Part shown: positions 1 to 64,000 of the stretch, one piece after another
Numbering within the stretch: the first letter of the stretch is position 1
Layout: every line of letters begins with the position of its first letter
Origin: Negaprion brevirostris
Lineage: Eukaryota
DNA length: 64,000 nt
Direction of reading: 5' to 3'
Assembly: GCA_030324005.1 (NCBI GenBank)
Contig: JARDVH010000121.1
Coordinates: 32,481,572-32,545,571, forward strand
Notes under the pieces: generated by a model
What the model was told of the DNA's origin: nothing
Database searches by the model: none
Seen by the model: the letters and a program-made list of their open reading frames with translations, nothing else
Translations under genes and position numbers: made by a program

Positions 1-1583
1 CATGCCATTGCATCTGTCCCAGAACCTGACCTTGATGAATTGTGTAAGCTGGCCAGATCAGGCACATTAATAGTATACAGCCTGATGTTTCAAAATTAAA
101 TTGAAACAAATTAGAGTCATGTTTATCAGAAGGATTTCACATGAGGGAAGGGAATAGTTATTTTTGGGGAATGAATTTGCGAGATTCTTTACGATCTGAT
201 TTGCTTTGCATTCTCCCATCTGCAAATCGCTGGCTGGTAAATAGAACCTGTTTGTATTTGACACTCATTCTGTACAAAGAATGTTTTCAGTCAGGGTAAC
301 AGGCAACAGCTGGAAAAAACAATAATCTTTTTTGTTGGCATTTGGCAGTATTCTGTGATGATCAAAAATAGCCACGTTGCTCAAAATAAGGACATAAGGT
401 TCAGCGACAGAAAATACTTGTTTTTTTGAGGATTGGCAGAAGCAGGTTACAATGGAGCACCTGATCATTTCCTAATAGAGTTGGTGAGCATTTTGTCCTA
501 ATGGGTAAAATGGAATGCTTTCCATTCGCCCTTAGACNNNNNNNNNNNNNNNNNNNNNNNNNNNNNNNNNNNNNNNNNNNNNNNNNNNNNNNNNNNNNNN
601 NNNNNNNNNNNNNNNNNNNNNNNNNNNNNNNNNNNNNCTTAGACAGGGAAACCTGACGCAGAGGAATGCATACTGGGGTTGGGGGTGGGCCGAACTGGCC
701 AAGCTTTACAATCTGATTCTGGATCAACACTGATCTGAGACCAGAAGCTGCCAATTTCCACCATACGATGCTACCTTCACAATGACTAATTGTAACTCCA
801 GTTGCGATCACCAGGAGAGAGCTTTCTGTCTATTAAAATTGAAATGCTTAAAGAGATAGAATGGTAGAGTTTGCAGTATCCACTGATTTAAATCAACTCC
901 ACATCGAACTGAAGGCAGGTCTTGGAGAGCCCTCTTGATAGTTGATAAACATGTTAGTGCAAGCTGAGTAATTCTCGGTGTGGCGTTAATCCAAGTGATG
1001 GGTAATTTCAAAACANNNNNNNNNNAGATGAGCTGTAATGTTATAAACACCCTGAGACTGCTTGATTAAATCTTCAGCTCTGACTCTTATCTCCAGTTAG
1101 CTGATGTGTGAACTCTCATGTTCATACAATGAGATTGAAAATTTGATAAAGGCTTTCGGTACTATACTTTCCAGTGGAAAACAGAGGCTAGAAACAGCAT
1201 CTATTAACAAATAATTATGAGTAGTTTATTGTCAGTTTCTCCCCATCTCTCCTGCAAATGCTGGTAATTGCTTTGATTCTGCTGGCTTCAGCGGTCCTTT
1301 TGGTGTCACACAACAATGCCCGGACAGAAAGGAAGCTAATTTTAACCTGTTTCTGCAGATAGGATTACATATGATATGCAATTTAGAAACACGCCATTTG
1401 GCTCAACCATACTATGCTGTTATTTATGCCCCATTTGTGCACGCTCCCATCTTTTCTCATTTATAGCTATCATAATCATAATTCCCNNNNNNNNNNNNNN
1501 NNNNNNNNNNNNNNNNNNNNNNNNNNNNNNNNNNNNNNNNNNNNNNTTCTTACAATTATTTGGTAAAGAAGTTTCATCTGAAA

Positions 1584-1840
1584 TCCCTACTGGATTTCTT
1601 GGTGATTATCTTATATCCCTACTGGATTTATTGGTGACTATCTTATATCCATACTGGATTTCTTGGAGACTATCTTATATTCCTACTGGATTTCTTGGTG
1701 ATTATCTTATATCCCTACTGATTTTATTGGTGACTATCTTATATCCATACTGGATTTCTTGGTAATTATCTTATATCCCTACTGGATTTCTTGGTAATTA
1801 TCTTATATCCCTACTGGATTTCTTGGTGATTATCTTATAT
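1584..1840. repeat. 32-bp minisatellite, about 8 copies
   Basis: Unit TCCCTACTGGATTTCTTGGTGATTATCTTATA repeated in tandem with few substitutions. Confidence 0.93.
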
Positions 1841-2699
1841 TGATGGTCTTTAATTATGCTGCTCCCCACAAGAGGAAACATTCACTCTGTATCCACTCCA
1901 TTAAAACCTTCCATAATTTTATAAACCCTTATTAGGTTGCCTCTCAGCCTTCTTATTTCAAGTAAAATAAAACTAGCCTGTCAATCCTTTCCTGATCTCA
2001 ATAACTATGCAATGTAACAGCCTTGTCAAATTCAGTGCATTTATATACTTTTTATAATAATGTCAACAAGACTTGCACACAATACTCTAAGGCCCAGATT
2101 TTCACTCCTGAGGTGAGTAGCATGAGTTGGGAAATTTCCTGGTTCACTGCACTCGCCTCAGGAGAAACTCCACCAAATGGCGTAACCTTCATTCTGGTGG
2201 GACTTGGGCGGAGGGAGAAAGTGGATGGAGGAGGACAGGTGCAGAGTAGTACCAGGCCTGCGAACCATGAATTCAAATTGGAGGTGGCCACATGAGCTGC
2301 TGAATGCTGAGCCAGGCTGGTTAAAAGGTCCTCCTCTATTCTCTGGAAGTTCACTTTAGTTGTTTTGCTACATTTTAGGCTCTTGGACCTCCATCTCCAC
2401 ACCCACCAGCCATTCCAATCTTGCCCCCCCTCCACCAATCTCATGGGTCCTTATAACCCCCATGCCAACTTAATGCCAACTCATGCCAATCTACCCATCA
2501 CCATTGACCCTTACGTCCTCTATGCCAACTCACCCAGTCTCCACCGTGAGTAGACTTCAGAGGCTATATTGAAATGAAATAAAATAAAGGTGCAAACATC
2601 TATTGCAGCCTTCACTATATTTAAAAAAATTACTTTCATTTATGAAAATCTATTCAAAACTTTTGAATCTTATCAAGTATTTGATCCCTTGTAATACAA

Positions 2700-3190
2700 G
2701 CTTTAACTGAGGTTTAACTAAGGTTCTAGACAGGCTTAGCATAAGCTTCCTACTTTTCAATTCTATTCTTTCAGAACTAATACTTGGTGCTTGGTTTGCT
2801 TTTATATAATTGCCTTGCTAATCTTTGGCATAACTTGCTGTGATTGGCATATTTGTACTTCAATAATCTTTTGTCCTCTACCCCACCTAGACTCTCACCT
2901 TCGATGTAATAACTGACCTCCTTATTCTTCCTTCCAAAATGTATTACCTCCCATTTATCTGGGTTGAAGTTTATTTTCCAATTATTTGCCTATTATACAA
3001 GCTTATTAATGTACTCCTGTGACTTATTGCAGTCCTCCTTAGTATTGACTAATCACTCTCCACTCCTCCTGTATCCCTGCCCTCTCAAAATGAGGCATCA
3101 CTTGCAAATTTATTTTTGATTCCAAAGTCCAAATTGATAATGTAAATTGTGAACAGCAGTGGTTCCAGCACTTATCCTTAGGAAACTCAT
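2700..3190 (-). mobile_element. Degraded CR1-like LINE fragment
   Basis: Contains gtaaattgtgaacagcagtggttccagcacttatcctta and catcacttgcaaatt, the antisense of the CR1 RT region (GVPQGSVLGPLLF/FADD-like); no intact ORF. Confidence 0.55.
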
Positions 3191-3339
3191 GGGATTGAAT
3201 AAAAATGCTGATTTTGCACAGCCTCCAATTTTATTTTCCATTTATTTTAAACATTGCCTCCCAAGTGCCAGCAAACAGTTTGAGTATTAACTGTGCTGCT
3301 GATGACCTCTAATTTCATTTGCCACGAGATCCATGCACT

Positions 3340-3532
3340 AGATGCTGGTGTTGGACTTGGGTGGGCACAGTAGGAAGTCTTACAACATCAGGTTAAAGTC
3401 CAATAGGTTTATTTGGAATCGCGAGCTTTTGGAGCACAGCTCCTTCATCAGATGACTCATTCACCTCACACTCACCTGATGAAGGAGGTGGGTTCTGAAA
3501 GCTTGTGATTCCAAATAAACCTGTTGGACTTT
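3340..3532. mobile_element. Penelope-like terminal repeat (pLTR) as an inverted pair with hammerhead-like cores
   Basis: AAAGTCCAATAGGTTTATTTGGAATC...CCTTCATCAG is mirrored by CTGATGAAGG...GATTCCAAATAAACCTGTTGGACTTT. Flanked by direct repeat GATCCATGCA (3328-3337, 3538-3547). Confidence 0.75.
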
Positions 3533-4514
3533 TACAGGATCCATGCAGACACACATTTGCCTCATTTTCTTTCCTCTTCCCTTCTCCAGTTTGGAGAAAC
3601 TTAGATCAACTAATCCAGCAACTCGGAATTCACCCTGCAACTTTTCTCTCTAGGTTTTAGTGCTGGCTTGGGCAGTGTCTTTAAAAACCAAATTATTTAA
3701 TTACAATTTAAACATCATCTTGTTTTAATAGTGTGGCTTGATGATCTCACTGAGAAACTGGCTTAAAGGCCACGCTGTGTGTGAGGGAGGGCTGAATTAA
3801 CATACACAGTTGTAATGGAAATCCCTAGATGAATGACAATATCAACTGATGTTGATTCAGTTGCATCAGGCTGTTGGACTCTGAAACACCAGTCTGTTTC
3901 CCCTTGCTTGGCTCATTGAAACCCATGGTTTAAATTGAAACATTTCAACCCTCTTCCTAAATAAACAGTAATATGAAAATAATAACTGCTTCCAGGATGT
4001 TAATAATTTACCTTAATTGTTTTAACCATTCAGATAGCGAGGCTTCTTCCTCAACCTACTGCTAATAATTATTTATTGTTGAGCAGAATATTCTGCTTTT
4101 TCCATCGTTATGTGGAATATTCTAACAGAGAAAGACTAAATATTTGGGAAGAAATAAAGAACTTTTGGCTTGAAGCCACTGTAATCGTTTGTAATATTAA
4201 AATTAAAACTATCATCCTTTTGTGGAAAGCACTTCGGTATCATGAAGAATCTCCTCATTAAACAAAGGAGGCTACACTATTTGTTTTGCAGCCAGCTATT
4301 GCTACTTACCAATGGGAATGTGAATGACAGTTGTTGGGAATTTCCTGTTTAAAATGCCTGGAGTTAATTTTCCCCCTGAATGAATATGGCAGGCACACAG
4401 TAAAATTCTAGGTTGGATGGCCACAACTGCTTTTTATAAAACTGGCAAATTGAAGTATCTGAATTATTTCCCCTGGTATTTGCTTTCGTTGGCTGTCAAG
4501 AGTCAAGTACTGAA

Positions 4515-4630
4515 AGAAAGAATGAAAGAACTCATATTTAGACAGCACAGTTCACAGCTTCAGAATGCATCGTAGCATTTTACAGCCAGCAATGTACTTT
4601 TGAACTGCCATCATAATGTAGGATAAGCAA
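4515..4630 (-). mobile_element. DeuSINE (SacSINE1-like) 3' tail fragment
   Basis: aaagaaagaa...gcattttacagcc...gtacttttgaa resembles the copy at 19135 and the reverse complement of 31315-31400. Confidence 0.45.
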
Positions 4631-5007
4631 TGCCATATAAATGTAAACTCTTTATTTTCTTTGGTGCAAGAGACTTAGAGACATTTAGACCATACTGGAG
4701 GAAGTGTTGGATTTAGTATAGATCTCAAACCCTGGTCTATTTTATGAATAGCCAAAAGGATTGCTATCTCTTGAAGGTGACCATGTGGCAATGGTGGGGC
4801 TTTCAGTTTATAGCCTCAGCAGTAATTCAGGCCTACAGCATACAACCTAGCACAACCACAATACAACGACGTGGCACCAGAGTAACCTATCTTCATTCCA
4901 GCAAGTTTTCAGGGCTTGGCAAAGCTAGAGCTGCATTATTTTACTCCTTTCATTTAGCTCTAATTGCAAGAGGCCAATAGTATTGTTAAGTATTACAATC
5001 ATTGATA

Positions 5008-5412
5008 CGGGGGGGATGATTTTCCCTCAAAAAAATAAGTGCCCAACAGGCAGGAATATGGAAGTTTATCCTGCCCGTTTTTTGGGCGAGCTTAGTCAAA
5101 TGAATTTCCGGCACTCTGTGCATCACCGAGGCCATAAAGGGATTTACATCAGAGCAAGGGGTGGAGAGATCAGCTGACAAGCACCTCCCATCCTATTGCT
5201 GGCCTCCCAATTGCCTGCTCCGAGGCCCGATCCCCCACAATGGCCGACCTCCTGATGGCCGGACCAGCCTCTGATCACCAGACGCGGCCTCCCCATGCTG
5301 GACCCGGCCATTTGATAGCCGCACCCCCCACCCAATCCCTGATGGCTGGCCTCCACTACATCACCACCACACCTCCCAACCCCACCGCCCAGAGAGCTGG
5401 GAAAATCACGCC
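5008..5412. mobile_element. About 400-bp MITE-like element with imperfect terminal inverted repeats
   Basis: Starts GGGGGATGATTTTCCC and ends GGGAAAATCACGCC; GC-rich interior within an AT-rich intron. Confidence 0.5.
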
Positions 5413-7319
5413 TAGGTGTGTTGAAGCCTATATCAGTTTACATCAGATTCTGAAATGCATCAAATAGGAGATAGCTTGAATTAAGTCTTGTCATATTCCA
5501 ACACTATCACCTTATCAGATCATCATTTAATTTATACTGCTTTCTTGGGAGAGGGGGGAGCAAGAAGTCCCCTAGTTTTTAGATTTTCCTGGCTTTGTGA
5601 AAACAGTCATTCAGAAAGTATAAATAGGTGATGCCAAACGTGAATCCTGTTGTATGGAAAACCAGGGTAAGAAAATAAATGAGGTCAGTAGCATACCACT
5701 GATTTTTATTTAGTGTGCTACTTTTAGTTTACTTTGAATGAAAAAAATCAGCCTTGACAAAAGAAAGGGTTCTTTAGCAAGAAAGCTATTTTTGTCAGTG
5801 TGAGAGAAAATACCGATATGGTCTTCAGTGTTTGTGTATTATGAATAATTTTTAAGGGGTTGCATTTGTGAAGTGGCATGAACAATTATTCGTCCACGCA
5901 AACCGATTTCTATTATAGCACTTAACTCATGGATAAGGTGTACTGTTGTCTTGATTCTTACTATCTTGGATTGCTGCACTATAATTAGTACAGCCTCCTA
6001 CCTACAGCCACAACACCACCTTTATTTGTTACTATCACCGCAGACATAAATGACATAATCTTGTGAAAGAATATCTGTTACTTCAGGCTAATGTTCCCGA
6101 GTGACTAAGTTTGCATCTGTGCTGGTTACTATTATTAGCTGCATTATACAGTGCACCACGCCCAGCTGCCCTCTCCCAGCTGGCTGGCAAGCCATTAGAA
6201 AATAAAGGGGAATTTGCGGATAGTTACTTCCTGACACAGACAAAGGCTGGATGTCACCATAAACTTGTATACAAGCCCTCCTTTTTTGTGTCGACTCTTC
6301 AGATCTCTAGAACTTCACCCAAGGGGTCACTGCTAAAAATGTGTGCCTGGATGGTTAGTGTTGTTCTTCAATTGTGGATGATGTCTCATTTGAGCCAAAT
6401 TCTATCTTTACTTGCCATATGTACATGCAACAGGGGCGATTGGGTGGTAATCCTTCCCTAACCCAGGGGTTGAGACATAATGGCTGTTTCCCATGGTAAG
6501 ATCAGCACAGACTATGAATCAAAGCCAGGACCTCCTGATCTGCATGGCTCAGTATTTAGACAAAGTAGTTGGGTGGGTGAAGGTGTCACCTTATGTAGTA
6601 TTGAATCAGACTGATGCAACGGGGGAGCAATTGTTTGCAGCACAATTACAATTGCAACAAATGGTGTGAAACCCCACTTCATGGTGCAAAGCTCCAGTTG
6701 ATGGGAGCACTGATTTAGAGCCAGAGGTCACCACATCTGGCTCACACTGCTGATGTTTTTCCATTCCTTGACAGTGTCACCGTATCAAGAACAATGCAAA
6801 TCAAATGTAGAAAACTCTTTGCATAACTCTTCAATCCACAACCCTAATGAGTGAGATCATGGCCACTAAATTTAGATGTGCTGTGGTTTTTTTTGGGGCG
6901 CCGGCAAGCAGAACCTTGCGAATCTCCCAGGCGTGCGAAACAAGGTGAGGTTGGGGGTGGGGATGTACGAAATTGAGCAGGAGGCAAAATGTCAACTTCC
7001 CGTCAGAGGGATGAAAATTGGTTTTTAATTAGTGGCAGATTGAGGGTGGATCACGTTTCCTGACAGCAAGCAACGGGAGCTTACTTTTAATAGATTGGTA
7101 TTTGCATGCTCATGACAGCACCACTTCGCCAGATCAAATTTGGAATTAGTGCACAGCAAACAGGAAACACATGCATTCAGATTCACAACTGATTAAAACA
7201 CTGGCATGCAATAGGCAAGTTAGCCTTCCGACTGAATTTGTGTTGAGTAGGTGCTGCTTCTCTTGTATGGAAAGCTTTGTTGAACCAGGAGATAAGAGTT
7301 ATTGTTGCATTCAGATTGG

Positions 7320-8060
7320 CTGGCGGCCATGAAAGAGAAGTGGCACCTGGCTGACTGAAGGAGGGTGGGAGTGAGTGAGAGTAGCAGGTAGCTGTGAATG
7401 GGGAGTGGAGCGTGGCTGACTGGAGGAGGCAGGGCGTGAATAAGAGAGTGAATGAGGGTGGGATGTGGCTGTGAATTGGAATGGGGCGTGGCTGACTGGA
7501 AGAAGAGGGGGTTAAATGAGGGAGTGAGTGAGGGTGGGAGGTAGGTGAGAATGGGGAATGGGGAATGGAGCCTGGCTGACTGAGGGAGAGAGGTGAATTT
7601 GAATGTGGAAGGGGGCATAGCTGACCAAGGGAGGAGGGAAGGAGGTATCAGGCCTATGAAGACTCACTGGGGACAGAGGGAGGAAGCTGGACTACACAGG
7701 GAAGATCAATGTCTGCAGAAGGTAGGTCAAGCATGATTGTGGGGAAATCAATGGTTATACAAAAAAGGTTGAGGGTAACAGAGGGCAGGTTAAGGATGAT
7801 CAAGGGATTGTTGAAGATTATGGGTGACAGGTGAAGGGTAATGGGGACTCAGTGATAGTGATGCTATAAAACTCTAGAGTGAATGACAGTTGTTCAAGGG
7901 TGATGAGGGGTGGTAGCTTGAGGGTGGATTGGGCAAGGGTGATGGAGTGAGGGTCAAGGGTGACTAAGAGAAGATGAATGGTTCCAGTTACAGGGATGTA
8001 GGGGAGATAACAGATTGAAAGTGTTGGTGGGATATGGAGGGATGGTGAGGCCACAACAGA
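7320..8060. repeat. G/A-rich low-complexity tract with degenerate GGCTGACTG(G)AGGAGGG units
   Basis: Strong plus-strand purine/G skew; GGCTGACTG recurs near 7349, 7414, 7490 and 7574. Confidence 0.65.
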
Positions 8061-10812
8061 TCTAGGAATTACAAACTCTACGCAAACAGCCAGACTAATA
8101 CTGTTAGATGACAAGGAATGGATGCCTGTCAATTGTCATTTAACTATAGTGCCCAAATGTACGAAGTGTAAGATAGTGGTGTGCCCATGTTCNNNNNNNN
8201 NNCTCTGGGGTCTTCACCTTCCATAACTAGTTGGTTGACCACCATGTAACTGCACATAGCCAGTTGCTCTGTGTCTGAGTAGAAATGTGCTGCACCTCCG
8301 ACATGAGAAGGTTTCATTTTATGTGTACTGTTCACTGTCCTAAAGAGTGCCTGCAGTGCACGGTCACAATTCTGGTGTTGGCTGTTCTGTTGAGCCATTT
8401 TGACGAGTAACTAGCAGTCACACATGGCGCTTCCACTGCTAGTATGTAGACAGGGTAGGTTGTGACATCAAGCAGAATGTAATGTTGATTTGATACTATG
8501 GTTGCTGCCATATTGGAGCTCCCTCGGTTCATGTAAAATTCCAGCCTATGGAATTTTGCTGATTCACGTTCTCCGACTTCGCCTGCAACTGGGATCCTCC
8601 AGTCCCGCTGCTGTGAACAGAGATTTGGCTGAACCCCAAATTCTCCGTTCCTGCTGGCAACGGCAGCGGGGTGTGCAAGACCAGAAAATTCCAGCCTCTT
8701 ATGTTTGGAAAGTTGCATTTTGAAACCTGGTTCACTACCTGTTGCAAGAACCTTACCCAAAAAGCCTGCCCATCAAATCGGCTTTTAATTCCCACGGACG
8801 AGCTTGCTAGTAAATCAGTCCGGCTTTTCTGCTGGCCCGTTCAGTGAACTGTAATAGTGATGTCATTTGCTCTGGTTTGCATGTTTTTGAATGGCTAAAT
8901 TTGCTTTCTTAAAAGGCAGACAAAAAAAGTGAAAAGCATTAAGGAACACTGGATATGATTACTGTGAAGCATGAAAAATAGAACTATCAGCTCTAATGAG
9001 TTCAATGAAAAGTAATGATTTTCCACCAAAACTAAACTAATAAAAAATTAAGATTGCTGTGAAAATTGTTAGTCTGCATACTTTGGCATTTAATTTATTT
9101 GAAGGCCCTCTTGATATTTCAATATGCTTTTAATGAAATCAATCGACCCAAGAAGTAAATAATATTTATCTTTCCTTGTAACGACAAGTCAATTTATGTA
9201 ATGATGAACCCCTCTCATTAGACATAAATAGGTGAAATGAGGTTGAAAAGCTTCTAAATGACAATCAGCAGAGGTGGATAAATTGCTGGGATTGATGGAG
9301 ATGGAGAGATACAGATATTTACTGATACTGCCCCATACTGGAACTGAGGCATAGAGCAGAACATCTTTAGGTTTATGCTGAGTTAACTGAGAGTTTCAAA
9401 TGTTCATTTATTCAATTCTTATTTTTAAATTTAAAAAAAGTTCACTTGTGGCTAATTTGAATTAAGAGCAGAATCTTTGGGCTTTCTCGGTAGATGCAAA
9501 GACTTTTGAAGTATTCCCTGAAATTGCCCATGATACAAGTTGTCTAAGTCCCAGCTTCATGTGTGGATTGCTTTCATAAAGTTCAAGAACATTTTTAAAA
9601 AATCTCTTCTCGAGAAATTTGTAGAGGAATCAAATCTCTTTGCATGAAACAGTTGTATGGCTTGAATACTCTGGTTCGGTGCCAGTCCAGAATATGGCGA
9701 CTAGAAGTCTTTAACGATGCTATTAAACACTAAAGCCTTTTAGAGATTCAGAGCAGTTGTTCACATTTTCTTCTGGTTAATTTTTTCCATAAAGTTTTCT
9801 GTGATCCCGATATGAATCATCCAGTTTATGATAAACCATTGAGGTTGTTATTCATTTTTGCATTGTGGGTGTCATTGTCAAGTTTAGCAGTTATTGCCCA
9901 GTTGCCATATTGTCCTCTTCCCAGAGATGTTACCAGACCTAGTGAGATTTTCCAGCATCCCCTGTGTCTGCCTTACTAAGTAGCTTGACAGGCCACTTCT
10001 GAAGGCACATTTAGACCAGGCTGGGTGAAGATATCAGATTTCCTAGCCTAATGAACATTGGTGAACCAGTTGGATTTTTATGGCACTATAGCTTCATGAA
10101 ATGGGATTTAGCTGGCCAGACAGAGTCGGAGAACCGGCGGGGAACCTGCATCAATTTCAATAATATTTACTGCCCTTCAGGCACTTAACTGGCCACCACT
10201 GGACCAGGACCCAAGCTGTGAAAGTCTTACGCACTGAAAGCTATGAGCCACTGATTGTTGTCAGCCCCATTGCAGTACTAGGATTCCAAAGGGACTCCAG
10301 GCCATTGGTAAGCACAGACAGGATGGGATTACAAGAGGGGGAACCAAGGGGAAATGGTGGCTTTCAGCAGCCTGTCCTTTCTCAATGCCAAATTTTGTGG
10401 GTGGATGTTCGCAAACATCTAGATCACCCTTTCTTTAAAATGATGCAAATGATTCCCAAAACTTGATTTGTGCTGGAATTAATTTGTGCTTGAAATTCCT
10501 TGATCTTTTGCACTGGTTCTGCAGATTTTAGCCAAATTTTGCTGGAAGAAAACAACATAACTTCACAGAATTTCCAGGCCATTGAAGTCTTCTTAAAAAT
10601 GACATGCTCGCTGTTAATAATGAATGAGCAGTTGCTAAGTAGTTTATTCTTGCGTATGTGAAATGCAGGCCATTTCGTGGTCGTCTAGTTTAAGCTGCTC
10701 ACAATCTGCTGTAAATGTGCAGGTCATTTAGTGCAGACATAGACAAAAATAACTCCGACAAATGAATTAGTTGTTTTTTCATCATGTAACCCGATATGCT
10801 TTTTTGGCATAG

Positions 10813-10985
10813 GATTGACTGTGCTGGGATCTTGAAGCTGAGAAATGCTGACATCGAACTGAGGAAAGGAGAGACGGACATTGGCCGGAAGAATACCAGA
10901 GTGAGGCTNNNNNNNNNNNNNNNNNNTCCTCAAGCCAATGGCAGGGTGCTCTCACTACAGGTTGCTTCAAATCCCATTGAATGCT
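10813..10985 (+). CDS. NFATC2: NFATC2-like coding exon (Rel-homology domain; equivalent to human exon 5), 173 nt
   Basis: Translates [32 protein letters not shown][gap][19 protein letters not shown], a diagnostic NFAT RHD segment. Acceptor ttttggcatAG ends 10812; donor GTAAGT at 10986. The 18-N gap keeps frame and fits LVFRVHI. Confidence 0.96.
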
Positions 10986-11437
10986 GTAAGTTTTCTTTTT
11001 CTATTAAGTCCATTCAGTGCACAGTAGCTTATTAGAATATGGTTGTGAACAAACACACGTACACACATCATCACATTTTTAGTATTGTGTACAACGGTGC
11101 CCATTTGACCTATTAAGTCTGATAGCCAAATTGAATTCATAACTTAAGCATGGCACCCACAACCAATAACAATTTAACTATCTCTGTTGATTTGAAAACA
11201 TGCTCTGAAGCCAAGCGTCATGGGGCAAGACACCATCAATGTTGAAAAGACTAAATAAAGCTTTGGGAATTAGCTGACATTGAAATTTTTAAATCTGAAA
11301 GACTGGTTTAGCTACAAAAAGATGAAGTTGTTTCTACACTAAATTCCATTGATTGTGGCTAGCTGAGGTTATGAAACTATAATCAAACTGCTAATCATAT
11401 TACATTGAGTTACATCAAGACCACAGGGCAGAAACAG

Positions 11438-12057
11438 TTAGCTCAGTTGGCTGGGTGGCTGGTTTGTGATGTGGAGTAACTACAACACTGTGCATTCAAT
11501 TCCTGTAAGAAGTCTGACAACACCAGGTTTAAGTCCAACCGATTTATTTGATAGTAAAATCACAAACTTTCGGGGTTTGTCCCTTCATCAGGTGAATGGA
11601 GAATTCTGACAAAGGGACAAACCCCGAAAGCTTGTGAGTTTACTATCAAATAAGTCGGCTGGACTCAAATCTGGTNNNNNNNNNNNNNNNNNNNNNNNNN
11701 NNNNNNNNNNNNNNNNNNNNNNNNNNNNNNNNNNNNNNNNNNNNNNNNNNNNNNNNNNNNNNNNNNNNNNNNNNNACCCCGAAAGCTTGTGAGTTTACTA
11801 TCAAATAAGTCGGCTGGACTCAAATCTGGTGTTGTCAGACTTCTTACTGTGTTTACCCCAGTCCAATGCCGGCATCTCCACATCATGGTTCAATTCCCGT
11901 GCCAGCTGAAGTAATTCATGAAGGCTCCGTCTTCTCAACTTTGCCTCTCGCCTGAGATCTGGCGATCCTCAGCTTAAAATCAACACCACATTCAGTTATC
12001 CCCAACAAAGGGGAGAGCAGCCCATGGTTATCTGGGACTGAGACGACTTTACCTTTA
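11438..12057 (+). mobile_element. tRNA-derived SINE interrupted by a Penelope-like insertion
   Basis: A-box-like TAGCTCAGTTGG at 11439. The B-box-like TTCAATTCC(T/C)GT is duplicated at 11495-11506 and 11889-11900. The body continues to GACTTTACCTTT near 12055. Confidence 0.65.
11507..11887. mobile_element. Penelope-like pLTR inverted pair (second subfamily) with hammerhead-like cores
   Basis: Inverted arms centred near 11600. Ends CCAGTCCAATGCCGGCATCTCCACATCATG, the reverse complement of the start of the 41184 copy. Contains a 100-N gap. Confidence 0.75.
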
Positions 12058-12632
12058 TTGAACAGGCTGTAACATGAGTAGCAAACTGTTCAATTTAATT
12101 ATGTCTTCTATAGAAAGTGTCTTGTGCTGAAATCACCTCAGAGGGAACTGTCAACTCTCCTCTATTTAAAGTCATTGTTTGTACTTCTTGTACAAAGTGC
12201 ACCCCTCACTCACTAGGTCAGGTTATTTTTGGTTGCTAAGCAGAAATGTTTCTATGATGTTCTATTTTAAATTTATAAAGTAGAATTCGGAAAGTACATT
12301 GGCACTGGCAAGTAAGGCACTGCATTATCTGAAAATAGCAGAAAAAGATCAGTATGTGTGAATGGAAACCTTCATTAAATGAAATTATAGACAGGCTTCT
12401 GGAAACTTGTTGATTTTATTCTGGCAATGGGGAAAGGGATGAAGGGCCACATGAGTAGCCAAAACAATTGACTATTTGCTCAACTCCAGTTTCTTTTGTT
12501 GAGGTGGAGCTGCTCGTTTTTGTCATTTGTGTTTGTATTTGTATTCAGCTCAGCTGAAATATAAAGGGAAATATAAGGCTGTTTTTGTTTTGCTGTGTTT
12601 TACTGGAAAGAAAGAAATGCCAAATAATCGTA

Positions 12633-12925
12633 CATAGAATCATAAAATCCTACAGTACATTTGGCCCATCGAGACTGTACCGACCACAATCCCACTCAGT
12701 CCCAATTTCCATAACCCCACACGTTTATCCTGCTAATCTCCCTGACATTAGGATCAACTTAGCATGGCCAACCAACCTAACCCACGCATCTTTGGATTGT
12801 GGGAGGAAATCGGAGGATCTGGAGGAAACCCACGCAGACACAGGGAGAACGTGCAAACTCCACACAGACAGTGACCCGAGGAATTGAACTTGGGTCCCTT
12901 ATACTATGGCTAATCATTGTGCCAC
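12633..12925 (-). mobile_element. HE1/V-SINE-like tRNA-derived SINE, tail type A (CR1/HER1-like)
   Basis: Antisense core GGAGGAAACCCACGCAGACACAGGGAGAACGTGCAAACTCCACACAGACAGTGACCC; tail begins CATAGAATC. Confidence 0.85.
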
Positions 12926-13502
12926 TCTTTTGTGTAGTTTCATGAATCCAGCGTGACTGGCATCAGTAATTTGAAAATAGTGAATCTGAAGTTGTGGATC
13001 AATTGCTGTTATACAAAAATATATTTCATNNNNNNNNNNCTTAAGTAAGAGGTGCAGCACTACGTGGAGTCTAAATTATCTGGAGTGTCTTACTTTCAAG
13101 AAAAGAACAAGTCTTTATTTACATTAAATATCTGATCATTCAGTCTGAACTTCATATATTGTAAGTGTTTACACTTCAACAGAATTTCATGGGCTGTGAA
13201 GTATTTTGATTTGACCCAGAGAGATGAAAGGTGCTACAGAAGTACATCTTTTGTGCCCACATCATTTTGTGGAAAGTATTTCCAACACTTTGAGTGTCAC
13301 CAAGTTATTAGAANNNNNNNNNNNNNNNNNNNNNNNNNNNNNNNNNNNNNNNNNNNNNNNNNNNNNNNNNNNNNNNNNNNNNNNNNNNNNNNNNNNNNNN
13401 NNNNNNNNNNNNNTTTGTGGAAAGTCTTTCCAACACTTTGAGCGTCACCACGTGATGAGCACCCTGCTGGTAGGAACATCCCAGCCTGCAGGCTGAAAAC
13501 TA

Positions 13503-13636
13503 TGCCTGGAATTCTCTAGCCATTCATGTCCTGCCATTGCAGTCAGCGAGGACCAAGAATTTGGCGCAAAGCCAAATCTCCATTCACTGTAGCAGGACTG
13601 CATAATCCCACTGGCATGAACGGCTGGAGAATCCTG
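13503..13636. mobile_element. About 130-bp MITE-like hairpin element
   Basis: GGAATTCTCTAGCCATTCATG...CATGAACGGCTGGAGAATCC inverted ends. Interior GCCAAATCTCCATTCACTG is shared with 26430-26560. Confidence 0.65.
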
Positions 13637-13892
13637 TCCGACGTTTCGTAATGAAGCTGGTAGACTGGGTATATTTGCCGCAACTAACCGAGTTGATTTA
13701 TCAGTTACAATATTGATGCATGAAGGGTTATTTATTGACATTGCACAGACCAGTGAATGTGGGTCTTTAATGCTGAACGTGCAAGTAATGGACAATAAAC
13801 TGAAAGAGCTGCTGGAACACTCCAGTGTATTTTTTATTTGAATTATCAGCAATGTCTTTCTTTACTGAGTATATTTTGTTTTATTGCTCCAG

Positions 13893-14033
13893 CTCAGAGA
13901 TCTGCACATGAATTGCCAATGGTGGAAAAGCAGAGTACAGACAGTTGCGTCGTTACGGGTGGACAACAAATGATCCTCACTGGTCAAAATTTTACCACCG
14001 AGTCAAAGGTTCTTTTCACAGAGAAGACTCATG
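13893..14033 (+). CDS. NFATC2: NFATC2-like coding exon (RHD linker and start of IPT domain; exon 6 equivalent), 141 nt
   Basis: (S)[46 protein letters not shown]. Acceptor ttattgctccAG, donor GTGAGT; phase 1 joins the previous exon. HELPMVE and [12 protein letters not shown] are NFATC2-type. Confidence 0.96.
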
Positions 14034-16993
14034 GTGAGTCATATTGTCATTCAAGTGAAGCTGGATGTGAATTGTATTGTTGACGAAACCTGAAAGCAAA
14101 TGCTCTGCTCAGTTTTTCTTCCTTTTGTGTCCCTTGAATTGTTCATTGATAGGTAGTATTCCAAGGAGGCAGGTGCAACCATTGTTCCATGTTGGGACCA
14201 ATAATGGCACAACCATTCTTTTCAGTGTGGTGTAGGCTGTATGAAATAGAGAGTTTTCCCTCTCCTTGAATTCAACCATTTATCTTCGGATCACACCTGC
14301 ACTGTGTCCAGTGTTGGTGCATTGTATGGCTCTTCCCTGTTGTCCCTCTGAATACAGTGCTGCTAATCCTAGACAATAAATGTATATATGTTATGAATTA
14401 CTTTGAAGCTGCTGTCAATTATTTCATTTAAAAATATTTTTACGCACGTATCGAGATTATTGATCGAGGAATGGAAGAATTACCAGTCAGGTAACTTGTT
14501 AGCATAAGGCACTTTTAGATTGGGGTGAGGAAAATATTATTTGAAGCAAAGGAAAGCTTTCTTTGTAATGTACCAGAAGCATGCGTTATCTTCAAGTCTC
14601 TCGTTGGACGGGATTTAATATTTGGGAAAGGGGTCTTGCTTGTCGGTGAGGAACTGGTGAGAGTCCCATCTTCCCTTCAATATGTGTCCTTTTGGTGATA
14701 AATTGCCAGCTTTGTGCCTTTCCCAGGATTAAGGGCCTTAGAGCAGAAATCCAGCCCCCACAAGGGGTGGTGCAGAAGCTAGGAGCTCTGTCTGTGCCAC
14801 TAGGAGTGGTGACAGCTGTGGGTAATAGATCCACCAGAAGCCTAAGATTAGCAAGAGAGCCCAGGCCAAATGTGACTGATGGCAGGATGTGGGTTATGGG
14901 CGAGGATCATGGGAGGAGGGTTGGAGGCAAAGGCAGTGGGTGGCTCCACTCTTCCCAATACTGGGAGCCTCAGCCAGGCACTGAATGCCTTTGAGCAAGG
15001 GACCCTTGCTATTTGGGATTGCCACCTTGTAACTTCCCCCAGCCACTTCAGGTTTAATACCAGAGGCAGTGAGGATGAGGCACTTAAGTGGGCATTAATT
15101 GCCCACCTGACAGCCTCAATAGATATCTGCCTGAGAAGGCTGTTCAGAAGCCTTCCTATCCAGACTTAAAGGGTCATAGACAGAAAGTGGCGGGTCCCAA
15201 CACCACACCCTCTTGCCAAATTAAAAATGCTGCCTCTCCCCCCTACACTTGATTCCACTATGGGAAGGGAGGGGATGGTGAAGTGTACGGGGGGATTGAA
15301 TATATGCCCCACTGGTGGTGCATTTTAATTGCTGCTGAACCTGTACTCCTCAAGCTCATAGCAGTGAGGCATAAAACAGGAGCTGAAACAAATGCCATTG
15401 TACAGAGAAGAAAGGAAGGAGGGCTTACAATTACTGTAGAAAGGTTCCACTCACCAGTTGCTACTCCGGAGGTCTATATTAGGTGATATTAAGTTGCCAA
15501 AGATGTGGAATATTAAAAACATCACTGCAAGGTAGTTTTTTGGCTCTCCGCGAAATGAGATAGTGTCTGTTTAATGGTATAACTTATTTACACACTTTGT
15601 ACAGCAATGTAATATAATTGACCATCTAGGAAAGATATGGGACTGGACTTTTCCAGGGGTGATTGGGACAGAGCCTGATGTGGCCAGGAATTCAAAATCA
15701 CGGTCTGGAGATTGTTGCAGGATTTCAATGCCTCCAGGACAGTTTGGAATTTTAAAAGGGCTGGCAGGAAGAGGGACTGGAAAATGCAGTCTCCACCAAT
15801 TAATGGCACCTTCAGTTGCTTAAAAAGTTTGCCAATTGAGATTGTAATTTTTATGTTTTTCCGGCAACCTGGGCAAGTTCATTGCTAATCCCAGGTAAAT
15901 TGTTTTGCGTTTTTTTTTTAAGATCTGCCCTATGGGCCAACTAATGCCAGCACGAGTGCTGCTTCTACCATTTGAGTCCGTTGCTGCTTTCTGCCACATT
16001 CCGCCTCAAGGAGTTGCCTGTTTTAAATGGCAAGTAGCAGCCCCTAACATGGTTACTGCCTGCCCTTGCTACTAGGGCCAGACAGGCAGCTCCTACTCAT
16101 AGAGCTGTAAAGCTCCTCTAATGGGGCTTCGAGCTTGCCTCCTGGCTAATTAGGTCATTTGCATTTACAAAAACTGTCATGAGAGTGACCCAACCTTGGC
16201 ATAGAGTCAGGGCCTGAAATTCATCCAGCCATTAGATTCCCAACACCACACTGAAAACCTGGCCCATGGTTGCACATTCGAAAAATCAGAAACCATCTGT
16301 GGCTTTACATTGTCCAAGAGTAGCTTAGTTTGAAATGAAAGTGGAATGTTTAATTCATTCTCATGAGGTTAGAGGTTATTCCGAACATATTTAGTAGGCT
16401 GGGAGCCTTCCAAAAGTGTCTACTGAGGTACAACGCCCAGAGCACACAAGACATTTTAGCCTGACCAACAAAAGAGTCCTCCATTGGCTTACCCAGACAC
16501 AGTGATGTTTGGTTACATTGGAAACCACAACAGTGAAGCTTCCCAGATTCAAGTAAGTGTTATTTTCTGGTAGGTTTACCCTCCCAGCGCACATAGAATC
16601 CCCACAGTGCAGTAGGAGGCCGTTTGGCCCATCAAGTGCACGCCAATAACAATAGCGCANNNNNNNNNNNNNNNNNNNNNNNNNNNNNNNNNNNNNNNNN
16701 NNNNNNNNNNNNNNNNNNNNNNNNNNNNNNNNNNNNNNNNNNNNNNNNNNNNNNNNNNNCATGCTTCCAGAGTGGCTCAAAATCCGGACTAAAATCTTGG
16801 CTGTGCAGCTGGTCAGCCTGGTTTCAGTCAGAGCCTGACACTCTGAGAAAACAGGGGAAAATTCCAACCCATATTTCTCTTCAAATGAATTAAGGCCGTG
16901 AAGTGAATGGCGCACACACACACTAATATAAATAGTGCCCAGAAGGAAGGAAGCATGGGTGTATGAGTTCCACTCTTCATGTTAAAAAGTTAT

Positions 16994-17284
16994 AAAGTTT
17001 ATTTATCAGTGTCATAAGTAGGCTTACATTAACACTGCAGTGAAGTTATTGTGAAAATCCCCCCGTTGCCACACTCCGGCATCTGTTCAGGTACATTGAG
17101 GGAGAATTTAGCAAGACCAATGCACCTAACCAGCACATCTTTCAAAAGGTGGGAGGAAACCAGAGCACCTGGAGGAAACCCACGTAGACAAGTAAAAAAT
17201 CCACACAGACAGTGACCCGAAGCCAGAATTGAACCCAGGTCCCTATGAGGCAGCAGTGCTAATCACTGTGCCACCATGCCACCC
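16994..17284 (-). mobile_element. HE1/V-SINE-like SINE, tail type B
   Basis: Same head and core; tail AAGTTTATTTA..GTAGGCTTACATTAACACTGCAGTGAAGTTATTGTGAAAATCCCC. Confidence 0.85.
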
Positions 17285-19134
17285 ACATGAGAGAATGGGT
17301 GAAGTTATCAAATTTGGGGGACACAAGAACAAAATGTAGAGGCCTGAAATGGTTTCTCAACTTTACAATGGACCTCATCTAATGAGCAACAATTGTAGGT
17401 CTAAAATTTCATTCTTATTCATTATCTTCCCAATCTCCTGAGACTTTATCTGCTTCTGTCCATTTTGCCACATTTTCAGCCTAGCTTGCTGGGTTTAGTC
17501 ACTTCCTATTATTAATGGCTAACGTTGGTCAACCTCAAAATGGAACTTCACCATCCGTCTTATCACCATCTTTGCCAGAAAGGGAAACTAGTTTGCCGGT
17601 TTCATCCTGGATAGGCAGTTTGATCACTTTTCTTTCAGTTTGGATATAATTAGTGATATTTAGGGCAGATAGTTCAATCAGCGAGGCATATTTCAGTTTG
17701 CATAGCAGCAGCAACCCTAATTCTGAATTAATAGCAGTTGCTGAAATGTTGGGACAGTTTGTACCTGGAATATAGAAAGTTGCCTGCTGGGCTGGGCTGG
17801 TTCCAACTCATTACCAATGTGGTTGTATCTCAAAACAGAGCAGCATTGTTTTTGCAAATAAACAAGTCTTACATTCTGAAGTTTTTTAATGGTATTTATT
17901 TTTGACCTTTATTACAGCCCATAATTTTATTATGCAAACTGTTGGCCTTACCTGAAATTTGTAGTTCGCAGGGCATTTGGCTTCTCTGCAGCCTGAACAA
18001 CTTTTGGCAAATAACATTACACAGCTTTGGGTGGATTCTTCCTTTAATTTATTTAATTCTGTTGGAATTCATTTCATTTCAACTGATTATCTGTTTAATT
18101 TACCATTTTGCAGTAGTATGTTCTTGATTTCCTGAGTAGGTTTCATACTGCGACTCCAGCATAGCTTTTTACAACCAATCTTACCTTGAAGTTGGTGTTT
18201 TTTGGTGTTTGTGCGAGAGGTATTGTTGACTGCATTGCCAGTGTAAGTCATTGAGCTGAGGACACTGTTTAACCTAACTATGCTGCAGTATTAACCTGCG
18301 AACACACAGAGTTAAGTGAATGACCAAAGACAAATAATTCAATGAAAGACAAAGTTTGACAGAATTTTGGATGATTTCCCTACTAACAGAAACAATCTGG
18401 AACTTTATAGCCTTTTAGCTCTTTAATTAATATGGGCAACTACTTTTGGCAGGCTTTCACTGGCTGTTGTCTTTGTATGGTGCTGTGATATCAACGGGGC
18501 ACAGTTTATAGTTTACCTTTGAAGACTGTTCTGCTTTCTTGCATTTTTATGGAGTTTTTTTTAATAAATAAAACAAAGTGATGTTGAGGTTTGCTCTTCT
18601 TTATAAATGGAAAGGAGCAAACCAGCCACCAACTGACACAAATTTTGGAATTTCCTATTCAGCAGTGAGTAATGGATTCTCAATGTAATGAGTTTTATGA
18701 TACATGGATTCTGAATAATAATCTTGATGTAGCTCCTTTAATGTAACTTGAAGAAACACAAAAGATCGATTACTTTCAGAACCAGGCTCTGTTATATAAC
18801 TAAAGCCAACATTTATTTTAGAATCATACGGTGGAATTCTACTGCCCCGCCTGCCATGGAATTGGAATGGGCAAGGGGCAGACAATGGAAATATCTGTTT
18901 ATCTCGGGCGGACATTTCTCGAGCGAGGCTGTAAAATACCACCCATAGAATACCATCGGTGCAGAAGGAGGCCACTTGGCCCATCAAGCCTATACAGATA
19001 ACAATCCCATCCAGGCCCAATCCCTTAAATCCCAAGCATTCACATCAGCAATCCAATGCAAATTGCATTCAAATTCTGCTGATTTTCCAAAAGGTTTGTT
19101 TTTGCTCAAATCTCTGAAAGAAAGGAGGCTCACT

Positions 19135-19412
19135 ATGTGTCTCAAAGCACTTTACGGTCAATGAAGTACTTTTAAAGTTTAGCACTTGATGTAACATGGC
19201 AGCCAATTTGTGCACAGCAAGTTCCCATAAACAGCAGTGCAATAATTTGTTTCTTTGCGATGTTAAGGGATAAACATACAGTCAAGATAAGTCCCTTGCT
19301 GTTCTTCAAAATAGTGCTATTGGAGATCAATGGGGCCTCAGTTTAGTATCTCATTTGAAAGGCAGCACCTTGGACAGTACAGCATTCCCACACTGCTGCA
19401 TTGAAGCGTCAG
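19135..19412 (-). mobile_element. DeuSINE (SacSINE1/AmnSINE1-like) relic
   Basis: GCTGTTCTTCAAAATAGTGC...GGGGCCTCAGTTTAGTATCTCATTTGAAAGGCAGCACC matches the antisense Deu-domain as I recall it. Confidence 0.6.
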
Positions 19413-19462
19413 ACAAAAGTCAAGGCTAGCTCAGGTTTTTGCTCAAATATTTTTTACACGTT

Positions 19463-19640
19463 CATAGAATCATTGAAATCCACAGAGCAGAAGGAGGCCG
19501 TCCTGCCCATCAAGTTTGCACAGACCGCAATCCCACCCATGCCCTATTCCTGTAACGTAAGCATTTAACCCTTGCTGATCCCCCTGACACTAAGGGCAAA
19601 TTAGCATGACCTAGCCACCTAACTTGAATATCCTTGGACT
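19463..19640 (-). mobile_element. 5'-truncated HE1-like SINE, tail type A
   Basis: CATAGAATC...GCAGAAGGAGGCC...CCCCTGACACTAAGGGCAAATTAGCATG; head missing. Confidence 0.75.
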
Positions 19641-20027
19641 TGCCAAATGTAATATTGTCCTTGAGCCAGCACAACTGGTCACCTAAAAACACTGTCCTTT
19701 TAAAAAAAAATCCTTGATGTATGAGGATAACCTGGTGCAATTTATTTAATGCAATTGAAAATGGGTTTATCATTAAAAAAAAAGCATTCTTAATTTATGT
19801 CCAATTCTCTTTCTGTAAATAACCTGATTCTGAATAATTGAAATGACTTAAAAAAAATACAAAACCATATCTTATGTTTCACAGTGAACAGTAGAGCAAA
19901 TTAAATATTAATTTTAGTTTCTAAAAGCTTTTCCTTGATGCCCCTTCATTTCCTACTAGATCCATCTCAAAGGGCCACAAGTGGATGTCATCAGTGGAAA
20001 ATCAATATGACTATTTCAGTTCAGTGA

Positions 20028-20289
20028 TCATAGAATCATCCAGTGCAGAAGGAGGCATTTCAGCCCATTGAGACGGCAGTGACAAGAATCCCACCTAAGC
20101 CCTATCCCCATAACTCCATGCCCTAGCTAATCCCCTTGACACTAAAGGGCAATTTAGCACGGTCAATCCACTTAACCCACACATCTTTGGAGTGTGGGAT
20201 GAAACTGGAGCACCCAGAGGAAACCCACACAGACATGGGGAGAATGTGCAAACTCCACACAGAGTGCTAACCGCTGTGCCATCGTGCCA
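20028..20289 (-). mobile_element. HE1/V-SINE-like SINE, tail type A
   Basis: Tail CATAGAATCATCCAGTGCAGAAGGAGGC, core, and head end GCTAACCGCTGTGCCATCGTGCC; internal deletion. Confidence 0.85.
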
Positions 20290-20878
20290 CATTGTTATAG
20301 TCAGTTTGATCAGCATGATTTTTTTGCACTACCGCAGGAGATAATGGAAACCTAATTTTCACTGGACGTAATTTGCACTCTCGGTTTCTTGTTTGTTTGC
20401 GCAGGGTTGGCTGATTTCGGGTGATTTGTATTGAAAAAGTCATTGTGGAATCGTTAGGTGATCTAATTGTAAAAGCAAGGTGAAAAGGCTATATTCAGAG
20501 TAATGCCTGATGGTCAACTGTGTAAGGCTGTGCCTGGGGAGCTCATAAATCGTGAATTCCTCAGCATTTCCTGATTGGTTGATTAAGTCGCAACAACAGT
20601 GAGGTGCCACAATTGGTATCCTGGCCTCCCTGGGTAAGGGGAAGGAATACAAAGACTTGCAAATTGCTGGAATAAGGCAAGTGTTGTGGATTGAATTTCT
20701 TTCCCTCTTACTTTTTTGTGCCTCAACTCACTGGATATGGGAGCTGATAATGATGTAATGAGGTCAGCAAGGCATTTGGGGCCTCATAATCACTGGACTA
20801 TCTCCTTAACTAGTATTAAAGATATTCGAGGGGAAGAAATACAGTGAATTTGAGTCAAGTTAGATACAGCAAGAGACT

Positions 20879-21170
20879 GGGTGGCATACTGGTTAGCACT
20901 GCTGCCTCACAGTGCCAGGGATCCCGTGTTTGATTCTCGGATTGGTTCACTGTCTGTGTGGTGTCTGTACCTTCTCCCATGTTGGCGCGGGTTTCCTTCG
21001 AGTGCTCTGGATTCCTCCCACAGTCTGAAAGACATGCTGGTTAGGTGCATTGGCCATGCTAAATTCTCCATCAGTGTACCCGAACAGACGCCAGAGTGTG
21101 GTGACTAGGGGATTTTCACAATAACTTCATTACAGTGTTAATGTAAACTTACTTGTGACATAAACAAGAA
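20879..21170 (+). mobile_element. HE1/V-SINE-like SINE, tail type B
   Basis: Head GTGGCATACTGGTTAGCACTGCTGCCTCACAG with A/B boxes, core, and tail GACTAGGGGATTTTCACA..CTTGTGACA. Confidence 0.85.
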
Positions 21171-24098
21171 GTGCATTAAGATAGAGAAAAAACAAGACAG
21201 AAAGGAAAAGTTAAAGGAAATTAATATTTAAAATTTTAAATCTCTAGCGACAATTGACCACCTGTGGGAGTGAGACCCTGCAGTTTCATCATCCCCTTTC
21301 TGAGTTTCCATGGTTGAGTTGTGTGTTAATCCTCTTATTAACAGGGTCCATAAGGCATGAATTACCAGCTCTAAATGGCTGCAGTGAGATTCATTTGTAT
21401 TAATGATGTCGGTGCAATTTCATGATGTGAGATAGGAAGGCTCACAGTGCGATGGTAACTGCTGGGACCTTTGCTGAGGTCAATAGGATAACAGCATTAA
21501 TTGTTCAGCAATTTGTGGTAAATCAGAACTCAGGGCATACCTTTTCTTCATCTCAAACTGCTGTTTATTTTTATGCACGATTAATGACGGGGAACTCAAT
21601 TATTTTCCAGTCATTTCTGGGCCATCAGCTTTGGGCTCTGTTCCTTTTGATCTGGTGATTTCTACTGGTGCATGTGTGTACTTAGTGCAATGCGTGTGTG
21701 TGTGCGTGTGTGTGGTTCTCCTCCGCTCTGAAAGCTTTGGCCCTCATATATTTTTTATATCTGTTTCCTTGCTATTGAGTGTGTCTCCATTTTGAGGCGC
21801 CCTCAACCTGCATTAGTTGTGCCTTCTTCATTGAATGAAGCTGACGAGGCTCAATAGCTGCAGCCCTCTGGGCTGGCAATATTGCATCCACTGTCCCTGC
21901 AAGCCTTTAATAAGATGGCAGTTGCAGAGGTGGACAATTAGTAGGCTGCTTCCTGGAAAATTGCTATCAGCTGTGATGTAGGCGGGTGCCAACTAGAGAC
22001 CCCGGTTTGGCTCTGACGTCAGGCGTCTGAAGCCCATGGGAAAATCCAGTCATTAAATTGAGAAAAGTTCTGTGCCCCTTTTGAAGTTTTCAATTTCCAG
22101 TGCAGCAAAGTGTACCTGGAGCAAACTTTTTTTAATTTCAGCTCTGCAGTGTGTGGATTGCAAACTTAAAAATAAACCTGACCCAAAGCCATGTATGGTC
22201 CACAGCACTTTTATCTGCAAATGATAAGTAACTTTTGCTTTTTGTAATGAATAGGGAGAAAAGCTTCAGTCAGATGAGATTCACATTGATCCTATCAGAG
22301 ATAGAACTTGCCAGCTTCAAATTGACCACCCTGATTGTTTTCCTTGCAGTAAAAAATATTTTTTTAAAAGGTGTGACTTAATTTTAGAATTTGAACTCCT
22401 GCTATTTGGGGATTTTGTTGGTGGGAAAGGGTTGACCCAGTTGACGGCATTTCTTTTGGAAGTGCGATTATTTTCTCCAGAGTATAGAAATTTGTGTCCA
22501 AGTTGCTTGCTGCATGTTAACTCTTGTTATAATCCAGTCTACCCACCTCACACATGTATGATATTAAGTTATTGTTCACCCCGCTGCATTTTCAAACATT
22601 TGGATGAACCCCCAAGGAGATATTACTGGACCTGTGGGAGGGAATTTAAAAAGATAATGGGATTCTAGGTTTTATCACAAGATGCATGGAATATAAAAGC
22701 CAAGAGATAAGAATGATCTTTATAAAGCCTTAATCAGACTTCCAAGAGTATTGTGTGCAGTGTGGCTCCACATATAAGAAGGCCAGCAAAGTCTTTGAGA
22801 GAATGAAACAAAGATTCCCTAGGATTCTGCTTGCTATGAGAAATGTAAATAAGGACTAGAAAAATTGGATTATTAGAATTCAGCGTAAAATTATTTGTTA
22901 AAACAACACAGACAATGATGCTGGAGTGCAGCTGACTGCCCTGAAGTACTCCTGCAATGACGAAATTTCTCCTTATCTCAATCCTAAATGGCTGACACTT
23001 AATCCTGGCACCAAGACTTCTAGCACTTGAATCTGCTTTGTATCAATGTCCACATCCACTGCACCTTTACTGTCTCCATCACCTCTGGACTGGACTTGCT
23101 TTAGTGTCCTCAGATCTTGCTTTTGTCAACAGATCTCCTGGAGGTTTGTGTTCACATCACTAAAAATACTGGAAATAGGAGAGAAGGATACAGCTTGGAA
23201 TGGTTACCTTAGAGCCAGCTATAGCACTCTTTAAAAAGGGCTGCAAATCTTGAACATGTCAGCACCCGTACCCTCCCTACCAGTAACCTTACTGACCACC
23301 AGCACCAAGGGAATGTCAGAGACTCGCCATTGAATGGAAAAGGGATAGAATAAAAGACAAACCGGGTGAAGGAGGTGAGAAACAAAAGTGCAACAGAGGA
23401 AATCAGAAGTGCGGAAAAGTGAGATATAAAGGCAGAATGAAGACAGTGCTCATGGTGTGGTTCAGTCCACCAAGCAGTACAAAGTACAATGGGAGTTGAA
23501 AGTGGATTTGAATTATAATTCTGACTGATAAAAATGCAGGTTAGCTTTACATATCTCAGTCCCTAGATGTGACAATAGATCTAGTTGATTGCTTCAAACT
23601 AGTTGGCATGGAGGGGGTGAGGGCATGGTGCATCATTGGCATTGCAATAAACTGGACCACACCAGAGCAGTATGCTGGAGATTAAATAGTCATTCTGTTG
23701 GCATCATCAGTTGTACTCAGGACCAAGGGAACTTAAAAACTGAGGAAGCAGAAAAGCCAGTCACATTGATACACCAATTGCTGGAGCAGACAAAGAGCTG
23801 ACAAGTTGTACACGACCTGCATAGGGGCAGAACGTCCAACAGATGGTGAATGTATTCAAAGATTTTGGGTGAGATTCTCCGGCCTCCCAGCTGCATGTTT
23901 CCCGCTGGCGGGAGGTGGCGCGTTGTTTGCTCGTGACAGNNNNNNNNNNNNNNNNNNNNNNNNNNNNNNNNNNNNNNNNNNNNNNNNNNNNNNNNNNNNN
24001 NNNNNNNNNNNNNNNNNNNNNNNNNNTGGGACCAGGGAACCCCACTGGCATGAACGGTCAGAGAATTCCAGCTTTTGTGTGGGAAAATGGAAAATACT

Positions 24099-24450
24099 GG
24101 GTGGCACAGTGGTTAGCACTGCTGCCAGTCCAATGCTGGCATCTCCACATCATGCCTCACAGGTCTGGGGACCTGGGTTCGATTCCCAGTTTGGGTCACT
24201 GTCCGTGTGAAGTTTGACATTGTCCCCATGTCTGTGTGGATTTCCTCTGGGTGCTCTGGTTTCCTCCCACAGTCCAAAGATGTACAGGTTAGGTTGATCA
24301 GCCATGCTAAATTGATCCTTGAGTGTCATGGAATGTGTATACTAGAGGGATTAGCAGGGCAAATATGTGGGGTTTCAGGGATAGGGCCTGGGTGGGATTG
24401 TTGTTGGTGCAGAATCGATGGGCCCCATGGCCTCTTTCTGCACTGTAGGG
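24099..24450 (+). mobile_element. HE1/V-SINE-like SINE, tail type A, with a 26-bp Penelope-like fragment in its head
   Basis: Head GGTGGCACAGTGGTTAGCACTGCTGCC[insert]TCACAG; tail GATGGGCCCCATGGCCTCTTTCTGCACTGTAGGG. Confidence 0.85.
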
Positions 24451-25720
24451 TGGGCAGGATAGAGTGGGTCAAGATACTTAAATATTACAAAATATCAGTG
24501 CCAGTCAATCCTTAATGTTGTGGGAGAGGGATGTTTGTTGCCCAGAAGGAATGTGGCAGGAGAAAGTGTTAATTTGCAACATTCACAGAGAAACAAGAGA
24601 AATACCTTTAATAAAAGTAAACTTTAAGAGTAGTTTGAAGATAGGAAAAGTAGTGACAGACATGGTCGAAACTCTACCTGCTTCAGGCATTTGGTTCATT
24701 CCAGGGAATCACAGTTGGTTGTGATGCCAACTGTAGTCGATCAGTTGGTACAAAATCCAACCACAGAGCAATTGTTGTGAGCTGAGGGTGAGGACAATGA
24801 GATTGGATTATCTGCTGCCGCTTTTAGCAGCCTAATTGAAGATGAGACACGAGACAGACCCAGAGTGTAAGACTGGTTCAATTCAAAGAGATTAATTGAA
24901 TTACAGCAGGGTGACTCACAGTTAAAACCACTTTAGCCAGCACTCAAAGCTCAAGGCATTCCCGAGTGTGACAAAGCGCATGAGAACAAGCATGAGGTTT
25001 TGTTAGTCACAAAGCAGGGGGAAGACAAGGCAGCAAGTTAGTACAGTGACTTAAATATGATTGTTATACATGATCAGTGAGATTGAAGCAGTGAATTTAG
25101 TTGTGGAAGAATAGATTGCTACAACTTGGACAGGCGGATTCTGAGTCACTTGGTGAAAGGCTGATTCTCACTGTAAGGGACAGTCTACTATTTAATACCC
25201 ACTGGGCAGGGGAATTACAAGTTTTCCGGATATTAATGGCATTATTATTTTTGGGGAGACAATGCAGTGGGTCATTTTACAAGTATGTGCAAGAGCCAAT
25301 TGCTGCATTATTGTGAGTGGGCTTCTTGTGATAATTGAAATTAATAGACAAATATCAGTTGGCACACCCACAATTTTCTGATTGCGAGACGGGTTCCTCA
25401 CTAATAGCACATAGGTGGAAAATTAACCTTTAGTGTTTCCCAAAGTAAGGAGTGAACAGGCAGTCACGAGGGTGGGAAGTCAGTGTTAGAATAGTCAGAC
25501 TTGAGCATTGGGTGGGTCAGGCGTAACGGTTTATATTACCTCTTCTTGCATTGGGTTTTAGGTTCTTTTAAACTGCCGTTGTGCAAAAAGGCGAAGGTAC
25601 ACCTTTAAATATCGATAAAAAGAAAGGCCTTTCAGTATTGAAAAGTTAATTATTGTATGTGCATGTTGATGCAGTGAATTGTATTCTGGTTTGTGAATGC
25701 ACTTTGTATAAACAGGCAGC

Positions 25721-25800
25721 ACATAAGAACATAAGAACATAAGAAATAGGAGCAGGAGTAGGCCATCTAGCCCTTCGAGCCTGCGCCGCCATTCAATAAG
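25721..25800 (-). mobile_element. CR1-like LINE 3' end running into a gap
   Basis: (ACATAAGA)3 octamer tail followed by AATAGGAGCAGGAGTAGGCCAT, a typical antisense CR1 3' terminus. Confidence 0.8.
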
Positions 25801-28800
25801 NNNNNNNNNNNNNNNNNNNNNNNNNNNNNNNNNNNNNNNNNNNNNNNNNNNNNNNNNNNNNNNNNNNNNNNNNNNNNNNNNNNNNNNNNNNNNNNNNNNN
25901 NNNNNNNNNNNNNNNNNNNNNNNNNNNNNNNNNNNNNNNNNNNNNNNNNNNNNNNNNNNNNNNNNNNNNNNNNNNNNNNNNNNNNNNNNNNNNNNNNNNN
26001 NNNNNNNNNNNNNNNNNNNNNNNNNNNNNNNNNNNNNNNNNNNNNNNNNNNNNNNNNNNNNNNNNNNNNNNNNNNNNNNNNNNNNNNNNNNNNNNNNNNN
26101 NNNNNNNNNNNNNNNNNNNNNNNNNNNNNNNNNNNNNNNNNNNNNNNNNNNNNNNNNNNNNNNNNNNNNNNNNNNNNNNNNNNNNNNNNNNNNNNNNNNN
26201 NNNNNNNNNNNNNNNNNNNNNNNNNNNNNNNNNNNNNNNNNNNNNNNNNNNNNNNNNNNNNNNNNNNNNNNNGTGGCAACTAGGGGAATTTCACAGTAAC
26301 TTCATTGCAGTGTTAATGTAAGCCTTACTTGTGACTAATAAATTAACTTCGCTTCACTGAAATCTGATGATCTCAGAAACTGCATGGGCTCGACCCATAA
26401 TTTTCAGGGCTCCATGGCCGAAGGCATGGGCGCAATCTTACCGGCTGTTCACACCATACTCTTGTTGCAGTGAGATCTGAGAGTTTGGCACCCAGCCAAA
26501 TCTCCATTCACTGCAGCAGGATGGGGAAATCCTGCCGGCGTGAACAGCTGTAAGGTTCCGATCTATATATCTGTGGGCTGAATGGATGTTGTCGTGAGAC
26601 ATAATGGAACACACCAGCATATACATTGTATCACTCAGAGCTGCTGCACTCTACTGTCTTCCAACAGAAATATGGCAAGCTAAGGTGAATCATAGCAAGC
26701 CAAGAAATGGTGCGATGCAGTAGACTAACATTTCAGTACAGATCCCTGATGAGTCAATTCTGGGATAATTTTGGTCAGCCGATTATTAATTTGAATGGAA
26801 TCTATTGCACTGAAATACATTTCAGAAATGGAGACATATCTGTCTCGAAAGATGGTGAGTGGAAATATACCTAACAAGGTGTCTCATCTTTCAATCCAGG
26901 GAATTGAAAGTCATCACGCAACCGCTCAGTGACTCAATCTGAAGGGAATCCCTGGATTAGTGTTCGTTTTCAATTTAATAGAGCATTTGTTGTGGTTGGA
27001 GAATAGCCAACCTTTTCCAAAAATGACAGGCAGCAGAGTTTAACTCACAACAATAGATAGTCTTATGGATAATCTTTTACCTGTTGGGCCAATGGCTTCT
27101 GCAGAGCTAAACGTGTGTTGAAACAGCAAGGTTAACAGAACCCATTCCTGGATCTCCTGCAAGACAGGATCATTGGGCTAAATGATCAAAACCATTCTTT
27201 CGACATGCAATATGTTTTCATCCAACATGCCTCAATAAAGATTTGATTTGACCACTCATTGATGATAGTCGATTATTGACCTTTGGTCCTTACTTAATAA
27301 GAATTGCAGTTTTCCAAAGCCCCAGTTATTTCTAATAAATTCCTCATTCGTCTTTGGATTTTTTTTCTCCACATTCATNNNNNNNNNNNNNNNNNNNNNN
27401 NNNNNNNNNNNNNNNNNNNNNNNNNNNNNNNNNNNNNNNNNNNNNNNNNNNNNNNNNNNNNNNNNNNNNNNNNNNNNNNNNNNNNNNNNNNNNNNNNNNN
27501 NNNNNNNNNNNNNNNNNNNNNNNNNNNNNNNNNNNNNNNNNNNNNNNNNNNNNNNNNNNNNNNNNNNNNNNNNNNNNNNNNNNNNNNNNNNNNNNNNNNN
27601 NNNNNNNNNNNNNNNNNNNNNNNNNNNNNNNNNNNNNNNNNNNNNNNNNNNNNNNNNNNNNNNNNNNNNNNNNNNNNNNNNNNNNNNNNNNNNNNNNNNN
27701 NNNNNNNNNNATTATTTCAATCGGGATCTTTGAAGTCGGCATTTATTTCATCAACTTGGACTGGATTCAAATCTAGGTCACAGAGGTGAAAGGACAGTAA
27801 GCTCATACATTACACCATCCTGCTTATCCGATTAATCTTTTATGTACTTGTAATAGCTTCCACTTTATATGTCGTATCTTGTTTCATTACTTTAACTTGA
27901 ACATTCATCCACTCTGTCTTTATAATCCCATCTAATGAAACAATTGTACTGAGGCAATTTTGAATTAATGAGGCATTTTCCAATGGAGTGAATCAAGATT
28001 AATTTTCCACTAGCATGAAGCAAGTCTCATATCGCAATGTTATTAAGCAAGTGGTTCATCTGTGCATGAGTTATTAACTGCAATTTTTATTTTTAACAGA
28101 GTGAGGCTACCTGCAGACAGTGGTCATGCTTTGATTTTGCCTTGGTTGCAGTATAACTATAGTTGGTGGGCAACTAAATCGTGGAACTTTTCGAGTAGTC
28201 TCCTGAACACTGAACTTTAGTTTTTAATTCTAAATGACCAGAGGAGAATGGTTGAAGACCAGTGTACAGTATTCTGCAGCTGTGCATAAATATACATGAA
28301 GAGAATATTGCCAGTCCTAAGTAGAAACCAGAATAAGTGGGCAGTGCTAACAAACAGTGGATCATATTTTTGCCAGGATGGGAAGGCTCTCTGTCATGGT
28401 AAAAATCTCGGAAATGGCTGAAATTTCTAAGTTCCGCCCCCATACCAGCATTTCCCACCTTCGCAGATATGGAAATGAAGTTAGGCCAGGAGTCACGCAT
28501 ACGTGATTTGCGAAGGCAGCTGGTCACTTGAATTAACAGTTCTCTCCCCTGAAGTGGAATTGGTAGTTCAGGAATGTAAAACCTGGAGTATGCATTTAGA
28601 ACTGGTAAGAGGAGATCTGAACTTGCTGAATTTGTTTGGATAGTCAGGATGCCCATTTGGAGAGGTATGGTTTCTTTTTGGATAGGGTCATGGGATCTCT
28701 TTGGGAGAGACAAGGCACCATTTGGNNNNNNNNNNNNNNNNNNNNNNNNNNNNNNNNNNNNNNNNNNNNNNNNNNNNNNNNNNNNNNNNNNNNNNNNNNN

Positions 28801-30257
28801 NNNNNNNNNNNNNNNNNNNNNNNNNATTTGGGATTGTTAAAAGTGAATAGGATTATGTACTTTTTATGCACAAATGCCTTGGAACTCTCTTTCCGCCAAA
28901 GAACTGTTAAAGAAATGTCCAGCTGTCAAAACAATCAAGGAAATGTCAAAGCTGTCAAGGAACTGTCCAAGGATACAAGGTGAATTAGTATGGAAGAAGT
29001 ATGGGCAAAGGCTGATGGGTGAAGTTCATGGGTTGGCATGAGTTGACACTAAGTTAGCATAGGTAGTATGCAGGACATGGGGGTGGCTGGAGGGTCTTGG
29101 GTTGCCATAGTTACTATGGGGGCCATGGAGATTAGTGGAGGCATTGCTTGGCATGGCTGGCAAAAAGGGGTTGTATATGATGTGTGGAAAGCTGTGATTT
29201 GATTTTCTTACTAAGCCAGTTACAATGCCAGAGCACAGGGGAAAGCCTTGTGCCCAGATTGCCTCCGCAGCCAGCATTCATTCATGACTCACCCTATGTC
29301 GGCTCACTCCCATCCTTCCCTGCCAACCGGTAATCCAAACTGTGGGTGGAGGTTTTTAACTGTTTAGTTCACCAAGCTGTGAAATCTCCTGACTTTGCAC
29401 ACCTGAACCAGAGATAAAAATCTGTATATGTGTACTCATGCGGAAAATGGCACTGATATCAAATCAATATCTACATTATGAAACATATGATTCAGATCTT
29501 CACAAGAACATTGTGTACACCACTTCAAAGGTGACTGAAAGAAACAGATATACCTGTAAAGGGCAACAGAAAAGCTGGAAATTCCAAGAAATTTTTCTTA
29601 GATCAGTAGTTCCCAACCAGTGTGCTGTGTGTCGTGAAAAACCCACTCTCCCCCCCCCGCCCCCAACCCCTAAAAGTATGCCATGAAAAAGATTCAAAAT
29701 TCATGTAATTAAATTAGAACTAATCTTGGTCCTCAGCTGTGTAGTTGGTGTCTCCAGGACCCAAGGACTCTTGGGCCTCCCATGCATTTGCTGGCTGGAA
29801 AGGGCCGCACATGCATGGTTTAGATTTTTGATGTTGATCAGGCCCATCGTGCATGACCAATGGGAGTTTGAGTTGAAAACAAAGACCTCAGCTTCCTGCA
29901 TAAAAAAAAGTAAAAACTCAGAGGGCACAAAAACCCTGGGAGAAGCGAAAGAGGCAGAGGTTAAATTAAACTGACAAGAGGACAGGGAGAAGTTAAAAAT
30001 GAAGTTCCTAGTAAGGGAAGAAGACAGAGAAAATAAAGCGCGTACCTCAATGTTTTTGTTACAGCATAGAGGTGTGCCATTGCATATAAAAGGTTCGGAA
30101 TCACTGTCTTAGATACTTAGGCCTTTTCACTTCTTTTACCAGTTCCCTTTCCGTGCACAGTAATGTAACCTTGGAATAACTATGTTGTGTAAAGCAGAGA
30201 ACACTTGTGTTTGACAATGGTGAGCAAATGAGTAAACTGAGTTTGATCAAAAAATCA

Positions 30258-30502
30258 AGTCTGATGTTCCAGTGCTGCACTGTCAGAGGTATTGTCTTCC
30301 AAATGAACTGTTAAAACATCTTGAGTTGATGTCAAAGCTGCCACAGGCATGTTTTAATGAAGAATAAGTTTTTCTCAGTGACCTGGACAAGATTGATCCC
30401 TTATCCAATGCAGATTATCCTGCCATTATCACATTATATAGTTTGTGGGAGTTTACGTGTATGGACTGGCTGTTTCCTACGTTACAATAGTGACTATATT
30501 TC
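30258..30502 (+). mobile_element. DeuSINE-like relic, 5' part; resumes about 31315-31400 after a CR1 insertion
   Basis: AGTGCTGCACTGTCAGAGGT...TTTGTGGGA...TTACAATAGTGACTATATTTCA, then AAAAAGTA...TAAAGCACTTTAGGATG...ACAAATGCAAGTC. Confidence 0.55.
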
Positions 30503-31312
30503 ATAAGACCATAAGACAAAGGAGCAGAATTAGGCTACTTAGCCAATCATGTCTGCTTCGCTGTTCAATCATGGCTGATATTTTTCTCATCCCCATAACC
30601 CCTGATCCCCTTATTAATCAAGAACCTATTTATCTCTGTCTTAAAGACAGTCAATGACTTGGCCTGCACAGCCTTCTCTGGCAAAGAGTTCCACAAATTT
30701 ATCACTNNNNNNNNNNNNNNNNNNNNNNNNNNNNNNNNNNNNNNNNNNNNNNNNNNNNNNNNNNNNNNNNNNNNNNNNNNNNNNNNNNNNNNNNNNNNNN
30801 NNNNNNNNNNNNNNNNNNNNNNNNTTTCCTGTTATTTACCCCCCCCCCCCCCCCATCCTTCTAAACTCAAATGAGTACAGACCCAGAGTCCTTAACATTT
30901 CCTCATACGACAACCCTTCATTCCAGGGATCATTCTTGTGAACCTCCTCTGAGCCCTTTCCAAGGCCAGCACATCCTTCCTTAGATATGGGGCCCAAAAC
31001 TGTTCCCAATGCTCCAAATGGAATCTGACCAGAGCCTTATACAGCCTCAGAAGTGTATCCCTACTTTGTATTCTAGCCCTCTCAACATGAATATTAACAT
31101 TGCATTTGCTTTCCTAACTGCTGACTTAACCTGCAAGTTAACCTTAAGAGAATCTTGAACAAGGACTCTGAAGTCCCTTGGTGTTTCTGATTTCCTAGGC
31201 ATTTTCCCATTATTAAATAGTCCATGTCTCCATTCTTCCTTCTAAAGTGCATAACCTCATACTTTTCCAATTCTATTCCATCTGCCCCTTCTTTGTCCAC
31301 CCTCCTAACTTG
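30503..31312 (-). mobile_element. 5'-truncated CR1-like LINE, about 0.8 kb
   Basis: CATAAGACCATAAGAC octamer tail; minus-strand peptide EKYEVMHFRRKN resembles CR1 ORF2 (KCEVMHFGRKN); frameshifted. Confidence 0.85.
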
Positions 31313-31662
31313 CTCAAAAAGTATTGTGTTGTCTTTAAAGCACTTTAGGATGTGTAAAGGTCATAAAATGTGCTGTACAAATGCAAGTCCTTTCATTTCT
31401 TTCTGCCACTGTTGGATAATGTGAGGTGGATAGTGATAGTACCCCAGAGCAATTTGGACCTGAGCAACATTGCAATGTTATCGAGCAAGGCATTAAGTGA
31501 GATCATGGTTTAGAGTGGAGGGGGGAGTACAGGAAGACTTTGAGAATAACAAAGACATAGGAGTGAGACATACTCTAGTTGGGTTAAAGACGACCTTATT
31601 CACAGTCATGGCACAAGACAAAATGTTTTGTCGCCTCTGATGCTATTGTGAAGGATATGATT

Positions 31663-31964
31663 TAAGTTGATTTATTAGTGTCACAAGTAGGCTTACATTA
31701 ACACCACAAAGAAGTTACTGTGAAAATCCCCTGGTCACCACACTCTGACACCTGTTTGGGTACACTGAGGGAGAATTTAGTGTGGCCAATGTACCTAGCA
31801 TGCCTTTCAGACTGTGGGAGGAAACCAGAGCACCCAGAGGAAACCCACGCAGACACGGGGAGAACATGCAAACTCCGCACAGGCAATGACCCATACCGGG
31901 AATCAAACCCGGGTCCCTGGCACTGTGAGGTAGTAGTACTAACCATTGTGCTACCATGCCACCC
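31663..31964 (-). mobile_element. HE1/V-SINE-like SINE, tail type B
   Basis: Full head, core and tail B in antisense. Confidence 0.88.
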
Positions 31965-33670
31965 CATGATTGACAGGAAAAACTTTTGGAGCGGGTAGAA
32001 AGGTATTCAGAGTAAACAAGGAAAACATATTTCCTGTGGTTGTGGAATCAGTGATGGGAGGTAAGGGGTGGGGATGGGCACCAAATTGGAATGATTATTA
32101 ACAGCGTGAGAAAGGAGGGTGGGAGCAGTTTCTTTATATAGAGAGTTATTGGAGCATTGACTGCTTTCCCACAGGGAGTGGTTGAAGCAGAAACCATTGT
32201 CTTTTTAAGCAAAGATTGGAAACACACTTAAATATGAGAAAGATACAAGGCAAGGGAGAAAAAGTATGGCAAAGGGATTTGTTCTGAATTGCCCAAGCAA
32301 AATGAGAAGGATGATGGGCTGAATGGCCTTCTGCAAAAAGTTGCACATTTCGATGGTTCTACGGCATCTCTGGTAGTAATGCCTTTTGGACTTCCCATGC
32401 TTGTCAGTTTATTTGATTCTAATGGCAGCACAGTGGAGAATAATTGAAGGAAAAGCAGTTTTGGGGGTGGGATATCACAAAAAATGTCAAACTGGGGAGA
32501 AAACCAATGACTGCAAAGACACTTTCTCCAGTGACTCAAACAATGGTCACCCTATGAAAACCTTACTTGAGCAGACCAGATCCTAGATCTCCTGATGCAA
32601 ATATTTTATGCTGGTAAGGTGCCTGCTGTGAATTGAGTCTTCTTGAAATTGTGGGATTTTGCTCTGGGGGAACATGGTTCTAATTGTTGTATAATGCTAA
32701 TGAGTCTGGTGTTTGCGTGTAGTGCAACCTCACTCTGCCCCACAAAATTATGTGTCACAAAATGTGGCGCTCAGCGAATTGGGCCTCCAACCTCCCACAT
32801 GGCTCCAGGCTGCTGGAGGAGTCTCACAAGATCAGTCTTTTGCTTCATGGTTTCCCAAATGTGAATATAAAAGTAGAGACTTTGTTTGAAAATGACGATG
32901 TGAGGCCCTGCTCCTCTCTGAACCCTTACACTTTCAGTTTGGTATTGATTTAAGTGGAATCCTCGCTAGCCAGAAAAGAAAATCAAATGTTACATGTTTT
33001 CAAAAATACCAAATGCAGCTATAATTATAGCTTCTTAAAATAAATGGCATGTGGTGAATAATTAGAAATGAGTCATTGTGTGGGACTTTTTGTAAAATGA
33101 ATTAGAACCAGCTTCAATACAACATATCTTACATTAGGCTAATGTTGTGGATTTTCTATTTCAGACAATCATTCCGTGAAATAAAGTACAGACTTACAGC
33201 AATTGAAAGTACAACATTCTAAATAAATGTCAGTGAAGCTTCCTTAACTTTCAATGCCTGCTCCACTTAACATGTAAGCATGAAGGATCCAACATATATG
33301 GCATTCTTAACTAAAACTATCAACAGGGAATATTGGATTTAACATTGCTTCCAGGCTTCCACTTGGGCAGCAGAACACGTCTGTTAATGTTGCAGCGTCA
33401 CTTTTGTAATTCAAATCCTCGGTGTGTGAAATCTGTCTTTTTCTAAATGCTTTTGCCATTAGAATGCAAAAGCTGAACCTGTTTACGTTTCCAAATTAAG
33501 TTCTCCTTTAAATATAGCAGGCAAAGGAATTTCACACAAGCTAAGTGTTTGGAACTAATATCTGATAAGCCCAATTAACTGGACAATCCTGGGCCCACAA
33601 TTATAATTTCAATACCTTTTATTACTCGTATATTAGTCTTCATGTATTTGCACCATTGTAAAGTAAAGCA

Positions 33671-33968
33671 AAGTTTAATTGTTAGTGTCACAAGTAGGCT
33701 TACATGAATACTGCAATGAAGTTACTGTTAAAAATTCCCTTGACGCCACTCTCTGACGCCTGTTTGGATACACTGAGGGAGAATTTAGTATGGCCAGTGC
33801 ACCTAACCTACACATCTTTTCTCTGGGAGGAACCAGAGCACGAGGAGGAAACCCACACAGACACGGGAAGAATGTGCAAACACCACACAGACAGTGACCC
33901 AAGCCAGGAATTGAACCAGGTCCCTGGCTCTGAGATAGTGGTGCCAACCACTGTGCCACCATCCCACC
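33671..33968 (-). mobile_element. HE1/V-SINE-like SINE, tail type B
   Basis: Full head, core and tail B in antisense. Confidence 0.88.
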
Positions 33969-34806
33969 CCCATTGGTTACCTCCCAGATCTCATGTACAC
34001 AGCAACAATCCCAAGATTTCTTGAATCTAACTGTCAGGGATTCTTGATAGGAAAGAAAATATCTTCTTGGTTCCATTATATTTCAATGAAGCCCCTTGAG
34101 AAAGTAAACTAATTGCATCATCCTCCTGCACTCACCTTTGTAATATGCAACCAGTTTCTGATAAACTTACTGCATCGTTGGAATATAAGCTAAAGCAGCC
34201 ACTATATTTTGAGCAGTGCATATCTGTGGCATGGTTATGTTGTTTTGTCACACCAATATTGCTACAAAGAATACTGGCATGTCTGATGATAACATGATAT
34301 TGTATCATGGGCATCACCACCTCTGTGACCTACTGCTGGGCCAACAGCGACCCATTAAAACAATAGGTTTATTTTGATGTGGTAAGCAGACTTGTAAAAG
34401 TCCGCACCTGTGTTGGAAAGCTAACTATAAATTTTATGATGCAAATTAAAATATTGGATTGATGGATATAGGAATAAAAGGCAACTGCCACTTTGAATTG
34501 GCTTTTTTTTTCAAATTACTGTTTGCAAAACCTCCTTGTTTAATGGGAAGTGGTTTCTTCGCACATTATATATGTTCTGTGGAGCCATTTGCTTCATTAT
34601 GTGGTATGAAATATTCAAATAACGTACATCTTGGTGGAAAAATTCAGCTGATTTTGCATTGGTAGATTCAATGAATAATGTTAGATCTTCTAAGAATGCA
34701 CACAGAGGCATCGACTCTCACATTTGATACTGAATAACACTAATTCTAAATAGACTTACATTATCATTCATTTTGATTATTAATGGTGCTCAAACATTTC
34801 TTTCAG

Positions 34807-34862
34807 ATGGACAACAGATATGGGAGGTAGAGGCAACAGTGGATAAAGATAAAAGCCAGCCT
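34807..34862 (+). CDS. NFATC2: NFATC2-like coding exon (exon 7 equivalent), 56 nt; absent from the ORF track
   Basis: Read by eye: (D)GQQIWEVEATVDKDKSQP. Acceptor tttctttcAG, donor GTAAGT; phase 1 in, phase 0 out. Confidence 0.95.
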
Positions 34863-36001
34863 GTAAGTATAAAGCTGAAAAGAATGTTCTATCTTAAGTA
34901 AGAATTTATTGAGGAAAGGATTTTTCGTAATACTTTAAAATTTAAGTAAATATTATTAACCCTTGAAAGTCCTATAAATGTTGCAGAAACTAAAGAAAAT
35001 TTGCTGATATGTTGTTTTATATTTTAAATAAAGATAATTATTCTGAACTGCCAATAATTAAAACAGCATTTGTCAGGAATAAAGCAGATTCAGAATTGAG
35101 CACACTTATACATCTGAGGTAACTTGATTTCAGCCAGATTAAAACAAATGTTCTTCTACAGTTAAACAGGTTTTTCACTAATGTAGAATATTCATCCTTT
35201 TGAGGACTTGTGTATAATTGTCACTATTTTGTTGCCATTATAGATCATCTATGCGCAAAGCTTCCATTTTTAAGTAGTTCTACTTCTGCATAACTTCCCA
35301 CAATCCCCACCACCATCTTCATCCTGTCAGACAGCTTGCCTCACATGCGTGGTGGGATTTAATGACCTCTTTCGTATGCACTTAATTGCCGATGATGATG
35401 AGTGGGGATCTCACCACTTTCTTGTCTCCATCCGACTATGTTCATAATGGGAAGGCTCGTGGTTGGCCGTCCTGTCCCACCACCAACTGAGACAGGCCCT
35501 TAAGTGGGTAATTAATGCCCAACTAAAGGTCTCACCCTTCCACTGTTGGTATTAACTCAGTGACAGTCAGGGGTACCACCAGATGGGGAGCACAACAAGA
35601 AAACCCATGCAAGGTTGCTTGTGGGCTCCCAGGGGGTTTCCTTGTTTGAGGGCACTCAGTACCAAGTTGAGGAAACCAACATTGGGAGGTGAGAAATGCT
35701 GAGCGCAGTTCCTGCCTTCCCACACTCCAACGCCACCTTCCTCCTCCCCTCTCCAACTCTTCCCCTGCTGCTGTCCAGTTAAATGCCTGAGTGGCACTTA
35801 TTGTAGTAGACCTTTCCGTAAGGAAGGCAAGACAGGGCCGTCACCGACTCTCTAGCCGATAGGTTAGATCCCTTGTCTCCTCCATTAAATAGTGCCCCTA
35901 GTTGTGAATGGGTCAAAATTTCTTCCGCCCAAATATTAGAGAGATCATTCCCTTACCCACTCAGACACAACTAATGTGTACACCAACCTGTTTGGCCTAG
36001 A

Positions 36002-36068
36002 TCTTAACTTCAAACCTCACATCCTACCTTCTGAATGTCTTAACTTCAAACCTCACATCCTACCTTCT
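36002..36068. repeat. Perfect 31-bp direct duplication (period 36)
   Basis: TCTTAACTTCAAACCTCACATCCTACCTTCT at 36002-36032 and 36038-36068. Confidence 0.9.
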
Positions 36069-37770
36069 CAACTATGCAATATCTGTTCCCGTCTCAGCAT
36101 CACTCTTGTCCAAACCCTTAGCTACGTCTTTGATGGACTTCTTGGTTTGATTTATCCGATATTCCTCCTATTGGCCACTGCCTCCATAAATTTCAAATTG
36201 TTCAAAATTCAGTGCCCATATCTTGGTCCCACTCCAAGTCTTGCACACCCATTACTCCTGTCCTCATTCATCTATACTAGTTCTCTGTCAACACAAGTTT
36301 AAAATCCTAAGCATTGCCTAATGTAAGCAGGTGGGTTGGGACTCGCGATGTTAATGATTTTTATGTCAGCAAGGTGATTTATTTAATTCTCTGAAGGCTG
36401 GATAAGCAACAGAAACCGGGCCAGATGTACCAACATAGTTTTATGCAAATTCCATTTTGATGTAGCTTTTAAGGTCAACATCTCAGATTTTTATGAAATT
36501 ACATTGATCAATAACTCTGCTAAGGATGGTTGATTATATTGCAGTTTTTTTTTTAATCAATTAAGGCACAAATTGGTAAAATATGCCAGAATTCTACTGG
36601 CATAGCCACCCCAAAATCAGGTCAGGCGAAGTTAGCAGAACGGCATTCTCTGTTGGCCTCTGATAAGATCTTACAAGTATCATCAAGTTATATGTATCTA
36701 AAGAGAGGTGTCAGTAATGATAAAGCATAAAGGTATTCCGCTGTGGAGTGTAATTAATTTTATTGAAGCTAGTTACTGCATTAATAGAGTTTTCCTTTCC
36801 AGGTACACATGAGGGAAAATGTGAACCTAATTTAATCTATCCATGTAATGTTCACTTACTTTCTCAAGTTTTGCACGACTGAAGTTGAGCAGCATTTTCA
36901 ATTTTATGGACTTTTTTTAAAGCATCACATTACTTTTCTCAATCTTTATGGACCTTTGCACTATGCAGCATTTAGTGTATATTACTTCTTGGGAGGGCAG
37001 ATTTATAACCTGCACCCAGATCTCTGTCAATGACCTTCCATTATTGAAGTGGATGATTGTAGTGCTTAGATTTTTCAGTCCCCAAGTCAAAAGTATGCTA
37101 CTTCCAGTGCACTCACACTGAATGCCTAGCCGTGCTTTGAAATTTACAATATTGGGTGTTCTTGAGGATATAATGGCATTGACCATTTCAGGGTGCTCAG
37201 TTTCTATGTTTTTTTTACACAAATAGAATGGTCCACCAGTCACTGATTATTCAGTCATGACTCTAATATCCTTTGTGATGTTTTGCTTACCATGCAAAGT
37301 GTAGAACAAATAATATGCAAACTGATCTAATTCTGTAAAAGTTGCACTAATTTACTGATAAGAAAAAAATCAAGAGCTATGATACTTCAGTGAGGATCTT
37401 GAGTTTGTGGAGTTGTCTGTTGCTAGCAAATGGACCCAAATTGGAAAGTTGCGTAGCAAATGCAATGCTGTTACACCTTCTACCATCCCACAGTTAAGCT
37501 CTCAGCTAAGTTTGAATACGGAGCTCCATAATAATTGCAAAACATTAGGCAATAAAACATAATAATAAGCATAGAACAAGCATTTTGGATGGATAGTACA
37601 ATCACAATTTTATTCTTAAAGGGAAGAAATACGCCATCAAACTGGTTACTGGAATAATAGAAACAAACCTGTTTGTTGCATTTTGTAGAATTTTTGCAAA
37701 AAATGGCAAAAGAATGAACAGGGTTTCATTTCGTGGCTGCATTTTCACCTTCTGCTTATTCTCTATTTAG

Positions 37771-37900
37771 AGCATTCTCTTTGTTGAAATTCCCCGCTAT
37801 CGGAACCAACATATCCGCACAGCAGCCAAGGTGAACTTCTGTGTTGTCAATGGGAAAAGGAAAAGGAGCCAACCACAGAGATTTGTGTACTTGCCTGCAG
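37771..37900 (+). CDS. NFATC2: NFATC2-like coding exon (end of IPT domain with KRKR NLS; exon 8 equivalent), 130 nt; absent from the ORF track
   Basis: Read by eye: SILFVEIPRYRNQHIRTAAKVNFCVVNGKRKRSQPQRFVYLPA. Acceptor ctctatttAG, donor GTAAAT; phase 0 in, phase 1 out. Confidence 0.95.
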
Positions 37901-39786
37901 GTAAATGATGTGAAGAAACATCATGGATTCCCTAGTCCTAAATGTTCAACGTAGTTGAATCCAGAGAGTTGCTTGGTTTAGCCAAGGTCAAGTTGGTGTT
38001 TGGATGAAACATACTGACCACCTGACTTACACTGGGACAAGGAATTGAATGAGAAAAAAAACCCAGCTGCAGTCAGAACCATGTCTCCAGGCTAACTCAA
38101 TGCAAATGTTGCCAGGTTTTCTTTCAGCTATCCTTAAAGCTTATGGAAGAAGCCAAGCCACATTCAAACAAATGCATATTGTGCACATTTTCTTAGTTAT
38201 GAGCATGATTGGTGGTTAGTTTGTGCATGTAGCTAAAAGTTAAAATCCAGAAAGCCCCAGCAACTTCTTTCAGGGTATTTAATGAACTGAGGTTGTTGAA
38301 CAATTTTAGTTAATTTGATTTGGGCTAGTTGAAACCTTCAGAGAAATAGGTTAGGTTAAATTTAGCTTTCATTATTTGAATTGCTGCATAAGGAAAGGAC
38401 CATTGCGTCCATAAAGCCTGAATACAGTTTATAATGAGGCGGTTGATTTTTTTTTAAGAAGCTGAGATCCATATTTATTACAAATCTGTATTATATTAAT
38501 ATCTACACATTTGCTTGCACACCTATTAATCAATAAGATCTCCTGTTAAAGTCTGAAACAAGTTCAAATGTTGAGATGCGCTGCTGCGTTTTGAAGATAT
38601 GAGGATTATCCTGTGCAGCACAGGAAGGGTTCAGTTCCGAAAGCACATTTCTGCTTCCTATCCAGCCTTAATAGCAGAAACATTCCAAATTATCAGGGCC
38701 AGTGAAAGTACGTTAACAACTTAACAACATTAACAAAGCAGTTCAGCTTCATTTTACGAGAGTGATTGAAATACAGAAGCTGGATTGCTTTTGTAAAAAG
38801 GGCAAAGAACACCTTAAAATATTTTTAAAAGGTTAGCTAAACAGGCAATAACTTTCCAGCGCCTCATTGAATGGAATGCAGTAGGATAGTCTGAATCTAA
38901 AAATGTAATGCCATTCATTATTCTACTCATATCATGAATTTGAAGACGTGCTTGCTTTAAAGCACATATTTTTCATTGATATTGAAAAGGAATAATCTAA
39001 ACACTGAAGCTCTTCACTTCATATGGATATCATATAACAAACTCATCTGATGTGAACCCCTCTGAGCGACGTTCTAAGTGAAACATTTGGGGCTGGAAAT
39101 GTGATGGTGCCACAGCTGTTTTCTCTGATACTAAACTGATACATCCAACTTGACAAGACGGAACCACAGGCTGGTTATAAACCAGAAGTTTCCACCATGT
39201 TGGTTTGGAAGTCTCCAAGGCCTGTGTCTCAAAATGGCTTTTGGTCATTTCCATAAGCAGATGCGAAGCCAGACACCTGCTTAAGGTCCTCTGTGCATAA
39301 CCGGGCTGCCTGTAACATGGGTGGGGCCAGGCCAGTTGCACTCAGGGAAATCAGGTCAAAATGCCTTTGAACTTTTGAGGAACTGCGAACATAAAGATAG
39401 GAATAAAAATGTGTGCCTAAACATGGAGTTGGATGGTGAAGGAGTGTTCAGTCTTGGCTTCACATTCAAACCACTGGCTTCTACCAATCACTGTTCAACT
39501 TGACTGTTGGTCTCCTCTGCCCCGTCTTCACCCTCACCAACCACCCCCCTCTCCTCCCCACAAACCCCACTCCCCTCACCACATGCACCTTGCTGGTTGT
39601 CTTTCCTTCCCCTTTAAGTATTTACCTCGTGTACACCAGCATAGCAAAGTTATTGGCCCTGGGCTTTTAAAAGACCAAGTATTAAATAGCTTAACTAATT
39701 TGTATTGTGACTACATATTGTTCAGTAGTTGTAAGTATGTTAACATGAGCTGAGAATAAATGTACTTTCTATGTTATTTATTTCAG

Positions 39787-40632
39787 TACCTATTATTAAA
39801 ACAGAACCTACCGATGAGTGTGAAGATGCCATTTTCTGCACCACTGGACATTATAGAGCCATGTCTCAGTTCTATTCTTCACAGCAGGCCATGACTCCAG
39901 TAATGGTCACTAACCCCACTTCCTGCCTTGGGGGAAACATGGCTTCCTGTCGGTCTGGATTTTCTCCACATGATTCTAAGTACCAGCAGCAGAATCCAAC
40001 AGGGGTTGTCTATCAGAGATCCAAAAATGGCAGCCCTAATCATCTTGGCTATCAACCATCTGCAGTTATGGGGCCATCGATTCCCATAATTCAAGATGGC
40101 CACAAATCAGTACTGGTGCATGCTGGGTCACCTGCCCAGTCTTCTATGACGCACCACTCTCCAACCAATCAGTCCTCCACCATAATCCATCATTCCCATA
40201 ACAACCACGAGTCTTCCTCCATGATTCACAATTCTCCAACCAATCATCAGTCATCTCTGATCCAACACTCCCCAACCCATCAGCAATTATCTTCTCTGAT
40301 TCACCATTCACCAACCAGCCAGCAGCTGAGATACAGCAGCCACCAGGATTACCAGCGCCAGGTATATTCAGAGAATGATGCCCATGTGCCTATTGTGCGG
40401 TCCACTACACCACAAGCAGTACACCATGTGCAAAAAAGTAATCCAAATCAGTATGCGGCCGTGATCCAGCAGCAGCAAAATTCCAATGCAATCCAGAAGG
40501 TTTCCAAAAATGGCACTTCACCAACTCAGCTTACATCATTGATACTGGATCAGCAAGAGAAGGAACATCCAGTTACCGGAGTCACAGTGAAGCAGGAACC
40601 ACAGAATCTGGACCAGGCGTACCTGGATGATG
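39787..40632 (+). CDS. NFATC2: NFATC2-like large coding exon (C-terminal region; exon 9 equivalent), 846 nt
   Basis: Lies within the 299-aa ORF 39771-40670: (V)PIIKTEPTDE...HKSVLVHAGS...GVTVKQEPQNLDQAYLDD. Acceptor tttatttcAG, donor GTAAGA. Has IKTE and VKQE SUMO-consensus motifs and the YLDD exon end typical of NFATC genes. Confidence 0.95.
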
Positions 40633-41183
40633 GTAAGAAAAAAATTCTTGTCATAAAGTTATTGGTGTAACTGAAGTACAAGAACCTTTACAAAATATGA
40701 TACAGATTTTTTTAAAAAACGAAAATGTTGAGTATCACAAATCTCTTTTTAAAACAAAATCTCATGCAGGTATCTCTTGTCATTTTGAACTCATAAAGAT
40801 GAGGAATGACAGATTTCCTAGCCCCTGTCAGACTATCTCTCCCTGTACTGACTTTTGTTTGCTTACAGCATCAACTTCTTCCAGCTCCAGAATGAAAGGA
40901 TTAAATGCAATATCGAAATCTCCCTATCTAAATTTGTACCTGAGATCTTAACTTCTGAGAAGTGTCTCCTCCACACTGTTCAGTCACAATTTTTTTAATT
41001 TCCTGCACTACATAATATAATTACCCTTTTAACTGATATTATCCTAATAGCAATAGGTAACAGAAATCTATTTCATTTGTATTCGCTCAGTCTGCAATGG
41101 GACATTCATTTTGTTTGGAATTAGTACTCATCAGAAAAATGTTTTATCTATCTCAGTTAGGTTCAAAGACATGATTGTTTGGC

Positions 41184-41398
41184 CATGATGTGGAGATGCC
41201 GGTGTTGGACTGGGATAGGCACAGTAAAAAGTCTCACACCACCAGGTTCAAGTCCAACAGGTTTATTTGGAATTGCGAGCTTTTGGAGCACTGCTCCTTC
41301 ATCGGATGAACCGTTGAATTTTCACCTGATGAAGGAGCAGCACTCCGAAAGCTCATGATTCCAAATAAACCTGTTGGACTTTAACCTGGTGTTGTGAG
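41184..41398. mobile_element. Penelope-like pLTR inverted pair, right side lost in a gap
   Basis: Starts CATGATGTGGAGATGCCGGTGTTGGACTGGG; inverted arms centred near 41315; same family as 3340-3532. Confidence 0.78.
41322..41358 (+). ncRNA. Minimal type I hammerhead ribozyme motif (PLE-associated)
   Basis: TCAC-CTGATGA-A-GGAG-cagca-CTCC-GAAA-GCT-C-ATGA: both core boxes, a 4-bp stem II, palindromic AGCT in place of stem III, a CUC triplet and stem I TCAC/(A)TGA with one mismatch. Confidence 0.7.
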
Positions 41399-42934
41399 NN
41401 NNNNNNNNNNNNNNNNNNNNNNNNNNNNNNNNNNNNNNNNNNNNNNNNNNNNNNNNNNNNNNNNNNNNNNNNNNNNNNNNNNNNNNNNNNNNNNNNNNNN
41501 NNNNNNNNNNNNNNNNNNNNNNNNNNNNNNNNNNNNNNNNNNNNNNNNNNNNNNNNNNNNNNNNNNNNNNNNNNNNNNNNNNNNNNNNNNNNNNNNNNNN
41601 NNNNNNNNNNNNNNNNNNNNNNNNNNNNNNNNNNNNNNNNNNNNNNNNNNNNNNNNNNNNNNNNNNNNNNNNNNNNNNNNTAGATTGCCATGGGAAAGAT
41701 TCGATGGTAGGTGCTGATGACTTCAGCCACACCCATTGGCAGCTTTCAAAACCCGGCACTGAGGCAAATGGTCAGCTATAATCCATTTGAATGCGTTTAC
41801 TTGAGTCACCACAAGAGTCATTTAGGCACAGGGAGCTGAACGGAGCCTAAACCACTGTGTTACCTAGAACTCTGATCATTACATTTCTAACTGATGTTCG
41901 TGCTTAGTTTTTTTTTTGATAGTTTCTAAAACACATAAACACATGTAGTTTTATGAGGTGCATAAAGCTCATATAGAAGGATCTGAAAACATGAAGTACA
42001 ATAGCTAAAAGGTCGGCTTACAACACAGTTCAAAGGTAACACGAAAAGAATCTGGTTCGTGTCCAAAACCTCTTTTGGAAAGTCTTAGGAGTCCTAAAAG
42101 ATTCCATGTGGTATGGTTGTGATTTTTCCAGAATAAGTAGCTGAGATTAAAAAAAGGTCAGTTACATTAGTTTAGATTTGCAAAATGAATCACTCACAAT
42201 TTGGTAACTCGCTGTGATGTCAGGTGAGGACAGGAATTGGCTGGTCACGAAGCCTGCAGTGATTGAATAGTTCATAGGCAGTTTTGTCCCATTTACCAAT
42301 TTAAAACTTGCATGGAGATGAAATTATGTGGNNNNNNNNNNNNNNNNNNNNNNNNNNNNNNNNNNNNNNNNNNNNNNNNNNNNNNNNNNNNNNNNNNNNN
42401 NNNNNNNNNNNNNNNNNNNNNNNNNNNNNNNCATTTAAAACTTGCATGGAGCTGAAATTATGTGGCAAACATTTCTTTAACTTCTAATTCTTGAAATTTT
42501 CATCTGTGAAAATCTGATCTGCAATTGCAAGTTAGATTGGGCAATGTGCTTTTTTGCTGCATTTAGGCACCTTTATCATGAACAAACACACCTGCTAGGA
42601 ATAATGGAGATGATTTTAAGTCCGCCATTCCTGGAAGCTATTTAGCAACCTAATTTCCTAAACACCAAACTCTGTTGGCAAATGGGATCATTCATCCAAA
42701 AGGTCAATGGATGAGCCAGTTTGATATCTGATAATGAAAAGCATATGGAATTAATATCACTGCTGAATGGATTTACGTGGATTAACTCCTCCAATCTCAT
42801 GAATTGTCAATTTATTCAGATGGAAATCACCTCTGATATGAAAATTCCTATTTACGTATACGGTAGATAAGCCTAAATGTCTATATCAAGTATCAAATAC
42901 TTCACATTCATTCTACTCACATATTACTTGTGCC

Positions 42935-43355
42935 TGAACTACGCTGGTCATGTAACCAGAGTGCCTGACACTCGCTTACTAAAGCAAGTCTTTGACAGTA
43001 AGCTTGAGTCCAGGGTGCATTCCAATCAAACGAGATGCTACAAGGATATTCTGTCGGATTCACTTTGGAGTTTTGATGTCGACCCTAAATTCTGGCAGAA
43101 GTTTATCCAGGATCACTGCACGAAATAAAACAAGGTGCAGTCTCCTTCAAAAGCAAGCACATTTCAAAGGCAGGAGAGGAAATCCTGAGTTGGCAGCTCC
43201 CCCAAAACTCAATTGTCTTGTGTATCCTATTCTAATTACAACAGAACTTTCCAGGTACAAATGGACCTGAACAGTCTTCTCCATACCCACTGGAAGCCTA
43301 TCAAACACGTAGATGTTAACATGATCATCTTCGCTTGGAAGGACAAACAAGAAGA
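42935..43355 (+). mobile_element. RTE-clade LINE 3' fragment
   Basis: Peptide YAGHVTRVPDTRLLKQVFDSKL...RCYKDILSDSL resembles the RTE C-terminus (WAGHVxRMxDxRLPKxxxYGEL...RYKD); ends ACAAGAAGAA. Confidence 0.75.
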
Positions 43356-43644
43356 ATGGAAATAGTTCAATAATTTGTTCTGGTTACCCTTGTGCTAATT
43401 TAGATCTATGGATATGGAGATTAGATATATACAAAGTCAGAAAGGCAATTCTTATTCAGTTTCTCTATCAAGCATTCTATCCCCTCATCTGCTGAAGGTT
43501 TTGAATCTTTATTGGCTTCACCCCTACAAGCTCCCTCTGGCACCATATCTAAATTATTTATGCCTAAGTCTTGCTGTCAGGAAGTGATTGAATAATGGAG
43601 GCATTGGCCGTGATTTTCCGTTATCACTGTGGCAGGATTTGTGA

Positions 43645-43952
43645 TGGCACGGTGGCACAGTGGTTAGCACTACTACCTCACAGCCATAGGGATCCAGGTT
43701 TGATTCCTGGCTTGGGTCACTGTCTGTGAGGAGTCTACACATTCTCCTGTGTCTGTGTGGGTTTCCTCCGGGTGCTCTGGTTTCCTCCCACTATCTAAAA
43801 GTGCTGAATAGGTGGATTGGCCATGCTGAATTCTCCTTCAGTGTGTCCAAACAAGCGCTGGAGTCTGGCGACTAGGGGATTTTCACAGTGACTTTATTGC
43901 AGTGTTAATGTAAGCCTACTTATGACACTAATAAATAAACTAAAAAATAACT
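43645..43952 (+). mobile_element. HE1/V-SINE-like SINE, tail type B, nested in a MITE-like element
   Basis: GGCACGGTGGCACAGTGGTTAGCAC head through GACACTAATAAATAAAC tail. Confidence 0.88.
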
Positions 43953-46559
43953 TAAACCTGCTGTGGGGAATGTGGCAGACCAACTTTCCATGGGACTCAA
44001 AGATCCCAGTGGTGGATAGGACTGGAAATATCGGCCATTATATCAATCCTGATTGTGTCCCTTGTTAACGGCAGCACATGTACATTTTTAACAGATATCA
44101 GTAATCAGGAGAAAAATGCCTCACTGATATTTTCTTTCTTCTCTATTGTGCCATTAGTGCTGCCTTTGCTAAAACTAACTCAGAGATTCATCCTTTGTGC
44201 CCTGTATGATTCAGCTAATGCCAGGGTGACAGAAGCATCCTGAAGCACCATGTTGATGCTTCTGCAGATGTGCACTTCAAATTTACAAACAAAGAGCAGG
44301 AGTGGGCCATTCAGCCCCTCGAGCCTACCCCGCCAGTTAATAAGATCATGGCTGATTGAATAGTAACCTCAAATCTGCATTCTGTTTGATTTATTATTTT
44401 CACATGTATTAGCATGCAGTATTGCTTTTTGCATTCGGTACAAAGCATACTGTACATAAGGAAGGAAAAGAGAGAGTGCAGAATATAGTGTTATAGTCAT
44501 AGCAAGGGTGTAGAGAAAGGTCAACTTATGTGAGGTAAGTCCATTCTAAAGTCTGAAGGGAGCAGGGAAGAAGCTGTTTTTGTGTCAGTTGGCACGTGTC
44601 CTCAGACTCTGTGTATGTTGAGCACATCAACCCAACCAACTGGCTAGCTGTAGCTAGAGATAACAAAAGCATGGATGAAGGTTTCATGCAGATAAACTTA
44701 AATCGGGATAAGTGTCTGTGCATATTATGAGTAGATCATAGTGATGGAGGTGAAATGGCCCTGAAACTCAGTTCAGGGTTGAGTGAGACACTTGCAAAAG
44801 ACAATTGAGCAAGAAACAGGGTGGAATCGGTGGTGAGAGTGTTGATTTTGTGACGGGGACAAAAGACAATTGCTACAGTCTTAGTGTTTAGTTGGAGGAA
44901 CTTAATGTTCATCGGACAAAGGTTGTTTTAAGTCTGACAAAACAAAGAGAGATAAAGCTCAACTTTATCTACATGTATATGGAAGCTGATCTCATGCCTG
45001 CAAGTAATGTTACCGATACAGAAGAGGAGATGGGAAAAGAAACATCCTTGGGGAATTGTTGTGGTACATGGCTGGAAGAGAAGCCATTGCTAGTGATGCA
45101 CCAGGTACAATTGGATAGGCAAAAGTGGGACCAAGGGAGTATAGTCCCACTGAGCTGATCAATGGAGGAGAGATATTGGATGGGGTTTTATGGTCTCACT
45201 TACCCTGAAACCATAAAATCCCGCCCAAGGTCAATTGACCTTTCCATGGCCCCTCACCCGCTCCGAATCCCATAGCAGATGGGACAGTAAAATTCCAACC
45301 ATGAAGGAGATGCGGTCAACCTTGTCAAAGATACGTTGAATGCAAAGCGTTTAAGATATATTGTTTGCTTTAATAGAATACAGGGTAGTAGCTAAAACTT
45401 GCCAACTTAAAAAAGCATCATCAAAATACATCTTTTGTGATAAGCATCTCTTTTAATAATGATGAAACAATCTAAAACAAACACTCTTGAACCAATTGCA
45501 TAATGAGAGCAAATGAAAATAGTTAAACATGTAGTAATAACTAGAGTGAGCTAACGAACAGCTATTAGCTGAATTTAGTGCTTAACATAGATATCCAGAA
45601 TCATTTCCAGTTTGTTTGTCGCTGCGTGTGTTAGTTATAACATTATCGTTGTGGAATAAAAAAGGATTCAAACAGCATGGTGATCATATGTATGCAATCG
45701 ATCATAATACAAACCTCATGTGAACAGTAAGGCTGTTATTTATGAGACAGATTATAATGTCACAGTCAAATCACATTATAGCACATTCTGTTGCTACAAA
45801 GCATCCATTATAAAGGGCCACTCCCTAATACTTGCTGAAGCTCCAAAGTCTCAATAAAGCAATACTTTGAAAAAAATAAGTTGTCACTTCCGATGAGTTT
45901 GTGATGTTGAGATTTGACTGTACGATTGAGTTATTTATACTCGTGAATAATATGTTGGCAGCAATGGTTATGAATAGTAGGCAAGTTGTTATTTAGGAGT
46001 ATTATTGCAACGATTTCCTTAATATAAATTCTATTGATGTAAATTACATATTTAAAGCTGCAGTGCCTGTAATATAGCTTAACTATATTTCTGACCGGAC
46101 TTTCTTTTGAGGATATATTAAAGACTAAGGACTAGAATTGTGAGTGCATTATGTTCATGATGCTGATTTCCGCTCTTCGTACATAATGCCTTCTTGTGAT
46201 GGGCAGGTATCTTGAGCAAAGGAAGAATGCATCGTAAGAATTAGAAAGCTATATTTCCATTTGGCTTCACAAACAATCAAGTTAAGAAAGCAAGTCACTC
46301 TTGGTTCCCTACCTCGAGCTTTCCCTCGGCTATTAGCAATTTTGCTTATTAGGTAAGAAGCCTAGTGATGGGCCAAAGCCCAAAATACAGGACAACAAGA
46401 TGAATGCAGACATTGACGGAAGCTGAGGAATGCCGAGAGGAATCAGTAATAGGGTGATGGGATAAGCCATATTCCACTTTGATTTCATGGAATTCCAAGA
46501 TTTTTTACTGGTGTTTTTGGAATTGCATTTAACAATTCTATTCATTTCTGTCCTGAATC

Positions 46560-47860
46560 CTGGTGTTTCAGAACTTGAAAATCTACAAGTGACATGATTT
46601 TCTTGATCTGGTAGCTACAAGAGAAATACTGTGAACAACAGAGACCTGTATCTATTATCTTCATCAATTTCACCAAGGCATTAAACCATGTGTACAGAAG
46701 CAGTCTATTTAAACTCCTGGAGAAAATTGGCTGCCTGCCAAACCTCCTCAATGTGATCTCTTTCCAATCAACATAATGGGTAAGATCAGCAATCATGGGT
46801 CAACATTGGAACCTTTTAAAGTTATTTTATTAGTCACAAGTAGGCTTACATTAACACTGCAATGAAGTTACTGTGAAAATCCCCTAGCCACTGCACTACA
46901 GTGCCTGTCTGGGTATGCCGAAGGAGAATTTAGTATGCCAAGTGCATATAACCAGCACATCTTTTGGACTGTGGCAGGAAACTGGAGCACTCGGAGGAAA
47001 CCCATGCAGACAAGGNNNNNNNNNNNNNNNNNNNNNNNNNNNNNNNNNNNNNNNNNNNNNNNNNNNNNNNNNNNNNNNNNNNNNNNNNNNNNNNNNNNNN
47101 NNNNNNNNNNNNNNNACCCATGCAGACAAGGGGAGAATGTGCAGGCTCCACACAAACAGTGACCCAAGCTGGGAATCAAATCCAGGTCCCTGGCACTGTG
47201 AGGCTAACCACTCTGTCACTGTGCCACCCACAGTGATCCATAGCAAGCTCAAACTGGCACTGATACTCTTGGGCACATTTTTCTTTTTATTGCTGTCATA
47301 TGCGTTCTGGTCATCTACAGAGGATGTCTCCTGATATACCGTAACTAACAGAAAACTGTTCAGCCAATCCTCATCAGAAAGTTGCTCCATACTGATAATG
47401 TCGTACTAACATGAGGAACATTGGCAGCAGCAATGGGCAGACTCTCTTGTGTCTGTAAAGAATTTGATTTGATCACAAGCATCAGGAAGACAAATGTCAT
47501 AGTACAGGATTTTATGATACCGCCACCTATCAGCATTGACAATGTGAAGTTGGGGCTTGCTGATGTCTTCACGTATCTAAGCCCACAATCACCAGCAATC
47601 TGCCACTTGGTACTGACATCAGCGCATGTATCACAAAAGCTGTAGCTGTTATATTCAAGCTGAGTAAGCGAATGTGGGACCACAGCAACCTGACTGAGAA
47701 CACCAAATAGCAAGTCTATCAAGCCTGCTTCTTTATCATACTCCTCGGCAGTGGTGAGACTTGGAGGCATGAGAAAAGACTGAACAGTTTCCACCTTCGC
47801 TGTCCCAGATGTATCCTTGATATCTCTCGGCAAGACAAGGTCACCAACTAGGAGGTGCTA
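46560..47860 (+). mobile_element. Degraded RTE-clade LINE fragments interrupted by a SINE
   Basis: Translates FINFTKALNHVYRSSLFKLLEKIGCLPNLLNVI (RT FIDLTKAFD..KIGCP-like) and CKEFDLITSIRKTNVIVQD...IDNVKL..DVFTYL. Confidence 0.75.
46817..47229 (-). mobile_element. HE1/V-SINE-like SINE, tail type B (contains a 100-N gap)
   Basis: Tail B, core and head in antisense. Confidence 0.85.
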
Positions 47861-47879
47861 ATTTCAACAGTGTACCTTC

Positions 47880-48110
47880 ATGGGCAAAAGTGAAATTGGC
47901 CACCTTATTTAAGGAAGAATGTAAATAGATTGGAAGTATTCTGAGTGGAGGTGGATAAATATTTGATAGATCAAGGTTGAGAGGGCTATGAGGAAATGGC
48001 ACAGAAAATGAGTTGAGGCCAGCATAGATCAGCCATGTCCATATTGAATGGCAGGGCTGGCTTGAAGGATCTGGTGGCCTACTCCTGCTTCTCTTTCTTG
48101 TGTTCTTGTG
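47880..48110 (+). mobile_element. CR1-like LINE 3' fragment
   Basis: GATCAGCCATG..TTGAATGGCAGGGCTGGCTTGAAGG..TGGCCTACTCCTGCT..(TTCTTGTG)2 tail. Confidence 0.7.
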
Positions 48111-49529
48111 ATTTTAACCACATTGGGCAGTGCTTAATACAGAGTTCACTATCAGAGTGCAAGCCATTGTCTTACAAAATGAAAGGTTATCACTTGTTGC
48201 AGTAAACCTTGAAACTTACAGCTATGATCTTAAGAAAAAGACTGAAGTAAATGGAATTCAAGGGATTGCAAAATAGATCCATTGTTCAACTTTGGAATCC
48301 ATTTTGTTTTGTATCTGGCCTGATGGAACTGCTTAGTCTTTTCTAGTCGTATACTTTCCAATGTTAGTAAGGATAAGCTTGTGTTCCTTTTTTCTTTGGG
48401 TTCTTTAACCCTTCTTCCTCCACTGACATTTCAATATAGAAGAGCATTAAAAAGGAGTTGAGGAGAATTTTACTTCATTCAGGGGATAGTGGAGACGACT
48501 GCCTGAAAGGGTTTCGGAGGTAGAAACCAATCATTGACTTTAAAAGTATTTGGATATTTATCTGAACCACCATGAACTCCAAAGCTACAGACCAGAAACT
48601 AGAAAGTGGGATTGGGTGGGACAGCTCTTTCTTGGTAGGCACAGAGGTTATGAGTCAAACGCCCCTCTCCTGTTGAATTTTCATATTTCTAATTGGATAT
48701 GTGGAGATGCCAGTATTGGACTGGACCATTCTGTAAGACAGCAGTCTCCAAACTCCCATCTGGATGCAGCTCACTGTGGGCTGTAGTTTGGAGGCTCCTG
48801 CTCTAAGAGGATAATTTAGGGAGGCCACTGCTGGCATTATATTGAGGGAATAGTAAGCTTGATGAATTAAATGTAAAAAATATATGATTTAAATATTTTA
48901 AAAATTCTGTTTGCAATGTTTTGGAACTTAATTTAGTTTACCATGTAGGCATGGAAAATAAATAAGTGAAATTGACATTTTTTGAGTGTTGACAATTAAT
49001 ACCGAATGATAACAACAAGCATTAAGTCCAAAGTGATATTTTGGACAAGCGCATTGAATAAATCAAATAATTCGTACACATCATTAGAACAGCTTAGAAT
49101 TTGTTGATGTTCTTCCTTTAAGTACACACTACTCTGCTGATGAATATATATTTTCTTATTCTGTTAGTGCTGGAATATGTCCATTTACTGGCAGCCTACC
49201 GTTGGAGGTTCTTAGGGATTGGGTTAGACGCAATGGATGGGACTTTATGGCCCTGTTCGTCCCAAAATCGTAAAATCCTGCACAAGGTCAACAGACCTTT
49301 CCATGGTTCGCCCCTCTCTCGCTCTGATTCCCGTGGATGGGATGGGAAAATTCTCCCAAGTAATTTCTTACTTCTGGGATTTGAGACTGGATGGAAGTCT
49401 TTTTCTACTGCAGCAAGGGTCCAATTCTGATTCTCTTCCTGCACCTAGTGTTGCACTAAGGCAGATTTTAATCTGTTTTCATATCTAGCGATTCCTGAAA
49501 CAGGTAGCTAGTCTGTTGCCGTGGGCTTA

Positions 49530-49733
49530 TAGCTTAAGGGACAACATTCCAGGAATCTGTCCCACTCTTACTGCCAGCTTTTGGCATGTTGGGCAGATTT
49601 GCAGGTTGAAGTTCAAACTGTTTGACTGTGTCATGAATGCACCTTCCTTGACCATCAAATCCTGGGGTGGGACTCGAACCTGGAGCTTCTGGCTCAGAGA
49701 TAGGGACACTACCCATTGTGCTACAAGACCTCC
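49530..49733 (-). mobile_element. tRNA-derived SINE (different family)
   Basis: Minus strand GGTCTTGTAGCACAATGGGTAGTGTCCCTATCTCTGAGCCAGAAGCTCCAGGTTCGAGTCCCACCCCAGGA has A and B boxes followed by a SINE-like body. Confidence 0.6.
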
Positions 49734-51193
49734 TGCCACAAGGGTGCTGTATGAAATCAGTTTGAGGGAGCCTCACGCTAGTTCCTGGTAGCCCACTGCA
49801 CTAAACCATCCCTAAATAGACACTAAATCGGAGCAGGTTTCCTATAGTCCAAAAAATCACACATACATTCTGCTTTTGCTTGAGCTTTGCATTTGAATTC
49901 AGACCATCTGAACTGAATAATGGTGATCTTTCTGGTTATGCACCACAGTAAAATAGTTGGGAATTGAGTGGCAATAGATGCCACATGGTACGAAGGCAGG
50001 TTATTCAACTTACTGCTTCTAGGTGTAGAATTCAGATCATCTGACCTTCACATAGAAATAAAACACACTTATCAACACTTTTTCAAATCAAAAATATTTA
50101 AACTCTTAATATCGTCAGAATACATATCACATTTTTGGCAATGACTAATATCATCTGCAGTTTTTCTCACCCTACCTACATGTGGCTGCTTACAGCCACT
50201 CGATCATTTGAGTTTACGTTTGTGAGAAGAAAGTAAAGGGAGGGAATTGAGGGGGAAAGAGGTTGTGATAGCTCATGAAATGTATATTAAGGTTTTATAA
50301 ATCCCACATTCTTTCCACTGAGTGATTTTCAAAGCATTCTCAGCTGAGCCCACTATAACCTGGCCCTTCTCAATCAGCCCCTTTATCTACAAACCACAAA
50401 ATATTTCCCATTGTTTGAATATCTGCACTTAATCTCAATCAGCTTGTTGTTATGTTGACTACCCTGTATTTGCTGGAGTTTGCACATCTTAATTGTAACA
50501 GTGGACACAGTTCATTGATAGACTCTGTAACTGAAATTGGGATGTTATTGGAAAATCATATTTACCATGAATGGAATGATGCATCAATATAATTCACAAC
50601 CAATATGTAATTTTGTTTGCATTTATAATTCTATAATATTTAAAACCTAAACTAGGTTTTTCTTTTTCATAAAGCAGCTATAACAAATCCCACGATTGCT
50701 NNNNNNNNNNNNNNNNNNNNNNNNNNNNNNNNNNNNNNNNNNNNNNNNNNNNNNNNNNNNNNNNNNNNNNNNNNNNNNNNNNNNNNNNNNNNNNNNNNNN
50801 NNNNNNNNNNNNNNNNNNNNNNNNNNNNNNNNNNNNNNNNNNNNNNNNNNNNNNNNNNNNNNNNNNNNNNNNNNNNNNNNNNNNNNNNNNNNNNNNNNNN
50901 NNNNNNNNNNNNNNNNNNNNNNNNNNNNNNNAGAGGTTTTGTAATGTACTGCTGCTAAAGGAATCAGTATCAAGCTCATTCTGTAAGTGTTAACCTATTT
51001 TAAATCAATGTAACTGAGTTTTTCTTATGATAATCTTTTAAAATTGGAGTTTCTGTTTACTTGGATGTTAAAGTTGAACTTCAACTTGTATCTCTTCATA
51101 AAATTTTTTTAAAGATATAAAGATGCATGACTTTTTGTTAATAATTAAGATCTTTGATCCAGTTTTTTTGTTACTGAGTGGGAAAGCTGAGCT

Positions 51194-51484
51194 TAAAGTT
51201 TATTTCGTACTCACAAGTAGGCTAACACTAACACTGCAATGAAGTTACTTTGAAAACCCCCTAGTCGCCACACTCCAGCACTTGTTCAGGCACACTGAGG
51301 GAGAATTTAGTATGGTCAATGCAGCTACCCAGCACGTCTTTCAGATTGTGGGAGGAAACCGGAGCACCCAGAGGAAACCCACACAGACACAGGAAGAACC
51401 TACACACAGACAGCGACCCAAGCCAGGAATTGAACCCAGGTCCTGGGAGGCAGCAGTGCTAACCACTGTGCCACCATGCCATCC
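51194..51484 (-). mobile_element. HE1/V-SINE-like SINE, tail type B
   Basis: Tail B, core and head in antisense. Confidence 0.88.
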
Positions 51485-52146
51485 CTTAAACTCACTGTCA
51501 GCGATAGCCCTGGTCCTGAGAAAGTCTAGCCTATAGCAAAACCAAAAATTACTCATTATATTCATACGACTACAGCTTTTAAGTGGTTGCAGTATTGAGG
51601 CCCTGTGAAATTCCCTATCGAATTGATTAACCTTGCTTACAAAGCTCCCCATCTTAGGGTTCCCAAACTTTGCATTTATTTTGCGATGACTGTACTTTAT
51701 CAAGCCAGATCCACAGCACAGTGGGAAAAGGACTTGCATTGAAATTAGTAGTTAGTCCAGAGCAAAGAGGTGCAGGTGGGTGGCCAAGCACGTTTGAAAT
51801 ACATTCACGGGCCCAAGCCTCAGTTTTGGGCTGGTTTTGATGTTTCATGGTCCACAAGAAAGGGGCGCACAGCAGCTTCCAGGCAGGTGAAGACCCAGTT
51901 ATCATTGGACATCCACCTGCTTGCAGGTAAGTGACAGGAAGTTGGTTGTTAGAGGGTCTCATGTGAGGGAAGAGGAAACAAGGTGGATTATCACACTTGT
52001 AAAGGCACAGCAGAGTCTATCTAGAATCATTTGTTCTTCTTTCAGGCAACCTTGAAGCCTTTAAGGTGCAGCATTGCACCTTCATCAGATTTTTATTGGG
52101 CCTATATGATGGACAGGCTGGATTTCTTTGGGTGGCCTGGGAATTT

Positions 52147-52446
52147 ATAGAATCTTAGAATCCCTACCTGCAGGAGAAGGCCATTTGGCCCATCGAGTCT
52201 GCAGTGACCACAATCCCACCCAGGCTCTAACCCCATGTATTTACCCTGCTAACCTTGCTGACATTTCGGTGAAAATTAGCATGGCCAATCCACCCAACCT
52301 GCACATCTTTGGACTGTGGGAAGAAACCCATGCAGAAACAAGGAGAATGTGCAAACTCCACACAGACAGTCACCCGAGGCTGGAATTGAATCTGGGTCCC
52401 TGGCACTGTGAGGCAGCAGTGCTACCCATTGTGCCATCGTGGTGCC
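52147..52446 (-). mobile_element. HE1/V-SINE-like SINE, tail type A
   Basis: ATAGAATCTTAGAATCCCTAC tail, core and head in antisense. Confidence 0.88.
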
Positions 52447-55400
52447 CTCAAAGTCTCTGCCAGCTGTAAGAGGAGAGGACAGAAAACTCATCAGACTGCT
52501 TCCCCCATCCCAGATTGGAATTTAGAATGGAGCAGAAGCAAGTTCTCCTCTCAAATTCCTGTTCTCTCGTGGAAAATCCATCGTGTCCATGACCTTCCTC
52601 ACCCTGGGAATTAAAGCCCCAACGCAGATGAGGAAAGCAAACTAGGAGAAAAATTACAGCCAAGATTGCATTTGGTGACTTGGATCTGAAGCATTGAGTA
52701 TAGATCTTGGACTTTTCTGGATTTATGCCTTGGTCTTAACAATACAAAGTTNNNNNNNNNNTATGTGGGCATCTTGGGTTAGGTAACAAGTTCAGATTTA
52801 GTGCAAAATGGTAATTGCTATGTCCCCATAAATGACTGTTTACTGCTGTTGTAGCTGTTTTTCGTAATTCATGCGTGAGAAGATAGTAAGTTCCATATGT
52901 ATCAGATTTCCCAATCTTAGTTCAAAGATGGCTTGAAGACCAATTTGAAGCTGCCTGATTCAAAAAAGGCTTTAATCTGGTCAGAAGTTTCACAGAGCAG
53001 CCATTTTGTCTCAGATTGGTCGCATTAGATGTATTGGCTTAATGTTGTGAAGAAACCAACCTTTCCTTTTCACTTAGCGTAAGCCTCCCCCCTCTTTAAA
53101 TGACATGCAAATGAATTAACAACACTGAAGTCAAGCCTTTAATTTTGCTACAGCTGCCATTTTGTACTTGATATGGATGGGAGCTGGGTCATGGAATGCT
53201 CCTCCAAGGTTGAATTATCCTGTATTTCTTTTCCTGATCTTCAACTTGAGGCCAAACACAACTCACTTTGTGGTTCCCTGCCTGGCCAGTACCAAGAATC
53301 TGCTACGGTTAATATTTTATCAACAATTTTTTAAATGTTTTGTACTTTCTATCTTGTCCATACTGCTGAGTTTTGAGAGAGTTAACTAGCTCATCATAAA
53401 ATATTCAGAATTTTCCCAATGTTTCCTCAGAGTAACTGAAGACACTGTAAATGTCGTTGTAACGGCTGGGACTGGGGCAGCGTGAAGGGAATGGGGAGAA
53501 TCACTAAATGCTGTTGTGTTAAACCCTCTTTATGTCCACAGTTGGGGACTTACAATCAGTAGCATTAACTGGCATGGGGGAAGTCAAGCCTCAAGTACTT
53601 ACAAGCGTACAAAGCAGAAACTCCTACAGTTTAGGTAAAAATGCAAATCCTGCATCATTTCTGAAAGACAGTTTCAAGGATAAAAGGTGATATCTTTGCA
53701 CGTTTCTTAGAAAGGAAAACGCAATGGACTCGACTCCCCAGATCCTCATAGTTTTACCTCATGAGGTGTTTTTGAAATACGGTTGTGTAGTTCATTAGGT
53801 ATTTTAAGTAAACACTGCATCCTTATCAGCATTAATCTGATGAAGTCATTATTTTCTTTGGAAGTTTTCAAAAGGCAATTGGAATATTTTTGCATATTCT
53901 ATGCATAATTATTAATCACAGATTAATACCGAAAGTGCCATTTTTCATCTCTCCTTGGACTAGCGATCAAAGTGATATTCTATCTGGGCACTGTTCAAAG
54001 AGCTTTGTGCACCTCATTATGGTTCCACTAAAGCTTTTGTGGTGAAGCTAACTATGTAGACCCTGGAGTTTTACAATCTGATAGAACTTGTGGTGTTGCC
54101 TGTGCACGGGAGAAGCTAAGTCTCACTGTTTTATTGTAGTGGCATATGCATTTAAATCTTGGCTGCCTTTCAGAATAGAAATCCAACCTGCGAAGAAACG
54201 TTTAAATACATTCAGCAAAACCTGCTTAGTTCCATGCTCCTCCAGGACTCAGTTGTAAATAGTCTGTTACCTAACTATAAAGACCATAAAGTTTCAATTT
54301 CTGACCACTGCTGATTTACCAAGCAGATCATTGAGGTGGGATGGATGGCGGGGTGGGGACTATGGTTAGACACAATATCTATGACCCAAACAGAAAGAAA
54401 ATCACCTTGCATTCCCCTGTTAATCACTACCTGGTTACTGCTGATGAGAGGTGTGCCCACCTGATTCAATTGGGATACTTATGGTTAACTTACCTGGTGA
54501 TACTCACTGTTTGGGCCCATGACTAAAGAAGGCTACATTGCGCTGTCATTGGACTGAGATGGTTGTTGAAACCTTAAATAACTTATTAGTTTCTTATTGT
54601 TGCATTCTGGTACTGATTATTTTCAACAAAGACATTGTTGCCTTGAACATTTATTCTGAAGTATTTATGGTGCACCTTACAATGTCATTTGATGCCTTGG
54701 TTGCAGTATTTCGCTACCAGTAAGGTTTGATGTTGCGTTACTTCACATTCTCAATTTCTTCACGTTTCACATTTTGTAAGGGTCGACACAGTAGATTGTA
54801 AGCTCAAGTGCAGCATTAGAATCTAGACCAGTGAGCTCTTTGTGTGCTGTTATAGGACTAAAATGGCACTTGCTCTGCGCATACGTTTGGGATAAATCGT
54901 ATTGGATGCCGTATCAATGAGGGTGCTAATTTTTGGAGTTCATTGTTTCAATCCTCTCTTAGCCTTGCACAGCTGAACCGTCATTCACGCAACAGGAAGA
55001 ATGCCACACCAGCATTATTTCAAAGGATTATCAACTGCTTCCAGGTTAGTTAGTCACTGATTTCTTCTGGCCATCGTTTCAATTCTACTTGCATTTGCTG
55101 CTTTCTATAGTGGTATAAATTTGCAACAGACTACAACAAGGAGCAGAGTGGCAGGCACTGAAGAGCTTTGACTGACTCAAGACTTCCACACAAAGCAGTT
55201 GGACATCTTAGAAAAACACATGTTGGGAAGACAAAACGGAGGCCACACAGAACACGACAAGCTGCTGGAAGATGGAGGAAGGGGAGAAGAGCTCTATCTG
55301 CTCAATGTGTTTAGCGAGCAATTTGCCTGCGTGTGCCCCAGCAAGGAATACTGATAGACATCTGCATTGCACTAAGGTGTCCTCACTGAAATCTGTCACT

Positions 55401-56194
55401 GGCTGCAGGCAGATCTCTGATCTGAGGAAGGGAAAAGGTCACATTGCCAGTGTCTGGGAAGGTGATGAACATTTGTGAATATGGTCCCTTGCTGTAGTGA
55501 AGCAGGTGAAGCAAGTTTAACTAGGATTGCAGGATGCTATTTACTTTGCATCACTATGTAGGTGCAACATGTCAACCAAAATAAATTTCATTTCCTCAAT
55601 ATGTCATCACAGGTGGGGAATCATTCTGGTCAATGCCCAATATCTCAGCAGCAATCCTGATCTCTTCGTTCTGCAGCTTTCCACTGTGTGAGCTGCAGTG
55701 GAGCCACTGTGGTTAACCACATGGTGACCACTGCGTGATGAGGACTAAATGCTCTGACATGACTTATGGTTGTGTTGCGTAGAAAAAACACACACAAACA
55801 TGCACATATTAAAATAAGGGATCACTCATTTAAAACAGAAGTGAGGTGTATTGTTTTCACTCAGACAGTCGTTAATCTTAATCGTTAATCTTTGAAACTC
55901 TCTTCCTGAAAAGGCAATGAAAACAGAGGAATTTTTCCATTGCACCCACCATGGGAGTTGTAGTGTGTAGGACAGAAAATTTGGCAGACCAGTTAAAGGA
56001 GCATTGACCTCAGGTGGGAATTCCCGGTCTTGGGGCGCATGCAGCCTGAAAATCCTGCCCAAAATCTTTTNNNNNNNNNNNNNNNNAAGCAAGGAGGTAA
56101 TAGATTATCGTGCGTAAGTGCAATGCAGATTTGAGATTACTATCAGATGAACAATGATCTTATTAAATGGCAGAGCAGGCTCGAGGGACCAAAT

Positions 56195-56500
56195 CATAGA
56201 ATCCTTTCAGTTTAGAATGAGGCCATTTGGCCCATTGAGTCTGCACCGACCACAATCCCACCCAGGACCTATTCTGCATAACTTCACATATTTACCCTGC
56301 TTATCCCCCTGACACTAAGGGGCAATTCAGCATGGCCAATCCATCTAACCCACACATCTTTGGAGTGCGGGAGGAAACCAGAGCACCCAGAAGAAACCCA
56401 CACAGACACGGGGAGAATGTGCAAACTCCACACAGACAGTCACCTGAGGCCAGGATTGAACCTGGGTCTCTGGCGCTGTGAGGCAGCAGTGCTGACCACA
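56195..56500 (-). mobile_element. HE1/V-SINE-like SINE, tail type A, inserted in a CR1 3' tail
   Basis: Antisense SINE splits GGCAGAGCAGGCTCGAGGGACCAAAT from GCCTATTCTCC of a plus-strand CR1 tail (about 55820-56510). Confidence 0.85.
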
Positions 56501-56824
56501 TGCCTATTCTCCCTTTTTCATATGGTCACATGTTCCTCAAGCCCTAAGTTAGCCTTTTATTTCTATCTGGATTATTTCCCATTCATCACTGTTCTTTACC
56601 TTTTAAATCACTTTAATTATGTCTTCCTTTTTAAAACTTCTCAACTATTTTCCTTTGATGAATCTTCTAAGTTCTGCCAGAGATCTGAATGGATGACATC
56701 CATTGCACTTTAGTTGATAATTAGTGCAGAAGTATGAACTTGTGAATGTTTTAGATTTGAATTACTAAGCGCAAACTTTGAACTTGCTTATTGTGTTCCA
56801 TTTTATATCTGGTGGAATATTCAC

Positions 56825-57335
56825 CACTTGTCTGGATGAGTAGAGCTCCAACAAAACTTGAAATTCCATCCAGGACAAAGCAGCCCACTTGATTGGCATC
56901 CTGTCCACAAAACAGTAATTCCCACCACCACTGACACAGTGTCAGCAGGCACCAGAGTCTGGCAACTCAGGATTTTTACAGTAACTTCATTGCAGTGTTA
57001 ATATAAGCCTAAGTGACTAATAAATAAACTTTAACTTTTCAAACTCACGACCACTATCATCTAGAAGGACAGAGGCAGCAGACAAATGGGAACACTACCA
57101 CCTGAATGTTCCTCTCCAAGTCACTCATCATCCTGACTTGGAAATATATCATCGTTCCATAACTATGGCTGCGTCAAAATTCTGGAGCTCCCTCCCAAAC
57201 AGCACTGTGAGTGCACCTGCATCACAGGGCTTGCAGCAGTTCAAGATGGCAGCTCACCACCATCTTCTCAAGGGCCATCAGATTTGGGAATACATACAGA
57301 CCTAGCCAGCGATGCCCATGTCCCTTGAATTAATT
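56825..57335 (+). mobile_element. L2/CR1-group LINE 3' fragment containing an isolated SINE tail B (about 56945-57040)
   Basis: CTGGATGAGT..GCTCCAAC..CCATCCAGGACAAAGCAGCC..TTGATTGGCA...GCAGCAGTTCAAGATGGCAGCTCACCACCATCTTCTCAAGGGC; the tail B sequence interrupts it. Confidence 0.65.
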
Positions 57336-59499
57336 TTTTAAAAGAAAGAGTCAAATTGCCTTTAATCATACTTCTTATAAGAACCTCCAGCACATTCCCA
57401 AAGCTAATCTTTGAGATAATCTTTTTCTCAAGTGTGTTGTTATGTCAGCTGTTTTACCATTGTCTCTGAGCTATGATAAAATGTTCCTGCCAGCACTCGC
57501 ACTGTTTCCTCCCAAAGTTCCTTTCATGTCATTGGGTGGATATCACCAGATATACAAAAAACACTTTTTTTCACTTATAATTTCAAACTGATAGTTTCTT
57601 TTCTCACTTCAGTTCTCATTATTAAATCCACCTAGGTCCTTTTGATTTGTTTGAAAGGTCCAGAGTATATTTTTAATCAATTTATATTTGTCAAGTTAGC
57701 CCCATTCTTTTTCTCCTTTTGAAGGCTTTGATGAGATGTGATTGCTGTTTTTGCCCAGTTCATGTGCTCAATGTTCATGTATTTAACTTTGCAGTGTTTC
57801 AGGACTAAGTTTGAGCTCTCCCAGATCAAGTGATCCTGAGACCAGTTATAGCAATGCTTAGACAAGCAAACAGGTGTGCCCAGAAAAATAGCAGATACTG
57901 TATTCCAAAATTCTTCTTTGTACGGTTCATTCTTGAGATTTTTTGACATAATATAAATTTAATATTTAAAATCAAACTGATTACTGTTACGAATGGATCA
58001 GGCACTAAAAGCTAGTGGTTGTACTTTTACACTGCACTTGTTGATTCCCAGTCAGCAGTTAAGAGAGAGTGGTGACAATAGTGTTTGAATTAACGAAGTG
58101 TTGTGTAGCCATCTTAATGAGTGCTAGAAACAATTTAATTGGCAATTAGCCCCTTGATGATCATTTGAGGGGGAGCATTCCTAGTCAGCCCCTTTACCAA
58201 AGGATTTCTTGTGGGAAACATTGGCTAAAGCAGCATTTCAGCTGGAGGCCTTGTGGCCAGCTTTTTAGCAAGCAGACAAGCCAACAATAATCACCACCTT
58301 TATGTGGTATAATTAGAGCCCAAATATTTTAATTTTCCAATCTTATTATCCCTGGAAACTTCCTTTCTGTTGTTCTTTTTATGTTCTTGTTCCTTAGATT
58401 TCCTTAAGACATCTTTATCTCTTTCTCAAAGTTAAACAATGACACTGAGCGCTGATTTACCTTCTGAAGAAAATTTGTTAATTTAGTTCTTTGAGCATAA
58501 AATTATACATTTTGTCATCAAGGCTTCAAATCCAAATACACCATTTTCATTGGCAACCTAACATTTTATTTAACACTATGGTCTCACCTTTTCAGTTTCA
58601 CTTATGTATTTTGCTCTGATAAGCTCTCTAACCATTCCTGATTGATTGCTTAGTATCCTATCCATAATACTATCTGATTGTATGCTGTAAACCTATTGGA
58701 TAATTGGAATATATATTGATATGATGGACTAATGAATTAATAATTGTATACTGAAATTTTTAAACAATGCTGAGGGATGTGTATTCATTACTGTAATGGA
58801 AATTTATCAACTTGATAATCCACTTAAGTTGAAAGGATTCCATTTTACTAGGGAGAGAAGGGGACAGGATCAACTTGTGCCCACCAATCCAGTAAATTAT
58901 GTGGGCTAATTAGAAGATATATTTGTTTTGGAAGATGTTAGGTGCTCTGCCCCTCGCCCCCTCCTTATCAACATTTGAAACTCAGTCAATCATTCATAAT
59001 GATAACAGTTCTTGAAAGATGTCCATAAAGAATTCTATTGAAATTGTGGAACAGATGGTTAGTTTATTCTAACCTAAAGCAGATGGCCTGTCAATCAAAG
59101 TAATCCAGTAGGTGTTTTTTTTTGAACTCTCATTAGTAGCTTGAGCCTAATTTTTCTAAGTTTAAAGAGCAGGGAATTTTAAAAACGTTCCTGTCACTTA
59201 AACATCCTATATATGACTGTCAAGAATGCTTATCAATATTCCATAAATTTATGCCTCCCACAATGAAAGTTTAAATAATTGGAACAACCAAAATGAGTCT
59301 GCTTGAATTCAGTACTAAGTTTAAATGTTCCCACTGAGTTTAGGTTTCTGACCTGTACAAATCACACCGTGACTCTTTCCCCTGCTGGCAAAAATTGAAT
59401 CTATTGGAAAGGGGAGCAGGACCTCTGTATCCAGGTCCTGCCTGCCATTCTTAAAGATCTGTTGAGTCTCCCCAACTCTGCAAAAATCTGACACTGAGT

Positions 59500-60378
59500 T
59501 AAGACATGCTGCAATCTGTGTGGATAAATTGCAGAAAGGGATATAGATTAAGTGAATGGAAAAATGGTGGCGAAAGAAGGTCAGTAATGGAGGGGGGAGA
59601 GGTGTGTGTGAAACCCTACATTTTTGATCTGAGGATAAATAAATTGGATTAATTTTTAAAGAGTGACTAGGAGCTGTGGAGGAGCAAAAGTATTTAGATG
59701 CCCATATAAAGAAATCACTAAATAAACTAATGTACAGGTACAAAACTTAATCAAAAAATTTAACATGATGTTGGTCATTGCCTCATAAAAGGATGGAATA
59801 CAAGAGTGAAGAAATTTTGGCCATGTTGTAGGGAACCTTGGTAAGAAACCATTTGGACTCGAGTATTCTGTTTCAGGTACTGCACCCCAGAATTATACCA
59901 GAAATATATGGTTGGAAGCAGTCTAGTTAAATTGGAAAGATTCCAGCATTACACCAGAAATATATGGTTAATCCAATTGAATGGGATAATCCCAGAATTA
60001 TACCAGAAATATATGGATGAGAACAATCTAATTGAGATCTTTAAAATGAGAAAGAAATTTAATAGGGTCGATATCAAGAAAGCTATTTCTTCTGATGAGG
60101 GAATCCAGAATAATAGAATACGCTTTTAAGATTAGAACTAGGCCTTTCAGGAGTGTTTTCAAGGGACCCTATTCAGATGAAGTGTAACAGAAATCCAGCA
60201 GAATTCTCCCAAAAGATTGTGAATGCTGGGTCAAATGAAATTTCCAAAGCAGAGAATGATGGTTTTAATGGGACGCAGAGCTGAGATGTGCGAATGGAGT
60301 TCACATGCAGAACATCATTATTTCAAAGTTGGATGGAACAGAATTGAGAGGCTTAATAGTCTACTTCTATTTCTATGA
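59500..60378 (+). mobile_element. Old CR1-like LINE 3' remnant with an internal triplicated ~25-bp motif
   Basis: NLIEIFKMRKKFNRVD resembles CR1 DLIEVFKIMKGFDRVD; tail CTACTTCTATTTCTATG; CCAG(A/C)ATTA(T/C)ACCAGAAATATATGG occurs three times in 59887-60016. Confidence 0.65.
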
Positions 60379-62673
60379 TTAAGACATGACACTATCAACA
60401 TGGGCACAACCTAGCCTTTGTAATCACTGTTGCTTTTTTGCAATCCCTGTATTTTTTTGTTGTATTGAATTCTATGCATTGTTGCCCTTCTACTTAAATT
60501 CAGAGAGAGTTTTTCTTGCTGATCTCACAATTGATCTATCTAAATATTAGCGTGCAGTGTACTTAATAATGAAATTAATCCAGACAAACATATCTAATTG
60601 TATCTGTTAAATCAGCGCAGCCAAGCCCATGCATATTAAATCGATCAAGGCCAGTTTACACATCTAAGTATTGCTCTTGCAGTTTGTTTTACATAGGTTC
60701 CAGTATGTGCATTACTGTCATGGGTAGCATCCAAAGAAACAGCTTATCTTTTATTGGCCCAGGTGGGCTAGCTGCGAAGATGTTCTCCTTTCGATATTCC
60801 AGCCTTGTCATAATGGATAAATGATTGTCAGGATAGTCAGTAATGAAGGTTATTGTAGAATTGTGAAAATCAACTACATTTTTATTTGAGGGCCTACCAA
60901 ACTAGGTTGCACCAGTGAAACTGAGTTTTTTTTACAGAAACTACATGGGACTTCTTCCAAAGGCTGGAACACTTTAATAAGGTATGTAGAGAAGATTTGA
61001 TTCCTGACAGTTTTGAATTGCAGCCCACTCAGGCAAAGCATGTGGGATATACTTTTTAAAAAATGTATTGTAGACTAATTCTGACCGTCGAATTGAGACC
61101 AGATTACATTCGGAGTGTGTGAATTTCTTCATTTAAAAAAAAGAATGTAAAAATGGCCTGTATGAGTGAGAGAAGGGAAACTGCAGCTATAACTCGGGGA
61201 GTCCCTGTCTATAGCACCCAGACAGAAATAAACTGGAGCCCTGACAAAACAACAAAAATTTAATTTTGAAGTCTGCAAAATACAGTGCACTCTTTTATAA
61301 CTGCACATATCCAATTTGTTATGATAGCAAAGTAAGCTCTATGGCAACCGTTGTAATATTCTGGTGCTGACTGCCCGGGAAGGATGGGGAAAGCCGTTGT
61401 TTGTTATTTCTGGCCGAGCTTGCTGGCTTGACTCTCTCTTATTCTGTAGGGGGACCTTTGAGAGCATTCTTTTCCACATGAGAAGCTCTGCCAATCTGGC
61501 ACGATCCACTCCCCACCACCCCCCCACAAACTCCTATTTTCAGCTGTTTGCCTCCAAAATGTCTGATCTACAGAAGGTTTACAGTGGCAAAAGTTATTGG
61601 AAAAAATTAAACACACAAGGGCACTTTGCAGAAATTTGTTGCATTGCTTAACAAGACTTCCCCCCCTCTATAAACAGCTCTTGTAAACTGCTGTGCACAG
61701 CTATCTGCTGTACTTCTTATTCACTTATTGGAGTGCCAAACTTTAAACCTTTTGATCATTTTCTTCAACTCTGGACCAACTATAGAAAAAATAATGAGGG
61801 TTTGGTTTGCAGGTAGCCCTCAGAATTTGACATTCAGCAATTTTTGTGTTTTATTCTTTAATGAAAATCATATTGGGATTTCTGTTCAGTGAGTGCTGAT
61901 ACTTGTAATCTACTTGCCAGTTTAAGAAAGGGTTCTGTTGAGATTACTGGGGAAGAAAAACAAATAGCAACCACAGGCATAAAAAGTCTCCATTTAGTTC
62001 AGTCTATTGTTAGTATTCTGCTCTATGATTGATAAGTTAATGTTGTTGTACTGGAGTTGCCATGTGATAGAGTGTTTTCCCTGATACCACCCACATTCCA
62101 CAGGCCTCACATAGTTGCTCCTTATTTCACTATGAGTCATTAGCGGCTACTGTGTCCAAAAAGGTAATAAGTTTATCTAGCTTTTTGTTTATTCAGTGAA
62201 AACTCTGAATGAAATAACATTGGTCAGCTCTGGAAGTCTATCTACGGAAGTCTTGCGATGACAACATTTGACAATTTTTTTTGTATGATGGGTAATTCTC
62301 ACGGCCTGGACAGCTGCAAAAATAAACTGAACTACCAATTGTATTACAGGTGCTATAAGAGGAGGGACATGACCTTTGCTGTATTGCAAATATTTTCCAA
62401 TTTGCAATTTTTTAAAAAAATTGCCATTTCCTTGATGGAATGTCAAAATGGTTTGTGGAAAATGGAAAATATGCACCACAGCAGCAGAGATGTCCAGAGA
62501 ACAGCGCTAAAGATATGCTTGAAAAAACAAAAAAGTCTACTTTTACTGTTTTTCTTGTTATTTTACATCTAAGGTAACTGGGTCAATTCTTTTTTCGAAT
62601 TATTAGATATACCAAGACAAAAACTGAAAGGGTAATTTTTGTGTTGACCAAGGTGTCATGGATTGATATATTC

Positions 62674-62917
62674 CTTGGGTCACTGTCTGTGTGGAGTAAG
62701 TACATTCTCCCTGTGTCTGCAGGGATTTCCTCCTGGTGCGCCAGTTTCCGCCCACACGTCAGAGGTGTGTGGGTTAAGGTGATTGACTATGCTAAATTGC
62801 CCATTAGTGTCAGGGGGATTAGCAGGGTAGGTGTGAAGGGTTAAGGAGATAGGGCCTGTCGATGCAGGCTCAGTGGGCTGAAAGGCCTCCTTCTACACTG
62901 TGGGGATTCTAGTATTC
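62674..62917 (+). mobile_element. 5'-truncated HE1-like SINE, tail type A
   Basis: CTTGGGTCACTGTCTGTGTGGAG core through GGCCTCCTTCTACACTGTGGGGATTCT tail. Confidence 0.85.
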
Positions 62918-63644
62918 TCTGTCGCACATGGCCAGACTGCACATATGAATAGTGACACGTCAGTGAATAGGCAATCTCACTGCATGGGTTTCACACCACA
63001 TGGAGGATGATTCCATTGTGATATCAAACTGTTTTGGGATCCAAGACCATAATGACGTTCTTATGAATGTGGTGGGTTTATTTTAATCTGTGAATAGTCC
63101 CGACATGGAACTCCACATCGCCAGGACAACGTATGATTACAGATCTGCATGTGACGCCCACAGTTTTGTGTTAAAATGAATAGATAGAAATTAGGGGATG
63201 CACATGGCAAATTCCAAATGTGCAGTCTGTACATACAATTATTTGTGCTGAAAAAGCTGCAAGGGAAGATTTATCTGTGTAATGTCAACGTGAGTTTGTT
63301 TAGAGAGTGCATATACTGTTGCCCATGTGCAGAGTACATTTAATTGATGGATATGGAGGTTCTGCACATGTGTGTAAGCACTTAATGCTGAACTCTCTGC
63401 TGGATCAGACAGTCCAAACCACAAGCAGGTGGTGGATCTGAGATTGGTAGCTACACAGCAATTGTACCTTGAACAATATGATTTCTGGGATCTTTCGGAC
63501 TGCTCGCTATGACAGGTACATAAATATTTAATTATTTAGCAAACATGTGACCAACTTTTCTGTTCGAAATCCTTTAGAGTTGCAGAATTCTCAAGTGGCT
63601 TATTTAAAAAAAGACAGGGAACTATTTCTTCTCTGAGCTGCAAA

Positions 63645-63840
63645 CGACAGTGGTTAAAGAGGCAATGGCGACATGAAATAAATGTTTTTGCATAGTGATG
63701 GTCAGGATCTGGACTGCACTGCCTGAGAGTGTGGTAGAGGCAGATCCAGTTGTGGTTTTCAGAAGAGAATAGGACAATTATCTGAAGAGGAAAGATTTTC
63801 AGGGTTGCAGGAAAAGGCAGGTGAGTAGGCCTAAGGGTGC
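63645..63840 (+). mobile_element. CR1-like LINE 3' fragment
   Basis: GGATCTGGACTGCACTGCCTGAGAGTGTGGTAGAGGCAGAT encodes the WNALPESVVEA-like CR1 ORF2 end. Confidence 0.7.
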
Positions 63841-64000
63841 CGTTCTCATGGACACATTAGAAGAGGGACATAGGTCAAAATTTTCAGTTGCAAGTAAAAA
63901 TCAGGAACACTGGCACCAGTAATGCTGGGGTTCCACTCTGAGATATAAAAGACCAGTTCAGGCAAGTTTTACTGATGCTCTTCATGTCCAAGTTTTACCA

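Follow-up and report, generated by a model that had tools for sequence, protein, structure and literature searches.

Can a hammerhead ribozyme motif that lies in an intron of the shark NFATC2 gene cut the pre-mRNA in which it is transcribed? The question arises from a stretch of 64,000 nucleotides of Negaprion brevirostris DNA (the window, to which all positions refer), for which an initial annotation had described an apparently intact minimal hammerhead, of the kind carried by Penelope-like elements (PLEs), that could act on the transcript. The letters of the motif were re-read in the window sequence and match as described. The 37 bases at 41322-41358 of the + strand contain the C3-A9 box CUGAUGA (41326-41332), an extra A between positions 9 and 10.1 (41333), a stem II of four Watson-Crick pairs with a 5-nt loop (41334-41337/41343-41346), the GAAA box (41347-41350), a palindromic AGCU (41350-41353) and a CUC triplet whose C17 is 41354, with the predicted cut after 41354. 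Stem I is made of 41322-41325 and 41355-41358, and its innermost pair, C41325 opposite A41355, is a mismatch, as had been pointed out. The assignment of the whole as a minimal type-I hammerhead motif draws on the pattern, a model match and comparison with a family sample.

Hammerhead searches were carried out by pattern and by covariance model. A degenerate minimal-hammerhead pattern matched once in the window and in none of 100 shuffles, but a covariance-model scan of 38000-45000 gave no match to the Rfam hammerhead families up to an E value of 10. The Rfam hammerhead models presuppose a helix III. Thus, 'apparently intact' holds for the two boxes, stem II and the cleavage triplet but not for the 2.1-1.1 pair, which is broken, and the Rfam models are unmatched. 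Rfam microRNA and snoRNA matches were also obtained in 38000-45000; all scored below the gathering score and were set aside as generic hairpin or chance matches.

NFATC2 lies on the + strand, where two upstream exons have NFATC2 structures as their best match. The coding exon at 39787-40632 (+), which we take to be exon 9 by the numbering of the human gene, is preceded by AG and followed by GT, and its translation is 84-90% identical to shark NFATC2; Pfam gave no match on the peptide of this exon. A downstream exon at 60938-60990 (+), with AG at 60936-60937, was found by tblastn with the isoform P0003 (83% over 18 amino acids, E 3e-5) and is an alternative last exon. The other NFATC2 last exon, of the P0004 type, is absent from the window. 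Since one NFATC2 exon ends at the 40632 donor and another begins at 60938, the hammerhead, which starts 690 nt after the donor in the sense orientation, is intronic, and the placement about 0.7 kb into the intron stands. The long exon also carries an expanded His-Ser-Pro-Thr tract (40120-40340), which by overall identity is common to other shark NFATC2 proteins. Elsewhere in the window, an 18-N run interrupts a coding exon at 10909-10926.

The features of the motif were compared with those of the minimal hammerheads of PLEs (Cervera and De la Peña 2014, PMC4209133; this and the other publications cited were drawn on in part). Like these, it is of type I, has no helix III and has a short helix I, an extra nucleotide between 9 and 10.1 (A41333), a G10.1-C11.1 pair (G41334-C41346) and a palindrome, at 15.2-16.2 here and at 15.1-16.1 in the published class. 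The boxes conform to CUGANGA and GAAA and the triplet to NUH. The closure of helix I beside the cleavage site is absent in the focal copy and kept in the family majority, so that the motif, judged by its letters, is a decayed member of this class. It differs from the published class in its shark host, a stem II of only 4 bp, the loss of the 2.1-1.1 pair and its tight fold-back; no shark is named in the parts of PMC4209133 covered here or in its supplement file 2. Over 41322-41357 the focal motif shows 2 differences in 36 from the sample majority (41342 and 41355), both CpG to CpA. Two or fewer differences were found in 6 of 64 sampled copies, so the focal arm is among the best preserved without being exceptional.

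The element that carries the motif was identified from longer copies. Among the first 30 loci with the exact core, three (L023, L025 and L029) have in common about 900 bases upstream of the motif that encode the degraded end of a GIY-YIG-type endonuclease. A genome search with this fragment gave 150 scored matches from 20,162 candidates, and 19 new loci were examined. In seven of them (L064, L065, L070-L072, L075 and L078) the hammerhead pattern lies about 630 bases after the match start; several of the others are short contigs or gapped, and L068 has reverse transcriptase (RT) motifs upstream. Pfam gave no match for the degraded endonuclease fragment of L025 and no RT match for L068; the element protein was identified through homologues instead: its database relatives, mostly shark, pass the Pfam cut-off for RVT_1 and stay below it for GIY-YIG (E 8e-4 to 5e-3). 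In the longer copies the pLTR lies downstream of an open reading frame with RT and, at the C terminus, a GIY-YIG domain; the coding part is absent from the focal stub. Since the motif follows RT/GIY-YIG remnants in longer copies, it is the pLTR hammerhead of an endonuclease-bearing PLE, as the initial annotation had proposed, and the family majority has both the CUGAUGA and the GAAA box. A CX4CxxC linker before the endonuclease is visible in the translations of L025, L062, L064, L069 and P0031. Such a linker between RT and endonuclease (CX2-5CxxC) marks the Neptune clade, and also Nematis (Craig et al. 2021, PMC8557442), which suggests from the motif a Neptune-type family. Pieces of Penelope protein were also seen inside annotated shark proteins (P0033, P0036, P0038, P0039 and P0041, which are NOXP20-like, septin 5a, XRCC5, PPP1R12A-like and USP8 isoforms); these are either exonisations or gene-model artefacts.

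The family is very abundant. A 29-base core pattern had 2,230 exact matches in the genome (reversed control, 0) and the adjacent 29-mer had 15,827. Among the exact-core copies, inner stem I is intact in 1,114, and 280 have the C-A mismatch of the focal copy. A family sample, chosen on the downstream 29-mer only, comprised 70 loci and 95 arms. Fold-back pairs numbered 22 among these arms; of the 20 that could be scored, 18 carry a tail of about 35 bases on one arm and not on the other. The other 51 arms comprise 8 with a more diverged inverted partner, 9 that abut a gap and 34 solo arms; in the sample, two copies on the same strand within 3 kb occurred once. Thousands of dispersed single copies with some opposite-strand pairs are likewise described for the published class (PMC4209133). 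The inverted arm with a one-sided tail matches the complex insertions of endonuclease-bearing PLEs, which have an inverted, 5'-truncated copy at the 5' side and a 30-40-bp tail at one end (PMC8557442). It also matches the two reverse-transcription start sites of the anole element, the Poseidon element PAc, which resembles the focal family in its pLTR hammerhead and in two 3' end points that bracket the tail (PMC11167929). Unlike the insertions of PMC8557442, both halves of the focal stub are cut to less than 130 nt, so that no coding sequence is left.

Two further copies lie in the window. A second fold-back of the same family at 3340-3535 contains a + strand hammerhead at 3469-3509, with an intact core, a paired stem I and a weakened stem II; apart from the focal motif, the + strand of the window has no further copy, and this one lies 37.8 kb upstream of it. 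A third copy, at 11505-11888, belongs to a different subfamily: its stem II has another sequence and its 15-16 region is not palindromic. A stretch of 55 bases occurs twice there, once on each side of a 100-N gap, a likely assembly overlap. The window also holds a SINE-like repeat of about 300 bp in at least six copies of about 80% identity (16993-17284, 20880-21160, 31661-31965, 33670-33970, 43643-43947 and 51193-51485) and a related family of about 250 bp. A 33-base duplication flanks a 100-N gap (42299-42331 and 42433-42465) and is likewise a likely assembly overlap.

The focal element is a stub that extends from about 41185 to just past 41398, and the hammerhead starts the right arm of its inverted repeat. 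The outermost part of its left side (41185-41232, - strand, the sense of the element) is the pLTR 3' end with a tail of about 35 nt; family contigs have loose ends at 41185, and the assignment also draws on the one-arm tail pattern of the family. The left arm (41233-41310, -) is 78 nt long, 87% complementary to the right arm and antisense to the hammerhead on the + transcript. It carries a second, broken hammerhead (41272-41312, -) which matches the model with 35.7 bits, has U4 and G12 changed and shows 6 differences from the sample majority in 36 nt. A junction of 10 nt (41311-41320) separates the arms. The right arm (41321-41398, +) is a 5'-truncated pLTR end that enters an assembly gap of 282 N (41399-41680). 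Because the left arm carries the tail, only a few more bases of the right arm are probably hidden in the gap, which would then continue as single-copy intron.

The content of this gap was addressed with contigs that cross it; the initial annotation had asked whether a tandem partner copy follows there. In each of three other organisms, one contig spans the gap from 41398 to 41681, with the same depth as the unique flank. Of the 323 letters by which each contig extends beyond 41681, 23 lie on the arm, leaving about 300 between by subtraction; the 23-letter overlap is below the 31-letter bar, and the join was judged by overlap and depth. This gives a weak hint that the gap holds about 300 single-copy bases rather than a tandem partner. 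A tandem hammerhead copy was not seen in the window by model search, and the gap contigs point weakly against one. Contigs of the shark's own genome that overlap the gap were limited to the window itself. No target-site duplication was seen after the gap, and the right border lies inside the N run. The insertion appears to be common to the three other organisms, so that it would have been kept for some time.

The effect of the inverted arm on the hammerhead was calculated by RNA folding. The 179-nt element was predicted to form one hairpin of -117 kcal/mol (z = -19) with 72 pairs, including an uninterrupted helix of 26 bp. At equilibrium, in a calculation that includes neither proteins nor kinetics, freeing the core and forming stem II costs 16.9 kcal/mol when stem II emerges and 27 thereafter. 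The antisense arm is transcribed first, so the penalty is present as soon as stem II emerges. The probability of stem II in transcript prefixes ending at 41346-41398 was 2e-8 to 6e-14, and without the left arm it was 0.73 (to 41358) and 0.27 (to 41398). The early suspicion that the upstream arm may sequester the hammerhead is thus borne out by prediction. The hammerhead on the opposite strand and the copy at 3476 were predicted to be locked likewise. Co-folding of two free motifs gave a duplex that is not a hammerhead, with a program that models dimeric hammerheads poorly.

A mismatch beside the cut site strongly lowers the cleavage rate of hammerheads. The size of this effect for the 2.1-1.1 pair was reportedly given by Werner and Uhlenbeck in 1995. 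PMC3923133 has a one-line citation on a mismatch beside the cut site. For the minimal hammerheads of PLEs, monomers are described as inactive and dimer activity as low (PMC4209133; reviewed in PMC6765202). The anole hammerhead was tested with an active protein, unlike the focal family, and cleaved only when the element's protein was present; a search of RNA-seq data for ends at its site found none (PMC11167929).

Decay of the motif was followed in the 64 of the 95 arms that span it. The core was intact in 26 of these; 16 also had stem II, and in 10 everything was kept, including inner stem I and the palindrome. Position 1.1 is G in 51/64 and A in 11/64. As the family base is G in a CpG context, the C-A mismatch of the focal copy is most simply explained by CpG decay. 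At non-CpG sites of 63 copies, one poorly aligned row having been dropped, identity to the majority was 589/627 (93.9%) in the core and 566/620 (91.3%) in the flank (P = 0.08), in a comparison biased towards the core by the requirement that copies span the motif. Of the 63 copies, 30 keep the CpG at C11.1-G12 and 21 the loop CpG. With six gap-adjacent copies set aside, the core was intact in 15/35 free and 8/22 hairpin-covered copies (P = 0.78) and the whole motif in 6/35 and 4/22, respectively, in a small sample that carries no gene annotation. Purging of unlocked intact copies was not seen in this sample (35 versus 22). These sequences thus give no convincing sign that the ribozyme has been selected, positively or negatively, since insertion.

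The focal hammerhead is very probably a silent fossil in the fold-back stub of a very high-copy Penelope-like retrotransposon, because the upstream antisense arm is predicted to pair with it during transcription of the intron. The motif is part of the pLTR, which in longer copies comes after the coding region for RT and GIY-YIG. To judge from the tail pattern and from published PLE insertions, two rounds of reverse transcription by an active element would each have copied no more than its 3' end, the tail being included in one round and left out in the other, and these two short pieces would then have been linked head to head. After insertion, CpG deamination may have changed G1.1 to A on the focal arm and broken the core on the other. 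In the NFATC2 pre-mRNA the antisense arm would emerge first, and the predicted hairpin of about 72 pairs would occupy the whole catalytic core. With no free core, stable stem III, neighbouring partner or intact 2.1-1.1 pair, the focal copy would cleave at no appreciable rate, and splicing would remove the intron in the normal way. Some observations point the other way: the focal arm is well preserved, the core identity is slightly, though not significantly, higher than that of the flank, and the insertion is apparently shared.

In a very unlikely alternative, the fold-back would owe its retention to a function as double-stranded RNA, whether as an editing substrate, as a precursor of small RNAs or as a modulator of splicing, and the hammerhead would be incidental to it. 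The long predicted helix, the apparent presence of the insertion in related organisms and the sub-threshold Rfam microRNA-hairpin matches would agree with this. However, fold-backs are the common insertion form of the family, the mismatches between the arms are uncompensated, and the microRNA matches reach 43.6 bits against a cut-off of 90.8, as any long hairpin gives. If the fold-back has an RNA-level role at all, the likeliest candidate would be that of a double-stranded substrate, for example for A-to-I editing.

There is only a very slight chance that the focal copy cuts the NFATC2 pre-mRNA at 41354, helped by a dimer partner in the gap, another transcript or the element protein, and so affects last-exon choice or transcript level. 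Both boxes, stem II, the palindrome and the NUH triplet are intact, and the motif is sense to NFATC2 between a constitutive exon and alternative last exons. Protein-assisted cleavage has been shown for one PLE (PMC11167929), and amniotes have domesticated intronic hammerheads (RECK and others, PMC6155905) which, like the focal one, are of type I and related to retroelements. Those are canonical, single-locus and deeply conserved, whereas the focal copy is one of thousands of decaying repeats. The predicted sequestration of 17-27 kcal/mol and the broken 2.1-1.1 pair stand against cutting, as do the single-copy depth of the gap-bridging contigs and the non-hammerhead duplex formed by two free motifs. 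No partner is evident either; the sole other + strand copy, far upstream, is itself predicted to be locked. Given the predicted hairpin lock, the weak activity of published relatives and the effect of the mismatch, it is unlikely that this copy cleaves NFATC2 pre-mRNA. The proposal that it could cut is disfavoured by the predicted hairpin capture, a mismatch that departs from the family base and the want of an evident partner, and more than 1,000 copies are better preserved.

Covariation was analysed in 51 sequences, the three window copies and 48 of 59 listed arms (11, mostly with indels, were left out). Stem II is paired in 93%, and a G-C pair is swapped for A-U in 6/51. Double-change cells in stem II numbered 12 versus 3.8 in shuffled data, with 0/500 shuffles as high, and two pair-level measures were not significant (60/500 and 97/500 shuffles); relatedness was uncontrolled. 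These results lend modest support to a hammerhead structure in the ancestral elements. The idea that the motif resembles a hammerhead by chance and belongs to a repeat without a ribozyme, such as a MITE, has next to no probability and is already largely refuted: the unmatched Rfam hammerhead models and the non-significant pair-level measures would fit it, but the motif sits in a pLTR that follows RT/GIY-YIG remnants, it has all four additional hallmarks of PLE minimal hammerheads, the positions that vary (N7, loop II and N17) are those which hammerheads leave free, and stem II shows the pair swap.

The silent-fossil reading can be set beside other small ribozyme elements. Non-LTR retrozymes (bioRxiv 10.64898/2026.07.22.740005) are, like the focal element, short non-coding PLE-derived units with type I hammerheads; they were found in one chondrichthyan, and large fractions are intronic in Xenopus. 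They are direct tandem units, whereas the focal element is an inverted pair. A published description of a Penelope hammerhead in a shark was not found in a literature search or in supplement file 2 of PMC4209133. The class of PLE minimal hammerheads has been known since 2014, and the extension made here would be a shark family of Neptune type whose fold-back stubs are predicted to silence their own ribozyme.

For a test of intronic cleavage, another locus is better suited than the focal one. The copy at L005:1501-1529 (-) has the exact core, an intact stem I and no upstream antisense arm. It is sense to an apparent exon with an open frame about 200 bases downstream, presumably of an EBF/COE-type gene by name.

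As it stands, the focal hammerhead matters little. In a speculative extension that we regard as a long shot, the more than 1,000 intact minimal hammerheads of the shark, which lie in both orientations, would give rise to a genome-wide layer of pre-mRNA cleavage: fold-backs would act as antisense locks on either strand, unlocked sense copies in introns could undergo cleavage in trans, as dimers or helped by Penelope protein, and the NFATC2 copy would be locked but switchable. If the focal or unlocked intronic copies cleaved pre-mRNA, transcript cleavage would have a hitherto unrecognised source in a very abundant repeat. If this were true, the in vivo role of PLE hammerheads would be testable by orientation bias over thousands of insertions.
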